Shown piece after piece: positions 1 to 43,525 of a stretch of DNA of 43,525 nucleotides. The notes beneath the pieces were generated by a model. The model saw only the letters and a list, made by a program, of their open reading frames with translations. It was not told the DNA's origin and searched no databases. How positions within the stretch are numbered: position 1 is the first letter of the stretch; each line of letters starts with the position of its first letter. The DNA comes from Escherichia coli (GTDB taxonomy: Bacteria; Pseudomonadota; Gammaproteobacteria; Enterobacterales; Enterobacteriaceae): the NCBI RefSeq assembly GCF_003334255.1, contig NZ_QOWU01000046.1, one strand, 5' to 3'. Both the position numbers and the translations under genes were made by a program.

Positions 1-10681: not shown

Positions 10682-11674
10682 TTATGGCAATGGGTTATTG
10701 GCCCGACGCGCCAGCCACTCTTTAATTTGCTGGCGATGCAGGCTAACGGAACGACCTACGACAACGACGATAAGTAGCGCACCGGAAAGGGCGCTGGACA
10801 CCTGATTTGGCACTCCTGCCATTTGCAAACCTTGTTGCAAATATCCCACTAATAAAACCGCAATGGCGGTGCCGATAATGGAACCGGAACCACCATAAAT
10901 ATTGGCCCCGCCAAGCACCACGGCGGTGATGGCGGGCATCAGAAACGACGCACCGAGATCGGAACGTGCTGAACCAAAATACGATACCAGCAGCACAGCG
11001 GCGACCGCAGACGCCAGCCCCGTCATGGCATAGAGCGCACATAAGGTACGGTTAACTGGAATCGCGCTATAAAGCGCCACGCGCGGGCTTTGCCCAATCA
11101 AAAACACATTACGTCCGGCATGGGTTTTATGCAGCCAGAGCCAGAAAACGAGGAGACATATCAGGAAGATAATCAGCGGAACGGGGAGTCCCAGCACATC
11201 CAGGTTAGCGAAATCTGTAAACGCCATCGGGAATCCACCAATACCTTCGTACCCCGTCGCTCCGGCCATACCGGAAAGCAGCAGAGCGCTTCCGGCAAAC
11301 AGATACAGCGTGCCAAGCGTAATCACCAGCGGGTTAACTTTGGTATAGATAATTAATCCGGCGTTGATCAGCCCGCACAATGCGCCGAGCAGTAAGGTCA
11401 GGAGTATCGCCAGCGGCATCGGCACACCACTTTGAAACAGTACGCCCAATGCAATGGCGCAGAGGCCGATGGTCGAACCAAACGAAATATCGATCCCGCC
11501 ACTGACAATCACCATCGTTAGCGGTAGGGCGACAATGCCAATGCAGATAAAGTCACTGGTGCTGAACAGCAACATATTGAGATCTAACATTCGCGGGTTA
11601 ATTGCACCAAATGCGACAATCTCAATAACGAGCAGTGCGGCAAGAGCCAGTTCCCAACCGTAGCGAATACGCAT
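10682..11674 (-). CDS. lsrD: AI-2 ABC transporter permease LsrD
   Basis: 330-aa polytopic membrane ORF; its start overlaps the lsrC stop. Confidence 0.9.
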
Positions 11675-12702
11675 TATGCGGCCTCCCGTTTTTTACCTGA
11701 CGAAGCGGGTTTAACGGATGGCGGTGGCGTCATAAAGCGGGCATATTTTTGCCGCCGTAGATTACGTTCCAGCGCACAACGCAGGCGTCCATCAAACACC
11801 AGCACCGCCAGCAGAACCAGACCCGCGATAAAATCATTCCACCATGCCGGAATGCGCAACAGCACCAGTACGCTATCGATCTGCGTCAGGAACCATGCGC
11901 CGAGTACCGCACCAATGATCGCACCGGAACCACCGAGCAAACTAATGCCGCCCAGCACGCAGGCTGCAATTGCTTTCATCTCCAGCCCGGTACCGGTCTG
12001 GTTGGGGATAAAACCAATCTGCGAAGCAAACACAATTCCCGCCAGTGCCGCCATGCAGCCGTTCAACGAAAATGCCACAATGCGAATGGCTTCAGTACGA
12101 ACGCCCAGTTGACGAGCGCCCTGTAAATTATCGCCCGTGGCATAAAAACTGCGTCCAAACGCCGTCTTTGCCAGCAGCCAGGCCATAAATGCCACCAGAA
12201 TTATCGTCAACCAACCAATTGCTGAAACGCCAAGCAGCAGCGGGGCGGAGAGCTGTTTCAGTTCGGCGGGTAACCCTTCAATCCATTTGCCGCCAGTCCA
12301 CAGCAACATGATGCCTCTGTACAACCCTAACGTGCCAAGGGTGGCAACAATGGCAGGGATCTTTAGCCACGCGACCAGGACACCGTTGAAAAATCCCGCG
12401 AGCAAACCAAGCAGTAAAGTCGCGACACAAGCAACAGGTAGTGAATATCCTGCGTTCAGTAACATCCCCAACAGCACCGCGCACATTCCGGTAATCGAAC
12501 CCACTGAAACATCAATATTGCGCGTAAGCATTACCAGCGTCGCGCCCATTGCCAGCAGGATCAGGATTTGCGCGCTGCTATAAACCATGGTCAGCGTTTG
12601 CACACTTAAATACTGGCGGTCGAGAAAACCGGGTAATACAAACAGCAGCACCACCGCCAGCAGTGCCGTGATTTCACGGTTGTTCTGAATAAACTTCAGC
12701 AT
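11674..12702 (-). CDS. lsrC: AI-2 ABC transporter permease LsrC
   Basis: 342-aa polytopic membrane ORF; overlaps the lsrA 3' end by 7 nt. Confidence 0.9.
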
Positions 12703-14231
12703 GACGCCTCCTGACGCTGACTATCGCCGAAGGCAACGCGCATAATAGTCTCGACATTAATATCGCGCTCGGTCAGTGCAGAGTGGGTAATTTCGCCCTG
12801 ATGCATCACATACACACGATCTGCCATCAGTTCGATCTCTTCCAGGTCGGAGGAGATAAGCAGCACAGCCACATTTTGTGCGGCGATGCTGCGCAACAGC
12901 TGGTAGATATCATTACGGGCCGAGACATCCACGCCGCGCGTCGGCTCATCGACAATCAATACTTGCGGCGAAGCTTCCAGGCATTTGGCAATGAGGATTT
13001 TTTGCTGGTTGCCACCGGATAATGTCCGTGCAGCTTGTTCCGGTTGGTTGAATTTAATATTCAGCGCCCGACGATAACGTTCCAGGGTGGCATTATCTTT
13101 CGCGGTTTTCGCCCAGAATCCACGAAGGTTATGAGTAAGGGCGCAGACGTTCCAGGCCAGCGAAGCATCGAGATTCAGTCCGGATGACTGGCGATCTTCC
13201 GGCAGATAAACCAGACCGCGCAGTAAACGTTCTCCAGTGGATAATTTATTGATCTCTTTACCATTCAGCATAATGCGTCCGCCACGCAAAGTACGCAGAC
13301 CATAGAGCGTCTCGGCCAGTTCTGTGCGTCCGGCCCCCACCAGCCCAGCCAGGCCCAGAATTTCTCCGGCATTGAGCGTCAGGCTGACATTCCTGAAACC
13401 TTCGCCGGTCAGATTTTCCAGTGTCAGCACCGGCGTTCCGGCGGCATGTTGTGGGCGGTTACCAGGTAACTCCAGCCATAATTTTTGGCTGGCAGAGAGC
13501 GATTTTTCCCGTACCGCTGGGGTGATGGCCTGAATAATGTCGTCGGTAGACAGTTCGCTGGTTTTGCCGCTTAAGGCGATGGTTCCGTCGCGCATCACGC
13601 TAATTCGATCGGCAATCTGGCGAATTTCCGGCAGCTTATGCGAGATAAAAACAATACCCACGCCAGTAGCAAGCAGCTCTTGCAAGCGACTAAACAAGCG
13701 TTCGGTTTCCGCAGGGGTAAGCGAGGCGGTAGGTTCATCGAGGATCAGAATCCGCGAGTCGCGCATCAGCCCGCGGAGGATTTCCACCATTTGGCGATCG
13801 GCGACATCCAGCGATCCTGCCAGACTATGCAGATCAAACTGGCAGCCCAGCGCCGCCAGCAAGTTCTTCATTTTCTGCATGGAGAGCTGTTTTTTTGCCA
13901 GCCCAAACAGGATGTTTTCTTTTATCGACAGGCTTGGGAAAAGCAGCGGTTCCTGGGGAACGAGATAAATACCCAGCTGATGAGCATGAACTGGCGTTAA
14001 TCTGACGTAGTTGTTGCCCTCAATCTCCAGCGTACCGCTATCAGCAGGGGTAATACCGGCAATAATCTTCATTAACGTCGATTTACCGGCACCATTGCCG
14101 CCGAGCAGGGCGTGGACCTCCCCCTGATGCAACGTAAAATCGATGCCTTTCAGGACATTGACCCCTGAATACTGTTTATAAACCGAGCGGGCGCAAAGTA
14201 GCGGTAACGCGCGGGTATCACTCGTTTGCAT
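12696..14231 (-). CDS. lsrA: AI-2 ABC transporter ATPase LsrA (two nucleotide-binding domains)
   Basis: 511-aa ORF with duplicated Walker A ([17 protein letters not shown]) and ABC signature motifs. Confidence 0.9.
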
Positions 14232-14479
14232 ATTTCCCCCGTTCAGTTTTGCAGGTGAGTTTTGAACAAATGTATTTCTGCTTTTAATTTGTTCATAACC
14301 TTAGGTGGACATTGCACATATTTCCGACGAATAGATCACAATTTATGCTATTTTGATTTTCACGGTTGCGTTTGTTCATGCTCGTAGAGTCAAACTGTGG
14401 TTGCCATCACAGATATAAATGAGCAAGAACTGAACAATTGCATTAAAGATTTAAATATGTTCAAAGTGAAGAATGAATT
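14232..14479. promoter_or_regulatory. Divergent lsrA / lsrR promoter-operator region
   Basis: 248-bp AT-rich gap between the divergent lsrACDBFG and lsrRK start codons; contains the CRP-like site listed separately. Confidence 0.7.
14396..14411. promoter_or_regulatory. CRP-like binding site TGTGG-N6-TCACA
   Basis: Sequence TGTGGttgccaTCACA matches the CRP consensus TGTGA-N6-TCACA at 9 of 10 positions; the lsr operon is known to be cAMP-CRP dependent. Confidence 0.55.
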
Positions 14480-15433
14480 ATGACAATCAACGATTCGGCA
14501 ATTTCAGAACAGGGAATGTGTGAAGAAGAACAGGTCGCGCGGATCGCGTGGTTTTACTATCACGACGGGCTGACCCAGAGCGAGATCAGCGATCGTCTCG
14601 GCCTGACACGTTTGAAAGTGTCGCGATTGCTGGAGAAAGGGCATCAGTCCGGCATTATTCGCGTACAGATTAATTCTCGCTTTGAAGGCTGTCTGGAATA
14701 TGAAACTCAATTACGTCGTCAGTTTTCGCTGCAACATGTCCGGGTGATCCCTGGGCTTGCGGATGCTGATGTCGGTGGGCGACTGGGGATAGGCGCGGCG
14801 CATATGTTGATGAGTTTACTTCAACCACAACAGATGCTGGCGATTGGTTTTGGCGAGGCAACCATGAATACGCTGCAACGCTTAAGTGGTTTTATTTCGT
14901 CACAGCAAATTCGCCTGGTCACGCTCTCCGGTGGCGTCGGTTCTTATATGACGGGAATCGGGCAGCTTAACGCGGCGTGCAGTGTGAATATTATTCCGGC
15001 TCCGTTGCGGGCATCCTCCGCTGACATTGCCCGTACGCTAAAAAATGAAAATTGCGTCAAAGATGTTCTGTTAGCCGCGCAAGCAGCGGATGTGGCGATT
15101 GTCGGCATTGGTGCTGTGAGTCAACAGGACGATGCGACAATCATTCGCTCCGGTTATATCAGCCAGGGCGAACAGTTAATGATTGGCCGAAAAGGGGCGG
15201 TTGGCGACATTTTAGGCTACTTTTTTGATGCAAAAGGTGACGTTGTCACGAATATCAAAATACATAACGAACTGATTGGCTTACCTTTAAGCGCGCTGAA
15301 GACCATACCCGTCCGGGTTGGCGTGGCAGGGGGAGAAAATAAAGCCGAAGCAATTGCCGCTGCAATGAAAGGCGGTTATATCAACGCACTGGTTACCGAT
15401 CAGGACACAGCAGCGGCGATTTTACGTAGTTAA
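14480..15433 (+). CDS. lsrR: lsr operon repressor LsrR (SorC/DeoR family)
   Basis: 317-aa ORF with an N-terminal HTH and a sugar-phosphate-binding C-terminal domain. Confidence 0.9.
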
Positions 15434-15511
15434 ATTTGCATGACCTTATTACCGGGAATGATGGAGAACGTATAGAGGAACAGACAGAACGCATAAGCCG
15501 AGGATAATCTA

Positions 15512-17104
15512 ATGGCTCGACTCTTTACCCTTTCAGAATCAAAGTACTACCTGATGGCGCTGGATGCAGGCACCGGAAGTATTCGGGCTGTGATATTCGA
15601 CCTGGAAGGCAATCAAATAGCAGTGGGACAGGCGGAGTGGCGGCATCTGGCAGTACCGGACGTTCCTGGTTCTATGGAATTTGATCTCAACAAAAACTGG
15701 CAACTGGCGTGTGAGTGTATGCGCCAGGCGCTGCACAACGCCGGCATAGCCCCGGAGTATATCGCTGCCGTTTCGGCATGTTCGATGCGTGAAGGCATTG
15801 TTTTATATAATAATGAAGGAGCCCCGATCTGGGCCTGCGCCAATGTGGATGCCAGAGCGGCACGCGAAGTTAGCGAACTTAAAGAACTGCACAACAATAC
15901 CTTTGAAAACGAAGTTTATCGCGCGACCGGACAAACACTGGCTTTAAGTGCCATCCCCAGATTACTTTGGCTGGCGCACCATCGTTCCGATATTTACCGT
16001 CAGGCATCAACCATCACCATGATCAGCGACTGGCTGGCCTATATGCTCAGCGGCGAACTGGCGGTGGATCCCTCTAACGCTGGCACCACGGGACTTCTTG
16101 ATCTAACCACCCGTGACTGGAAACCTGCATTGCTGGATATGGCTGGCCTACGTGCCGATATTCTTTCTCCTGTCAAAGAAACCGGCACATTGCTGGGCGT
16201 GGTAAGTTCACAAGCGGCGGAACTCTGCGGTCTGAAGGCGGGCACTCCGGTGGTCGTTGGAGGAGGCGACGTGCAGCTTGGTTGCCTTGGGTTAGGCGTT
16301 GTGCGTCCGGCACAAACCGCGGTTCTTGGCGGCACATTCTGGCAGCAAGTTGTAAATTTAGCCGCGCCGGTGACAGACCCAGAAATGAACGTGCGCGTTA
16401 ATCCTCATGTTATTCCTGGCATGGTACAAGCTGAATCTATAAGCTTTTTTACCGGACTCACCATGCGCTGGTTCCGCGATGCTTTCTGTGCCGAAGAAAA
16501 ACTGATTGCCGAACGTTTAGGCATCGACACCTATACGCTGCTGGAAGAGATGGCCAGTCGGGTGCCGCCTGGGTCGTGGGGCGTAATGCCGATCTTCTCC
16601 GACAGAATGCGCTTTAAAACCTGGTATCACGCTGCGCCTTCCTTTATTAACTTGTCCATTGACCCGGATAAATGTAACAAAGCGACATTGTTCCGTGCGC
16701 TGGAAGAAAATGCGGCGATTGTATCAGCGTGTAACTTGCAGCAAATTGCTGATTTCTCGAATATTCATCCTTCATCGTTAGTCTTTGCAGGCGGAGGTTC
16801 AAAAGGGAAATTATGGAGTCAAATTCTCGCTGATGTCTCGGGATTACCCGTCAATATTCCGGTGGTCAAAGAAGCCACTGCATTAGGATGTGCCATTGCA
16901 GCTGGCGTCGGTGCCGGAATTTTTTCATCAATGGCAGAAACCGGAGAACGCCTGGTTCGCTGGGAACGGACGCACACACCAGACCCGGAAAAGCATGAAC
17001 TTTATCAGGATTCACGCGATAAGTGGCAGGCAGTTTATCAGGATCAGCTGGGGCTGGTTGATCATGGACTGACGACGTCGTTATGGAAAGCGCCTGGGTT
17101 ATAG
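15512..17104 (+). CDS. lsrK: Autoinducer-2 kinase LsrK (FGGY carbohydrate kinase family)
   Basis: 530-aa ORF ([30 protein letters not shown]...). Confidence 0.9.
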
Positions 17105-17112
17105 TTTCATTG

Positions 17113-17148
17113 ACAGCCACATCATGATGACCGTGGCTGTTAGTTTTT
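17113..17148 (+). terminator. Rho-independent terminator downstream of lsrK
   Basis: ACAGCCAC-(12-nt loop)-GTGGCTGT stem followed by TAGTTTTTG. Confidence 0.65.
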
Positions 17149-17634
17149 GAGTATAGTTATTCTTATTTCCCTTCTTTTAGAGCTGGCTTGTTAAAAGCCA
17201 GCTTGCAGATTCATCGTTCCATCACCAGTACTATATTCAAGGGAAAATTGCTATTTTTCTTAAAGCATTAAGCACAACCCTTATTTTATAGCGAATATTC
17301 CTAAAGACACTAATGGATGCAAAAGGGGTTTAATAAACTTCGATTTTTAGCAATTAGTGCTATTCTTTGTTAAATATGATGATGATAATTTTCCTATTGA
17401 AAGAAACAGTTTTCTTATTAAGCAACAATAACTCATAGTTCATATTTAAATAAAATAAGAACTATGCAATTTTTAATCTATCAATTCGAAAGCATTAGCA
17501 AATTAGCCAAATTGACACCTTCCCACCTCCAACTAACACTCAATACAGACCTCTGACAATTTAATAAGTTTCATTTTTAATGTCTGACGACTCATCTCTT
17601 TCGTGGCTGTATTGTTTGTATATGGAGCGTTTAT

Positions 17635-20600
17635 ATGAATAGAATCTATCGCGTGATATGGAATTGCACTCTACAGGTATTTCAGGCCTGCTCGGAATTA
17701 ACTCGCAGGGCAGGTAAAACATCGACGGTTAATTTGCGTAAATCCTCTGGACTGACAACGAAATTCAGTAGATTGACGCTGGGTGTTTTGCTGGCACTAA
17801 GCGGTTCAGCGTCTGGTGCAAGTCTGGAAGTTGATAATGATCAGATTACCAATATTGATACTGATGTTGCTTATGATGCCTACCTGGTTGGCTGGTATGG
17901 CACTGGAGTGCTTAATATTTTGGCTGGCGGTAATGCCTCCTTAACCACTATTACTACCAGCGTCATTGGCGCTAATGAGGACTCAGAGGGCACCGTTAAT
18001 GTTTTGGGTGGCACCTGGCGATTGTATGATAGCGGAAATAATGCAAGGCCTTTAAATGTGGGTCAATCCGGAACGGGGACGCTGAATATTAAACAGAAGG
18101 GTCACGTCGATGGAGGCTATTTAAGATTAGGTTCTTCGACAGGAGGCGTCGGGACGGTCAATGTTGAGGGAGAGGACTCTGTTCTGACGACCGAATTATT
18201 CGAAATAGGTAGCTATGGCACAGGTTCATTAAATATTACGGATAAGGGTTACGTCACGAGTTCAATCGTCGCCATTTTAGGCTATCAGGCGGGCAGTAAT
18301 GGCCAGGTTGTCGTTGAAAAGGGTGGCGAGTGGCTAATAAAAAATAATGATTCCTCAATTGAATTTCAAATTGGTAATCAAGGAACTGGGGAGGCGACTA
18401 TTCGCGAGGGGGGGTTGGTTACGGCTGAAAATACGATTATCGGTGGCAATGCCACCGGTATCGGAACCCTGAATGTGCAGGATCAAGACTCTGTCATCAC
18501 GGTACGCAGACTCTATAATGGATATTTCGGTAATGGCACAGTCAATATTTCCAATAATGGACTGATTAATAACAAAGAATATTCATTGGTGGGCGTTCAG
18601 GACGGTTCCCACGGTGTCGTCAACGTGACCGATAAAGGGCATTGGAATTTCCTCGGAACGGGCGAAGCTTTCCGCTATATCTATATCGGTGATGCTGGCG
18701 ACGGTGAACTTAATGTCTCGAGTGAAGGCAAAGTAGATTCGGGAATTATCACTGCGGGGATGAAAGAAACAGGCACAGGCAACATTACTGTTAAGGATAA
18801 GAACTCCGTTATCACTAATCTCGGAACTAATCTTGGTTATGACGGCCACGGCGAAATGAATATCAGTAATCAGGGGCTTGTTGTCAGCAACGGAGGAAGT
18901 TCACTCGGTTATGGAGAAACCGGCGTCGGGAATGTCAGCATCACCACGGGGGGAATGTGGGAGGTCAATAAGAATGTCTATACCACCATTGGTGTTGCGG
19001 GCGTCGGAAACCTCAATATTAGCGATGGCGGTAAGTTCGTATCGCAAAATATTACTTTTTTGGGCGATAAAGCAAGCGGTATCGGCACACTGAACCTGAT
19101 GGATGCGACATCATCGTTCGATACTGTGGGTATCAATGTCGGTAATTTTGGTAGCGGTATCGTAAATGTCAGTAATGGTGCCACCCTTAATTCAACGGGC
19201 TATGGATTTATCGGAGGAAATGCCTCCGGTAAGGGGATAGTTAATATTTCAACGGACAGTCTCTGGAATTTAAAGACATCATCTACTAACGCACAATTGC
19301 TACAGGTCGGTGTATTAGGCACGGGTGAACTGAATATTACCACCGGAGGTATAGTTAAAGCGCGTGATACACAGATAGCTCTCAATGACAAAAGTAAGGG
19401 CGACGTGAGGGTGGATGGGCAGAACTCTCTTCTTGAAACATTCAATATGTACGTAGGGACATCTGGTACGGGTACGTTAACCCTGACGAATAACGGTACG
19501 CTGAATGTCGAAGGTGGAGAAGTTTACTTAGGTGTTTTTGAGCCTGCTGTAGGAACGCTAAACATTGGTGCTGCTCACGGTGAGGCGGCGGCAGATGCCG
19601 GATTTATCACCAATGCGACGAAAGTGGAGTTTGGTCTTGGCGAAGGCGTTTTTGTCTTTAATCATACCAATAACAGTGATGCCGGCTACCAGGTCGATAT
19701 GCTGATTACAGGTGACGATAAAGACGGAAAAGTGATCCATGATGCAGGCCATACGGTGTTCAATGCAGGGAATACTTATAGCGGTAAAACGCTGGTCAAT
19801 GACGGCCTCCTGACCATTGCGTCTCATACGGCAGATGGGGTAACGGGCATGGGGTCGAGTGAAGTAACCATTGCAAACCCCGGTACGCTCGACATTCTCG
19901 CATCAACGAACAGTGCAGGAGATTACACGCTGACCAATGCGCTCAAAGGCGATGGCTTGATGCGAGTGCAGCTGTCATCCTCCGACAAGATGTTTGGCTT
20001 TACCCATGCAACAGGGACTGAATTCGCCGGTGTTGCCCAACTGAAAGACAGTACCTTCACTCTGGAACGCGACAACACCGCTGCGCTTACTCACGCGATG
20101 TTGCAGTCTGACAGTGAAAATACCACATCGGTAAAAGTTGGAGAGCAATCCATTGGTGGACTGGCCATGAATGGAGGTACCATCATTTTCGATACGGATA
20201 TTCCTGCTGCGACGCTCGCGGAGGGATATATCAGCGTCGATACGCTGGTTGTCGGCGCGGGTGACTACACCTGGAAAGGCCGTAACTATCAGGTAAACGG
20301 GACGGGCGACGTGCTTATCGACGTGCCTAAACCGTGGAATGATCCCATGGCGAATAACCCTCTGACGACGCTCAATTTGCTGGAACACGACGATAGCCAT
20401 GTCGGCGTTCAACTGGTGAAGGCGCAAACGGTTATTGGGTCGGGTGGCTCATTAACGTTACGTGATTTACAGGGCGACGAGGTGGAAGCGGACAAAACGT
20501 TACACATTGCGCAAAACGGAACGGTGGTCGCCGAGGGTGATTATGGATTCCGCCTCACGACCGCACCAGGTAATGGTTTGTACGTTAACTATGGGCTGAA

Positions 20601-28764: not shown

Positions 28765-31044
28765 ATGAAGAAAAAAATTGAATCCTACCAGGGTGCTGCA
28801 GGTGGTTGGGGTGCTGTTAAATCCGTAGCGAATGCAGTACGTAAGCAGATGGATATACGCCAGGATGTTATTGCCATGTTTGACATGAATAAGCCAGAGG
28901 GCTTTGACTGTCCGGGTTGTGCATGGCCAGATCCTAAGCACAGTGCGTCATTCGACATTTGTGAAAACGGCGCAAAAGCAATCGCCTGGGAAGTCACGGA
29001 TAAGCAGGTAAACGCCTCTTTCTTTGCTGAGAATACGGTTCAATCATTACTTACCTGGGGAGACCACGAGCTTGAGGCTGCGGGGCGACTCACTCAGCCT
29101 TTGAAATATGATGCCGTCAGCGACTGTTACAAGCCATTAAGCTGGCAACAAGCTTTCGACGAAATTGGCGCACGCCTTCAAAGCTATAGTGATCCCAATC
29201 AGGTTGAATTCTATACTTCGGGCCGCACTTCCAATGAAGCTGCCTTTCTTTATCAGCTTTTTGCCCGTGAATACGGGAGCAATAACTTTCCCGACTGCTC
29301 CAACATGTGCCATGAACCGACAAGCGTGGGTTTGGCAGCGAGTATCGGTGTAGGTAAAGGGACCGTGTTGCTGGAAGACTTTGAGAAGTGCGATTTAGTC
29401 ATTTGCATTGGGCATAACCCTGGTACAAACCACCCTCGCATGCTGACTTCGTTGCGCGCTTTAGTGAAACGGGGAGCGAAAATGATCGCCATCAATCCTC
29501 TACAGGAACGTGGCCTGGAGCGATTTACCGCACCGCAAAACCCGTTTGAAATGCTGACGAACTCTGAGACTCAGTTGGCCAGTGCCTACTATAACGTGCG
29601 CATTGGTGGCGATATGGCGTTGCTCAAGGGGATGATGCGCCTGTTAATTGAGCGCGATGATGCTGCAAGCGCCGCAGGTCGGCCTTCATTGCTTGATGAC
29701 GAGTTTATTCAAACGCATACCGTCGGCTTTGACGAGCTACGCCGTGACGTTCTCAATTCCGAGTGGAAAGATATCGAACGTATTTCTGGACTAAGTCAGA
29801 CACAAATCGCCGAACTGGCTGACGCATATGCCGCTGCCGAACGCACCATTATCTGTTACGGAATGGGGATCACTCAGCACGAACATGGTACCCAGAACGT
29901 ACAGCAACTGGTCAATCTGCTGTTGATGAAAGGTAACATTGGCAAGCCTGGTGCGGGTATCTGCCCACTACGTGGACACTCTAATGTACAGGGCGACCGA
30001 ACCGTCGGTATCACCGAGAAACCGTCTGCAGAGTTTCTGGCTCGTCTGGGTGAGCGCTATGGCTTCACCCCACCTCATGCACCTGGACATGCTGCAATTG
30101 CCAGCATGCAAGCAATATGTACGGGGCAGGCTCGAGCATTGATCTGCATGGGGGGCAATTTTGCGCTGGCAATGCCAGATCGGGAAGCGAGCGCTGTACC
30201 GTTAACGCAATTAGATTTGGCGGTACACGTAGCCACTAAGCTTAACCGCTCTCATCTGTTGACCGCACGGCATAGCTATATTCTGCCGGTCCTGGGACGT
30301 AGCGAGATTGACATGCAAAAAAACGGTGCGCAGGCGGTAACCGTTGAGGATTCAATGTCGATGATTCATGCCTCGCGTGGCGTGTTAAAACCCGCCGGTG
30401 TAATGCTGAAATCAGAGTGTGCAGTGGTCGCGGGAATCGCGCAGGCAGCACTACCCCAGAGCGTGGTAGCCTGGGAGTATCTGGTGGAAGATTATGATCG
30501 CATTCGCAATGACATTGAAGCTGTGCTGCCAGAGTTCGCCGACTATAACCAGCGCATCCGTCATCCCGGTGGTTTTCACCTGATAAATGCAGCTGCTGAA
30601 AGGCGCTGGATGACGCCGTCAGGTAAGGCTAATTTCATTACCAGCAAAGGGCTGTTAGAAGATCCCTCTTCAGCGTTTAACAGTAAGCTGGTCATGGCGA
30701 CAGTACGCAGCCACGATCAGTACAACACGACGATTTATGGTATGGATGATCGCTATCGAGGGGTATTCGGTCAACGAGATGTGGTCTTTATGAGTGCTAA
30801 ACAAGCTAAAATTTGCCGTGTAAAAAACGGCGAAAGAGTTAATCTTATTGCGCTTACGCCAGACGGTAAGCGCAGCTCACGCCGCATGGATAGATTAAAA
30901 GTGGTCATTTACCCTATGGCTGACCGCTCACTGGTGACCTATTTTCCAGAATCGAATCACATGCTAACACTTGATAACCACGATCCATTAAGTGGCATTC
31001 CTGGCTATAAAAGTATTCCGGTTGAATTAGAACCATCAAATTAA
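28765..31044 (+). CDS. ydeP: Molybdopterin oxidoreductase (formate-dehydrogenase-like), acid-resistance protein
   Basis: 759-aa ORF ([28 protein letters not shown]...) with an N-terminal Cys cluster (CPGCAW..C) typical of molybdopterin oxidoreductases. Confidence 0.9.
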
Positions 31045-31057
31045 TGCCTCTTCTCAT

Positions 31058-31088
31058 TTCTTCTGCTGTCATCCGCACAGCAGAAGAA
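31058..31088 (+). terminator. Hairpin downstream of ydeP (weak U-tract)
   Basis: TTCTTCTGCTGT-(7-nt loop)-ACAGCAGAAGAA perfect 12-bp stem. Confidence 0.4.
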
Positions 31089-31162
31089 TTCCTCATTGAC
31101 TATTATTTCGCAATTTGCTCACATGGATTAAATTAAACTACATACTATAAGATATAAACTTC

Positions 31163-31180
31163 TGCCTACAGCTGTAAGAA
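31163..31180. promoter_or_regulatory. EvgA-box-like palindrome upstream of safA-ydeO
   Basis: TGCCTACA-GC-TGTAAGAA; the surrounding ~55 bp are closely similar to the ydeP upstream module at 28504-28560. Confidence 0.55.
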
Positions 31181-31291
31181 ACTCCGCTCAGTACTGAAGC
31201 ACCAGTCCTATTTCCTCTTTTCTCCAGCCTGTTATATTAAGCATACTGATTAACGATTTTTAACGTTATCCGCTAAATAAACATATTTGAA

Positions 31292-31489
31292 ATGCATGCG
31301 ACCACAGTGAAAAACAAAATCACGCAAAGAGACAACTATAAAGAAATCATGTCTGCAATTGTGGTTGTCTTATTACTGACACTTACGTTGATAGCCATTT
31401 TTTCGGCAATTGATCAGCTGAGTATTTCAGAAATGGGTCGCATTGCAAGAGATCTTACACATTTCATTATCAATAGTTTGCAAGGCTGA
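31292..31489 (+). CDS. safA: Small membrane connector protein SafA (EvgS-to-PhoQ signalling)
   Basis: 65-aa ORF (MHATTVKNKITQRDNYKEIMSAIVVVLLLTLTLIAIFSAIDQL...) with a single transmembrane segment, immediately upstream of ydeO. Confidence 0.85.
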   Translation: MHATTVKNKITQRDNYKEIMSAIVVVLLLTLTLIAIFSAIDQLSISEMGRIARDLTHFIINSLQG

Positions 31490-31563
31490 AAACAAACAGC
31501 AAATTATAAATATGAAATGTTAAAAAAGTATCGATAAAAACTTTATTGTTTTAAGGAGATAAA

Positions 31564-32325
31564 ATGTCGCTCGTTTGTTCTGTTATATTTATTCATCATG
31601 CCTTCAACGCTAACATTTTAGATAAAGATTACGCCTTCTCTGACGGCGAGATCCTGATGGTAGATAACGCTGTTCGTACGCATTTTGAACCTTATGAGCG
31701 GCATTTTAAAGAGATCGGATTTACTGAAAATACCATTAAAAAATATCTACAATGCACTAACATCCAGACAGTGACGGTGCCTGTTCCTGCGAAGTTTTTA
31801 CGTGCTTCAAATGTACCGACTGGATTGCTTAATGAAATGATTGCTTATCTCAACTCGGAAGAACGCAATCATCATAATTTTTCAGAACTTTTGCTTTTTT
31901 CTTGCCTGTCTATTTTTGCCGCATGCAAAGGTTTCATTACACTATTAACTAACGGTGTGCTATCCGTTTCTGGGAAAGTGAGAAATATTGTCAACATGAA
32001 GCTGGCGCACCCATGGAAGCTGAAAGATATTTGTGACTGCCTGTACATCAGTGAAAGCCTGTTGAAGAAAAAACTTAAGCAAGAGCAAACGACATTCTCA
32101 CAGATTCTTTTAGATGCAAGAATGCAGCACGCAAAAAATTTGATACGCGTAGAAGGTTCAGTCAATAAAATTGCCGAACAATGTGGTTATGCCAGTACAT
32201 CTTATTTTATTTATGCGTTCCGCAAACATTTCGGCAACAGTCCGAAGAGAGTTTCTAAGGAGTACCGTTGTCAAAGTCACACGGGTATGAATACGGGCAA
32301 CACGATGAATGCTTTAGCTATTTGA
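31564..32325 (+). CDS. ydeO: AraC-family acid-resistance regulator YdeO
   Basis: 253-aa ORF with a C-terminal AraC-type HTH (IAEQCGYASTSYFIYAFRKHFGNSPK). Confidence 0.9.
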   Translation: MSLVCSVIFIHHAFNANILDKDYAFSDGEILMVDNAVRTHFEPYERHFKEIGFTENTIKKYLQCTNIQTVTVPVPAKFLRASNVPTGLLNEMIAYLNSEERNHHNFSELLLFSCLSIFAACKGFITLLTNGVLSVSGKVRNIVNMKLAHPWKLKDICDCLYISESLLKKKLKQEQTTFSQILLDARMQHAKNLIRVEGSVNKIAEQCGYASTSYFIYAFRKHFGNSPKRVSKEYRCQSHTGMNTGNTMNALAI

Positions 32326-32373
32326 TTATTTGCTAACGAGTAGTCAACCACACACGCTGCGTAAGAATTAAAT

Positions 32374-32406
32374 GGGGCAGCCATTCCCTGCCCCGCGTTG
32401 TTTTTA
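32374..32406 (+). terminator. Rho-independent terminator downstream of ydeO
   Basis: GGGGCAG-ccattcc-CTGCCCC stem followed by GCGTTGTTTTT. Confidence 0.7.
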
Positions 32407-32726
32407 GGCGATATATTTATTGAAATAAATAAGTGACATCCATCACATATTTATGCACTTGCATAACCTGTTGCATGATTATTTATGATCTCAATTCTGC
32501 ATTTTGTCAGTAAAATGCAATAATTTATTAAATATCAATAAATTAGTTGTTTATCGGCGAGAAATTACTTAATAGAACAGAAAGTAATGTCAACGCTTTA
32601 TGGACTGTTTTTTCCCTTTTTTTAGCTAAATCTGCTATCTCTTTATGTGACTAACTTCACTTACATCCACTTATTTCTCTTCGTAAAATTACTTTGGAAT
32701 TAAGTACAATAAGAAGAGGAACATTT

Positions 32727-34409
32727 ATGAAGTCTGCATTAAAGAAAAGTGTCGTAAGTACCTCGATATCTTTGATACTGGCATCTGGTATGGCTGCATT
32801 TGCTGCTCATGCGGCAGATGATGTAAAGCTGAAAGCAACCAAAACAAACGTTGCTTTCTCAGACTTTACGCCGACAGAATACAGTACCAAAGGAAAGCCA
32901 AATATTATCGTACTGACCATGGATGATCTTGGTTATGGACAACTTCCTTTTGATAAGGGATCTTTTGACCCAAAAACAATGGAAAATCGTGAAGTTGTCG
33001 ATACCTACAAAATAGGGATAGATAAAGCCATTGAAGCTGCACAAAAATCAACGCCGACGCTCCTTTCATTAATGGATGAAGGCGTACGTTTTACTAACGG
33101 CTATGTGGCACACGGTGTTTCCGGCCCCTCCCGCGCCGCAATAATGACCGGTCGAGCTCCCGCCCGCTTTGGTGTCTATTCCAATACCGATGCTCAGGAT
33201 GGTATTCCGCTAACAGAAACTTTCTTGCCTGAATTATTCCAGAATCATGGTTATTACACTGCAGCAGTAGGTAAATGGCACTTGTCAAAAATCAGTAATG
33301 TGCCGGTACCGGAAGATAAACAAACGCGTGACTATCATGACAACTTCACCACATTTTCTGCGGAAGAATGGCAACCTCAAAACCGTGGCTTTGATTACTT
33401 TATGGGATTCCACGCTGCAGGAACGGCATATTACAACTCCCCTTCACTGTTCAAAAATCGTGAACGTGTCCCCGCAAAAGGTTATATCAGCGATCAGTTA
33501 ACCGATGAGGCAATTGGCGTTGTTGATCGTGCCAAAACACTTGACCAGCCTTTTATGCTTTACCTGGCTTATAATGCTCCGCACCTGCCAAATGATAATC
33601 CTGCACCGGATCAATATCAGAAGCAATTTAATACCGGTAGTCAAACAGCAGATAACTACTACGCTTCCGTTTATTCTGTTGATCAGGGTGTAAAACGCAT
33701 TCTCGAACAACTGAAGAAAAACGGACAGTATGACAATACAATTATTCTCTTTACCTCCGATAATGGTGCGGTTATCGATGGTCCTCTGCCGCTGAACGGG
33801 GCGCAAAAAGGCTATAAGAGTCAGACCTATCCTGGCGGTACTCACACCCCAATGTTTATGTGGTGGAAAGGAAAACTTCAACCCGGTAATTATGACAAGC
33901 TGATTTCCGCAATGGATTTCTACCCGACAGCTCTTGATGCAGCCGATATCAGCATTCCAAAAGACCTTAAGCTGGATGGCGTTTCCTTGCTGCCCTGGTT
34001 GCAAGATAAGAAACAAGGCGAGCCACATAAAAATCTGACCTGGATAACCTCTTATTCTCACTGGTTTGACGAGGAAAATATTCCATTCTGGGATAATTAC
34101 CACAAATTTGTTCGCCATCAGTCAGACGATTACCCGCATAACCCCAACACTGAGGACTTAAGCCAATTCTCTTATACGGTGAGAAATAACGATTATTCGC
34201 TTGTCTATACAGTAGAAAACAATCAGTTAGGTCTCTACAAACTGACGGATCTACAGCAAAAAGATAACCTTGCCGCCGCCAATCCGCAGGTCGTTAAAGA
34301 GATGCAAGGCGTGGTAAGAGAGTTTATCGACAGCAGCCAGCCACCGCTTAGCGAGGTAAATCAGGAGAAGTTTAACAATATCAAGAAAGCACTAAGCGAA
34401 GCGAAATAA
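32727..34409 (+). CDS. ydeN: Periplasmic sulfatase
   Basis: 560-aa ORF. Start chosen at ATG 32727 (MKSALKK..., AGAGGA RBS 6 nt upstream) rather than the upstream TTG; signal peptide plus sulfatase-family features. Confidence 0.88.
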   Translation: MKSALKKSVVSTSISLILASGMAAFAAHAADDVKLKATKTNVAFSDFTPTEYSTKGKPNIIVLTMDDLGYGQLPFDKGSFDPKTMENREVVDTYKIGIDKAIEAAQKSTPTLLSLMDEGVRFTNGYVAHGVSGPSRAAIMTGRAPARFGVYSNTDAQDGIPLTETFLPELFQNHGYYTAAVGKWHLSKISNVPVPEDKQTRDYHDNFTTFSAEEWQPQNRGFDYFMGFHAAGTAYYNSPSLFKNRERVPAKGYISDQLTDEAIGVVDRAKTLDQPFMLYLAYNAPHLPNDNPAPDQYQKQFNTGSQTADNYYASVYSVDQGVKRILEQLKKNGQYDNTIILFTSDNGAVIDGPLPLNGAQKGYKSQTYPGGTHTPMFMWWKGKLQPGNYDKLISAMDFYPTALDAADISIPKDLKLDGVSLLPWLQDKKQGEPHKNLTWITSYSHWFDEENIPFWDNYHKFVRHQSDDYPHNPNTEDLSQFSYTVRNNDYSLVYTVENNQLGLYKLTDLQQKDNLAAANPQVVKEMQGVVREFIDSSQPPLSEVNQEKFNNIKKALSEAK

Positions 34410-34421
34410 CTAAACCTTCAT

Positions 34422-34447
34422 GCGGCGGATTTTTCCGCCGCCTTATT
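34422..34447 (+). terminator. Hairpin downstream of ydeN
   Basis: GCGGCGG-atttttc-CCGCCGC stem followed by CTTATTG (short U-tract); lies just upstream of the ydeM start. Confidence 0.5.
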
Positions 34448-34460
34448 GAGCGAGATAGCG

Positions 34461-35618
34461 ATGCACGTTACAGCCAAGCCCTCCAGTTTTCAATGTAATC
34501 TCAAATGTGATTACTGTTTTTACCTTGAAAAAGAGTCGCAGTTTACTCATGAAAAATGGATGGATGACAGCACTCTGAAAGAGTTCATCAAACAATATAT
34601 CGCAGCGTCTGGCAATCAGGTCTATTTTACCTGGCAAGGCGGTGAACCCACTCTGGCTGGCCTGGATTTTTTCCGTAAAGTTATTCACTATCAACAACGC
34701 TATGCAGGCCAAAAACGTATTTTTAATGCATTACAAACGAATGGCATTTTATTGAATAATGAATGGTGTGCCTTTCTCAAAGAACATGAATTTCTGGTTG
34801 GTATCTCGATCGATGGCCCCCAGGAGTTACATGACCGTTACAGACGCAGTAATTCAGGTAACGGTACTTTTGCAAAAGTGATAGCAGCCATCGAGCGTCT
34901 GAAATCATATCAAGTAGAGTTTAATACGTTAACCGTCATTAATAACGTTAATGTCCATTACCCTCTTGAGGTTTATCATTTTTTAAAATCTATCGGCAGT
35001 AAACATATGCAATTTATCGAATTGCTAGAAACCGGGACGCCGAATATTGATTTCAGTGGTCATAGTGAGAACACATTCCGTATCATTGATTTTTCTGTGC
35101 CTCCCACGGCTTATGGCAAGTTTATGTCAACCATTTTTATGCAATGGGTTAAAAACGATGTGGGTGAAATTTTCATCCGTCAGTTTGAAAGCTTTGTCAG
35201 CCGTTTTTTGGGGAATGGGCATACCAGTTGTATTTTCCAGGAGTCCTGCAAGGATAATCTGGTTGTTGAAAGTAATGGAGACATTTACGAATGCGACCAT
35301 TTTGTCTATCCACAGTACAAAATTGGAAACATTAATAAATCTGAACTCAAAACGATGAACAGTGTACAACTGACAGCGCAAAAAAAACGGATTCCAGCGA
35401 AATGTCAGCAATGTGCATATAAACCTATCTGCAATGGCGGTTGTCCTAAGCATCGTATTACTAAAGTAAACAATGAGACTGTTTCTTATTTTTGCGAAGG
35501 TTATAAAATCCTTTTTTCAACCATGGTACCTTATATGAACGCCATGGTAGAGTTAGCTAAGAACAGAGTACCGCTTTACCACATTATGGATGTTGCAAAA
35601 CAAATGGAGAATAATTAA
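34461..35618 (+). CDS. ydeM: Anaerobic sulfatase-maturating enzyme homolog (radical SAM)
   Basis: 385-aa ORF starting [21 protein letters not shown] (CxxxCxxC radical-SAM cluster) with additional C-terminal Cys clusters typical of SPASM/anSME proteins. Confidence 0.88.
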
Positions 35619-35671
35619 TAACGCTCTCTTTTAACTCCATTCTTAGCCTCCTTCTTATGACCTTAACAAGG

Positions 35672-35703
35672 CACCCGACATAAATTCCTGTCGGGTGTTT
35701 CGT
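35672..35703 (+). terminator. Rho-independent terminator downstream of ydeM
   Basis: CACCCGACA-(8-nt loop)-TGTCGGGTG stem followed by TTTCG. Confidence 0.6.
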
Positions 35704-35908
35704 CATCATCATCTTCCCTTGCGAAAATCCTGGCTTACGTGGTATGCATCAGGGCATTAGCAATATCCTTGATTATCAATAGCATAACCATAACCACTGA
35801 AAATGAAATATTCCTTTATATTTCATATTGTTAAATGATACTTAAATAAATTTCATCAGTAAATCATTGCCATAGATAATCATTGGATGGCACAATCAAT
35901 TTTCGCTA

Positions 35909-37594
35909 ATGATAACCATTCCCATTACGCTTCGTATGTTGATAGCAAAGTATCTCTGTCTGTTGAAGCCCTTTTGGCTGCGTAAGAATAATAAAACTTC
36001 AGTGTTGTTAATCATTATTATCCTCGCCATGATCCTTGGCGTGGTTAAAATTCAGGTCTGGTTAAACGACTGGAATAATGATTTTTTCAATGCGCTAAGC
36101 CAGAAAGAAACCGATAAGCTTTGGCAGCTTGTCCTTTGGTTCCCTGCCCTGCTGGGGATCTTTGTATTAATATCCGTAAACAAAACATGGTTAATTAAAC
36201 TACTGACTATTCGCTGGCGCGAATGGTTAACAGATTACTACCTTAATCGGTGGTTTGCAGATAAAAACTACTACTTCACGCAGATCTACGGCGAGCATAA
36301 AAATACAGATAACCCTGACCAACGTATCGCTGAAGACATTCTCTTACTGATCAGCAAAACGCTCAGTCTTTCATTTGGCTTCATCCAGTCACTTAGCATG
36401 CTGATCACCTTTACCGTTATTCTTTGGGAAAGCGCGGGTACGCTCTCATTCACTGTTGGTGGAACAGAATGGAATATCCAGGGGTATATGGTCTATACCG
36501 TCGTGCTCATTGTGATCGGTGGAACTTTATTTACCCATAAGGTGGGTAAACGTATTCGTCCGCTTAATGTGGAAAAACAACGTAGCGAAGCGACATTTCG
36601 AACAAATCTTGTGCAGCATAATAAGCAGGCAGAACTGATTGCGCTAAGCAATGCTGAGTCTCTACAACGCCAGGAGTTGAGCGACAATTTTCATACCATT
36701 AAAGAGAACTGGCATCGTTTAATGAATCGTCAGCGGTGGCTTGATTACTGGCAGAATATTTATTCGCGCTCGCTTAGCGTTCTTCCCTACTTTCTGTTAT
36801 TGCCGCAGTTTATTAGCGGGCAGATCAATCTGGGCGGACTGATGAAATCGCGCCAGGCATTTATGCTGGTATCGAACAATTTAAGCTGGTTTATTTATAA
36901 ATATGACGAACTTGCTGAACTGGCTGCGGTTATCGATCGCTTGTATGAGTTCCATCAACTCACTGAACAGCGCCCTACGAATAAGCCTAAAAATTGCCAA
37001 CATGCGGTACAAGTGGCTGATGCGAGTATTCGTACGCCTGATAATAAGATCATATTAGAGAACCTGAACTTTCATGTTTCGCCAGGCAAATGGCTATTAC
37101 TGAAAGGCTACTCTGGTGCGGGAAAAACCACACTGCTTAAAACATTATCCCACTGCTGGCCGTGGTTTAAAGGTGATATTTCTTCTCCTGCTGACAGTTG
37201 GTATGTGTCACAAACACCGTTAATCAAAACCGGCTTACTGAAAGAGATTATTTGTAAAGCACTTCCCCTGCCCGTAGACGATAAATCGTTGAGCGAAGTA
37301 CTGCATCAGGTTGGTCTTGGGAAATTGGCTGCGCGTATTCATGACCACGATCGCTGGGGAGATATTCTTTCCAGCGGCGAAAAACAACGTATCGCCCTGG
37401 CACGATTAATTTTACGACGTCCGAAATGGATATTTCTTGACGAAACTACCTCTCATCTTGAGGAACAAGAGGCTATCCGCTTACTGCGTTTAGTGCGTGA
37501 AAAACTACCCACAAGCGGCGTCATTATGGTTACACATCAACCCGGTGTCTGGAACCTGGCCGATGATATTTGTGACATTAGCGCGGTTTTATAA
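35909..37594 (+). CDS. yddA: Fused permease-ATPase ABC transporter
   Basis: 561-aa ORF with an N-terminal transmembrane domain and a C-terminal nucleotide-binding domain (Walker A GYSGAGKTT; signature LSSGEKQR). Confidence 0.9.
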   Translation: MITIPITLRMLIAKYLCLLKPFWLRKNNKTSVLLIIIILAMILGVVKIQVWLNDWNNDFFNALSQKETDKLWQLVLWFPALLGIFVLISVNKTWLIKLLTIRWREWLTDYYLNRWFADKNYYFTQIYGEHKNTDNPDQRIAEDILLLISKTLSLSFGFIQSLSMLITFTVILWESAGTLSFTVGGTEWNIQGYMVYTVVLIVIGGTLFTHKVGKRIRPLNVEKQRSEATFRTNLVQHNKQAELIALSNAESLQRQELSDNFHTIKENWHRLMNRQRWLDYWQNIYSRSLSVLPYFLLLPQFISGQINLGGLMKSRQAFMLVSNNLSWFIYKYDELAELAAVIDRLYEFHQLTEQRPTNKPKNCQHAVQVADASIRTPDNKIILENLNFHVSPGKWLLLKGYSGAGKTTLLKTLSHCWPWFKGDISSPADSWYVSQTPLIKTGLLKEIICKALPLPVDDKSLSEVLHQVGLGKLAARIHDHDRWGDILSSGEKQRIALARLILRRPKWIFLDETTSHLEEQEAIRLLRLVREKLPTSGVIMVTHQPGVWNLADDICDISAVL

Positions 37595-37631
37595 AAACAA
37601 TAAAAGCCCTGCTGTACGGAGATATAAATAA

Positions 37632-40004
37632 ATGAAGCGAGTTCTTATTCCTGGCGTCATTTTATGTGGCGCTGATGTGGCGCAGGCCGTCGATGACAAA
37701 AACATGTACATGCATTTTTTTGAAGAGATGACGGTCTATGCTCCTGTCCCTGTACCCGTAAACGGCAACACGCATTACACCAGTGAAAGCATCGAGCGTT
37801 TACCGACCGGGAATGGCAATATCAGCGATCTGCTGAGAACCAACCCTGCGGTACGCATGGATTCAACGCAAAGTACCTCGTTGAACCAGGGAGATATTCG
37901 CCCTGAGAAAATCTCTATTCACGGTGCGTCGCCCTACCAGAATGCCTATTTGATTGACGGTATTAGTGCAACTAATAACCTGAACCCAGCGAATGAGTCC
38001 GATGCCAGTAGTGCAACCAATATTAGCGGGATGTCACAGGGGTATTATCTTGATGTCAGCTTACTGGACAATGTGACGCTTTATGACAGTTTTGTGCCGG
38101 TTGAATTTGGTCGCTTCAATGGCGGGGTAATTGATGCAAAGATCAAACGCTTCAACGCTGATGATAGCAAGGTGAAATTGGGTTATCGCACTACGCGTTC
38201 GGACTGGTTAACATCGCATATCGATGAGAATAACAAGAGCGCATTTAATCAAGGCTCTTCAGGAAGTACTTATTACTCCCCAGATTTTAAAAAGAACTTT
38301 TATACCTTGTCGTTTAATCAGGAACTCGCTGATAACTTCGGCGTTACCGCCGGTTTATCGCGCCGCCAGTCTGATATCACCCGCGCGGATTATGTTTCGA
38401 ATGACGGCATTGTCGCCGGTCGGGCACAGTATAAAAACGTTATCGATACTGCATTAAGCAAATTTACCTGGTTTGCCAGCGACCGCTTTACCCACGATTT
38501 AACCTTAAAATATACCGGCTCCAGCCGTGATTATAATACCAGCACCTTCCCGCAGTCTGATCGCGAAATGGGTAATAAATCCTATGGTCTGGCATGGGAT
38601 ATGGATACGCAGCTCGCATGGGCCAAACTGCGTACCACCGTTGGTTGGGATCATATTAGTGATTATACCCGTCACGATCATGACATCTGGTACACCGAAC
38701 TTTCATGTACATATGGTGATATTACAGGGCGTTGCACCCGTGGCGGATTAGGACACATTTCCCAGGCTGTAGATAATTACACCTTCAAAACACGCCTGGA
38801 CTGGCAAAAATTCGCCGTGGGTAATGTTTCGCATCAACCCTACTTCGGCGCGGAATACATCTATTCCGATGCGTGGACTGAACGCCATAACCAGTCTGAA
38901 TCCTATGTGATTAATGCTGCCGGAAAGAAAACTAACCATACCATTTACCATAAAGGTAAAGGCCGCCTGGGAATTGACAACTACACGCTGTATATGGCGG
39001 ATCGCATTAGCTGGCGTAATGTGTCATTAATGCCCGGCGTGCGGTATGACTATGACAACTATCTGTCAAACCACAATATCTCCCCGCGCTTTATGACGGA
39101 ATGGGATATTTTTGCTAATCAAACCTCAATGATTACAGCAGGTTATAACCGTTACTATGGCGGGAATATTCTTGATATGGGATTACGTGATATCCGCAAT
39201 AGCTGGACGGAATCGGTATCAGGTAATAAAACTCTGACGCGTTATCAGGATTTGAAAACGCCTTATAACGATGAACTGGCAATGGGATTGCAGCAGAAAA
39301 TCGGTAAGAACGTTATTGCGCGTGCAAACTATGTTTACCGTGAAGCGCATGATCAAATCAGCAAAAGCAGTCGTACCGACAGCGCGACTAAAACCACCAT
39401 TACTGAATATAACAACGATGGCAAAACCAAAACGCATTCGTTCAGCCTCAGTTTTGAACTGGCCGAACCCCTGCATATCCGCCAGGTAGATATTAACCCA
39501 CAAATTGTCTTTAGCTATATCAAGAGCAAGGGCAACTTGTCGTTAAACAATGGTTATGAGGAGAGCAATACCGGTGATAACCAGGTGGTTTATAACGGTA
39601 ATCTGGTCTCTTACGATAGCGTTCCAGTGGCAGATTTTAATAACCCATTAAAGATCTCCTTAAACATGGATTTCACGCATCAACCGAGCGGGTTAGTGTG
39701 GGCGAATACGCTGGCCTGGCAAGAAGCGCGTAAAGCTCGCATTATCCTTGGTAAGACAAATGCGCAATACATCAGCGAATATTCAGATTACAAGCAGTAT
39801 GTTGACGAAAAACTGGATAGCAGCCTGACCTGGGACACCCGCTTGTCCTGGACGCCACAATTTCTGCAACAACAAAACCTGACGATCAGTGCCGATATTC
39901 TCAATGTACTGGATAGCAAAACCGCTGTTGATACAACGAACACCGGTGTGGCGACCTACGCCAGTGGCCGTACTTTCTGGCTTGATGTCAGCATGAAATT
40001 TTAA
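37632..40004 (+). CDS. yddB: TonB-dependent-receptor-like outer-membrane beta-barrel protein
   Basis: 790-aa ORF with the beta-strand-rich, aromatic-rich composition of an outer-membrane barrel; C-terminus ends ...WLDVSMKF. Confidence 0.88.
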   Translation: MKRVLIPGVILCGADVAQAVDDKNMYMHFFEEMTVYAPVPVPVNGNTHYTSESIERLPTGNGNISDLLRTNPAVRMDSTQSTSLNQGDIRPEKISIHGASPYQNAYLIDGISATNNLNPANESDASSATNISGMSQGYYLDVSLLDNVTLYDSFVPVEFGRFNGGVIDAKIKRFNADDSKVKLGYRTTRSDWLTSHIDENNKSAFNQGSSGSTYYSPDFKKNFYTLSFNQELADNFGVTAGLSRRQSDITRADYVSNDGIVAGRAQYKNVIDTALSKFTWFASDRFTHDLTLKYTGSSRDYNTSTFPQSDREMGNKSYGLAWDMDTQLAWAKLRTTVGWDHISDYTRHDHDIWYTELSCTYGDITGRCTRGGLGHISQAVDNYTFKTRLDWQKFAVGNVSHQPYFGAEYIYSDAWTERHNQSESYVINAAGKKTNHTIYHKGKGRLGIDNYTLYMADRISWRNVSLMPGVRYDYDNYLSNHNISPRFMTEWDIFANQTSMITAGYNRYYGGNILDMGLRDIRNSWTESVSGNKTLTRYQDLKTPYNDELAMGLQQKIGKNVIARANYVYREAHDQISKSSRTDSATKTTITEYNNDGKTKTHSFSLSFELAEPLHIRQVDINPQIVFSYIKSKGNLSLNNGYEESNTGDNQVVYNGNLVSYDSVPVADFNNPLKISLNMDFTHQPSGLVWANTLAWQEARKARIILGKTNAQYISEYSDYKQYVDEKLDSSLTWDTRLSWTPQFLQQQNLTISADILNVLDSKTAVDTTNTGVATYASGRTFWLDVSMKF

Positions 40005-40048
40005 TAGTTCGGATTTTACTTAACCGGGTAAATTCGCCCGGTTTTCGC

Positions 40049-43525: not shown

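Follow-up and report, generated by a model that had tools for sequence, protein, structure and literature searches.

The window, that is, the whole 43,525-nt stretch of DNA analysed, belongs to the E. coli chromosome and is 99.95-99.98% identical to K-12 MG1655, in reverse orientation. It carries the lsr locus, in which lsrACDBFG and lsrRK are transcribed away from each other (Table 1). All eight genes of the Lsr regulon are present, intact and divergently arranged, with the synteny of MG1655, and the eight proteins (A, C, D, B, F, G, R and K) are 100% identical to those of that strain; in lsrA one synonymous change is found at 12980. The ATG of lsrA lies at 14231 on the minus strand and that of lsrR at 14480, so that 14232-14479 is the exact intergenic spacer of 248 bp, itself 100% identical to NC_000913.3 1601242-1601489. 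The preliminary description had considered lsrACDBFG plus lsrRK as complete, and this was borne out, the locus being intact and identical to that of a strain which imports AI-2. MG1655 is the strain used in lsr reporter and AI-2 work, and judging by this identity both AI-2 import and induction by phospho-AI-2 look functional. A Rfam scan of the whole window returned zero matches, and thus no RNA element was found to compete for the region. Among complete E. coli genomes the spacer is present in 4179 of 5426, about 23% being without it; in the same collection three copies are plasmid-borne, and in one genome the spacer is reduced to a 49-nt remnant under an autotransporter gene.

Table 1. Genes and control elements of the lsr locus, in window coordinates.
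Feature	Position	Strand	Basis
lsrG	8432-8722	-	NCBIfam equivalog above cut-off; protein identical to MG1655
lsrF	8746-9621	-	NCBIfam equivalog above cut-off; protein identical to MG1655
lsrB	9648-10670	-	NCBIfam equivalog above cut-off; protein identical to MG1655
lsrD	10682-11674	-	NCBIfam equivalog above cut-off; protein identical to MG1655
lsrC	11674-12702	-	NCBIfam equivalog above cut-off; protein identical to MG1655
lsrA (ATPase of the AI-2 ABC transporter; heads lsrACDBFG)	12696-14231	-	958 bits against a cut-off of 586
LsrR operator, p-lsrA box, TGAACAAATG...ATTTGTTCA, 33 nt, palindrome-ended	14263-14295		direct and inverted repeat
Candidate lsrA -10, TAAGGT	14298-14303	-	TAnnnT kept at the aligned position in 19/19 orthologues
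CRPI, weak CRP site (TGTGATCTATTCGTCG on the minus strand)	14325-14340		published FIMO match
Third LsrR-box-like element	14346-14378		same offset in 19/19 orthologues
Distal lsrR promoter, extended -10 TGcTATTTT (14346-14354) and start A14362	14346-14362	+	SMRT-Cappable-seq TSS
CRPII, cAMP-CRP site core TGTGGTTGCCATCACA = TGTGG-TTGCCA-TCACA	14396-14411		equals published CRPII
LsrR operator, p-lsrR box, TGAACAATTG...ATATGTTCA, 33 nt	14431-14463		repeats and published position
lsrR (repressor)	14480-15433	+	NCBIfam equivalog above cut-off; protein identical to MG1655
lsrK (AI-2 kinase)	15512-17104	+	NCBIfam equivalog above cut-off; protein identical to MG1655

The motif flagged in the spacer is part of the 22-mer AACTGTGGTTGCCATCACAGAT at 14393-14414, and the preliminary description was correct both in its sequence and in its location between the lsrA and lsrR starts. 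The motif is centred on 14403.5, at a distance of 172.5 bp from the ATG of lsrA and of 76.5 bp from that of lsrR, and nine of its ten core positions match TGTGA-N6-TCACA. The site was scored with a symmetrised 22-bp CRP matrix built from 17 classic sites, a matrix to be taken as approximate. On this scale, where the training sites range from 4.2 to 17.3 bits with a median of 14.2 and the ideal consensus reaches 25.4, the site obtains 11.75 bits and ranks fifth among the 43,504 positions of the window. The term near-consensus is thus appropriate for the ten core bases, whereas the full site is only moderate; it nevertheless passes the matrix scan put forward as a check, with a score in the range of validated sites and a FIMO p value of about 1e-6. 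The latter comes from a preprint (10.64898/2026.06.09.730415, Table S4) in which lsr loci were scanned by FIMO with a CollecTF-derived matrix, and where the same 16-mer, written as its reverse complement TGTGATGGCAACCACA, has p values of 8.7e-7 to 1.5e-6 in E. coli genomes. That study covers about 20,000 Enterobacteriaceae genomes, scanned for exactly these CRP sites. A full-text literature search with the sequence of the site itself gave nothing relevant.

The published positions of the two CRP sites of this region, CRPI and CRPII, were reconstructed from the landmarks of Hauk 2016 (PMC5137460) and from the FIMO table of the preprint. The former gives the order p-lsrR box, CRPII, CRPI, p-lsrA box, and describes TGTGCAAT, which lies at 14311-14318 on the minus strand, as 'very close to CRPI'. 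The second E. coli match of the preprint contains TGTGATCTATTCGTCG, with a p value of 3.8e-5, and is CRPI; this match at 14325-14340, together with the published order, identifies the flagged site as CRPII. All the published landmarks (-237 to -197, AACAAT, AAGATTTAA and TGTGCAAT) map exactly in the MG1655 lsrA-lsrR region, which has the same spacer and the same Lsr proteins as the window. CRPI differs greatly from CRPII in strength, the two sites being 71 bp apart. CRPI has one good half-site only, scores just 2.0 bits on our 22-bp matrix and is centred on 14332.5, the ATG of lsrA being 101.5 bp away; its GATCAC (14334-14339) is invariant across nine genera.

In order to judge the significance of CRPII, we compared 25 loci with an LsrR relative and a divergent lsrA (L002-L026), plus one remote locus with lsrR only (L027), from Escherichia, Citrobacter, Kluyvera, an Enterobacteriaceae MAG (UBA5654), Superficieibacter, Izhakiella, Serratia sp., Mangrovibacter, Buttiauxella and Edwardsiella. 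The Buttiauxella loci (L019-L025), with spacers of different size and weak CRP matches, were left out of the alignment, which comprises 19 spacers of nine genera; the conservation values are those of 13 non-redundant orthologues. The best CRP match stands at the CRPII position in all 19 non-Buttiauxella spacers, its distance being 172.5-175.5 bp to the ATG of lsrA and 75.5-78.5 bp to that of lsrR. Little or no variation is seen in the half-sites TGTGG and TCACAG, whose conservation is 0.95-1.00, against 0.44 for the 6-bp spacer between them, which drifts through TTGCCA, TGGCTA, GTTCTC, CCCGGA, TATATG and others. When the contrast between half-sites and centre is computed in a sliding 5-6-5 frame, the maximum falls exactly at 14396, the top value among all positions of the intergenic spacer. 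Judged from the alignment, this pattern is the classic footprint of the operator of a dimeric factor. The lsrA-lsrR spacer measures 248-251 bp across the nine genera (L002-L018 and L026), despite heavy drift between the boxes, and this fixed length indicates that the spacing of all elements is constrained. The Salmonella rows of the preprint have a CRPI-equivalent match only and none equivalent to CRPII, which suggests that CRPII is clade-specific rather than universal.

These data bear directly on the possibility that the motif is a functionless chance match to the CRP consensus. By chance alone, about two matches of CRPII quality would turn up in 43.5 kb and 0.011 in 248 bp, and the TGTGA-N6-TCACA core with at most one mismatch occurs four times in the window against 1.3 expected, a count barely above that of shuffled sequences, which by itself is weak evidence for CRPII. 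Such figures would agree with a chance origin, but the retention of the half-sites with a free centre, in nine genera and at a fixed distance from both genes, rules it out, and the published CRP dependence and SELEX binding point the same way. We therefore rejected this reading, as extremely improbable, on the phylogenetic footprint across the 19 spacers, and the same conservation was decisive in upholding the claim that a real CRP site lies in the divergent lsr control region.

The published genetics of the system is in line with this assignment. Genomic SELEX recovered lsrA among the CRP targets, deletion of crp abolishes lsr expression independently of LsrR, direct activation by CRP has been described for lsrACDBFG as well as for lsrR, and a CRP-LsrR-lsr feed-forward loop is contained in RegulonDB-derived networks. 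It could still be argued that CTGTGG-N6-TCACAG is primarily the target of a factor other than CRP, such as a CytR-type co-regulator or a different protein of the CRP/FNR family, as the G by which TGTGG departs from the consensus is kept, like the C and G on the flanks, while the centre drifts, and a link of CytR to the lsr promoter, near CRPI, has been proposed (Hauk 2016, PMC5137460). However, the motif is a canonical pair of CRP half-sites with 6-bp spacing, the proposed CytR octamer at 14311-14318 is away from CRPII and the phenotype of the crp deletion is complete, so we find this alternative very improbable. Thus, we assign the flagged motif, with a probability of roughly 90%, as CRPII, the high-affinity operator for cAMP-CRP in the lsr regulon of E. 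coli, in a control region that is base-for-base that of MG1655. CRPII, CRPI, the LsrR boxes and the dependence on CRP are already known, having been published for the identical sequence, and a large comparative scan exists.

The CytR proposal is connected with a promoter-up mutation, TGTGCAAT to TGTACAAT, which was ascribed to a CytR site (Hauk 2016, PMC5137460). With the same change TGCAAT becomes TACAAT, a hexamer resembling a -10, and the gain of this hexamer may possibly be a simpler account of the mutation than CytR.

The search for LsrR operator repeats, also suggested beforehand, led to two 33-nt boxes, the p-lsrA box and the p-lsrR box (Table 1). Both have the form TGAACA...TGTTCA, their starts are 168 bp apart, and in each of the 19 orthologues both occupy the same 33-nt frame. 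In the p-lsrA box the arms have a conservation of 0.97-0.98 and the middle one of 0.65. The p-lsrR box holds AACAAT (14433-14438) and AAGATTTAA (14446-14454), the two parts reported as essential, and its published limits of -237 to -197 from the lsrA ATG correspond to window positions 14428-14468 (Hauk 2016, PMC5137460). A third element resembling an LsrR box lies between them, with its start 83 bp past that of the first box and 83-85 bp ahead of that of the second, about eight helical turns in each case. Escherichia has a degenerate version, which keeps the TGTTCA arm (14373-14378) only and in E. coli scores -11 bits (p about 0.08), while in Kluyvera, Serratia, Mangrovibacter and Edwardsiella it reaches 8-19 bits, with none of 300 shuffles as good. 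Both the extended -10 and the lsrR start mapped to 14362 fall within the element. LsrR may bind there; the published LsrR operators of the spacer are two only. In a literature search neither a third LsrR-like box nor an lsrR start located upstream of CRPII was found discussed, and the search gave no DNA looping data for the lsr spacer.

A simple scan of 14150-14560 for sigma-70 promoters and terminators yielded no consensus promoter or terminator. This null result is expected for activator-dependent promoters and the scan was not used as evidence; given that no consensus sigma-70 promoter was found, the promoter geometry that follows is an inferred one. For lsrR, SMRT-Cappable-seq mapped a start in both M9 and Rich media (operon b1512, TSS 1601359, reverse strand; Yan 2018, PMC6131387, Supplementary Data 2), and the use of NC_000913.3 coordinates in that work was confirmed by the neighbouring yneE and uxaB entries. 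This start converts to the A at window position 14362, with a leader of 118 nt to the lsrR ATG; -10-like hexamers are also present at this distal promoter in the orthologues. CRPII is then located at +41.5, inside the leader of the 14362 transcript together with the p-lsrR operator, and CRPI at -29.5. Both media of the SMRT-Cappable-seq experiments are said to contain glucose, and if so the 14362 start would belong to a CRP-independent promoter. A second, proximal lsrR promoter can be drawn on the sequence, with AACAAT (14433-14438) as its -10, a start at about 14445 and CRPII at -41.5; it is hypothetical, and the invariance of AACAAT proves nothing about a -10 role, because the LsrR operator has the same hexamer as its core. 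On the other side of the spacer, the candidate -10 of lsrA would set the lsrA start at about 14291, placing CRPI at -41.5, as in a class II promoter, CRPII at about -112.5 and the first LsrR box across -4 to +29. The SMRT-Cappable-seq data (PMC6131387) contain the lsrR start only, the lsrA start not being found among them, and the Cappable-seq supplement (PMC4782308) has no lsr entries.

According to the preliminary description, the position of the motif lets it serve both promoters. That CRP controls both operons is indeed published, and this part of the claim stands; as to the single site, the claim is incomplete, given a CRPI nearer to lsrA, an lsrR start upstream of CRPII and a CRPI-equivalent alone in the Salmonella rows of the preprint. 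A shared site that directly activates both divergent promoters, as in araC-araBAD, would account for the position of CRPII between the two genes as the strongest CRP match of the spacer, for the genetic activation of lsrACDBFG and of lsrR by CRP and for the spacer length fixed at 248-251 bp across genera. However, a conserved CRPI half-site is nearer to lsrA and stands about 41.5 bp away from that candidate start of the gene which is conserved best, the distance of CRPII from this start being about 112.5 bp; furthermore, CRPII is downstream of the mapped lsrR start, where +41.5 is not an activating position, and Salmonella appears to keep only the equivalent of CRPI. We consider the shared-site arrangement possible, though not probable.

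An alternative is that CRP switches between promoters. CRPII would then act mainly on lsrR, through the proximal start at about 14445, CRP bound at +41.5 (CRPII) and -29.5 (CRPI) would dampen the distal, CRP-independent promoter at 14362, and CRPI alone would drive lsrA. The mapping of the distal start in M9 and Rich media and its fitting extended -10 agree with this scheme, as do an invariant AACAAT at the right distance to be a -10 with CRPII at -41.5 and the constant separation of about 76.5 bp between CRPII and the lsrR ATG in 19 of 19 orthologues. Against it, the proximal lsrR start was not found on record, AACAAT would be invariant as the LsrR operator core with no need for a -10 role, and the scheme is inferential throughout. 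It seems to us rather unlikely.

Returning to the assignment of the motif as CRPII, the control region most probably works as follows. In the direction from lsrA to lsrR, the spacer contains LsrR operator 1 over the probable -10 and start of lsrA, CRPI, the degenerate LsrR-like box over the distal lsrR start, CRPII and LsrR operator 2. In the absence of preferred sugars, cAMP-CRP binds and drives transcription of lsrACDBFG and, by the published genetics, that of lsrRK as well. LsrR at its operators keeps the system off until phospho-AI-2 made by LsrK releases it, and the outcome is catabolite repression on top of quorum-sensing induction. Within this scheme CRPI probably acts as the class II site of lsrA at -41.5, assisted from upstream by CRPII at about -112.5, and CRPII may in addition drive the hypothetical proximal lsrR promoter starting at about 14445. 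CRP control links the uptake of the quorum-sensing signal AI-2 to the carbon status of the cell, hence glucose shuts off lsr, as is well established in E. coli K-12, and the strain studied here carries a wild-type switch identical to that of K-12. What retains interest is the pairing of CRP sites with promoters, the lsrR start upstream of the strong site and the conserved, phased third LsrR-like box.

These features may be combined in a bolder proposal, in which the spacer, constant in length, would form a rigid nucleoprotein switch rather than carry a simple shared activator site. Three LsrR boxes would be phased at eight helical turns, an undescribed middle box would sit on the distal lsrR promoter, bracketed by CRPI and CRPII, and CRPII, lying in the lsrR leader of the glucose phase, would take part in a CRP-driven promoter switch with the distal promoter turned off and the proximal one turned on. 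Taken as a whole, we rate this proposal as speculative and unlikely.

The organisation of the locus resembles that of araC-araBAD and malEp-malKp, with CRP site(s) between back-to-back operons for sugar-like ABC uptake and a pathway-specific regulator. Unlike those systems, the lsr regulator is a repressor of the SorC/DeoR type released by phospho-AI-2, not an activator, and there are two CRP sites, very unequal and 71 bp apart. A likeness to the deo operon, where DeoR has three phased operators and CRP and CytR act at deoP2, can also be recognised: the second NCBIfam match of LsrR is Bacillus DeoR, of the SorC family, the operator-like boxes of lsr are phased at whole helical turns (83-85 bp), the CRP sites are in tandem and a CytR link has been proposed. 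The difference is that two LsrR operators are published, the third box being predicted and degenerate in E. coli.

The comparison with MG1655 gave no differences in the control region, and those found elsewhere concern yneE, yneO, yneL and an IS1. The bestrophin-family gene yneE (about 6790-7613, plus strand) has an 86-bp deletion between TTTTC direct repeats with its junction at 6905-6909, which results in a frameshift and leaves an ORF of 216 aa; yneE is undeleted in all top RefSeq complete genomes. The autotransporter gene yneO (17635-23055, plus strand) is an intact ORF of 1806 aa, annotated as a pseudogene in MG1655, where one extra base is present near the position equivalent to window 21588. 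At 25210/25211, 467 bp of MG1655 (1590042-1590508) are missing, comprising most of the yneL pseudogene, beside ydeT. Window positions 1-77 are the end of an IS1 inserted beside ptrR, where MG1655 has no IS1; a few other E. coli genomes have an IS1 beside ptrR, at 97.5% identity.

The CRP matrix also gave matches outside the lsr locus. Between uxaB and yneE, GAATGTGATCGTAATCACGTTT at 6735-6756 scores 15.3 bits and is centred about 20 bp upstream of the start given for yneE in the literature (MG1655 1609046). In the ydeO-ydeN spacer, upstream of the sulfatase gene ydeN, matches are located at 32643-32664 (12.1 bits) and at 32429-32450 (16.1 bits), the latter being the best CRP-matrix match in the whole window.

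Follow-up and report, generated by a model that had tools for sequence, protein, structure and literature searches.

Two hairpins behind lsrK in Escherichia coli: a probable intrinsic terminator followed by a polymorphic, probably near-neutral palindrome

True tandem terminators, such as rrnB T1-T2, carry a separate U-run for each of their elements. Stable stems that lack a U-run are in turn an established feature of the trimmed 3′ ends left by Rho-dependent termination (Dar & Sorek 2018, PMC6061677). We studied the two stem-loops that follow lsrK in a window of 43,525 nt, by which we mean the whole stretch of E. coli DNA that was analysed. The original prediction was of a canonical terminator and, 33 bp further on, a perfect 9-bp stem lacking a U-tract. 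Both hairpins are present where they had been placed and the second does lack a U-run on either strand; the measured gap between the two is 32 nt. Our preferred reading, with a probability of roughly 0.6, is that hairpin 1 is the terminator of lsrRK and that hairpin 2 is a labile, near-neutral palindrome which is at most a passive barrier to 3′ exonucleases. The features discussed are listed in Table 1.

Table 1. Features of the lsrK-autotransporter region and the alleles of hairpin 2 (window positions)
Feature	Position	Strand	Description
lsrR	14480-15433	+	coding sequence
lsrK (autoinducer-2 kinase)	15512-17104	+	530-aa ORF; last gene of the lsrRK transcript
lsrK-autotransporter spacer	between lsrK and 17635		530 nt
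Hairpin 1, stem-loop	17113-17140	+	8 perfect pairs, 17113-17120 ACAGCCAC with 17133-17140 GTGGCTGT; 12-nt loop
Hairpin 1, tail (putative terminator U-run)	17141-17148	+	TAGTTTTT: TAG, then TTTTT at 17144-17148
Inter-hairpin spacer	17149-17180	+	32 nt; AU-rich, pyrimidine-rich; 6-nt indel polymorphism; 7/32 columns vary
Hairpin 2	17181-17203	+	palindrome AGCTGGCTT-gttaa-AAGCCAGCT; 9 perfect pairs, 5-nt loop; conserved core of 7 bp (AGCTGGC/GCCAGCT)
Hairpin 2, allele a (window and K-12 form)	17196		A at 17196; 9-bp stem; 2245 genomes; -17.7 kcal/mol
Hairpin 2, allele b	17196		T at 17196; U:U mismatch, 7-bp stem and 9-nt loop; 879 genomes; -14.6 kcal/mol
Hairpin 2, allele c	17196, 17187		17196T and C17187T; G.U wobble in + strand RNA; 429 genomes; -12.5 kcal/mol
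Hairpin 2, allele d	17196, 17182		17196T and G17182A; A:C mismatch at second pair; 520 genomes; -7.9 kcal/mol, z = -0.36
Published Rho region coordinate	17268	+	MG1655 1598453, minus strand; 65 nt past hairpin 2
Sigma-70 promoter of autotransporter gene	17553-17581	+	Shimada et al. 2014 (PMC3946193); hexamers located in the window sequence
Autotransporter gene, ECSE_1600 family (RefSeq name), yneO in K-12	17635-23055	+	intact ORF, 1806 codons
dif (chromosome dimer resolution site)	24943-24970	+	perfect 28/28 copy, GGTGCGCATAATGTATATTATGTTAAAT

DNA identical or near-identical to the lsrK interval bears that gene's label in RefSeq. The spacer behind it differs from that of K-12 MG1655 by one SNP, which lies outside both hairpins, so published K-12 data sets can be applied directly (K-12 position = 1615721 minus window position). 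An 801-nt region was found in 4230 of 5426 complete E. coli genomes. Its copy of dif shows that the window extends across the replication terminus; the order along it is lsrRK, autotransporter gene, hipBA and dif. At the very start of the window, positions 1-77 (- strand) are 100% identical to the end of an IS1 element. The autotransporter gene, a pseudogene in K-12, has suffered frameshifts or truncation in several further strains, among them O157:H7 F1273, ETEC4071 and Z0117EC0005. Its AT-rich leader carries insertion sequences in some strains, namely IS5 in N1241 and IS1 in LR-71-1 (window 17256-17263 and 17310-17319), and comparison with other H-NS-silenced loci suggests that such insertions could switch the gene on. 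Upstream of hipB, at 23144-23256, four TATCC-N8-GGATA dyads were seen against 0.04 expected by chance, and these agree with the known HipB operator pattern.

Hairpin 1 starts 9 nt past the lsrK stop codon, and five of the eight pairs in its perfect stem are G-C. RNAfold gave it -17.4 kcal/mol (z = -3.9), a stability reached by none of 200 shuffled sequences, and lengthened it by four weaker pairs (17109-17112 with 17141-17144), leaving UUUU after the last pair. A strict consensus terminator scan, which allows loops of at most 8 nt, did not call it, because the loop is longer than that and the T-run begins 3 nt past the perfect stem. The position next to the stem is variable: the window has C at 17132, giving an A:C mismatch, while C17132T in Z0117EC0005, Escherichia sp. 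E1V33 and E. whittamii gives a ninth, A-U pair. In strain DETEC-S586 a 3-nt alignment gap within 17141-17148 brings the T-run directly against the stem.

Within E. coli this structure is close to invariant. An exact 44-mer around hairpin 1 was matched in 3970 of 4178 genomes (about 95% of those having the locus), and none of the 16 arm positions varied in an alignment of seven diverse strains. Further afield, a scan of species-representative genomes with LsrK gave three loci from Escherichia other than E. coli. Escherichia sp. E1V33 keeps the stem of hairpin 1, with one more pair, although homology to the window ends at 17152 and the DNA downstream is unrelated. E. whittamii retains a 7-bp core, with the U-run lost or degenerate. 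Two sequences, one labelled E. coli SCPM-O-B-8794 (L011) and the other a metagenome contig (L089), represent a lineage diverged by about 10%, in which a 24-nt net deletion took the 3′ arm and the U-run. Hairpin 1 is thus not universal in the genus. Covariation was uninformative, with no double-sided pair change in either hairpin stem.

Taken together, hairpin 1 has a stable, GC-containing stem-loop soon after a stop codon, a U-run, and conservation of both stem and tail. Based on its position, stem, U-run and near-invariance in E. coli, it is best read as the Rho-independent terminator of lsrRK, a reading we take from anatomy and conservation rather than from a mapped 3′ end. The features of a terminator at 17113-17148 are therefore real, and only the word "canonical" in the original prediction was generous, given the 12-nt loop, the offset T-run and the negative strict scan.

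Hairpin 2 is also stable in the window allele. For its + strand RNA the fold energy is -17.7 kcal/mol (z = -3.8), against -14.7 kcal/mol for the - strand RNA. There is no T-run after it on either strand, the 3′ flanks being TGCAGATTC, UGCAGAUUCAUC and TGCAGATTCATC on the + strand and CTAAAAGAAGG, CUAAAAGAAGG and CTAAAAGAAGGG on the - strand. The window contains 10 distinct hairpins with a perfect stem of 9 bp or more and a loop of 3-9 nt, compared with 1.7 +/- 1.5 in dinucleotide shuffles, an enrichment of about six-fold; even so, one hairpin of this class somewhere in 43.5 kb is expected by chance. Other perfect hairpins of 9-12 bp lie at 2524-2545, 23062-23092, 25106-25130, 30849-30874, 31058-31088 and 35672-35697; that at 23062-23092, of 11 bp, begins 7 nt past the autotransporter stop codon. 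An Rfam scan of 16500-18200 with E values up to 10 returned only chance-level matches to eukaryotic families. Hairpin 2 is single-copy, a 59-mer having a median of one place per genome and the 23-mer matching only itself in the window with up to three mismatches; it lacks the many copies of a REP-like repeated palindrome family, which we rejected. A 27-codon ORF with a TTG start begins inside the hairpin; no Shine-Dalgarno sequence was seen by eye, and the polymorphism at 17196 alters its third codon.

The perfect 9-bp stem is true of the window allele and not of the locus, being one of four alleles. By exact matching, about 97% of genomes carry one of these four, in a collection so heavily weighted to few lineages that the counts are not independent events. 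The 9-bp form is found in about 55% of genomes and the stem is weakened in about 45%; the fold of allele d cannot be told apart from that of shuffled sequence. Only a minority of distinct sequences form the two stem pairs next to the loop. In the seven-strain alignment, 3 of the 23 positions of hairpin 2 vary, compared with 10.8% for the whole spacer (p = 0.73), and there is no compensatory change, in that no pair is altered on both sides. From this background rate and the lack of compensation we conclude that hairpin 2 evolves like its surroundings. Poor conservation had been named in advance as an outcome that would speak against the second structure, and the 55% share of the 9-bp form, the 520 genomes with allele d and the background-rate variation amount to that outcome. 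The L011 and L089 sequences carry hairpin 2 with the T-type loop, which indicates that the perfect 9-bp stem is derived, by a single T-to-A change at 17196. The 7-bp core is unchanged in three of the four E. coli alleles and in both of these outgroup sequences, a pattern that leaves room for weak selection.

Based on these observations, we propose that nascent lsrRK RNA would fold hairpin 1, as a stem of 8-12 bp, 9 nt past the stop codon, and that the U-run would then release the transcript. Hairpin 2 would lie in untranslated DNA behind this terminator, acting neither as a terminator nor as a sequence-specific protein site, and would most likely be close to selectively neutral. A minority of transcripts may escape hairpin 1, and Rho would release these at some point beyond it, within the AT-rich, untranslated leader (26-35% GC) of the H-NS-associated autotransporter gene. 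On such escaped transcripts the 7-9 bp stem of hairpin 2 could stall 3′-to-5′ exonucleases passively, and the published data are compatible with such a barrier on read-through RNA without demonstrating it. Two observations count toward the passive-barrier idea: the published Rho region 65 nt past hairpin 2, and the fact that C17187T retains a G.U pair in + strand RNA only.

Published transcription data at the locus are sparse. The curated Term-seq 3′ ends of Adams et al. 2021 (PMC7815308), from LB and M63 glucose, include none at either hairpin and no 15985xx or lsrK entry, and the TERMITe 2025 and SMRT-Cappable-seq supplements hold no 3′-end entry at the locus. Low lsrRK expression in those conditions could explain the missing ends. 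Supplementary file 2 of Adams et al. does report an "orphan" Rho termination region at MG1655 1598453 (-), with a Rho score of 4.02 (p = 6e-6). The spacer is H-NS associated and contains the autotransporter promoter CTGACA-17-TTTAAT (Shimada et al. 2014, PMC3946193, yneO-lsrK row), about 350 nt downstream of hairpin 2. In the literature on regulation of yneO, ydeK or the lsrK spacer, only an RpoD SELEX table mentions the spacer.

These data bear on a stronger version of the barrier, in which hairpin 2 is a selected, 3′-end-protecting stem: Rho releases the transcript downstream, exonucleases trim it back to the stem, and the stem sets lsrRK mRNA stability. In its favor, the published Rho region lies just beyond the stem, U-run-less stems are known at trimmed Rho-dependent ends (PMC6061677), the C17187T allele still pairs, and the flanks are mildly richer in C than in G (C/G of 1.1-1.8 over 17150-17325). 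However, no Term-seq end is listed at the stem, and the Rho score rests on low read counts in 800-nt counting windows (PMC7815308): without treatment there were 48 reads upstream against 18 downstream, and with bicyclomycin 67 against 101. This excess of downstream over upstream reads after Rho inhibition means that Rho-suppressed transcripts starting in the AT-rich autotransporter leader explain the signal at least as well as, and in fact fit it better than, lsrK read-through. A protecting stem also sits poorly with its background rate of variation and with the 520 genomes whose allele folds no better than random. We therefore regard a selected protective role as possible but doubtful. At 17475-17575, just upstream of and over the autotransporter promoter, lies a tract strongly enriched in C and poor in G (C/G up to 5.7), which in + strand RNA would make a good candidate site for Rho loading on transcripts that enter from upstream.

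A related suggestion is that the T-to-A change at 17196, which lengthened the stem from 7 to 9 bp in a lineage including K-12, might stabilise read-through lsrRK RNA or alter autotransporter transcription. If true, hairpin 2 would be a lineage-specific tuner of AI-2 uptake regulation or of adhesin silencing, though we consider this quite improbable.

The original prediction also offered hairpin 2 as a protein-binding palindrome insulating the lsr operon from the adhesin promoter. In this form of regulation a dimeric regulator, or sigma-54 holoenzyme (TGGC-N9-GC), would control the autotransporter gene or insulate it from lsr. The perfect 9+9 dyad of the K-12 lineage invites such a view, as does, in our own reading of the sequence and as a lead only, the spacing of the GG and GC dinucleotides, which is that of sigma-54 promoters (GG-N10-GC). 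The dyad, however, is derived, and the three common variants each alter one half-site only, positions 17182, 17187 and 17196 varying one-sidedly in 429 to about 1830 genomes. A dyad-symmetric operator was rejected on the ground that the half-sites are not conserved together. For sigma-54 the spacing is right, but the -12 element reads AAGCC/ATGCC and not TTGCW (consensus TGGCAC-N5-TTGCW). Neither a site near 1598xxx nor an entry for lsrK or yneO appears in the E. coli K-12 ChIP-seq table of Bonocora et al. 2015, and the locus is likewise missing from the RpoN genomic-SELEX paper (2021), so a sigma-54 promoter was rejected as well. The palindrome lies about 350 nt upstream of the published promoter, and any insulation of lsr from that promoter would already be provided by hairpin 1. 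A protein-binding role of this kind is accordingly very unlikely.

Two further alternatives concern the RNA itself. RNase E favors single-stranded, AU-rich stretches bracketed by stems, and the segment at 17149-17180 is just such a stretch between two stems, so that an RNase might process the 3′ trailer of lsrK either there or at hairpin 2, a role that the original prediction had also offered for the second hairpin. The segment nevertheless carries indel polymorphisms, the Term-seq table (PMC7815308) lists no mapped end there, and the stem of hairpin 2 is only 7-10 bp long. Stems of 7-10 bp are too short for RNase III. We give processing at this site little chance. The other alternative, that hairpin 2 backs up hairpin 1 as the second of two tandem intrinsic terminators, draws on the stability of the second stem and its position 32 nt behind the first. 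It had been raised in the original prediction and is not supported, as hairpin 2 lacks a U-run on either strand, was not called by the terminator scan and has a weakened stem in nearly half of the genomes; such a role is extremely unlikely.

The last alternative is that hairpin 2 marks the boundary at which an autotransporter island was inserted, for instance as the relic of an attachment site or as a Xer site resembling dif. The L011 and L089 sequences, which lack the autotransporter gene, are homologous to the window exactly up to 17203 and again from 23140, the true dif is 7.7 kb away, and 8 nt of the XerD arm of dif are matched by TGTTAAAT in the loop of the T allele. What decides against it is the 83 nt that replace the island in L011 (4168-4250) and L089 (about 1298-1380), between hairpin 2 and the hipB promoter. 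This filler is 77% identical to window 22198-22289 and reads ASSM.MRHVGGHE, making it a remnant of the autotransporter beta-domain, and its junction falls inside GCCAGCT, a sequence common to the hairpin arm and to the Ala-Ser-Ser codons. The remnant and the junction together indicate that this lineage lost the autotransporter gene by microhomology deletion and that 17203 is not an insertion site. Hairpin 2 in these sequences has a 10-bp stem (-20.2 kcal/mol), which is a by-product of that deletion. None of the 5426 complete E. coli genomes has the L011-type junction, and a metagenome scan for hairpin-2-like sequences elsewhere yielded, apart from two chance matches to unrelated DNA, a single L011-like contig.

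The dif relic was sought on the + strand, the strand of dif, where a flanking relic would lie. An ungapped scan found no 28-mer with 12 or fewer mismatches over 17160-17210 or 23100-23140, and the 12 best local-alignment windows there include neither interval. Only the true dif stands out on this strand, the island borders being at background, and a Xer-integrated element was rejected. With the beta-domain remnant largely refuting an insertion boundary at 17203, this alternative has next to no chance of being correct. The DNA between lsrK and dif itself varies by species and lineage: hipBA without the autotransporter gene in L011, both in E. coli, about 170 nt only in E. whittamii and about 1.7 kb of unrelated DNA in Escherichia sp. 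E1V33, hairpin 2 being absent from the latter two.

The preferred reading, of a terminator followed by a near-neutral palindrome, matters little beyond tidying the annotation, and sequence alone is no ground for annotating the second palindrome as regulatory. The locus does illustrate two pitfalls of interpreting sequence by itself. A stem that looks "perfect" may belong to a single allele, in this case one base removed from the ancestral form, and an exact homology breakpoint at a palindrome can stem from a microhomology deletion and not from an insertion site.

In comparison with known systems, hairpin 1 resembles the Rho-independent terminators of E. coli in its GC-containing stem right after the stop codon, its five U residues and its near-identity across the species; it differs from them in its long loop, in the UAG between perfect stem and U-run, and in its unmapped 3′ end. 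Hairpin 2 shares with them a stem only. Like tandem terminators, the locus has two stem-loops in series behind a transcription unit; unlike them, only the first has a U-run. The likeness of hairpin 2 to the stem-loops at trimmed Rho-dependent ends (PMC7815308, PMC6061677) is that it is stable, free of a U-run and in untranslated RNA, with a published bicyclomycin-sensitive region 65 nt downstream. In contrast to those stem-loops, no 3′ end maps to its base, its stem is weakened or lost in many strains, and the Rho signal may belong to transcripts initiated downstream. The lsrRK transcript of E. coli, K-12 included, is thus best explained as ending at an ordinary intrinsic terminator, and the finding is an ordinary one.

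Follow-up and report, generated by a model that had tools for sequence, protein, structure and literature searches.

AT-rich DNA upstream of the autotransporter gene yneO of Escherichia coli as a probable H-NS-bound regulatory region

The autotransporter gene yneO of Escherichia coli is preceded by a long, strongly AT-rich gap, and the question this locus raises is whether that DNA is a leader transcribed with the gene or a regulatory region at which the gene is silenced. The original prediction, made from the sequence, described some 430 bp before the adhesin ORF as an AT-rich leader with A-tracts, grouped it with five similar gaps (before ydeP, safA, ydeN, yddA and gadB), and took the pattern as typical of H-NS-silenced, horizontally acquired genes that are normally repressed. 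We have evaluated this proposal in a 43.5-kb window (the whole stretch of DNA analysed), which is 99.96-99.98% identical to MG1655 (NZ_CP184745.1 1558600-1602130, reverse complement) and is the E. coli K-12-type lsr–yneO–hipBA–ydeP–safA/ydeO–gadB chromosome segment. The MG1655 RefSeq annotation, transferred onto the window, gives the gene order ptrR, sad, glsB, yneG, dgcF', uxaB, yneE, tam, lsrGFBDCA, lsrR, lsrK and yneO, followed by hipBA, the yneL'/ydeT' remnants, ydeSRQ, ydeP, safA, ydeO, ydeN, ydeM and yneP, and finally yddA, yddB, pqqL and the start of gadB (43206). Here yneO (17635-23055, + strand) is intact and encodes an ECSE_1600-family AIDA-type autotransporter of 1806 aa with an ESPR signal peptide.

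We conclude, with a probability of roughly 0.75, that the 530-bp gap between lsrK and yneO is the upstream regulatory region of yneO, AT-rich and H-NS-bound, rather than a long transcribed leader. Our model reads, from 5' to 3', as two lsrK-distal hairpins, the first of them terminator-like, then some 345 bp of very AT-rich DNA that published assays have found to bind H-NS and RNA polymerase and that holds a high-affinity MarA-type marbox, then a putative core promoter at most about 125 bp before the ATG, and lastly a short 5'UTR, predicted to be unstructured, with a GGAG.

Layout and conservation of the gap

Immediately after lsrK (15512-17104), RNA folding on the + strand identifies a hairpin with a 12-bp stem (17109-17144) followed by the U-run UUAGUUUUUG, the whole element (17109-17152) resembling an intrinsic terminator. 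None of 200 shuffles was equally stable (fold -17.4 kcal/mol, z = -4.5), and we suggest that this is probably the terminator of lsrK. A second strong hairpin, GCUGGCUU/AAGCCAGC (17180-17204, + strand), has a similar fold energy (-17.7 kcal/mol, z = -3.7) and lacks a T-run. Its 3' end, 17204, is also the coordinate at which the original prediction began the leader. Consensus promoter and terminator scans of 17000-17800 returned nothing, the simple terminator scan having passed over the lsrK hairpin.

At the other end of the gap, conservation marks out a candidate core promoter on the + strand (17512-17540), with a perfect TTGACA element at 17512-17517, AACACT 17 bp further on, and the adjacent conserved block CAATACAGAC. 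From its sequence, this candidate would start transcription near 17547 and give a 5'UTR of about 88 nt. The best-match sigma-70 promoter of the spacer in Table 2 of PMC3946193, which we located in the window, is CTGACA-17-TTTAAT (17553-17581, + strand); its implied start would be near 17588, with a 5'UTR of about 47 nt. The alignments show a highly conserved 5'UTR segment (17591-17634, + strand), in which the Shine-Dalgarno GGAG (17624-17627) lies 8-11 nt before the yneO ATG, and the proximal 5'UTR RNA has no notable structure (fold z = +1.36).

In an alignment of seven diverse E. coli strains, the gap varies at 10.9% of its columns compared to 2.0% in the 3' end of lsrK. Variation is unevenly spread, at 4.2% of columns in the last 144 bp before yneO and 10-15% in the distal AT-rich part, and TTGACA-17-AACACT is invariant. 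Outside E. coli, the sole yneO relative recovered is that of Pseudocitrobacter vendiensis and one metagenomic twin (83% protein and 87% DNA identity), and the comparative footprint accordingly spans two lineages, E. coli and Pseudocitrobacter. A protein database search for yneO gave nearly only truncated E. coli fragments, and a protein scan of GTDB species representatives gave one true relative and three contaminant contigs. Three seemingly divergent matches (L020, L022 and L023) were rejected as extra lineages, each having an E. coli-type leader. An invariant 22-mer of the leader had no exact match in the GTDB species representatives, which probably reflects the E. coli representative being what we take to be a B2 strain.

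The genes upstream of the Pseudocitrobacter relative are different ones (BLUF-EAL and MlrA-like), and the 307-bp gap that precedes it is AT-rich too (GC 0.33). By BLAST, homology to the window begins 43 bp ahead of the ATG; three conserved islands emerge from a global alignment, namely the marbox half-sites, TTGACA-17-RACACT with CAAnACAGAC, and the 5'UTR. TTGACA-17-RACACT is retained amid diverged flanks. Because this element is conserved in Pseudocitrobacter and CTGACA-17-TTTAAT is not, we consider TTGACA-17-AACACT the likelier core promoter of the two. As the conserved promoter elements are no more than about 125 bp away from the ATG, the greater part of the 430 bp is probably regulatory DNA before the promoter that would not be transcribed with yneO, and the label “leader” is a misnomer; we keep it below as shorthand for the interval.

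A MarA site within the AT-rich tract

The core of a MarA/SoxS/Rob-type marbox, GCACTAATTGCTAAA, is found at 17346-17360 on the - strand, “backward” relative to yneO and about 282 bp before its ATG; the window has no other match to it. In ETEC H10407, MarA ChIP-seq identified this same sequence as the site at yneO, one of 33 targets, and purified MarA binds it at 0.3 uM, the lowest concentration tested (Sharma et al. 2017, PMC5684230, Table 1). Because the site sequence is identical, we would expect the MarA occupancy seen in ETEC H10407 to extend to the window. The marbox is kept in seven of seven E. coli strains, with a single variant, GCATTAATTGCTAAA, that is the proven ybjC marbox. In Pseudocitrobacter and E. 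coli it has the same orientation, 283 and 288 bp from the ATG, and a different 5-bp spacer. That the yneO marbox and the TTGACA element are both conserved in a second genus appears to be new relative to the literature searched.

These observations could be taken to mean that activation by MarA, SoxS or Rob is the primary control of yneO, with AT-richness and H-NS binding secondary or irrelevant: the marbox is perfect, it is bound by MarA both in vivo and in vitro (PMC5684230, ETEC H10407), two genera have maintained it and its distance from the ATG, and the one natural variant is itself a marbox of proven high affinity. The position of the site argues against this. The nearest conserved -35 (TTGACA) lies about 160 bp downstream of it, and relative to the two candidate starts it is at about -194 or about -235, a placement that misfits the class I or II geometry relative to promoters established for the mar/sox/rob regulon and leaves the site outside the promoter positions that define that regulon. 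MarA, moreover, occupies many sites without known regulatory output; we found no report of MarA-dependent yneO or ydeK expression in the literature searched, and the other five AT-rich gaps would be left unexplained. On balance, we regard primary control by MarA, SoxS or Rob as quite improbable.

A different role for the site would combine it with H-NS. MarA, SoxS or Rob, bound at the marbox about 282 bp before the ATG and inside the H-NS-coated tract, would disrupt the H-NS filament, and the disrupted filament would allow the weak TTGACA-17-AACACT promoter to open. The marbox would then be a conserved counter-silencing switch for the YneO surface autotransporter. We put this forward as speculation and consider it unlikely. 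In its favour, the half-sites, their orientation and their distance from the ATG have been kept while the spacer, most of the surroundings and the upstream genes have changed. If it is true, expression of YneO would be coupled to drug, oxidant or bile stress. The promoter that yneO uses, like any regulation of yneO by the marbox, is suggested by these comparisons.

The distance of about 282 bp from marbox to ATG, too great for class I/II activation of the proximal promoter, can also be read in favour of a true long 5' leader that starts at a promoter close to the marbox (for instance, with GATAAT at 17384-17389) and is controlled at the RNA level, whether by attenuation, as an sRNA target or through a leader peptide. 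A MarA-dependent promoter just below the marbox would yield a leader of about 240 nt, and an RpoS-SELEX peak (PMC5493296) would fall near 17216 by our mapping. However, the promoter scans found no correctly spaced -35/-10 pair beside the marbox, no segment has diverged more between E. coli and Pseudocitrobacter than that from the marbox to TTGACA, and the promoter-like elements that are conserved are the proximal ones. Nor did the search for RNA elements or a leader peptide favour such control: Rfam gave no family at the gathering score in the whole window, its sole match at E<=1 in 17000-17750 was HOTAIR, which is not credible, and the short ORFs in the gap (20-30 aa) have no distinguishing features. 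We conclude that a long, regulated leader is very unlikely.

Base composition and H-NS occupancy

Over the intervals originally singled out, the GC content is 0.306 for the leader (17204-17634) and 0.330, 0.337, 0.284, 0.322 and 0.277 for the gaps before ydeP (28432-28764), safA (31090-31291), ydeN (32407-32726), yddA (35704-35908) and gadB (42881-43205), respectively. True gene boundaries give similar values. The lsrK/yneO gap (17105-17634, 530 bp) has a GC of 0.321, and every RefSeq E. coli record sampled has “None” for annotated features in it. The ydeQ/ydeP gap (28432-28764), the promoter region of ydeP, has 0.330, the ydeO/ydeN gap (32326-32726) 0.322, the divergent yneP/yddA gap (35707-35908) 0.322, and the pqqL/gadB gap (42845-43205), the promoter region of gadBC, 0.302. 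The ydeP/safA gap has 0.360 and forms one unbroken AT-rich island (31045-31710) with safA, the safA/ydeO gap and the 5' end of ydeO. Coding GC across the window is 0.486. AT-rich islands also occur beyond the six gaps, at lsrA/lsrR (14232-14479, GC 0.343) and in the 74-bp safA/ydeO gap (GC 0.19); the ptrR/sad gap of the same window has a GC of 0.360.

As a control, we used the intergenic gaps of at least 200 bp (n = 34) in four evenly spaced 50-kb stretches of MG1655 (200 kb, RefSeq annotation), which have a mean GC of 0.418 (median 0.407, sd 0.066, minimum 0.284). The six gaps (GC 0.30-0.36) are lower (one-sided Mann-Whitney p = 5.9e-5) and remain lower when compared to only the promoter-containing (non-convergent) control gaps, which average 0.406 (p = 1.3e-4); five of the six fall below 33 of the 34 control gaps. 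A 200-bp sliding scan gave nine islands with GC <=0.34 in the window and 23 in the 200-kb control, which make up 8.4% and 4.3% of positions, respectively. The lowest 200-bp GC in the window, 0.24, is in the lsrK/yneO island, and 0.017% of control 200-bp windows reach this value. The six gaps are significantly below the control GC, and the possibility that they simply match the intergenic average can therefore be set aside; the AT-richness claimed for the DNA before the adhesin ORF and for the other five gaps is borne out. The A-tracts named in the original prediction are no more frequent than composition predicts. In the leader, runs of four or more A or T number 13 (12.7 +/- 2.3 in dinucleotide shuffles), and in none of the six gaps do A-tract counts or the 10-11 bp AA/TT periodicity rise above such shuffles. 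Intrinsic curvature from phased A-tracts was rejected on the same grounds, counts and periodicity both being at the level set by composition.

One might still argue that the gaps are the low tail of ordinary promoter-region composition with no special silencing role, given that control gaps are already AT-rich (mean 0.418, or 0.406 with promoters), that each gap singly is 0.9-1.8 sd under the intergenic mean (z-scores -0.9 to -1.8), that lsrA/lsrR and ptrR/sad are alike in the same window and that A-tracts are not enriched, but six low-GC gaps in 26 kb against one gap <=0.33 per 200 kb of control (p = 6e-5), the leader minimum seen in 0.017% of control windows and the H-NS occupancy reported for four of the gaps make this the least probable reading of all.

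The preferred reading, a regulatory region bound by H-NS, draws on published binding data. Panyukov & Ozoline 2013 (PMC3661553) described 78 “promoter islands” in MG1655, AT-rich stretches, 300 bp or longer and very densely packed with predicted starts (by the PlatProm definition, at least eight predicted start points per 100 bp over at least 300 bp), which bind RNA polymerase and H-NS and yield little full-length RNA. Three of the 78 are located in the window: ydeK/lsrK (345 bp), ydeO/safA (327 bp) and gadB/pqqL (392 bp). In Table 1 of PMC3661553, all three carry the mark “A”, denoting H-NS binding in three of three ChIP-chip studies (the data sets of Grainger, Oshima and Kahramanoglou, as compiled there), so that the comparison with H-NS ChIP data suggested by the original prediction agrees with it for the lsrK/yneO, safA/ydeO and gadB/pqqL regions. 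By an inferred coordinate conversion, the ydeK/lsrK island (U00096.2 1596197, 345 bp) would occupy about 17205-17549, the most AT-rich part of the window; the conversion from U00096.2 was checked with four SELEX peak coordinates (PMC5493296), which land in the correct gaps. The ydeO/safA island is enclosed by the AT-rich island at 31045-31710, and the pqqL/gadB gap corresponds to the third published H-NS-bound island. The promoter-island property hinges on the PlatProm algorithm: a plain sigma-70 consensus scan fails to reproduce the promoter density, with 0 sites compared to 2.3 in shuffles, or 6 compared to 13.9 when relaxed.

Table 2 of Shimada et al. (PMC3946193) places RpoD-holoenzyme SELEX sites in the yneO/lsrK, ydeP/ydeQ and ydeN/ydeO spacers, with an HNS mark on the first two and none on ydeN/ydeO, and RpoS-holoenzyme SELEX selected the ydeK/lsrK, ydeN/ydeO and gadB/pqqL spacers (PMC5493296). 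The ydeP promoter region thus has both an H-NS SELEX mark and an H-NS gel shift, as Krin et al. 2010 (PMC2984483) found that ydeO and ydeP promoter fragments are preferentially shifted by H-NS in gels. The same study reported a glutamate-dependent acid survival of 51.7% in an hns mutant, compared to 0.1%. The yneP/yddA gap is absent from PMC3946193 and the literature searched gave no binding data for it; likewise, we found there no H-NS data on the ydeN and yddA gaps and no report of yneO/ydeK expression in an hns mutant. The published H-NS data derive from K-12 strains, and the leader here is one base off MG1655.

The claim that the six gaps are H-NS-silenced therefore stands in part. H-NS binding has been published for four of them (lsrK/yneO, ydeQ/ydeP, safA/ydeO and pqqL/gadB), for three in the island compilation cited above, and for these four the H-NS reading was itself already published; nothing was found for the ydeN and yddA gaps in the literature searched. 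Normal repression holds for the acid-resistance pathway, where the hns mutant has a phenotype (PMC2984483), and for yneO itself we infer silencing by H-NS from occupancy.

In a scan for the H-NS nucleation motif TCGATAAATT with up to two mismatches, the leader has no good match, only two overlapping matches with two mismatches (17475-17486). The pqqL/gadB gap has two matches with one mismatch (43149-43164), the ydeO/ydeN gap has six with at most two mismatches, and the whole window has 80, compared to 57.8 +/- 7.5 expected. A high-affinity nucleation motif of this kind helps H-NS silencing and is not obligatory. We suggest that H-NS would polymerise along the AT-rich tract, that RNA polymerase would be occluded or trapped, and that yneO would in this way be kept silent in laboratory conditions. 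The same H-NS logic applies at ydeP, safA-ydeO and gadBC, for which both repression by H-NS and its lifting by EvgA/YdeO/GadE/GadX-type activators are established.

Distribution of yneO and comparison with known systems

The yneO protein matches NCBIfam NF011422 with 4178 bits over residues 1-1806 of 1806, and its role as an adhesin is a prediction for the ECSE_1600 family. The gene is intact here by virtue of a G7 run at 21589-21595, where MG1655 has G8 and consequently a frameshift. Its GC of 0.504 equals the genome average (0.44-0.48 in the first 2.2 kb and 0.51-0.55 in the remainder). Low-GC genes in the window are safA (0.374), ydeO (0.394) and ydeM (0.387), all called foreign by several predictors; ydeP has 0.503. 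One of five foreign-gene predictors flags yneO, and none flags the gadB/pqqL island (PMC3661553).

Of 5426 complete E. coli genomes, 4230 (78%) carry the yneO leader. In the same 5426 genomes, presence is 98.2% for ydeQ/ydeP, 99.3% for safA-ydeO and 99.6% for pqqL/gadB, with 99.8% for the uxaB control. The acid-resistance gaps are found in at least 98% of the genomes, and any acquisition is therefore ancient, before the diversification of the species. The SE11 genome paper reports yneO as absent from phylogroup B2, which it reads as loss, and as truncated in MG1655, E24377A and Sakai. In this strain type, the annotation from lsrK to gadB shows no integrase, tRNA or direct-repeat mobility signatures. 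The different gene context in Pseudocitrobacter, together with the lack of a relative among the other species representatives, is in keeping with yneO having been an accessory, mobile gene and does not prove it. The view that these genes were horizontally acquired thus has mixed, partial support: in its favour are the low GC of safA, ydeO and ydeM (0.37-0.39) and a yneO leader that is present in 78% of genomes and absent from B2; it is weakened by the average GC of yneO, the single predictor that flags it and the near-universal acid-resistance gaps.

In other strains, these AT-rich gaps are recurrent sites of IS1 and IS5 insertion, and in about 5% of the leader-carrying genomes the leader is split or truncated. 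Both elements favour AT-rich, H-NS-bound DNA, and our reading is that the recurrent insertions are a by-product of AT-rich DNA. Their recurrence in these gaps appears to be new relative to the literature searched. An origin of the AT-rich tract as a mobile-element scar was rejected: this strain has no IS ends there, and the IS1/IS5 copies in other strains arrived later and have target duplications of their own.

Overall, the AT-richness is real and the H-NS interpretation is partly supported, and both mostly restate what has been published for K-12. Among the closest known systems is the set of K-12 promoter islands (PMC3661553), which are the same loci with the same sequence (one mismatch in the 530-bp gap); the difference is that yneO downstream is intact here and frameshifted in K-12. 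It follows from the intact gene that, unlike in K-12, the question of a silent adhesin can be tested in this strain type. The ydeP, safA-ydeO and gadB gaps are members of the group of H-NS-silenced acid-resistance promoters (gadA/gadBC, gadE, gadX, ydeO, ydeP and hdeAB; PMC2984483), and the genes here are core (at least 98% of E. coli genomes), not recent imports. Raw base composition by itself thus correctly identifies regulatory regions with published H-NS binding in an intensively studied part of the E. coli chromosome.

Several E. coli autotransporter adhesins, such as UpaC and EhaG/UpaG, are cryptic and repressed by H-NS, with AT-rich upstream DNA, silence in the laboratory and frequent decay to pseudogenes. 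yneO resembles them in encoding an AIDA-type or ESPR autotransporter behind an AT-rich upstream region. With the marbox promoters of the mar/sox/rob regulon (PMC5684230), the yneO site GCACTAATTGCTAAA shares binding by MarA and differs in its position, which is outside class I/II. Its conservation at a fixed distance from the ATG makes the interplay of MarA and H-NS at an autotransporter promoter the subject of a concrete and cheap experiment.

AT-rich spots and the H-NS motif

Two AT-rich spots in the window lie beyond those listed in the original prediction: the divergent promoter region between lsrA and lsrR (14232-14479), which has a GC content of 0.343, and the 74-bp gap between safA and ydeO (31490-31563), which at 0.19 has the lowest GC content of the window. 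The high-affinity H-NS motif, TCGATAAATT, has a single exact copy in the window, on the minus strand at 35011-35020; it sits in the low-GC coding sequence of ydeM, and none of the gaps of the window contains an exact copy.

Insertions and deletions

Other strains repeatedly carry IS elements in these AT-rich gaps, namely in the leader upstream of yneO (within the lsrK/yneO gap, 17105-17634), in the safA-ydeO region and in the pqqL/gadB gap. The leader is split or truncated in about 220 of the 4225 genomes that carry it. In window coordinates, the insertions or breaks in the strains named below lie at ~17256-17263, ~17310-17320 and 17466/17467. The leader of strain N1718 carries an IS5 and that of YJ1 is broken at a similar position (~17256); LR-71-1 has an IS1, the leader of EP91B being broken at a similar position (~17320), and EC102 combines an IS1 with a deletion. 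An IS1 is also found between safA and ydeO in strains L73 and PSS-04, and upstream of gadB in XJ55.

Relative to MG1655, the window itself lacks sequence at two places. At ~6905-6909, 91 bp internal to yneE (6790-7613) are missing, with a 5-bp TTTTC microhomology flanking the junction; the gene is 824 bp long (915 bp in MG1655) and out of frame. At ~25211, the interval from the yneL remnant to the ydeT remnant, both pseudogenes, lacks about 470 bp.

The yneO gene

In the window yneO (17635-23055), which encodes an AIDA-type autotransporter, is intact and specifies the full-length protein of 1806 amino acids. The homopolymer at 21589-21595 is G7, whereas the MG1655 pseudogene has one additional G (G8). 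In many strains yneO is annotated as frameshifted or truncated, and truncated N-terminal pieces of the protein number in the dozens in the protein database. This run of G may be a hotspot of slippage. The base composition of the gene is in two parts: the initial ~2.2 kb, corresponding to the N-terminal passenger, has a GC content of 0.44-0.48, and the remainder is mostly at 0.51-0.55, falling to ~0.49 near the 3' end.

yneO-like loci under other organism labels

The protein scan of genome contigs matched three (L016, L018 and L019) from assemblies labelled Candidatus Nanosynbacter (MAG), Marinomonas sp. SBI8L and Limosilactobacillus vaginalis, whose proteins are 92-100% identical to E. coli yneO. 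The DNA of L016 is 99% identical to the window across 5.7 kb, including the lsrK end. All three almost certainly derive from E. coli, through contamination or mis-binning.

The Pseudocitrobacter vendiensis locus contains two cores of the marbox, a MarA/SoxS/Rob-type site, against 0.01 expected (283-297 and 2717-2731 of the locus). One is upstream of the yneO homologue and the other upstream of the adjoining BLUF-EAL gene, the latter recalling the MarA site of E. coli ycgF/ycgZ.

Follow-up and report, generated by a model that had tools for sequence, protein, structure and literature searches.

In this study, the repeat array in the passenger of an Escherichia coli autotransporter was resolved into 22 tandem units. 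These are most probably diverged copies of the TIGR04393 repeat, each predicted to form one coil; together they make up the N-terminal 41% of the passenger of an ECSE_1600 family protein, would have been born by ancient duplication of ~312-bp blocks, and are now frozen in number. We put the probability of this reading as a whole at about 85%. The window is the whole stretch of DNA that was analysed (43,525 nucleotides), and all coordinates refer to it.

The autotransporter and its 22-unit array

The window region corresponds to lsrRK–hipBA of E. coli. The autotransporter gene lies between lsrK (15512-17104) on one side and hipBA (hipA at about 23487-24866) on the other, and its DNA is 100% identical to E. 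coli genes annotated as ECSE_1600 family. The 1806-aa protein matched the NCBIfam model NF011422 with 4178.5 bits (cut-off 2335) over positions 1-1806 of 1806; judged by this full-length match above the cut-off, the product of 17635-23055 is a member of the catalogued ECSE_1600 family. ECSE_1600 of strain SE11 also has 1806 aa (PMC2608844), a length equal to that of the window protein. The K-12 copy, named YneO/YdeK/YdeU in the literature, is a frameshifted pseudogene; in RR1, a K-12 derivative, the reading frame is shifted by a G7-to-G8 change at window position 21589, whereas the window copy is intact. The features of the protein outside the array are as follows:

17635..23055, +, coding sequence of the ECSE_1600 family autotransporter, 1806 aa (open reading frame; NF011422; 100% DNA identity to annotated genes)
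17635..17775, +, ESPR extended signal peptide, aa 1-47 (Pfam PF13018, E 1.5e-14)
17824..17904, +, degenerate N-terminal cap rung, aa 64-90, ...AYLVGWYGT (strands at model residues 10-31; motif by sequence reading)
19630..19668, +, transition motif FGLGEGVFVFNHT, aa 666-678, directly after the array (kept in distant homologues, A1 consensus)
19744..19818, +, aa 704-728, a weak PATR match beyond the array (Pfam PF12951, i-E 0.029, below significance)
21391..21477, +, PATR motif, aa 1253-1281 (Pfam PF12951, i-E 6.6e-5; TIGR02601 at aa 1253-1283)
21628..21948, +, autochaperone domain AC_1, aa 1332-1438 (Pfam PF18883, E 4.9e-26)
22207..22986, +, autotransporter outer-membrane beta-barrel, aa 1525-1784 (Pfam PF03797, E 4.8e-42; TIGR01414, E 1.3e-121)

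In a classical (type Va) autotransporter, a single polypeptide carries an N-terminal signal peptide, then the passenger and an autochaperone region, and a 12-stranded barrel at the C-terminus. The window protein has the domains of this type, with ESPR at aa 1-47, AC_1 at aa 1332-1438 and the barrel at aa 1525-1784; a Pertactin match (PF03212, aa 1335-1452, E 2.3e-10) overlaps AC_1. Pfam profile matches revealed no enzyme domain in the passenger, and no N-terminal protease domain was detected.

The array is N-terminal and membrane-distal, and occupies about 41% of the passenger (aa 91-665 within roughly 55-1440). A preliminary description of this DNA had placed a degenerate tandem motif of about 20 units at 17890-19580 (aa 86-649). 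An array was indeed found at this site; it comprises 22 tandem units in 1725 bp, at 17905-19629 (aa 91-665), grouped as follows:

17905..18222, +, superrepeat 1, units 1-4, aa 91-196; unit starts at aa 91, 119, 148, 173
18223..18534, +, superrepeat 2, units 5-8, aa 197-300; unit starts at aa 197, 223, 252, 277
18535..18849, +, superrepeat 3, units 9-12, aa 301-405; unit starts at aa 301, 327, 357, 382
18850..19155, +, superrepeat 4, units 13-16, aa 406-507; unit starts at aa 406, 432, 458, 484
19156..19470, +, superrepeat 5, units 17-20, aa 508-612; unit starts at aa 508, 534, 564, 589
19471..19629, +, units 21-22, aa 613-665; unit 22 is GTLNIGAAHGEAAADAG...

A unit HMM recovered exactly those 22 units and none past aa 665. 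The cap rung at aa 64-90 was not detected by the unit HMM; it ends with the strand-3/turn motif as in even units. The motif proposed earlier, G-[TVI]-G-x-[LV]-N-[IV]-x3-G-x-[VLW], fits the units well: a mean of 6.2 of its 8 specified positions were matched per unit, against 1.4 expected from composition. A chain of core motifs at 24-30-aa spacing reached 22 hits, whereas none of 2000 composition-preserving shuffles gave more than 6. Unit 22 (GTLNIGAAHGEAAADAG...) is a conserved array-terminating motif in other family members according to alignment A1, the consensus of which ends in ...GTLNIGxAxGxxAxxAG...FGxGxGxxxFNHT.

Unit number and variation of the gene

The copies have diverged to 26-37% amino acid identity, the superrepeats share 40-49% nucleotide identity, and exact direct DNA repeats in the array reach 10 bp at most. 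Tandem Repeats Finder, run over 17000-23500, reported no array in the coding sequence and only a 9-bp, 2.3-copy repeat upstream. This blank is consistent with diverged copies, and the periodicity was therefore measured at the protein level; the nucleotide-level divergence noted in the preliminary description is thus confirmed.

In E. coli, the array is now evolutionarily frozen at 22 rungs. Of 5426 complete E. coli genomes, 4174 contain the array DNA. Sixty rows spread over the ranks were sampled from the complete genomes, and almost every undisrupted array among them was exactly 1725 bp long; the earlier suggestion that repeat number may differ between strains is not supported within E. coli. 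At 85-86% identity, orthologues still have exactly 1806 aa and are free of indels of at least 8 aa.

It is very improbable that the array is a variable-number repeat in which strain-to-strain copy change tunes the length of the surface protein. Many E. coli family proteins are shorter than 1806 aa, as such a repeat would predict, but clusters of 1806-aa proteins comprise 18868 and 5726 sequences, and deletion variants are mostly singletons. The 90 distinct in-frame deletions of 92-363 aa, which could be taken for copy changes, are scattered over aa 31-1715 rather than centred on the array. For those that fall within it, the unit position at which sequence is lost differs from that at which it resumes; being out of register with the units, they were rejected as unit losses. 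Distant family members gave 2 to 30 unit-HMM hits, which also speaks for a variable number, but a constant array length of 1725 bp was seen across the sampled genomes. With a blank Tandem Repeats Finder result, a longest exact repeat of 10 bp and this constant length, the array does not qualify as a VNTR or contingency array; recombination between units would lack an exact DNA repeat longer than 10 bp on which to act. Microhomology at the deletion junctions is near chance (median run of 3 nt, observed and control alike), and with equal medians it was rejected as the overall driver of deletions; runs of at least 7 nt occurred at 6.7% of the observed junctions and 0.7% of the controls. Two junctions were resolved at the DNA level, one with the 6-nt microhomology ACGCTG and the other without microhomology.

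An array of fixed unit number is the preferred reading, and the length variants of the gene consist of irregular deletions with no regard to unit boundaries, of IS insertions and of frameshifts in poly-G tracts. The gene was disrupted in about half of the E. coli genomes in a 30-row sample, which argues against an indispensable role. All single-base frameshifts examined (8 of 8) fall in poly-G tracts (G6-G8), two of which lie within the array and three downstream. The four queried tracts are:

18408..18414, +, G7 tract in the Gly-Gly turn of unit 7 (REGGLV); frameshift site elsewhere, exact G6 allele in 25 complete genomes
18948..18953, +, G6 tract (G7 in other lineages) in the Gly-Gly turn of unit 14 (TTGGMW); also a frameshift site elsewhere, exact G8 allele in 41 complete genomes
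21465..21472, +, G8 tract, aa 1277-1279 (VGGE); G9 frameshift alleles common, exact G9 in 433 complete genomes
21589..21595, +, G7 tract, aa 1319-1321 (PGG); RR1 frameshift site, exact G8 in 389 complete genomes

An exact frameshifted allele at one of these tracts was present in at least 888 of the 5426 complete genomes. Alignment spans of 82 and 83 nt, taken alone, suggest that the G8 tract at 21465 may be longer than G9 in some genomes. The number of poly-G tracts is not significantly enriched over Gly-Gly content and codon use (5 versus 2.4 ± 1.4 expected, P = 0.077). We consider it unlikely that the tracts are low-rate slippage switches turning the surface protein off and on in E. coli lineages, rather than sites of decay.

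Period, fold and family of the repeat

The units are 24-30 aa long, with a mean of 26.1 aa (about 78 bp). Autocorrelation of the protein gave a z of 3.1 at lag 26, weak signals at lags 49-52 and a strong signal at lags 104-105 (z about 5); that of the DNA gave a z of 2.5 at 78 bp, 3.5-3.7 at 312-315 bp and 5.7 at 621 bp. A period of 19-20 aa or 57-60 bp had been claimed for the array, and this claim has to be replaced by about 26 aa or 78 bp on the basis of autocorrelation and motif spacing. Protein autocorrelation at lags 19-20 had a z of about 0, the DNA had no signal at 57 bp (z 0.3) or 60 bp (z -1.0), and a motif chain at 18-21-aa spacing reached 2 only, the chance level. The claimed figures were also inconsistent with each other, since 20 units of 60 bp amount to 1200 bp against a span of 1691 bp.

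Above the single unit, two further levels were found. Unit tails alternate in the 22-unit alignment, and the resulting two-unit pattern is the 49-aa TIGR04393 repeat, a double unit that exists because odd and even rungs differ. Even rungs have in turn diverged into two kinds, one bearing Trp and the other D-S-V-x-T; the dominant period is therefore one of four units, giving superrepeats of about 104 aa (102-106 aa) in five and a half copies. Units of the same type are 29% identical, compared with 21% for units at odd lags.

Beta-helical passengers of autotransporters are described in textbooks, and the beta-helix proposed in the preliminary description is supported by the predicted structure of the array. 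An AF2 model of the array region, built on an 18-sequence alignment, was all-beta with a pLDDT of 91 and a pTM of 0.89; confidence was lower at units 21-22. The model has three strands in most units, with strands 2 and 3 fused in several. The closest structures in a Foldseek search were TibA, Ag43 (both at probability 1.0), pertactin and further right-handed beta-helix passengers, and the predicted three-faced fold is that of a beta-solenoid passenger. A PDB sequence search found no solved structure with sequence similarity to the array. Because three strands are predicted per unit, one unit is read as one coil, and the strand pattern together with the matched folds points to a right-handed helix. 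Each 24-30-aa unit would thus be one coil of a right-handed, three-sided parallel beta-helix, in which strand 1 would be G-x-[LV]-N-[IV]-x, followed by a short G-rich turn; strand 2 would be x-[VW]-x-x, and strand 3 x-x-[IV]-G, followed by a closing G-x-G turn of 4-6 residues. Conserved aliphatic residues probably stack in the core, and glycines may permit the tight corners. The rise of a beta-helix is usually 4.8 Angstrom per rung; 22 such rungs would form a rod of about 10.5 nm.

The repeats had been described as building the helix of the passenger, but they account for its N-terminal part of about 41% and not for the whole helix. A model of aa 601-1500, built on an alignment of 8 sequences that are 88-98% identical, had a pLDDT of 44.6 and was discarded; the PATR, Pertactin and AC_1 matches suggest that the helix may continue past aa 700.

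TIGR04393 (T5SS/PEP-CTERM-associated repeat) is an NCBIfam model of 49 positions. It matched the protein with 175.3 bits (cut-off 23, E 1.6e-52) in 9 stretches, so the array belongs to this repeat, a double unit of ~25-aa rungs, by multiple tandem stretches above the cut-off. The repeat family has 3358 cluster representatives at E up to 1e-3, and the mode of the unit spacing is 25 aa in 123 long representatives. The repeat is present in autotransporters and in proteins with PEP-CTERM-like C-terminal motifs; 52 of 118 distant relatives have a PEP-CTERM-like ending. Distant homologues share the double unit G-x-G-x-L-x-I-x-x-G-G-x-V ... G-S-x-W ... L-x-V-G with the array; unlike in typical TIGR04393 repeats, the copies here are more degenerate, and the even rungs occur in two subtypes.

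AIDA-I, TibA and Ag43 are self-associating autotransporters with rung repeats of 19-20 aa. That the present repeats are rungs of this type is scarcely credible. The predicted fold is nearest to TibA and Ag43, but the rung of about 26 aa (24-30 aa) has another consensus, and the 19-20-aa (57-60-bp) period is refuted by autocorrelation and motif spacing. The C-terminal third of the protein matches the AIDA-I model NF033176 with 355.2 bits, but the cut-off is 1200 and the match covers aa 1298-1805 only; the family models score below their cut-offs. The gene also has no adjoining glycosyltransferase gene: with lsrK upstream and hipB/hipA downstream, there is no adjacent autotransporter heptosyltransferase gene of the aah/tibC type. 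One source does label the K-12 gene "AIDA-I family autotransporter YneO" (PMC10782963).

TIGR04393 remains the preferred assignment; pertactin-type passengers and the PATR motif were compared as well. The window protein differs from pertactin-type passengers in that its repeat is recognisable in the sequence and no protease domain was detected. In that type (P.69 pertactin, Hap, Hbp and other SPATEs), the rungs are irregular and no repeat can be recognised in the sequence; an N-terminal protease domain is present in many of these passengers. PATR (PF12951), a short beta-strand motif rich in Gly, occurs in autotransporter passengers; the window protein shares it, but downstream of the array (aa 704-728, weak, and aa 1253-1281). 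The array is not a PATR array, because all PATR matches are downstream and none was found inside aa 91-665. The array is perhaps linked to the roughly 100-aa "A repeats" of Salmonella ShdA; the ShdA and MisL models scored below their cut-offs against the protein, with their best-scoring stretches C-terminal.

Unit identities of just 21-29% and a modest rigid-lag autocorrelation at 26 aa (z 3.1) might suggest that the periodicity is a side effect of the Gly/Thr/Asn/Val-rich composition with no true repeat, but this has next to no chance of being correct, as it is refuted by the shuffle tests (22 chained hits against at most 6 in 2000 shuffles) and opposed by the TIGR04393 E-value of 1.6e-52, the z of about 5 at lags 104-105, and the confident and regular AF2 model.

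Putative role and use of the unit map

By analogy with studied autotransporters, the protein would undergo Sec export via its ESPR signal peptide, and the passenger would cross the outer membrane via the C-terminal barrel. Folding would proceed from the autochaperone domain toward the N-terminus, and the array, on this N-terminus-last model, would emerge and stack last. Since the passenger carries no enzyme domain, the array would most likely serve as a scaffold that also provides the binding surface in a putative adhesin or aggregation factor. A literature search found no experimental study on the function of YneO/YdeK/YdeU, ECSE_1600 or TIGR04393; the one paper found on the gene derives the term "adhesin" from a Pfam pertactin motif (PMC2608844).

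Both the repeat type TIGR04393 and the family NF011422 were catalogued before. This study adds the rung length of about 26 aa, the two-level order of 49-aa double units and ~104-aa superrepeats, a confident predicted structure for a repeat family to which no solved structure could be linked by sequence, and evidence for a fixed number of 22 rungs in E. coli. It also indicates that the gene varies by irregular deletions, IS insertions and poly-G frameshifts, rather than by a change in unit number. These results provide a guide for expressing the intact protein, since the gene is dead in K-12 and many other strains, and the unit map is useful for designing in-register rung deletions.

The autotransporter and its locus

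The array of tandem rung repeats in the ECSE_1600 autotransporter is a known kind of feature, which the preliminary description recognised correctly, although its period was incorrect and its guess that strains vary found no support; the repeat type (TIGR04393) and the protein family (NF011422) are both already known. The protein is assigned to NF011422 ('ECSE_1600 family autotransporter', NCBIfam), scoring 4178.5 bits over the entire ORF length against a cut-off of 2335, and of 5426 complete E. coli genomes, 4364 carry genes so annotated with 95-100% DNA identity. On its domain profile, the protein belongs to the classical type Va autotransporters, and its passenger carries no enzyme domain.

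Locus (window ORF listing) and protein domains (Pfam, significant unless marked)
14480-15433, lsrR
15512-17104, lsrK
17635-23055, + strand, ECSE_1600 autotransporter CDS, 1806 aa (ORF and NF011422)
Downstream of the autotransporter ORF, hipB/hipA
aa 1-47, ESPR extended signal peptide
aa 704-728, second PATR match (weak)
aa 1253-1281, PATR motif
aa 1332-1452, AC_1 autochaperone/Pertactin region
aa 1525-1784, autotransporter barrel

The K-12 gene is listed as 'AIDA-I family autotransporter YneO', with the synonyms ydeK and ydeU (PMC10782963), and its copy in the K-12 derivative RR1 carries a frameshift annotation. An intact gene is reported for SE11 and HS; MG1655, E24377A and O157 Sakai have truncated copies, and the B2 strains CFT073, UTI89 and 536 lack it. 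An adhesin role was suggested solely from a Pfam pertactin motif (PMC2608844). This one paper discusses the gene, and a literature search found no functional study of it. The intergenic region upstream of the gene (17105-17634, 530 bp) is AT-rich and contains 2.3 copies of a 9-bp repeat, ATTAGCCAA, at 17494-17513. The hipA ORF (23487-24866) has 459 aa when read from an upstream ATG and 440 aa as called on related contigs; the longer version is a mechanical artefact of ORF listing and no real feature.

Repeat period and higher-order structure

Anchoring on the pattern G-x-[LVIMAT]-x-[VILMT] identified 22 units spanning aa 91-665, or window positions 17905-19629, very near the 17890-19580 proposed previously.

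Unit starts
aa 91, 119, 148, 173, 197, 223, 252, 277, 301, 327, 357: units 1-11
aa 382, 406, 432, 458, 484, 508, 534, 564, 589, 613, 640: units 12-22

The degenerate tandem motif of the preliminary description is real: its pattern was matched at a mean of 6.2 of 8 specified positions per unit (1.4 expected from composition), and chaining the motif at 24-30-aa spacing gave 22 matches, whereas the longest chain among 2000 shuffles had 6. An HMM made from the units detected exactly 22, a partly circular result, and none in aa 666-1806, which places the end of the array at aa 665. The period of 19-20 aa (57-60 bp) did not hold. Units are 24-30 aa long, with a mean of 26.1 aa or ~78 bp; protein autocorrelation was z ~0 at lags 19-20, 3.1 at lag 26, weak at 49-52 and ~5 at 104-105, and at 18-21-aa spacing the longest motif chain was 2, which is chance level. 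Autocorrelation of the DNA gave z values of 0.3 at 57 bp, -1.0 at 60 bp, 2.5 at 78 bp, 3.5-3.7 at 312-315 bp and 5.7 at 621 bp. The earlier figures were also mutually inconsistent, since 20 units of 60 bp make 1200 bp, compared with a stated span of 1691 bp.

In the 22-unit alignment, odd units end in G-x-x-x-G-x-x and even units in G-x-G-x; thus the double unit is ~50 aa, as in the 49-position TIGR04393 model. This NCBIfam model ('T5SS/PEP-CTERM-associated repeat') matched the protein in 9 stretches (E = 1.6e-52), and the array is assigned to it on this profile match. The even units are themselves of two types, Trp-bearing (GGEW, KGHW, GGMW, DSLW, GGTW) and D/N-S-V-x-T, so that the array consists of five superrepeats of four units (102-106 aa) plus two terminal units. 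Identity is 29% between units of the same type and 21% between units at odd lags; superrepeats are 26-37% identical at the protein level and 40-49% at the DNA level. A transition motif, formed by the last unit (GTLNIGAAHGEAAADAG...) together with the FGLGEGVFVFNHT that follows it, also ends such arrays in the alignment consensus of distant homologues.

Predicted fold and repeat family

AlphaFold2 was run on aa 55-700 with an 18-row alignment, comprising the query, two orthologues of 79% identity and fifteen homologue segments of 28-35% identity taken from the representative search. The model is all-beta (mean pLDDT 91.0, pTM 0.89), and a regular beta-helix is confidently predicted for the array. 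By DSSP, most units share one pattern: strand 1 (G-x-L-N-I-x) is followed by a 3-4-residue turn and by strand 2, which a short kink separates from strand 3; the latter has a terminal I/V-G and leads into a 4-6-residue turn. Strands 2 and 3 are fused in several units. From this strand pattern, we read one unit as one three-stranded coil. The closest PDB matches in Foldseek were Ag43 (4kh3, 7koh, 7kob, 7ko9) and TibA (4q1q), with probabilities of 0.97-1.0, followed by EspC, IgA1 protease, pertactin, Hap and Hbp; no solved structure in the PDB is related to the array in sequence. The beta-helical passenger of the preliminary description is thus supported for aa 55-700, but the repeats build only ~41% of the passenger, and modelling of aa 601-1500, for which the alignment was shallow, failed (pLDDT 44.6).

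As in beta-helices generally, aliphatic residues of the three strands would stack in the core and glycines would form the corners, and 22 rungs at ~4.8 Angstrom would make a rod of ~10.5 nm. Autotransporter passengers generally cross the outer membrane C-terminus first and fold outward from the autochaperone; the N-terminal array would therefore stack last and lie farthest from the membrane. The array probably works like the rung repeats of AIDA-I, TibA and Ag43, but as a separate family, with a rung of 26 aa instead of 19 aa. Membership in AIDA-I was rejected, as the AIDA-I model matches the C-terminal third alone, below its cut-off, and the locus has no neighbouring heptosyltransferase gene. 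A PATR array was likewise rejected.

The repeat matched 3358 cluster representatives (50% identity) at E <=1e-3 and 1431 at <=1e-10. Among 123 long representatives, 2-30 units were detected, with a modal spacing of 25 aa. A PEP-CTERM-like terminal motif, which is a sorting signal as opposed to an autotransporter barrel, was found in 52 of 118 distant long representatives, and many of the others have an aromatic C-terminal residue, as in autotransporter barrels. These endings fit the NCBIfam name of the repeat. The TIGR04393-type repeat looks like a general building block of rod-like surface proteins; in the representative search, proteins made of the ~25-aa rung repeat reach 3878 aa.

Array length, frameshifts and deletions

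Array DNA is present in 4174 complete E. coli genomes, and in 4011 of these a single segment covers at least 80% of it. Among 60 rows sampled across the ranking, undisrupted matches were nearly all exactly 1725 bp; the exceptions were IS insertions, 1-2-nt indels, one ~29-bp deletion and three truncations. Two clusters of 1806-aa proteins contain 18868 and 5726 member sequences, and orthologues of 85-86% identity, one from 'Enterobacteriaceae bacterium G50', have exactly 1806 aa without any indel of 8 aa or more. Within the E. coli sample, the suggestion that repeat number differs between strains thus found no support, and a variable-number repeat was rejected on this near-constant length and on deletions out of register with the units. 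The low recombinational instability also proposed was borne out, as exact direct repeats in the array DNA reach at most 10 bp.

The real instability of the gene lies in poly-G frameshifts and IS elements. Among 30 rows sampled across the ranking of whole-gene matches in complete E. coli genomes, about half were disrupted copies: of 24 matches with 100% coverage, 11 had the reference length of 5421 nt, one more had an in-frame 12-nt duplication and 12 were disrupted by frameshifts or IS elements; six further rows were partial. Several complete genomes have the gene broken by elements of the IS1, IS2 and IS3 families. Each of the eight single-base frameshifts examined, all from other complete E. 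coli genomes, lies inside a poly-G tract coding for Gly-Gly.

Poly-G tracts
18408-18414, G7, unit 7
18948-18953, G6 (G7 in other lineages), unit 14
21465-21472, G8
21589-21595, G7, lesion site in RR1 (K-12), G7 to G8
21667-21672, poly-G, Gly-Gly

Exact matches to 80-nt probes in the 5426 complete genomes, which give lower bounds and lump inheritance, recurrence and homopolymer sequencing error, revealed frameshifted alleles in at least 433 (G9 at 21465), 389 (G8 at 21589), 41 (G8 at 18948) and 25 (G6 at 18408) genomes. The whole window has six G/C runs of at least 6 nt, and the autotransporter CDS contains five of them; poly-G enrichment was not significant relative to Gly-Gly content and codon use (synonymous-codon shuffle, P = 0.077). 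Short duplications also occur: an 8-nt tandem duplication, AATCGGCG, at 21618 causes a frameshift in O157:H7 strain F7386, and an in-frame 12-nt duplication, ACTAATCTCGGA, at 18814 in strain YZ22PE244 adds TNLG to unit 12, beside an existing TNLGTNLG.

Shorter E. coli proteins are the products of sporadic illegitimate deletions. The best 120 protein matches included 90 different single in-frame deletions, which were 92-363 aa long, mostly seen once and spread over aa 31-1715; in-frame deletions alone are visible because only these give long proteins. Deletions confined to the array begin and end at differing positions of the unit alignment. Junction microhomology was on the whole at chance level, with 6 nt and 0-1 nt at the two junctions compared in DNA. 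The deletion of aa 953-1169, which shortens the protein to 1589 aa, is recurrent, with at least 24 contigs carrying it.

Follow-up and report, generated by a model that had tools for sequence, protein, structure and literature searches.

A probable EvgA-dependent promoter of the safA-ydeO operon and its in-register sister upstream of ydeP in Escherichia coli

Overview

The feature immediately upstream of safA is very likely an EvgA-dependent sigma-70 promoter of the safA-ydeO operon and a structural sister of the ydeP promoter, which lies 2.66 kb further upstream. The DNA analysed, hereafter the window, is a 43,525-nucleotide stretch of E. coli (contig NZ_QOWU01000046.1 of assembly GCF_003334255.1), and the 18-bp inverted repeat at 31163-31180 with which the feature begins is an EvgA site, as the comparisons shown here and published work support. 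The box upstream of safA is an already described element of the EvgA regulon and textbook knowledge for this system. Published work has already established that EvgA controls both ydeP and safA-ydeO, so that the main finding is not new; the value added here is modest, being a testable map of the position of the core promoter and of the flank bases that are common to all EvgA promoters as against those confined to the ydeP/safA pair.

Genomic setting and known EvgA control

The window contains the ydeQ-ydeP-safA-ydeO region of E. coli K-12, a point on which the RefSeq annotation and the list of open reading frames concur, and all four genes lie on its plus strand. Window positions are converted into K-12 coordinates by subtraction (NC_000913.3 = 1,615,251 - window position). 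Three of the genes are referred to throughout:

28765-31044, plus strand: ydeP (open reading frame list and RefSeq annotation)
31292-31489, plus strand: safA (open reading frame list and RefSeq annotation), driven by the promoter module
31564-32325, plus strand: ydeO (open reading frame list and RefSeq annotation), driven by the promoter module

The 256 bp between 31045 and 31300 show 100% identity to E. coli K-12 MG1655, and 5374 of the 5426 complete genomes of E. coli contain them. About 50 genomes lack them, which accords with a report that strain MP1 has lost safA-ydeO, and four to six further matches to the safA upstream region occur on plasmid-labelled records in the E. coli genome collection.

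EvgA has been reported to be phosphorylated by EvgS at mildly acidic pH, and the safA-ydeO operon to be under the control of phosphorylated EvgA, with safA expressed together with ydeO from an EvgS/EvgA-regulated promoter. Expression of safA is reportedly lowered by PhoP and, via feedback, by YdeO. Published work further describes ydeP as a direct EvgA target, an EvgA binding site for every directly EvgA-regulated gene, the binding of EvgA to inverted repeats upstream of yfdX and yfdWUVE, and the absence of both safA-ydeO and evgAS outside E. coli.

Directly 3' of the ydeP stop codon, a hairpin at 31058-31088 on the plus strand (TTCTTCTGCTGT-loop-ACAGCAGAAGAA) folds as RNA with -17.6 kcal/mol (z = -4.95; 0/200 shuffles as stable) and is unchanged in ten alleles. 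It is likely the ydeP terminator, separating the safA module from ydeP transcription, in keeping with transcription of safA-ydeO as a unit of its own; the consensus terminator scan left it uncalled because its T-run is weak. Rfam covariance models gave no match at E <= 1 across 28000-32600.

The EvgA box and its sister copy

The consensus used for the EvgA box was TTCYTACANNTGTARGAA, which we take to be the sequence given by Masuda and Church and by Itou et al. Itou et al. (2009) are said to have reported that phosphorylated EvgA binds directly to the box. The elements of the safA-ydeO promoter, numbered from the first base after the box (+1) where a plus sign is given, and the paralogous module of ydeP are as follows:

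31163-31180, plus strand: EvgA box (18-bp inverted repeat TGCCTACAGCTGTAAGAA) of the safA-ydeO promoter, with one mismatch to the consensus and its centre predicted near -73.5; 16/18 identical to the ydeP box by direct count
31181-31213 (+1 to +33), plus strand: linker, 24/33 identical (73%) to ydeP by direct count
31205-31210, plus strand: GTCCTA, an element resembling a NarL/FixJ-type half-site (TCYNA; EvgA core TCYTA), starting 42 bp 3' of the start of the left half-site of the box and abutting the -35 position
31211-31216, plus strand: vestigial -35 TTTCCT, placed by the -10 at 31233-31238 with a 16-bp spacer; 3/6 matches to TTGACA
31214-31229 (+34 to +49), plus strand: non-conserved spacer, 5/16 identical (31%, chance level) to ydeP by direct count
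31230-31238 (+50 to +58), plus strand: extended -10 TGtTATATT, 5/6 matches to TATAAT, in the same register as TGtTAATTT of ydeP and 7/9 identical to it by direct count
31243-31246 (near 31245), plus strand: predicted transcription start of safA-ydeO, from the -10 and the register with ydeP 28587, giving a leader of about 47 nt
28504-28587, plus strand: paralogous ydeP module, with box at 28504-28521, linker at 28522-28554, extended -10 at 28571-28579 and leader start at 28587

The earlier note had proposed, from the letters alone, a second EvgA-box promoter module serving safA-ydeO. Its string was recovered where it had been placed, with TGCCTACAGCTGTAAGAA at 31163-31180 followed by ACTCCGCTCA (31181-31190), TGAAGC (31195-31200), AGTC (31204-31207) and ATTT (31210-31213), and its distance of about 130 bp from safA corresponds to the 129 bp that separate the start of the box from the safA ATG at 31292. 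The proposal itself is borne out by the single mismatch to the consensus, by the 50-nt block shared with ydeP described below, by the RefSeq gene names and by the published EvgA control; so is the statement that two EvgA outputs, ydeP and safA-ydeO, lie within 3 kb, both being EvgA-regulated according to the literature.

The ydeP box (28504-28521) differs from TTCYTACANNTGTARGAA at two positions. In the window as a whole the consensus has three matches against 0.5 expected, a number that 0/100 shuffles reached. The third match, TTCTTTTAGATGCAAGAA at 32105-32122, has three mismatches and falls within the coding region of ydeO; it is probably a chance occurrence. No EvgA box was detected upstream of gadE at three or fewer mismatches. 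A scan of genome contigs (298 Gb) with CTGTAAGAAANTCCGC returned only chance matches in unrelated phyla, the pattern being too short for 298 Gb, and a full-text search of the literature with the box sequences gave nothing relevant.

When the two intergenic regions were aligned locally, 28505-28554 paired with 31164-31213 in a single block of 50 nt that has no gaps and 40/50 identical positions. Its score of 50 was reached by none of 1000 dinucleotide-preserving shuffles (19.5 +/- 2.5, maximum 32). The safA/ydeP pair was not listed by the repeat search, so that the evidence for it is this direct alignment of both intergenic regions. A further candidate, the D1 repeat (28612-28634 against 31235-31257, 74%), scored below the shuffle mean and was treated as chance.

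Promoter map downstream of the box

The homology between ydeP and safA runs in register for 76 bp, from the box through the 33-bp linker and the decayed 16-bp spacer to an extended -10 of the form TGTTAWWTT. In the 95 nt 3' of the safA box, TGtTATATT is the only -10-like hexamer preceded by TGn, and its ydeP counterpart TGtTAATTT (28571-28579) stands in exact register with it, at the same offset of 2659 as the 50-nt block. Both copies show the signature of an extended -10 sigma-70 promoter, namely TGn directly 5' of a hexamer with A2 and T6.

The register with ydeP also allows the transcription start to be predicted. A study of CsrA used a ydeP 5' leader RNA that starts at -178 relative to the ATG, the primer for its T7 template beginning with ATGAGAGATGATG; this places the leader start at window position 28587, a position derived from the design of the leader probe rather than from primary mapping and lying 8 nt 3' of the extended -10, within the 6-8 nt expected between a -10 hexamer and the start. 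A start at 28587 puts the centre of the ydeP box at -74.5. The predicted safA start corresponds to about 1,584,005-1,584,008 on the minus strand of NC_000913.3; the safA locus was absent from the transcription start site tables of the three genome-wide studies that were searched.

Since the -35 TTTCCT has only 3/6 matches to TTGACA, the core promoter should depend on an activator, and the safA core promoter is accordingly predicted to be activator-dependent. The ydeP start and the shared -10 register together set the flanks singled out by the earlier note at about -63 to -33: relative to the predicted safA start, TCCGC (31183-31187) lies at about -63 to -59, TGAAGC (31195-31200) at about -51 to -46 and AGTC (31204-31207) at about -42 to -39. 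The suggestion that these flanks mark the -35 and -10 thus holds in part, in that ATTT overlaps the weak -35; none of them is the -10, which at 31230-31238 falls beyond the stretch covered by that note. Judged from the sequence, the 33 bp that separate the box from the -35 are a constrained linker and not a -10, as the preservation of the linker (73%) and the extended -10 (7/9) on either side of a spacer at 31% argues for selection on the linker. Neither the 76-bp in-register homology nor the six common linker positions described below were found in the literature searched, the primary mapping papers lying outside that search.

The safA leader has no structure (z = -0.1). Within it, ATTAACG and TTTAACG form a direct repeat with a period of 10 nt at 31249-31265 (about +5 to +21); the bases between the two units differ from allele to allele, and two alleles have a perfect repeat (GATTAACG twice).

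Comparison of five EvgA promoters

A search of the K-12 evgAS locus with the consensus located boxes at emrK/evgA, at frc (a perfect match) and at yfdX (two boxes). The promoters of ydeP, safA, emrK, frc and the yfdX-proximal box were then anchored on the box, each along its direction of transcription. Six columns are identical in 5/5 promoters (C+9, A+10, G+19, T+26, C+27 and T+31), corresponding in safA to CA at 31189-31190, G at 31199, TC at 31206-31207 and T at 31211; the -35 position begins with T+31. When the ydeP/safA and frc/yfdX pairs were held in register and the lineages slid against each other, six invariant columns were reached in only 1/2500 shifted registers, with a shifted mean of about 0.8-1.0. 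As ydeP pairs with safA and frc with yfdX, the five promoters amount to only some three independent lineages.

The distance from the box to the -10 is likewise shared. Counted from the box, the -10-like hexamer begins at +53 in safA and at +54 in emrK and yfdX, and ydeP has TGn-TAATTT at +53; for frc, three candidates (+49, +52 and +54) leave the position ambiguous. The box-to--10 distance is therefore 52-53 nt in four promoters at least, with frc as the ambiguous fifth.

Around T+26 and C+27, together with Y+28 and A+30, the promoters read TCTTA (ydeP), TCCTA (safA), TCCTC (emrK), TCTGA (frc) and TCTGA (yfdX), and this TCY.A register is that of the core of the EvgA half-site TTCYTACA. The GTCCTA element at 31205-31210 may thus be a dock for a proximal EvgA protomer or for RcsB, a candidacy that stems from this resemblance. 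Scored with a position weight matrix for the half-site, the element reaches 0.6-0.7 bits against 6-12 for true half-sites. The matrix, built from 12 true EvgA half-sites, revealed no good secondary site in any of the linkers, the best scoring at most 2.8 bits against the same 6-12.

The frc and yfdX-proximal promoters (L002 13476-13506 and 14470-14500, minus strand) have in common an in-register block, CTCTCTGATT, at +23 to +32, and both also have CAAA(A)TG near +9, offset by about one base between them. This suggests that frc and yfdX may be a further pair of EvgA promoter modules that arose by local duplication. Elsewhere in the locus, at L002 3535-3548, TAAGAAGACTTATA adjoins the emrK/evgA box on the evgA side and contains a small inverted repeat, TAAG-N4-CTTA, which resembles the boxes of the NarL family and of the RcsB type.

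Variation among E. coli alleles

In ten diverged E. coli alleles of the safA module, the half-sites of the box, the six common columns and the extended -10 TGTTATATTAAG are unchanged. Variation in the box is limited to its position 1 and the central spacer, and the single-nucleotide polymorphisms of the linker and spacer fall at +7, +20, +21, +24, +39, +42, +45 and +46, none of them on an invariant column; it follows that TCCGC is polymorphic at its last C, TGAAGC at its C and AGTC at its A. Among 5426 genomes, 7 records fall below 95% identity for the 76-nt safA module as against 766 for the 76 nt upstream of it, a comparison confounded by the 28-nt word requirement of megablast.

In the ydeP module, ten alleles differ only in the central NN and at the second position of the box (window 28505), where K-12 has G (AGCC) and nine diverged alleles all have T (ATCC), which is closer to the consensus; the K-12 ydeP 76-mer is identical in 2640 records, so that both alleles are common. 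The ydeP leader (28587-28765, 178 nt) folds at -40.5 kcal/mol and is stabler than shuffles (z = -3.4), being composed of a 14-bp hairpin at 28614-28645 (TTTAATCTATT..AATAGATTAAA), an 8-bp G+C-rich hairpin at 28654-28673 and an enclosing long-range helix. These hairpins are almost invariant in the ten alleles, with a 5-nt insertion just 5' of the first hairpin in ST131 and B1172.

Relation to known systems

The safA locus is a described member of the K-12 EvgA promoters (ydeP, safA/b1500-ydeO, emrKY, yfdX and frc/yfdW), and nothing about it is different in kind: a repeat of the TTCYTACANNTGTARGAA type stands 5' of an EvgA-induced operon, and the box-to--10 distance is that of at least three of the four others. 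Masuda and Church (2002/2003) and Itou et al. (2009) are said to be the sources for the EvgA-activated promoters of E. coli K-12.

EvgA and BvgA both belong to the NarL/FixJ family, and the Bordetella BvgA promoters (Pfha, Pptx, Pfim3) are alike in that a NarL/FixJ regulator occupies a high-affinity inverted repeat far 5' of a weak core; the BvgA heptad TTTCCTA moreover resembles the EvgA half-site TTCCTA. At BvgA promoters the dimers have been reported to lie 22 bp apart, with the proximal one at the -35 and with weak sites that are not predictable from sequence, and such additional weak contacts extending up to the -35 would explain the conserved EvgA linker. The two systems differ, however, in that the half-sites are reversed (TAAGAAA-TTTCCTA at Pfha against TTCYTACA-NN-TGTARGAA for EvgA) and in that no secondary half-site above 2.8 bits occurs in the EvgA linkers.

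Sites for other regulators of safA were also considered. The PhoP box (T/G)GTTTA-N5-(T/G)GTTTA occurs with three mismatches at 31247-31263, and its 133 matches in the window against 116 expected are at chance level. For YdeO, whose box consists of inverted ATTTCA hexamers 9-21 nt apart, ATTTCC (31210-31215) and TGAAAT (31286-31291) are separated by 70 nt and the candidate was rejected. YdeO ChIP-chip identified seven sites, and the safA locus is none of them.

Proposed mechanism and function of the conserved flank

In the mechanism proposed here, a dimer of EvgA phosphorylated by EvgS would occupy the high-affinity box at about -74. By analogy with the EvgA homologue BvgA, this upstream dimer would nucleate weaker contacts reaching as far as the TCY.A half-site-like element beside the -35, where a further EvgA protomer or RcsB would contact RNA polymerase. 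What the conserved flank itself does may be read in several ways.

It is possible, if well short of probable, that the flank is a landing path for further phosphorylated EvgA dimers in the manner of BvgA, ending at GTCYTA by the -35. The BvgA layout, with its primary site furthest upstream, its 22-bp spacing, its proximal site at the -35 and its weak, featureless sites, would accommodate such a path; GTCYTA contains the EvgA core TCYTA and begins four helical turns (42 bp) beyond the left half-site, and A10 and G19 agree with the consensus when the site is moved along by 22 bp. Yet the putative secondary half-site scores near zero with the weight matrix, and an offset of 42 bp is not twice 22 bp. 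A co-activator, most likely RcsB, seated alone or with EvgA on a TCYNA half-site at about -40 to -36 is a somewhat more doubtful reading. RcsB boxes at promoters regulated by RcsB only typically abut the -35, and the box is reportedly given by Filippova et al. (2018) as TNRGAN4TCYNA. Its right half, TCYNA, is in register in 4/5 EvgA promoters, directly 5' of the -35 position as at RcsB box promoters, and G+19 falls on R3 of the box; the left half, however, is wanting (T1 in 0/5, G4 in 1/5 and A5 in 1/5 promoters), so that the full 14-bp box was rejected at safA, and the motif was fitted post hoc, after the conserved columns had been seen. The genetic argument comes from ydeP, for whose induction RcsB has been reported necessary: neither ydeP nor gadE is induced by acid once RcsB is lost, even when EvgS is constitutive. 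This requirement could nevertheless be indirect, and RcsB dependence of safA-ydeO was not found in the literature searched. The co-factor site that the earlier note had envisaged in these flanks is plausible in view of the ydeP genetics.

That the similarity of the flanks reflects mere shared ancestry from a local promoter duplication, with no function beyond the EvgA box, is unlikely. The excess identity of ydeP and safA (32/52 linker positions in common against 18-23/52 for other pairs) and the private block CTCTCTGATT of frc and yfdX point in that direction, and suggest that the EvgA promoters may have arisen via local duplications. As a full explanation pure ancestry is nonetheless improbable because the spacer has decayed to 31% while the linker stands at 73%; in addition, six columns are common to five promoters beyond what shifted registers give, and the ydeP linker is unchanged in ten alleles. 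A role of the flank as the core promoter itself, with TGAAGC as the -35 and TATTT(T/C), or TATATT of ydeP, as the -10, is very improbable. The ydeP copy does contain TTGAAG-16-TATATT (28535-28562), with 9/12 matches in the consensus scan, but the safA register reads CTGAAG, the counterpart of TATATT is CTCTTT (31216-31221), and no -10-like hexamer follows at 16-18 nt; the 3 promoter-like sites of the scan fall short of the 5.8 that chance would give, and the ydeP leader start in the literature is 28587, not near 28569. As an observation on ydeP, TTGAAG-16-TATATT at 28535-28562 could be a second promoter of that gene, about 18 nt 5' of the literature leader start.

Returning to the EvgA-dependent promoter with its conserved linker, all EvgA promoters may have a rigid architecture of about 76 bp, with the centre of the box at around -74, 52-53 nt to an extended or good -10, the invariant CA, G, TC and T, and TCY.A as a dock for RcsB or EvgA-RcsB; this generalisation is offered as a speculation that we consider rather unlikely.

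Significance

We know of no RcsB site mapped so far at EvgA promoters, and TCY.A provides a concrete candidate position for RcsB as co-activator. If the generalised architecture is true, RcsB or EvgA-RcsB at TCY.A would explain why EvgA-dependent acid induction needs RcsB. The safA-ydeO operon is the branch node of the EvgS/EvgA acid signal, leading to PhoQ/PhoP via SafA and to GadE via YdeO, so that its promoter determines the gain of inducible acid resistance.

Follow-up and report, generated by a model that had tools for sequence, protein, structure and literature searches.

Part of a TGCA palindrome cluster upstream of Escherichia coli ydeN coincides with a published footprint of GadX next to a CRP site

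The feature considered here lies in the ydeO-ydeN spacer of Escherichia coli, where the gene order is ydeP-safA-ydeO-ydeN-ydeM-yddA. Around it, the window (the whole 43,525-nucleotide stretch of DNA that was analysed) has the same sequence as K-12 MG1655. The spacer is 401 bp long, with a GC content of 27-32%. The ydeO gene ends at 32325 and is followed by an intrinsic terminator, a stem-loop with a T run on the plus strand at 32373-32405, and the cluster of TGCA sequences discussed below is found just 3' of this terminator. On the other side of the spacer are the sulfatase gene ydeN (32727-34409, plus strand, ATG at 32727) and then ydeM, the gene for an anaerobic sulfatase maturase. YdeN and YdeM are a poorly understood pair that may help E. 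coli to use sulfated host glycans. A promoter scan places the ydeN core promoter, CTTACA-18-TAAAAT, at 32660-32697 on the plus strand, about 200 bp farther 3' than the cluster, and we take 32697 as the transcription start because of the distances to the start site given for both GadX peaks by Seo et al. (2015). A PhoB ChIP-seq site, TGTCAAAAATCAGTAATG, at MG1655 position 1581949 (about 33302 in the window), falls inside the ydeN coding region and is considered intragenic and inert by its authors. We considered whether the spacer might encode something itself. An Rfam search of the region gave no match at E <= 1 and its predicted RNA fold is not significant (z-score -1.66), which leaves a structured RNA or sRNA unsupported, as is a small protein, given that the only open reading frames in the spacer are short ones of 22-35 amino acids.

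Palindrome 1, TTATGCA-ct-TGCATAA, occupies 32451-32466; a third element, TTGCATGA (GTTGCATG when read with the preceding G), is on the plus strand at 32471-32478; and palindrome 2, TGCATTTT-gtcagt-AAAATGCA, is at 32498-32519. All three had been pointed out in a first-pass annotation made from the letters alone, and we confirmed them at those positions, an inverted-repeat search recovering both palindromes. The five TGCA of the spacer all fall within 69 bp. They form the densest cluster of the 43.5-kb window, in which no other 69 bp hold even four TGCA. None of 5000 dinucleotide-preserving shuffles of the spacer reproduced a five-TGCA cluster (the mean total being 2.45), while 28 of 300 whole-window shuffles (about 9%) contained a cluster of at least five at some position. 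The excess of TGCA is real locally and modest after a look-elsewhere correction. The spacer is also rich in inverted repeats generally, with eight perfect 7-mer repeats where 0.56 would be expected (P ~0.001).

The strongest palindrome of the spacer is one that the first-pass annotation had missed. It is formed by ATAAATAAGTGA-catcca-TCACATATTTAT at 32425-32454, with 12-nt arms, is much stronger than those of the TGCA cluster, and overlaps the start of palindrome 1, sharing its first four bases. Enclosed within it is a distal CRP site, ATAAGTGAcatccaTCACATAT, at 32429-32450 (centre 32439.5, about -257 from the transcription start), with a score of 31/36 that is among the four best in the window and a match of 9/10 to the TGTGA-N6-TCACA core. 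Published data support CRP binding at this position: a Footprint-seq preprint reports taTGTGAtggatgTCACTtat, which is the sequence of the distal CRP site on the other strand, at MG1655 position 1582815 with a Kd of 1.8 nM in vitro, and assigns it to ydeN. The gene is also among the targets in a CRP gSELEX list and ranks first among the CRP sites predicted by a semi-supervised method. A second, proximal CRP-like site, TTATGTGActaactTCACTTAC, is found at 32643-32664 (centre 32653.5, about -43.5, a class II position; score 28/36), and does not appear among the novel CRP sites with a Kd below 10 nM that the preprint tabulates. The site, TGTGActaactTCACT, varies at only one of 16 positions among twelve Escherichia sequences. 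TGTGA-N6-TCA together with an AAAAT -10 is kept 5' of ydeN in E. albertii and is recognisable in Citrobacter (werkmanii). Elsewhere in the window, at 6735-6756, there is a strong CRP site, GAATGTGATCGTAATCACGTTT, identical in sequence to the Footprint-seq 'yneE' site, for which a Kd of 0.7 nM is given.

Seo et al. (2015) mapped GadE, GadW and GadX by ChIP-exo at pH 5.5 and used ydeN as an example of repression by GadX (mode 'Rep'), the delta-gadX strain showing a log2 fold change of +0.60, or about 1.5-fold, at that pH. Two GadX peaks in their Supplementary Table 3 belong to this spacer. Positions in U00096.2 were converted by subtracting them from 1613275, the ydeN ATG being at 1580548 in U00096.2 and at 1582524 in U00096.3. 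Peak P10 (1580799-1580824; -233.5 from the transcription start; signal-to-noise ratio 13.7) then corresponds to 32451-32476, and peak P9 (1580632-1580662; -69; signal-to-noise ratio 8.3) to 32613-32643. When the same conversion is applied 10 kb away, GadE peak P3 falls at 43100-43131 and brackets the gadB GAD box TTAGGATTTTGTTATTTAAA at 43107-43126; the hdeD and gadE GAD boxes were used as further checks. P10 extends from the first base of palindrome 1 through the TTGCAT of the third element and begins 1 bp past the distal CRP 22-mer, while the last base of P9 is the first of the proximal CRP site. The bordering of both footprints on the inner edges of CRP sites could reflect contact between GadX and CRP, or exonuclease stops at bound CRP.

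The first-pass annotation had proposed that the repeated half-sites form a binding-site array for an unidentified regulator of the sulfatase operon. A regulator does occupy the distal part, where P10 covers palindrome 1 and TTGCAT, but the proposed array falls apart at palindrome 2, which is unconserved and under no reported peak (Supplementary Table 3 of Seo et al., 2015, has no GadX ChIP-exo peak there). The regulator hardly deserves to be called unidentified, as GadX occupancy and repression, repression by AraC and binding of CRP have all been published for ydeN.

What in P10 is recognised by GadX is less obvious. The best match inside P10 to the GadX/GadW motif AKGKCTGWTWTTWWYMYVAK is a poor 12/20, and the flanking matches of 16/20 and 14/20 are no better than chance would give (P = 0.37 for any match of at least 16 in shuffles). 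As a positive control, the best match in the window (19/20, AGGTCTGATTTTTACGTGAT, at 42959-42978 upstream of gadB) sits at the junction of the published GadX peaks P6 and P7. P10 alone of the 22 GadX footprints examined has TGCA repeats. TGCA does not occur at all in the 923 bp of 20 other GadX ChIP-exo peaks, and thus the TGCA half-sites are not a general determinant of GadX binding; the one feature common to P10 and other GadX peaks is a loose GCATAA, which is also in gadB P6. Since P10 has no GadX motif and no other GadX peak examined has TGCA, we can only infer which protein reads the TGCA half-sites. GadX may bind P10 in a non-canonical manner or may be held there by another protein.

This raises the possibility that the half-sites are read by some other CRP co-binder in the style of the anti-activator CytR, with the GadX signal being indirect or additional. 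CytR is the best alternative reader we can propose, and the lack of GadX motif support in P10 is in its favour, but we regard the proposal as quite unlikely. The CytR octamer GTTGCATT is matched at 7/8 positions by GTTGCATG (32470-32477) and at 6/8 by CTTGCATA. Elements 1 and 3 resemble inverted boxes of the type AYGTGCAAC-N10-GTTRCATT, their 10-bp spacer being within the 10-13 bp class found by SELEX (Sernova & Gelfand 2012). The TGCA elements abut a strong CRP site, as they do in nupG, cdd and udp, where the operators contain TTTATGCAAC, GTTGCATAA and TTTGCAA. The ydeN site thus resembles the CytR-CRP cassettes (deoP2, udp, cdd, nupG) in having TTGCA-type half-sites directly beside a CRP site, and its half-sites have almost the same sequence as in cdd (GTTGCATAA) and udp (TTTATGCAAC). 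Against this, a canonical CytR cassette is flanked by two CRP sites at a distance of 52-53 bp and lies at -40 to -95 (Sernova & Gelfand 2012), whereas the ydeN site has one real CRP site and lies outside that range with its TGCA module at -220 to -260 from 32697, and ydeN is no nucleoside gene. The second CRP candidate, 52 bp farther 3' at 32481-32502, scores 18/36, which is background. The left CytR box matches at only 5/9 positions, octamers like those of CytR are common (2.7 per kb in the window), and our literature search found no paper linking CytR to ydeN. With respect to spacing, elements 1 and 3 form an inverted pair separated by 10 bp and elements 2 and 3 a direct pair separated by 4 bp, although the motif is too weak for this to discriminate.

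To examine conservation, we aligned eleven E. coli of diverse lineages, a cryptic-clade Escherichia and E. albertii, and scored variability on the twelve Escherichia sequences other than E. albertii. Across 32406-32726, 65 of 321 positions vary. In the distal bound half, only one of 22 motif positions is variable, compared with four of six positions in the spacers between the elements. Within palindrome 1 the arms vary at one of 14 positions and the spacer at both of its two; TTGCATGA is invariant over its eight positions, while the 4-bp gap before it varies at two; and the distal CRP half-sites are invariant at all ten positions, while the CRP spacer varies at three of six. The cryptic-clade sequence, with an overall divergence of about 14%, differs from the window over 32443-32496 only at the two spacer positions of palindrome 1 (P ~0.02 before multiple testing). 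The limitation of variation to spacers is a pattern that would be expected of a contacted site, although the statistics are post hoc and weak.

Outside Escherichia the distal module is not found. In E. albertii its local alignment scores 22, no better than chance (21.5 +/- 3 in shuffles), and so says nothing on conservation; ydeO-safA-ydeP is absent 5' of ydeN in this species, its place being taken by a fragmented, divergent autotransporter-like gene together with a spacer of some 700 bp (positions 1-3000 of the sequence compared). In Citrobacter, Cedecea, Leminorella and Mixta the distal module has no counterpart, and the proximal promoter is the only part common to them. Within E. coli, an ST131-type haplotype has the right arm of palindrome 1 broken by a change of TGCA to TTCA and is found exactly in 560 genomes (about 10%).

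Palindrome 2 is in fact the most variable stretch of the spacer, with nine of 22 positions varying among the twelve Escherichia sequences. Most lineages have GGCATTTT...AAAATACA in this region and BL21-like strains have GGCATTTT...AAAATGCA, while both TGCA ends are present only in the K-12-like lineage, a K-12 55-mer over palindrome 2 being found exactly in 1177 of 5426 complete genomes (about 22%). The changes that make the palindrome in K-12-like strains are 32498 G to T and 32517 A to G, and since these two SNPs of the K-12 lineage supply the TGCA ends, palindrome 2 is the product of two recent point changes and, judging from the alignment, is a neutral lineage-specific accident. The ancestral cluster was smaller, with three TGCA in 22 bp, the two TGCA of palindrome 2 being confined to the K-12-like lineage.

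These observations bear on another alternative, that the cluster has no dedicated function and consists of chance TGCA in an AT-rich, palindrome-rich spacer that is probably bound by H-NS or IHF, with the GadX peak being weak, inert or a bystander. We think this unlikely. In its favour, about 9% of whole-window shuffles reach a five-TGCA cluster, palindrome 2 shows that such palindromes arise via neutral SNPs, the spacer has a low GC content (27%), the conservation statistics are weak, the effect of delta-gadX is small, and the ST131 lineage tolerates a broken arm of palindrome 1. On the other hand, the borders of the ChIP-exo peak agree with the element base for base, variation is restricted to the spacers that separate its three parts, and the cluster was never reproduced in the 5000 local shuffles. 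As for the proteins that might coat such a spacer, the IHF core consensus WATCAANNNNTTR has an exact match, TATCAATAAATTA, a candidate site at 32533-32545 on the plus strand (one of six in the window, where 2.65 are expected), which varies within the twelve Escherichia sequences only at its N positions 32540 and 32541. The same 13 bp also match the H-NS nucleation motif TCGATAAATT at 9/10.

Another possibility is that the elements are parts of a second, upstream ydeN promoter. Shimada et al. (2014) give TTGTCA-16-TATTAA for the ydeN spacer, which we place at 32504-32531, over palindrome 2, and relative to a start near 32531 the distal CRP site would lie at about -92. TTGCAT as a -35 and the extended -10 TGcAATAAT at 32516-32524, from the A-to-G change in K-12, are further candidates for promoter parts. 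We nevertheless consider an upstream promoter very unlikely. The promoter scan found the proximal promoter only, the start site of Seo et al. (2015) is 32697, and RNA polymerase gSELEX peaks, converted from U00096.2, are nearer 32629-32725. TATTAA and the corresponding AATAAC of the cryptic clade both lack the -7 T, and no -10 is found 16-18 bp from the TTGCAT hexamers. The 32517 A to G SNP does create a TGn extended -10-like sequence, TGCAATAAT, at 32516-32524.

Several other regulators were considered. The NsrR motif is an 11-1-11 inverted repeat of AAGATGCATTT. The NsrR 11-mer AANATGCATTT matches at 8/10 at both 32494 and 32512, but these single boxes are on the K-12-specific arms of palindrome 2, with a spacing 7 bp wider than that of the 11-1-11 repeat, and we rejected an NsrR site on account of the lineage-specific arms and the wrong spacing. 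YdeO might come to mind as the product of the upstream gene, but no YdeO box (inverted ATTTCA, 9-21 bp apart) is present, there being a single TGAAAT at 32421 with no partner, and none of the seven targets of YdeO in ChIP-chip is ydeN, so YdeO was rejected as well. Together, we hold NsrR or YdeO sites to be extremely improbable.

AraC has a better claim on the operon, though not on the cluster. AraC is reported to repress ydeNM in the presence of arabinose (Stringer et al. 2014), and the AraC ChIP-qPCR amplicon JW393/JW394 of the Wade laboratory corresponds to 32590-32685 in the window. The AraC site presumably lies somewhere in this interval, which differs from the TGCA cluster. A scan with the AraC consensus TAGC-N7-TCCATA, allowing up to three mismatches, was at noise level (304 matches, 297 expected). 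The best local match to AraC near the cluster is 7/10 and falls outside it, with no TCCATA B-box there, and AraC was rejected as the protein binding the TGCA cluster. The best, though still weak, AraC-like half-sites in the promoter region, TAGC-N7 boxes at 32621-32639 and a TCCATA at 32599-32604 on the minus strand, are overlapped by P9. AraC control of ydeNM is thus comparable to that by GadX in that the same operon is repressed by a protein of the AraC family, and P9 is within the AraC amplicon and over AraC-like boxes.

On balance, we think that 32451-32478, that is, palindrome 1 together with TTGCATGA, is probably a distal operator of ydeNM for GadX, an acid-resistance regulator of the AraC/XylS family. 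The ydeN promoter would be a class II CRP-dependent promoter, with the CRP-like site at about -43 and TAAAAT as its -10. GadX would most likely serve as an anti-activator of CRP, acting from -69 and aided by the distal site, a role we propose because each GadX footprint abuts the inner edge of a CRP site; a loop of about 165 bp might connect the two GadX sites. In the presence of arabinose, AraC would exert a repression of its own through the promoter-proximal region. Palindrome 2 has no part in this mechanism. Several points stand against a GadX operator: the repression is small, the signal-to-noise ratio is moderate, the promoter is distant from a site at -233, the arm is broken in about 10% of genomes, and the conservation is statistically not decisive.

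That GadX, AraC and CRP are regulators of ydeNM, and where the GadX footprint lies, was published beforehand. What is added here is that this footprint consists of a set of TGCA palindromes directly abutting a CRP site and that the second palindrome is, on comparison of lineages, a neutral accident of one of them. With GadX already mapped over the first TGCA palindrome, no unidentified regulator needs to be invoked. The control region as a whole is crowded: it contains two CRP sites and two GadX footprints, is a target of AraC, and has sequence resembling IHF and H-NS sites. P10, which lies against a CRP site and lacks a GadX motif, may be useful as a test case for anti-activation of CRP by AraC-family proteins, although it does not constitute a new kind of system.

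The nearest comparison is with the GadX/GadW operators of the acid-fitness regulon (gadBC, gadA, slp-dctR, gadE and gadW), where the same protein was cross-linked. The width of P10 (26 bp) is close to the mean (28.7 bp), and these operators likewise have several footprints per promoter, distal ones (gadBC, -184 to -268) and AT-rich surroundings. The ydeN site differs from them in that GadX represses a CRP-dependent operon of a catabolic type. It belongs to the class of distal GadX footprints by occupancy and not by sequence, and its layout is like that of a CytR-CRP cassette except that the defining geometry of two CRP sites is lacking.

In a more elaborate scheme, the three TGCA elements would serve as the operator for an additional protein (CytR or something similar, or a different one) docking on CRP and tethering or cooperating with GadX, giving a CRP-GadX...GadX-CRP loop. 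We give this scheme little credence. If it were true, the repression loop would integrate carbon, acid and arabinose signals at ydeNM, and, separately, the palindrome and extended -10 made by the K-12 SNPs would rewire the promoter in roughly one in five E. coli.

Finally, our searches turned up copies of this region in other settings. The 5' region of ydeN is matched on plasmids at eight places in E. coli genomes; a 101-kb plasmid (NZ_CP195943.1), for example, has the last 100 bp of the spacer together with a sulfatase gene. A 13-kb contig binned as Candidatus Nanosynbacter (JARKOR010000108.1) encodes a YdeN protein 100% identical to that of E. coli and has a ydeO-ydeN spacer of the E. coli type, and is almost certainly a mis-binned E. 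coli contig.

Follow-up and report, generated by a model that had tools for sequence, protein, structure and literature searches.

One of the closest described counterparts of the gene pair ydeN-ydeM is the atsB-atsA system of Klebsiella pneumoniae, in which a Ser-type (SxPxR), Sec-exported sulfatase is likewise encoded beside a radical-SAM/SPASM maturase with three clusters. AtsB acts in the cytoplasm before AtsA is exported, and the gene order in atsBA is maturase first, the reverse of that in ydeN-ydeM. A radical-SAM maturase is the only known route by which a Ser-type sulfatase is activated, with or without oxygen, and not merely an anaerobic option. In work by Szameit from 1999 and by Benjdia from 2007, E. 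coli K-12 was reportedly unable to activate a foreign Ser-type sulfatase unless AtsB was added. The opposite is cited in another paper (PMC8379841).

The anaerobic sulfatase-maturating enzyme (anSME) of Clostridium perfringens, anSMEcpe (PDB 4K36-4K39), has three sets of [4Fe-4S] ligands and an active-site Cys-Asp in common with YdeM. E. coli itself has a second sulfatase/anSME pair, aslA-aslB, whose products come from the two protein families also represented by YdeN and YdeM. Here, the two are separate, divergently oriented genes, not an operon that opens with the sulfatase gene and has a hairpin before the maturase gene. The aslB and ydeM maturases are said to have been studied together in deletion mutants by Benjdia in 2007.

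The DNA considered here is a window of 43,525 nucleotides (the whole stretch analysed) from an E. coli chromosome, whose relevant segment is K-12-like with the gene order ydeP-safA-ydeO-ydeN-ydeM-yddA. A first, sequence-only reading had described a sulfatase gene followed by a gene for an anSME-type radical SAM protein. All of these elements are in place, and RefSeq, whose annotated genes are 100% identical to the region, names them ydeN and ydeM. The pair encodes a Ser-type sulfatase, predicted to be exported, and its probable radical-SAM activating enzyme; it is already annotated, and its protein families and several regulators are known. The novelty is only modest and lies in two points: the structure of the intergenic hairpin is conserved across related bacteria, and the pairing of a Ser-type sulfatase with its maturase holds over 14 loci.

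ydeN (32727..34409, + strand; ATG at 32727, stop at 34407-34409) encodes a 560-aa, putatively exported Ser-type S1 sulfatase that matches the Pfam Sulfatase family PF00884 at 1e-70, with residues 58-408 covering model positions 1-301 of 301. The sulfatase signature, on which the initial assignment had been made to depend, is present as S132-G-P-S-R-A-A-I-M-T-G (33120..33152, + strand), found both by a regular-expression match at residue 132 and by alignment to solved structures (S132-G-P-S-R-x4-T-G). Ser132, encoded by the TCC codon at 33120-33122, is the predicted formylglycine site. It aligns with the formylglycine Cys of wild-type 9hh3 and with the Ser of the mutant 9hh2, and SGPSR is unchanged across 14 orthologs. 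The metal-binding and catalytic motifs are MDDLG at 65, GKWH at 182, NAPH at 283, SDNG at 344 and GYKS at 362. Read by eye, the N-terminus (MKSALKKSVVSTSISLILASGMAAFAAHA followed by AD) contains a putative Sec-type signal peptide (codons 1-29, with an AHA-AD cleavage motif) that shows n, h and AxA regions but no twin arginine.

Among solved structures, YdeN most resembles the S1_19 carrageenan sulfatases, with E-values from 2e-52 to 1.5e-50 across residues 109-436; this likeness is a best match to structures, not a phylogenetic placement. These SulfAtlas S1_19 enzymes, the Pseudoalteromonas iota/kappa-carrageenan galactose-4-sulfate sulfatases 6B0J and 6BIA together with 9HH2/9HH3, have active-site motifs identical to those of YdeN, including each of DD, GKWH, APH, SDNG and the Lys of GYKS in the structure alignment. 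However, they are Cys-type (C-G-P-S-R in wild-type 9hh3), whereas YdeN is Ser-type, and YdeN has a 24-residue insertion (85-108) that is absent from the S1_19 structures.

ydeM (34461..35618, + strand; ATG at 34461, stop at 35616-35618) encodes a 385-aa radical SAM/SPASM anaerobic sulfatase-maturating enzyme. It scores 505.5 bits against TIGR03942, the equivalog model that covers AtsB (cut-off 349.45), its residues 2-364 aligning with positions 1-362 of the 363-position profile, and matches both the Radical_SAM and the SPASM families of Pfam. The alignment with anSMEcpe (4K36) is nearly full length at an E-value of 6e-63. All 11 of the cysteines that hold the [4Fe-4S] clusters of crystallised anSMEcpe, as listed in PMC5682303, are kept in YdeM. 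The radical SAM motif C12-NLK-C16-DY-C19 (CX3CX2C; 34494..34517, + strand) aligns with C15/C19/C22 of anSMEcpe. The SPASM cysteines (35229..35495, + strand) follow in the spacings Cx5Cx14C and Cx2Cx5Cx3Cx16C: C257, C263, C278 and C328 of the Aux I cluster correspond to C255/261/276/330 of anSMEcpe, and C315, C318, C324 and C345 of Aux II to C317/320/326/348. The Asp after C278 is also aligned. All three cluster motifs are therefore present, and the anSME assignment of the sequence-only reading stands.

The start of ydeM is placed at the ATG at 34461 because every ortholog begins with M-H-(V/I/F)-T at this point while the sequence upstream is unconserved; a TTG at 34446 proposed by the ORF finder was rejected on the same ortholog N-termini. 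A weak Shine-Dalgarno-like stretch, GAGCGAGA (34448..34455, + strand), precedes the ATG, and the orthologs have GAGG, GGAG or AGAG at this position.

Between the two genes is a spacer of 51 nt that contains a hairpin with a T-rich tail at 34422..34447 (+ strand), exactly the range originally proposed. It consists of GCGGCGGA-TTTT-TCCGCCGC at 34422-34441, in which the arms 34422-34429 and 34434-34441 form a stem of 8 bp (7 of them G-C) around a 4-nt TTTT loop, followed by CTTATT up to 34447. The hairpin starts 12 nt past the ydeN stop and ends its stem 19 nt before the ydeM ATG, and the Shine-Dalgarno-like stretch comes directly after its tail. Its predicted folding energy is about -16 to -18 kcal/mol (centroid -18.2). 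About 0.005 perfect 8-bp stems with loops of 3-8 nt would be expected in a 51-nt spacer (51 x 6 / 4^8). The fold z-score is modest at -2.0, and 6 of 200 shuffled sequences fold as well; it is the covariation across species that marks the hairpin as more than chance. Three divergent E. coli strains share the same stem, and one of them differs by a single SNP in the loop.

The tail is less typical. In E. coli it reads CTTATTGA, with 4 Ts in 8, while the U-tract of an intrinsic terminator is scored from at least 5 Ts in 8, and the terminator scan made no call at the hairpin for this reason. As RNA, the tail is CUUAUUG, a poor U-tract. An Rfam scan of 32000-36200 gave a single match, to isrK on the minus strand, which at 20 bits against a gathering threshold of 50 (E 0.29) is treated as chance. 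Published Term-seq tables from cells grown in LB or M63 list no 3' end for ydeN, but the locus was hardly transcribed there (some 30 reads per 800 nt), and the same work reports a region of Rho termination inside ydeM (PMC7815308, supplementary file 2). A second hairpin downstream of ydeM, with the stem CACCCGACA / TGTCGGGTG (35670..35699, + strand), lies about 50 nt past the gene and is followed by TTTCGT. It has a fold z-score of -3.6, unmatched by any of 200 shuffles, and is probably the end of the operon, although the terminator scan did not call it.

The same arrangement is found elsewhere. In 14 of 14 loci that have both genes, from Escherichia, Leminorella, Citrobacter, Cedecea, Mixta, Grimontia, Psychromonas, Anaerobiospirillum and Fusobacterium, a sulfatase with SGPSR has the anSME gene immediately downstream. 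The flanking genes differ in every genus and include ThiI/YajL, NhoA, FeoB, a GH4 glycosidase, a NanA-like lyase with an Mgl-like ABC transporter, and a ROK regulator. Sugar genes lie beside the pair in 3 of 8 loci, which is a weak hint about the substrate.

Seven gammaproteobacterial loci with short spacers have a hairpin and T-tract at the same position but with different stem sequences. T-rich tails follow the stem in all seven (TTTTTGAGG, TTTTTTGGAG, TTATTTTG and similar), with runs of 5-6 Ts in Leminorella and Grimontia and 4 in Cedecea and C. werkmanii; the U-tract is weak in E. coli and E. albertii. RNAalifold found double (compensatory) changes in 8 of 8 consensus pairs across these seven sequences, the Grimontia row being imperfectly aligned. 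In this alignment 90.9% of cells are paired, a value reached by none of 500 shuffles, and slid controls gave only 0-2 pairs with double changes. Three Anaerobiospirillum loci have spacers of 250-520 nt, with strong hairpin-plus-U terminators right after ydeN. The Fusobacterium orthologs have no hairpin, and the hairpin is therefore not essential to the pair.

Upstream, the ydeO-ydeN spacer contains two sites that resemble a CRP box with one mismatch to TGTGA-N6-TCACA, out of only four at this level in the entire 43.5-kb window. The distal one is AGTGACATCCATCACA (32432..32447, + strand). The proximal one, TGTGACTAACTTCACT (32646..32661, + strand), lies some 43 bp before the presumed start of transcription, and its position relative to the -10 element would fit a class II CRP promoter. 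The candidate promoter (32660..32689, + strand) is a consensus match of 9/12, with a -35 element CTTACA, an 18-nt spacer and a -10 element TAAAAT. ydeN is listed as a CRP target by genomic SELEX (PMC3105977). AraC with arabinose (PMC3738151) and GadX (PMC4918353) are both reported to bind upstream of ydeN and repress it, and repression of ydeN-ydeM is also reported at pH 4.4. A search of the DNA for the AraC half-site TAGC-N7-TCCATA with three mismatches yielded 304 hits where 297 would arise by chance; this is pure noise and does not place the AraC site.

Taken together, these observations make it probable that ydeN-ydeM is a two-gene operon in which YdeN is matured by YdeM and an intergenic hairpin lowers the share of ydeM. 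Transcription would start from the CRP-dependent promoter upstream of ydeN, with AraC (plus arabinose) and GadX as repressors. The YdeN precursor would carry its Sec signal peptide while cytoplasmic YdeM, with its three [4Fe-4S] clusters, oxidised Ser132 to C-alpha-formylglycine in the still unfolded protein, and maturation would precede export. Once in the periplasm, YdeN would hydrolyse sulfate esters of molecules small enough to cross the outer membrane, of which sulfated sugars are the likeliest. The GC hairpin and its short T-tract may end or stabilise a fraction of the transcripts, and ydeM would be translated from its own weak ribosome-binding site. With fewer transcripts reaching ydeM, the catalytic maturase would be made in smaller amounts than the protein that is its substrate.

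The likeliest role of the hairpin itself is that of a leaky intrinsic terminator or an RNA stabiliser, lowering expression of the maturase relative to the sulfatase. Its presence had been taken to imply attenuated or independent expression of ydeM. Attenuation gains indirect support from the conserved hairpin with its T-tract and from the Rho region inside ydeM (PMC7815308). Independent expression is not supported for E. coli: the idea that the hairpin is an efficient terminator and that ydeM is transcribed from its own promoter is very improbable. The long Anaerobiospirillum spacers with their strong terminators would leave room for such a promoter, but the E. coli spacer is short, its U-tract is poor, and the consensus scan found no promoter-like site on the + strand from 32690 to 35057. 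Moreover, deletion of araC is reported to raise ydeM along with ydeN, while the AraC site is upstream of ydeN (PMC10878103). Stabilisation alone is a stronger contender, although it still seems unlikely. Here, the bicistronic mRNA would be cleaved and the hairpin would stop 3'-to-5' exonucleases, protecting the ydeN segment and leaving more sulfatase than maturase by the same logic as the stem-loops of the malEFG and puf operons. A stable stem with a weak U-tract in E. coli and E. albertii, conserved in structure and not in sequence, would fit such a barrier. However, a pure barrier has no need of the run of 4-6 Ts that directly follows the stem in most relatives, nor has a processed 3' end been reported at the hairpin (PMC7815308). 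Both barrier and termination would result in less maturase, and the present data therefore cannot separate the two.

One could also suppose that E. coli carries a cryptic or decaying cassette, silenced, without active enzyme and kept by inertia, in which case the hairpin would have no present role. The DNA is AT-rich (37-46% GC), GadX, AraC and a pH of 4.4 all repress the genes, Rho termination is reported inside ydeM, and in the papers examined there is no report of sulfatase activity or of formylglycine formation for YdeN/YdeM. In one O157:H7 strain ydeN is cut short by a premature stop at codon 489, and IS1 or IS2 is inserted in ydeM of some strains. Against decay, of the 5426 complete E. 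coli genomes 5324 contain the region at 80% coverage or more, with the locus intact in about 98%, and the dN/dS values versus E. albertii, 0.013 for ydeN and 0.043 for ydeM, represent strong purifying selection on both genes. The catalytic residues have all been retained, peptides of YdeN were found in an anaerobic rumen-fluid culture (PMC3936929), and the ydeN-ydeM transcripts are reported to respond to diet in mice and to an azo dye. Decay is hardly credible, and a working operon with a hairpin that limits ydeM is the preferred reading.

The substrate of YdeN had been called poorly defined, in agreement with the literature as of 2024. Regulation by CRP and AraC hints weakly at a sulfated sugar, as does the fact that the closest solved relatives are all carbohydrate sulfatases. 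In a more speculative extension, which we hold tentatively and on balance doubt, YdeN would serve in the periplasm as a carbohydrate sulfatase for small sulfated sugars of the galactose/GalNAc type released from host mucin, chondroitin or dietary glycans, as part of a catabolite-controlled (CRP, AraC) cross-feeding on sulfated glycans in the gut, and the hairpin would be a dosage device that fixes a low ratio of maturase to sulfatase. If so, the hairpin would be a design feature of a mobile two-gene cassette in Gammaproteobacteria, in place of the tight coupling in Fusobacterium. The finding matters little beyond housekeeping, but since expression of the pair shifts with diet in mice, the substrate of YdeN could be relevant to the way in which E. 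coli exploits sulfated glycans of host or dietary origin in the gut. The hairpin, with its conserved structure, is also a simple, testable case of how an operon could balance a modifying enzyme against the protein that it modifies.

The activity of AtsA and AtsB has been demonstrated, whereas YdeN and YdeM are known here from sequence. YdeN is not an AtsA ortholog, with 124 bits against the arylsulfatase equivalog NF010322 (cut-off 481). In its native setting anSMEcpe acts on a Cys-type sulfatase, while YdeM is paired with a Ser-type one, and its similarity to the anSMEcpe-type equivalog NF010321 is moderate, at 255 bits against a cut-off of 441. YdeM also falls below the AslB-type equivalog NF010308 (364 bits, cut-off 484). 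The ydeN-ydeM hairpin is a single short stem, not a REP element, and its evidence comes from DNA and not from RNA. Its placement is that of the REP between malE and malF and of the stem-loop in the Rhodobacter pufBA-LMX operon, where a stable structure likewise lies between an upstream gene whose product is highly needed and a downstream gene whose product is needed less.

The ydeN-ydeM pair lies on the + strand, with ydeN (560 aa) running from an ATG at 32727 to a stop codon at 34407-34409 and ydeM (385 aa) from an ATG at 34461 to a stop codon at 35616-35618, in the ORF table as in the raw sequence. The TTG at 34446 that the ORF finder offered as the ydeM start was rejected, since the ATG is where the M-H-(V/I/F)-T opening of all orthologs falls, with no conservation further upstream. 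A 100% identical RefSeq record has the gene order ydeP, safA, ydeO, ydeN, ydeM, yneP (opposite strand), yddA and yddB. By megablast, the region 32400-35900 is present in 5383 of 5426 complete E. coli genomes, with at least 80% query coverage in 5324 of the 5426 and 95-100% identity. The identical record and near-universal presence identify the locus as the annotated E. coli K-12-type ydeN-ydeM.

Of the 5404 places hit by megablast, eight are on plasmids instead of chromosomes. In the O157:H7 strain M1300706001A (L019, 328-2010), ydeN carries an internal stop at codon 489 (NNDY*) and is annotated as a pseudogene, with ydeM intact; ydeM is interrupted by IS1 in strain 167 and by IS2 in strain FXCREC123. 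Contig JARKOR010000108.1 of a MAG named “Candidatus Nanosynbacter sp.” carries ydeN and ydeM 100% and 99% identical to those of E. coli, almost certainly through a binning error that put E. coli DNA into a Saccharibacteria MAG. Directly after ydeO, a bidirectional terminator-like hairpin (32373-32395; TGGGGCAG...CTGCCCCG, then a T-run) sets that gene apart from the ydeN promoter region. At the other end, yneP (35584-35706, - strand), the gene of a 40-aa small protein, is antisense to the end of ydeM and overlaps its 3' end by 35 nt; the first yneP codons cross the reverse complement of a hairpin at 35670-35699 downstream of ydeM.

The sequence-only reading described a signal-peptide sulfatase followed by an anaerobic sulfatase-maturating enzyme (anSME), and both family assignments hold. 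YdeN is a sulfatase over its full length (Pfam Sulfatase, 1e-70); read by eye, its N-terminus (MKSALKK...AFAAHA|AD) resembles a Sec signal without a twin arginine. It falls below every NCBIfam equivalog (124 bits on the arylsulfatase model, cut-off 481), which is why RefSeq labels it only “sulfatase-like hydrolase/transferase”. Its top PDB matches are the S1_19 carrageenan sulfatases 9hh2/9hh3, 6bia and 6b0j (E 2e-52 to 1.5e-50). The signature that the reading proposed to check by alignment is present as the Ser-type S-G-P-S-R-A-A-I-M-T-G from residue 132, with Ser132 aligned to the cysteine that becomes formylglycine in wild-type 9hh3. The DD, GKWH, APH and SDNG motifs and a downstream Lys are identical to those of the S1_19 structures in the alignment, and the domain, signature and catalytic residues that define an S1 Ser-type sulfatase at the sequence level are all present in YdeN. 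A 24-residue insertion (residues 85-108; 32979-33050), placed between its DD metal and formylglycine motifs, is absent from the closest S1_19 crystal structures. From E. coli to Fusobacterium this insertion (...DKAIEAA.KSTPT) shows strong conservation.

YdeM consists of Radical_SAM and SPASM domains (Pfam) and scores 505.5 bits over the entire anaerobic sulfatase maturase equivalog TIGR03942 (cut-off 349.45). It matches the crystallised Clostridium perfringens enzyme anSMEcpe (4K36) at E 6e-63. The cluster ligands of anSMEcpe, C15/19/22, C255/261/276/330 and C317/320/326/348 (PMC5682303), map one-to-one onto YdeM C12/16/19, C257/263/278/328 and C315/318/324/345, from a full cysteine complement of 12, 16, 19, 103, 257, 263, 278, 315, 318, 324, 328 and 345. 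All three Fe-S motifs are thus in place, and YdeM has every anSME-defining feature accessible to sequence comparison.

Scanning one genome per species for a peptide pattern gave 16 loci, and 13 with both genes complete were compared together with the window (n = 14: Escherichia, Leminorella, Citrobacter werkmanii, Cedecea, Mixta, Grimontia, Psychromonas, three Anaerobiospirillum and three Fusobacterium assemblies). The Ser-type SGPSR is invariant in all 14, and in each the sulfatase is followed by a same-strand anSME with all cluster motifs. The flanking genes vary by genus and the GC content of the E. coli region is 37-46%, so that the pair behaves as a mobile two-gene cassette. The dN/dS between E. 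coli and E. albertii (0.013 for ydeN, 0.043 for ydeM; Nei-Gojobori, own script) indicates strong purifying selection on both genes. In the same comparison (32727-35618), protein identities are 96% and 88% and synonymous divergence is near saturation (pS 0.63-0.67), seemingly high for this species pair; an old allele, or recombination at an AT-rich locus, may be the cause.

The hairpin was correctly placed at 34422-34447: within the 51-nt spacer, a stem-loop (GCGGCGGA-TTTT-TCCGCCGC, 34422-34441, + strand; centroid energy -18.2 kcal/mol) is followed by CTTATT. A GC-rich hairpin is the lowest-energy element in all seven gammaproteobacterial loci with short spacers, starting at least 10 nt past the sulfatase stop and ending 14-20 nt before the maturase ATG. 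Each is followed by a T-rich tail (CTTATTG, CTTAATG, TTTTTGAGG, TTATTTCC, TTAATTTTC, TTATTTTG and TTTTTTGGAG) and then by a Shine-Dalgarno-like GAG/GGAG. The stem sequences vary among the seven, and in an RNAalifold consensus helix on a MAFFT alignment of these seven sequences only, with the Grimontia row imperfectly aligned, each of the eight pairs has both partners changed in one sequence or more. In a pair-count test, 90.9% of cells were paired and none of 500 column shuffles reached the observed values; with the partner slid by 1-3 columns, the double-change pairs fell from eight to 0-2. Among three divergent E. coli strains the stem is identical, with a single loop SNP in one. In the enterobacterial and vibrio lineage the hairpin is thus a real structure under selection.

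The Psychromonas spacer has two weaker hairpins. Anaerobiospirillum spacers (250-520 nt) have strong canonical hairpin-plus-U terminators after ydeN, and Fusobacterium spacers (43-49 nt) have a strong GGAGG ribosome-binding site and no hairpin. The hairpin is therefore not obligatory for a sulfatase-maturase pair, and from the spacer types the coupling of the two genes appears to differ by lineage.

The stem, T-tract and position just before the ydeM ribosome-binding site probably represent the anatomy of an intra-operon intrinsic terminator, and the degeneracy of the E. coli U-tract points to termination being partial. A simple terminator scan misses the hairpin because its tail has just four T in eight, and no 3' end is given for ydeN in the curated Term-seq tables of Adams et al. 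(PMC7815308), in which the locus has very low read counts. Since the E. coli hairpin falls short on the U-tract of an intrinsic terminator and has no mapped 3' end, it is best called “terminator-like”. It may instead block exonucleases and so stabilise the ydeN segment, which would likewise lower the maturase relative to the sulfatase. Within ydeM, Adams et al. report a region of Rho termination (Rho score 3.37 and p 5e-5, with very low read counts; PMC7815308), which fits weak ydeM expression in LB. The sequence-only reading had left attenuated and independent expression of the maturase side by side. Attenuation agrees with the terminator-like anatomy and the Rho region, but ydeM is unlikely to be transcribed independently in E. 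coli, as no promoter-like site was found in a scan upstream of ydeM and ydeMN are reported to rise together upon araC deletion (PMC10878103). This is the sole correction to a reading that is otherwise supported.

AraC binds upstream of ydeN with arabinose only (PMC3738151), GadX binding lowers its transcript (PMC4918353), and at pH 4.4 the strongest reductions include that of ydeN, along with mal and xyl genes (PMC10746267). Genomic-SELEX targets of CRP include ydeN (PMC3105977). Of the four near-consensus CRP boxes in the window, two fall in the ydeO-ydeN spacer, one of them about 43 bp upstream of the transcription start inferred from a promoter-like site. With the sulfonated azo dye FD&C Red 40, ydeN was the sole gene induced (PMC10653809), and YdeN peptides were detected when O157 was cultured anaerobically in rumen fluid (PMC3936929). 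In mice on a fibre-rich diet, ydeM was up in an araC deletion background, and the authors state that the YdeN substrate is unreported (PMC10878103), in line with the poorly defined substrate of the sequence-only reading.

The ydeN-ydeM locus is already known, and the obligate Ser-type sulfatase/anSME pairing across phyla and the structural conservation of the intergenic hairpin are small additions to it. By curated cut-offs the pair is not orthologous to AtsA, AslA/AslB or anSMEcpe; it belongs to the same two families as Klebsiella AtsB/AtsA and would work in the same way.
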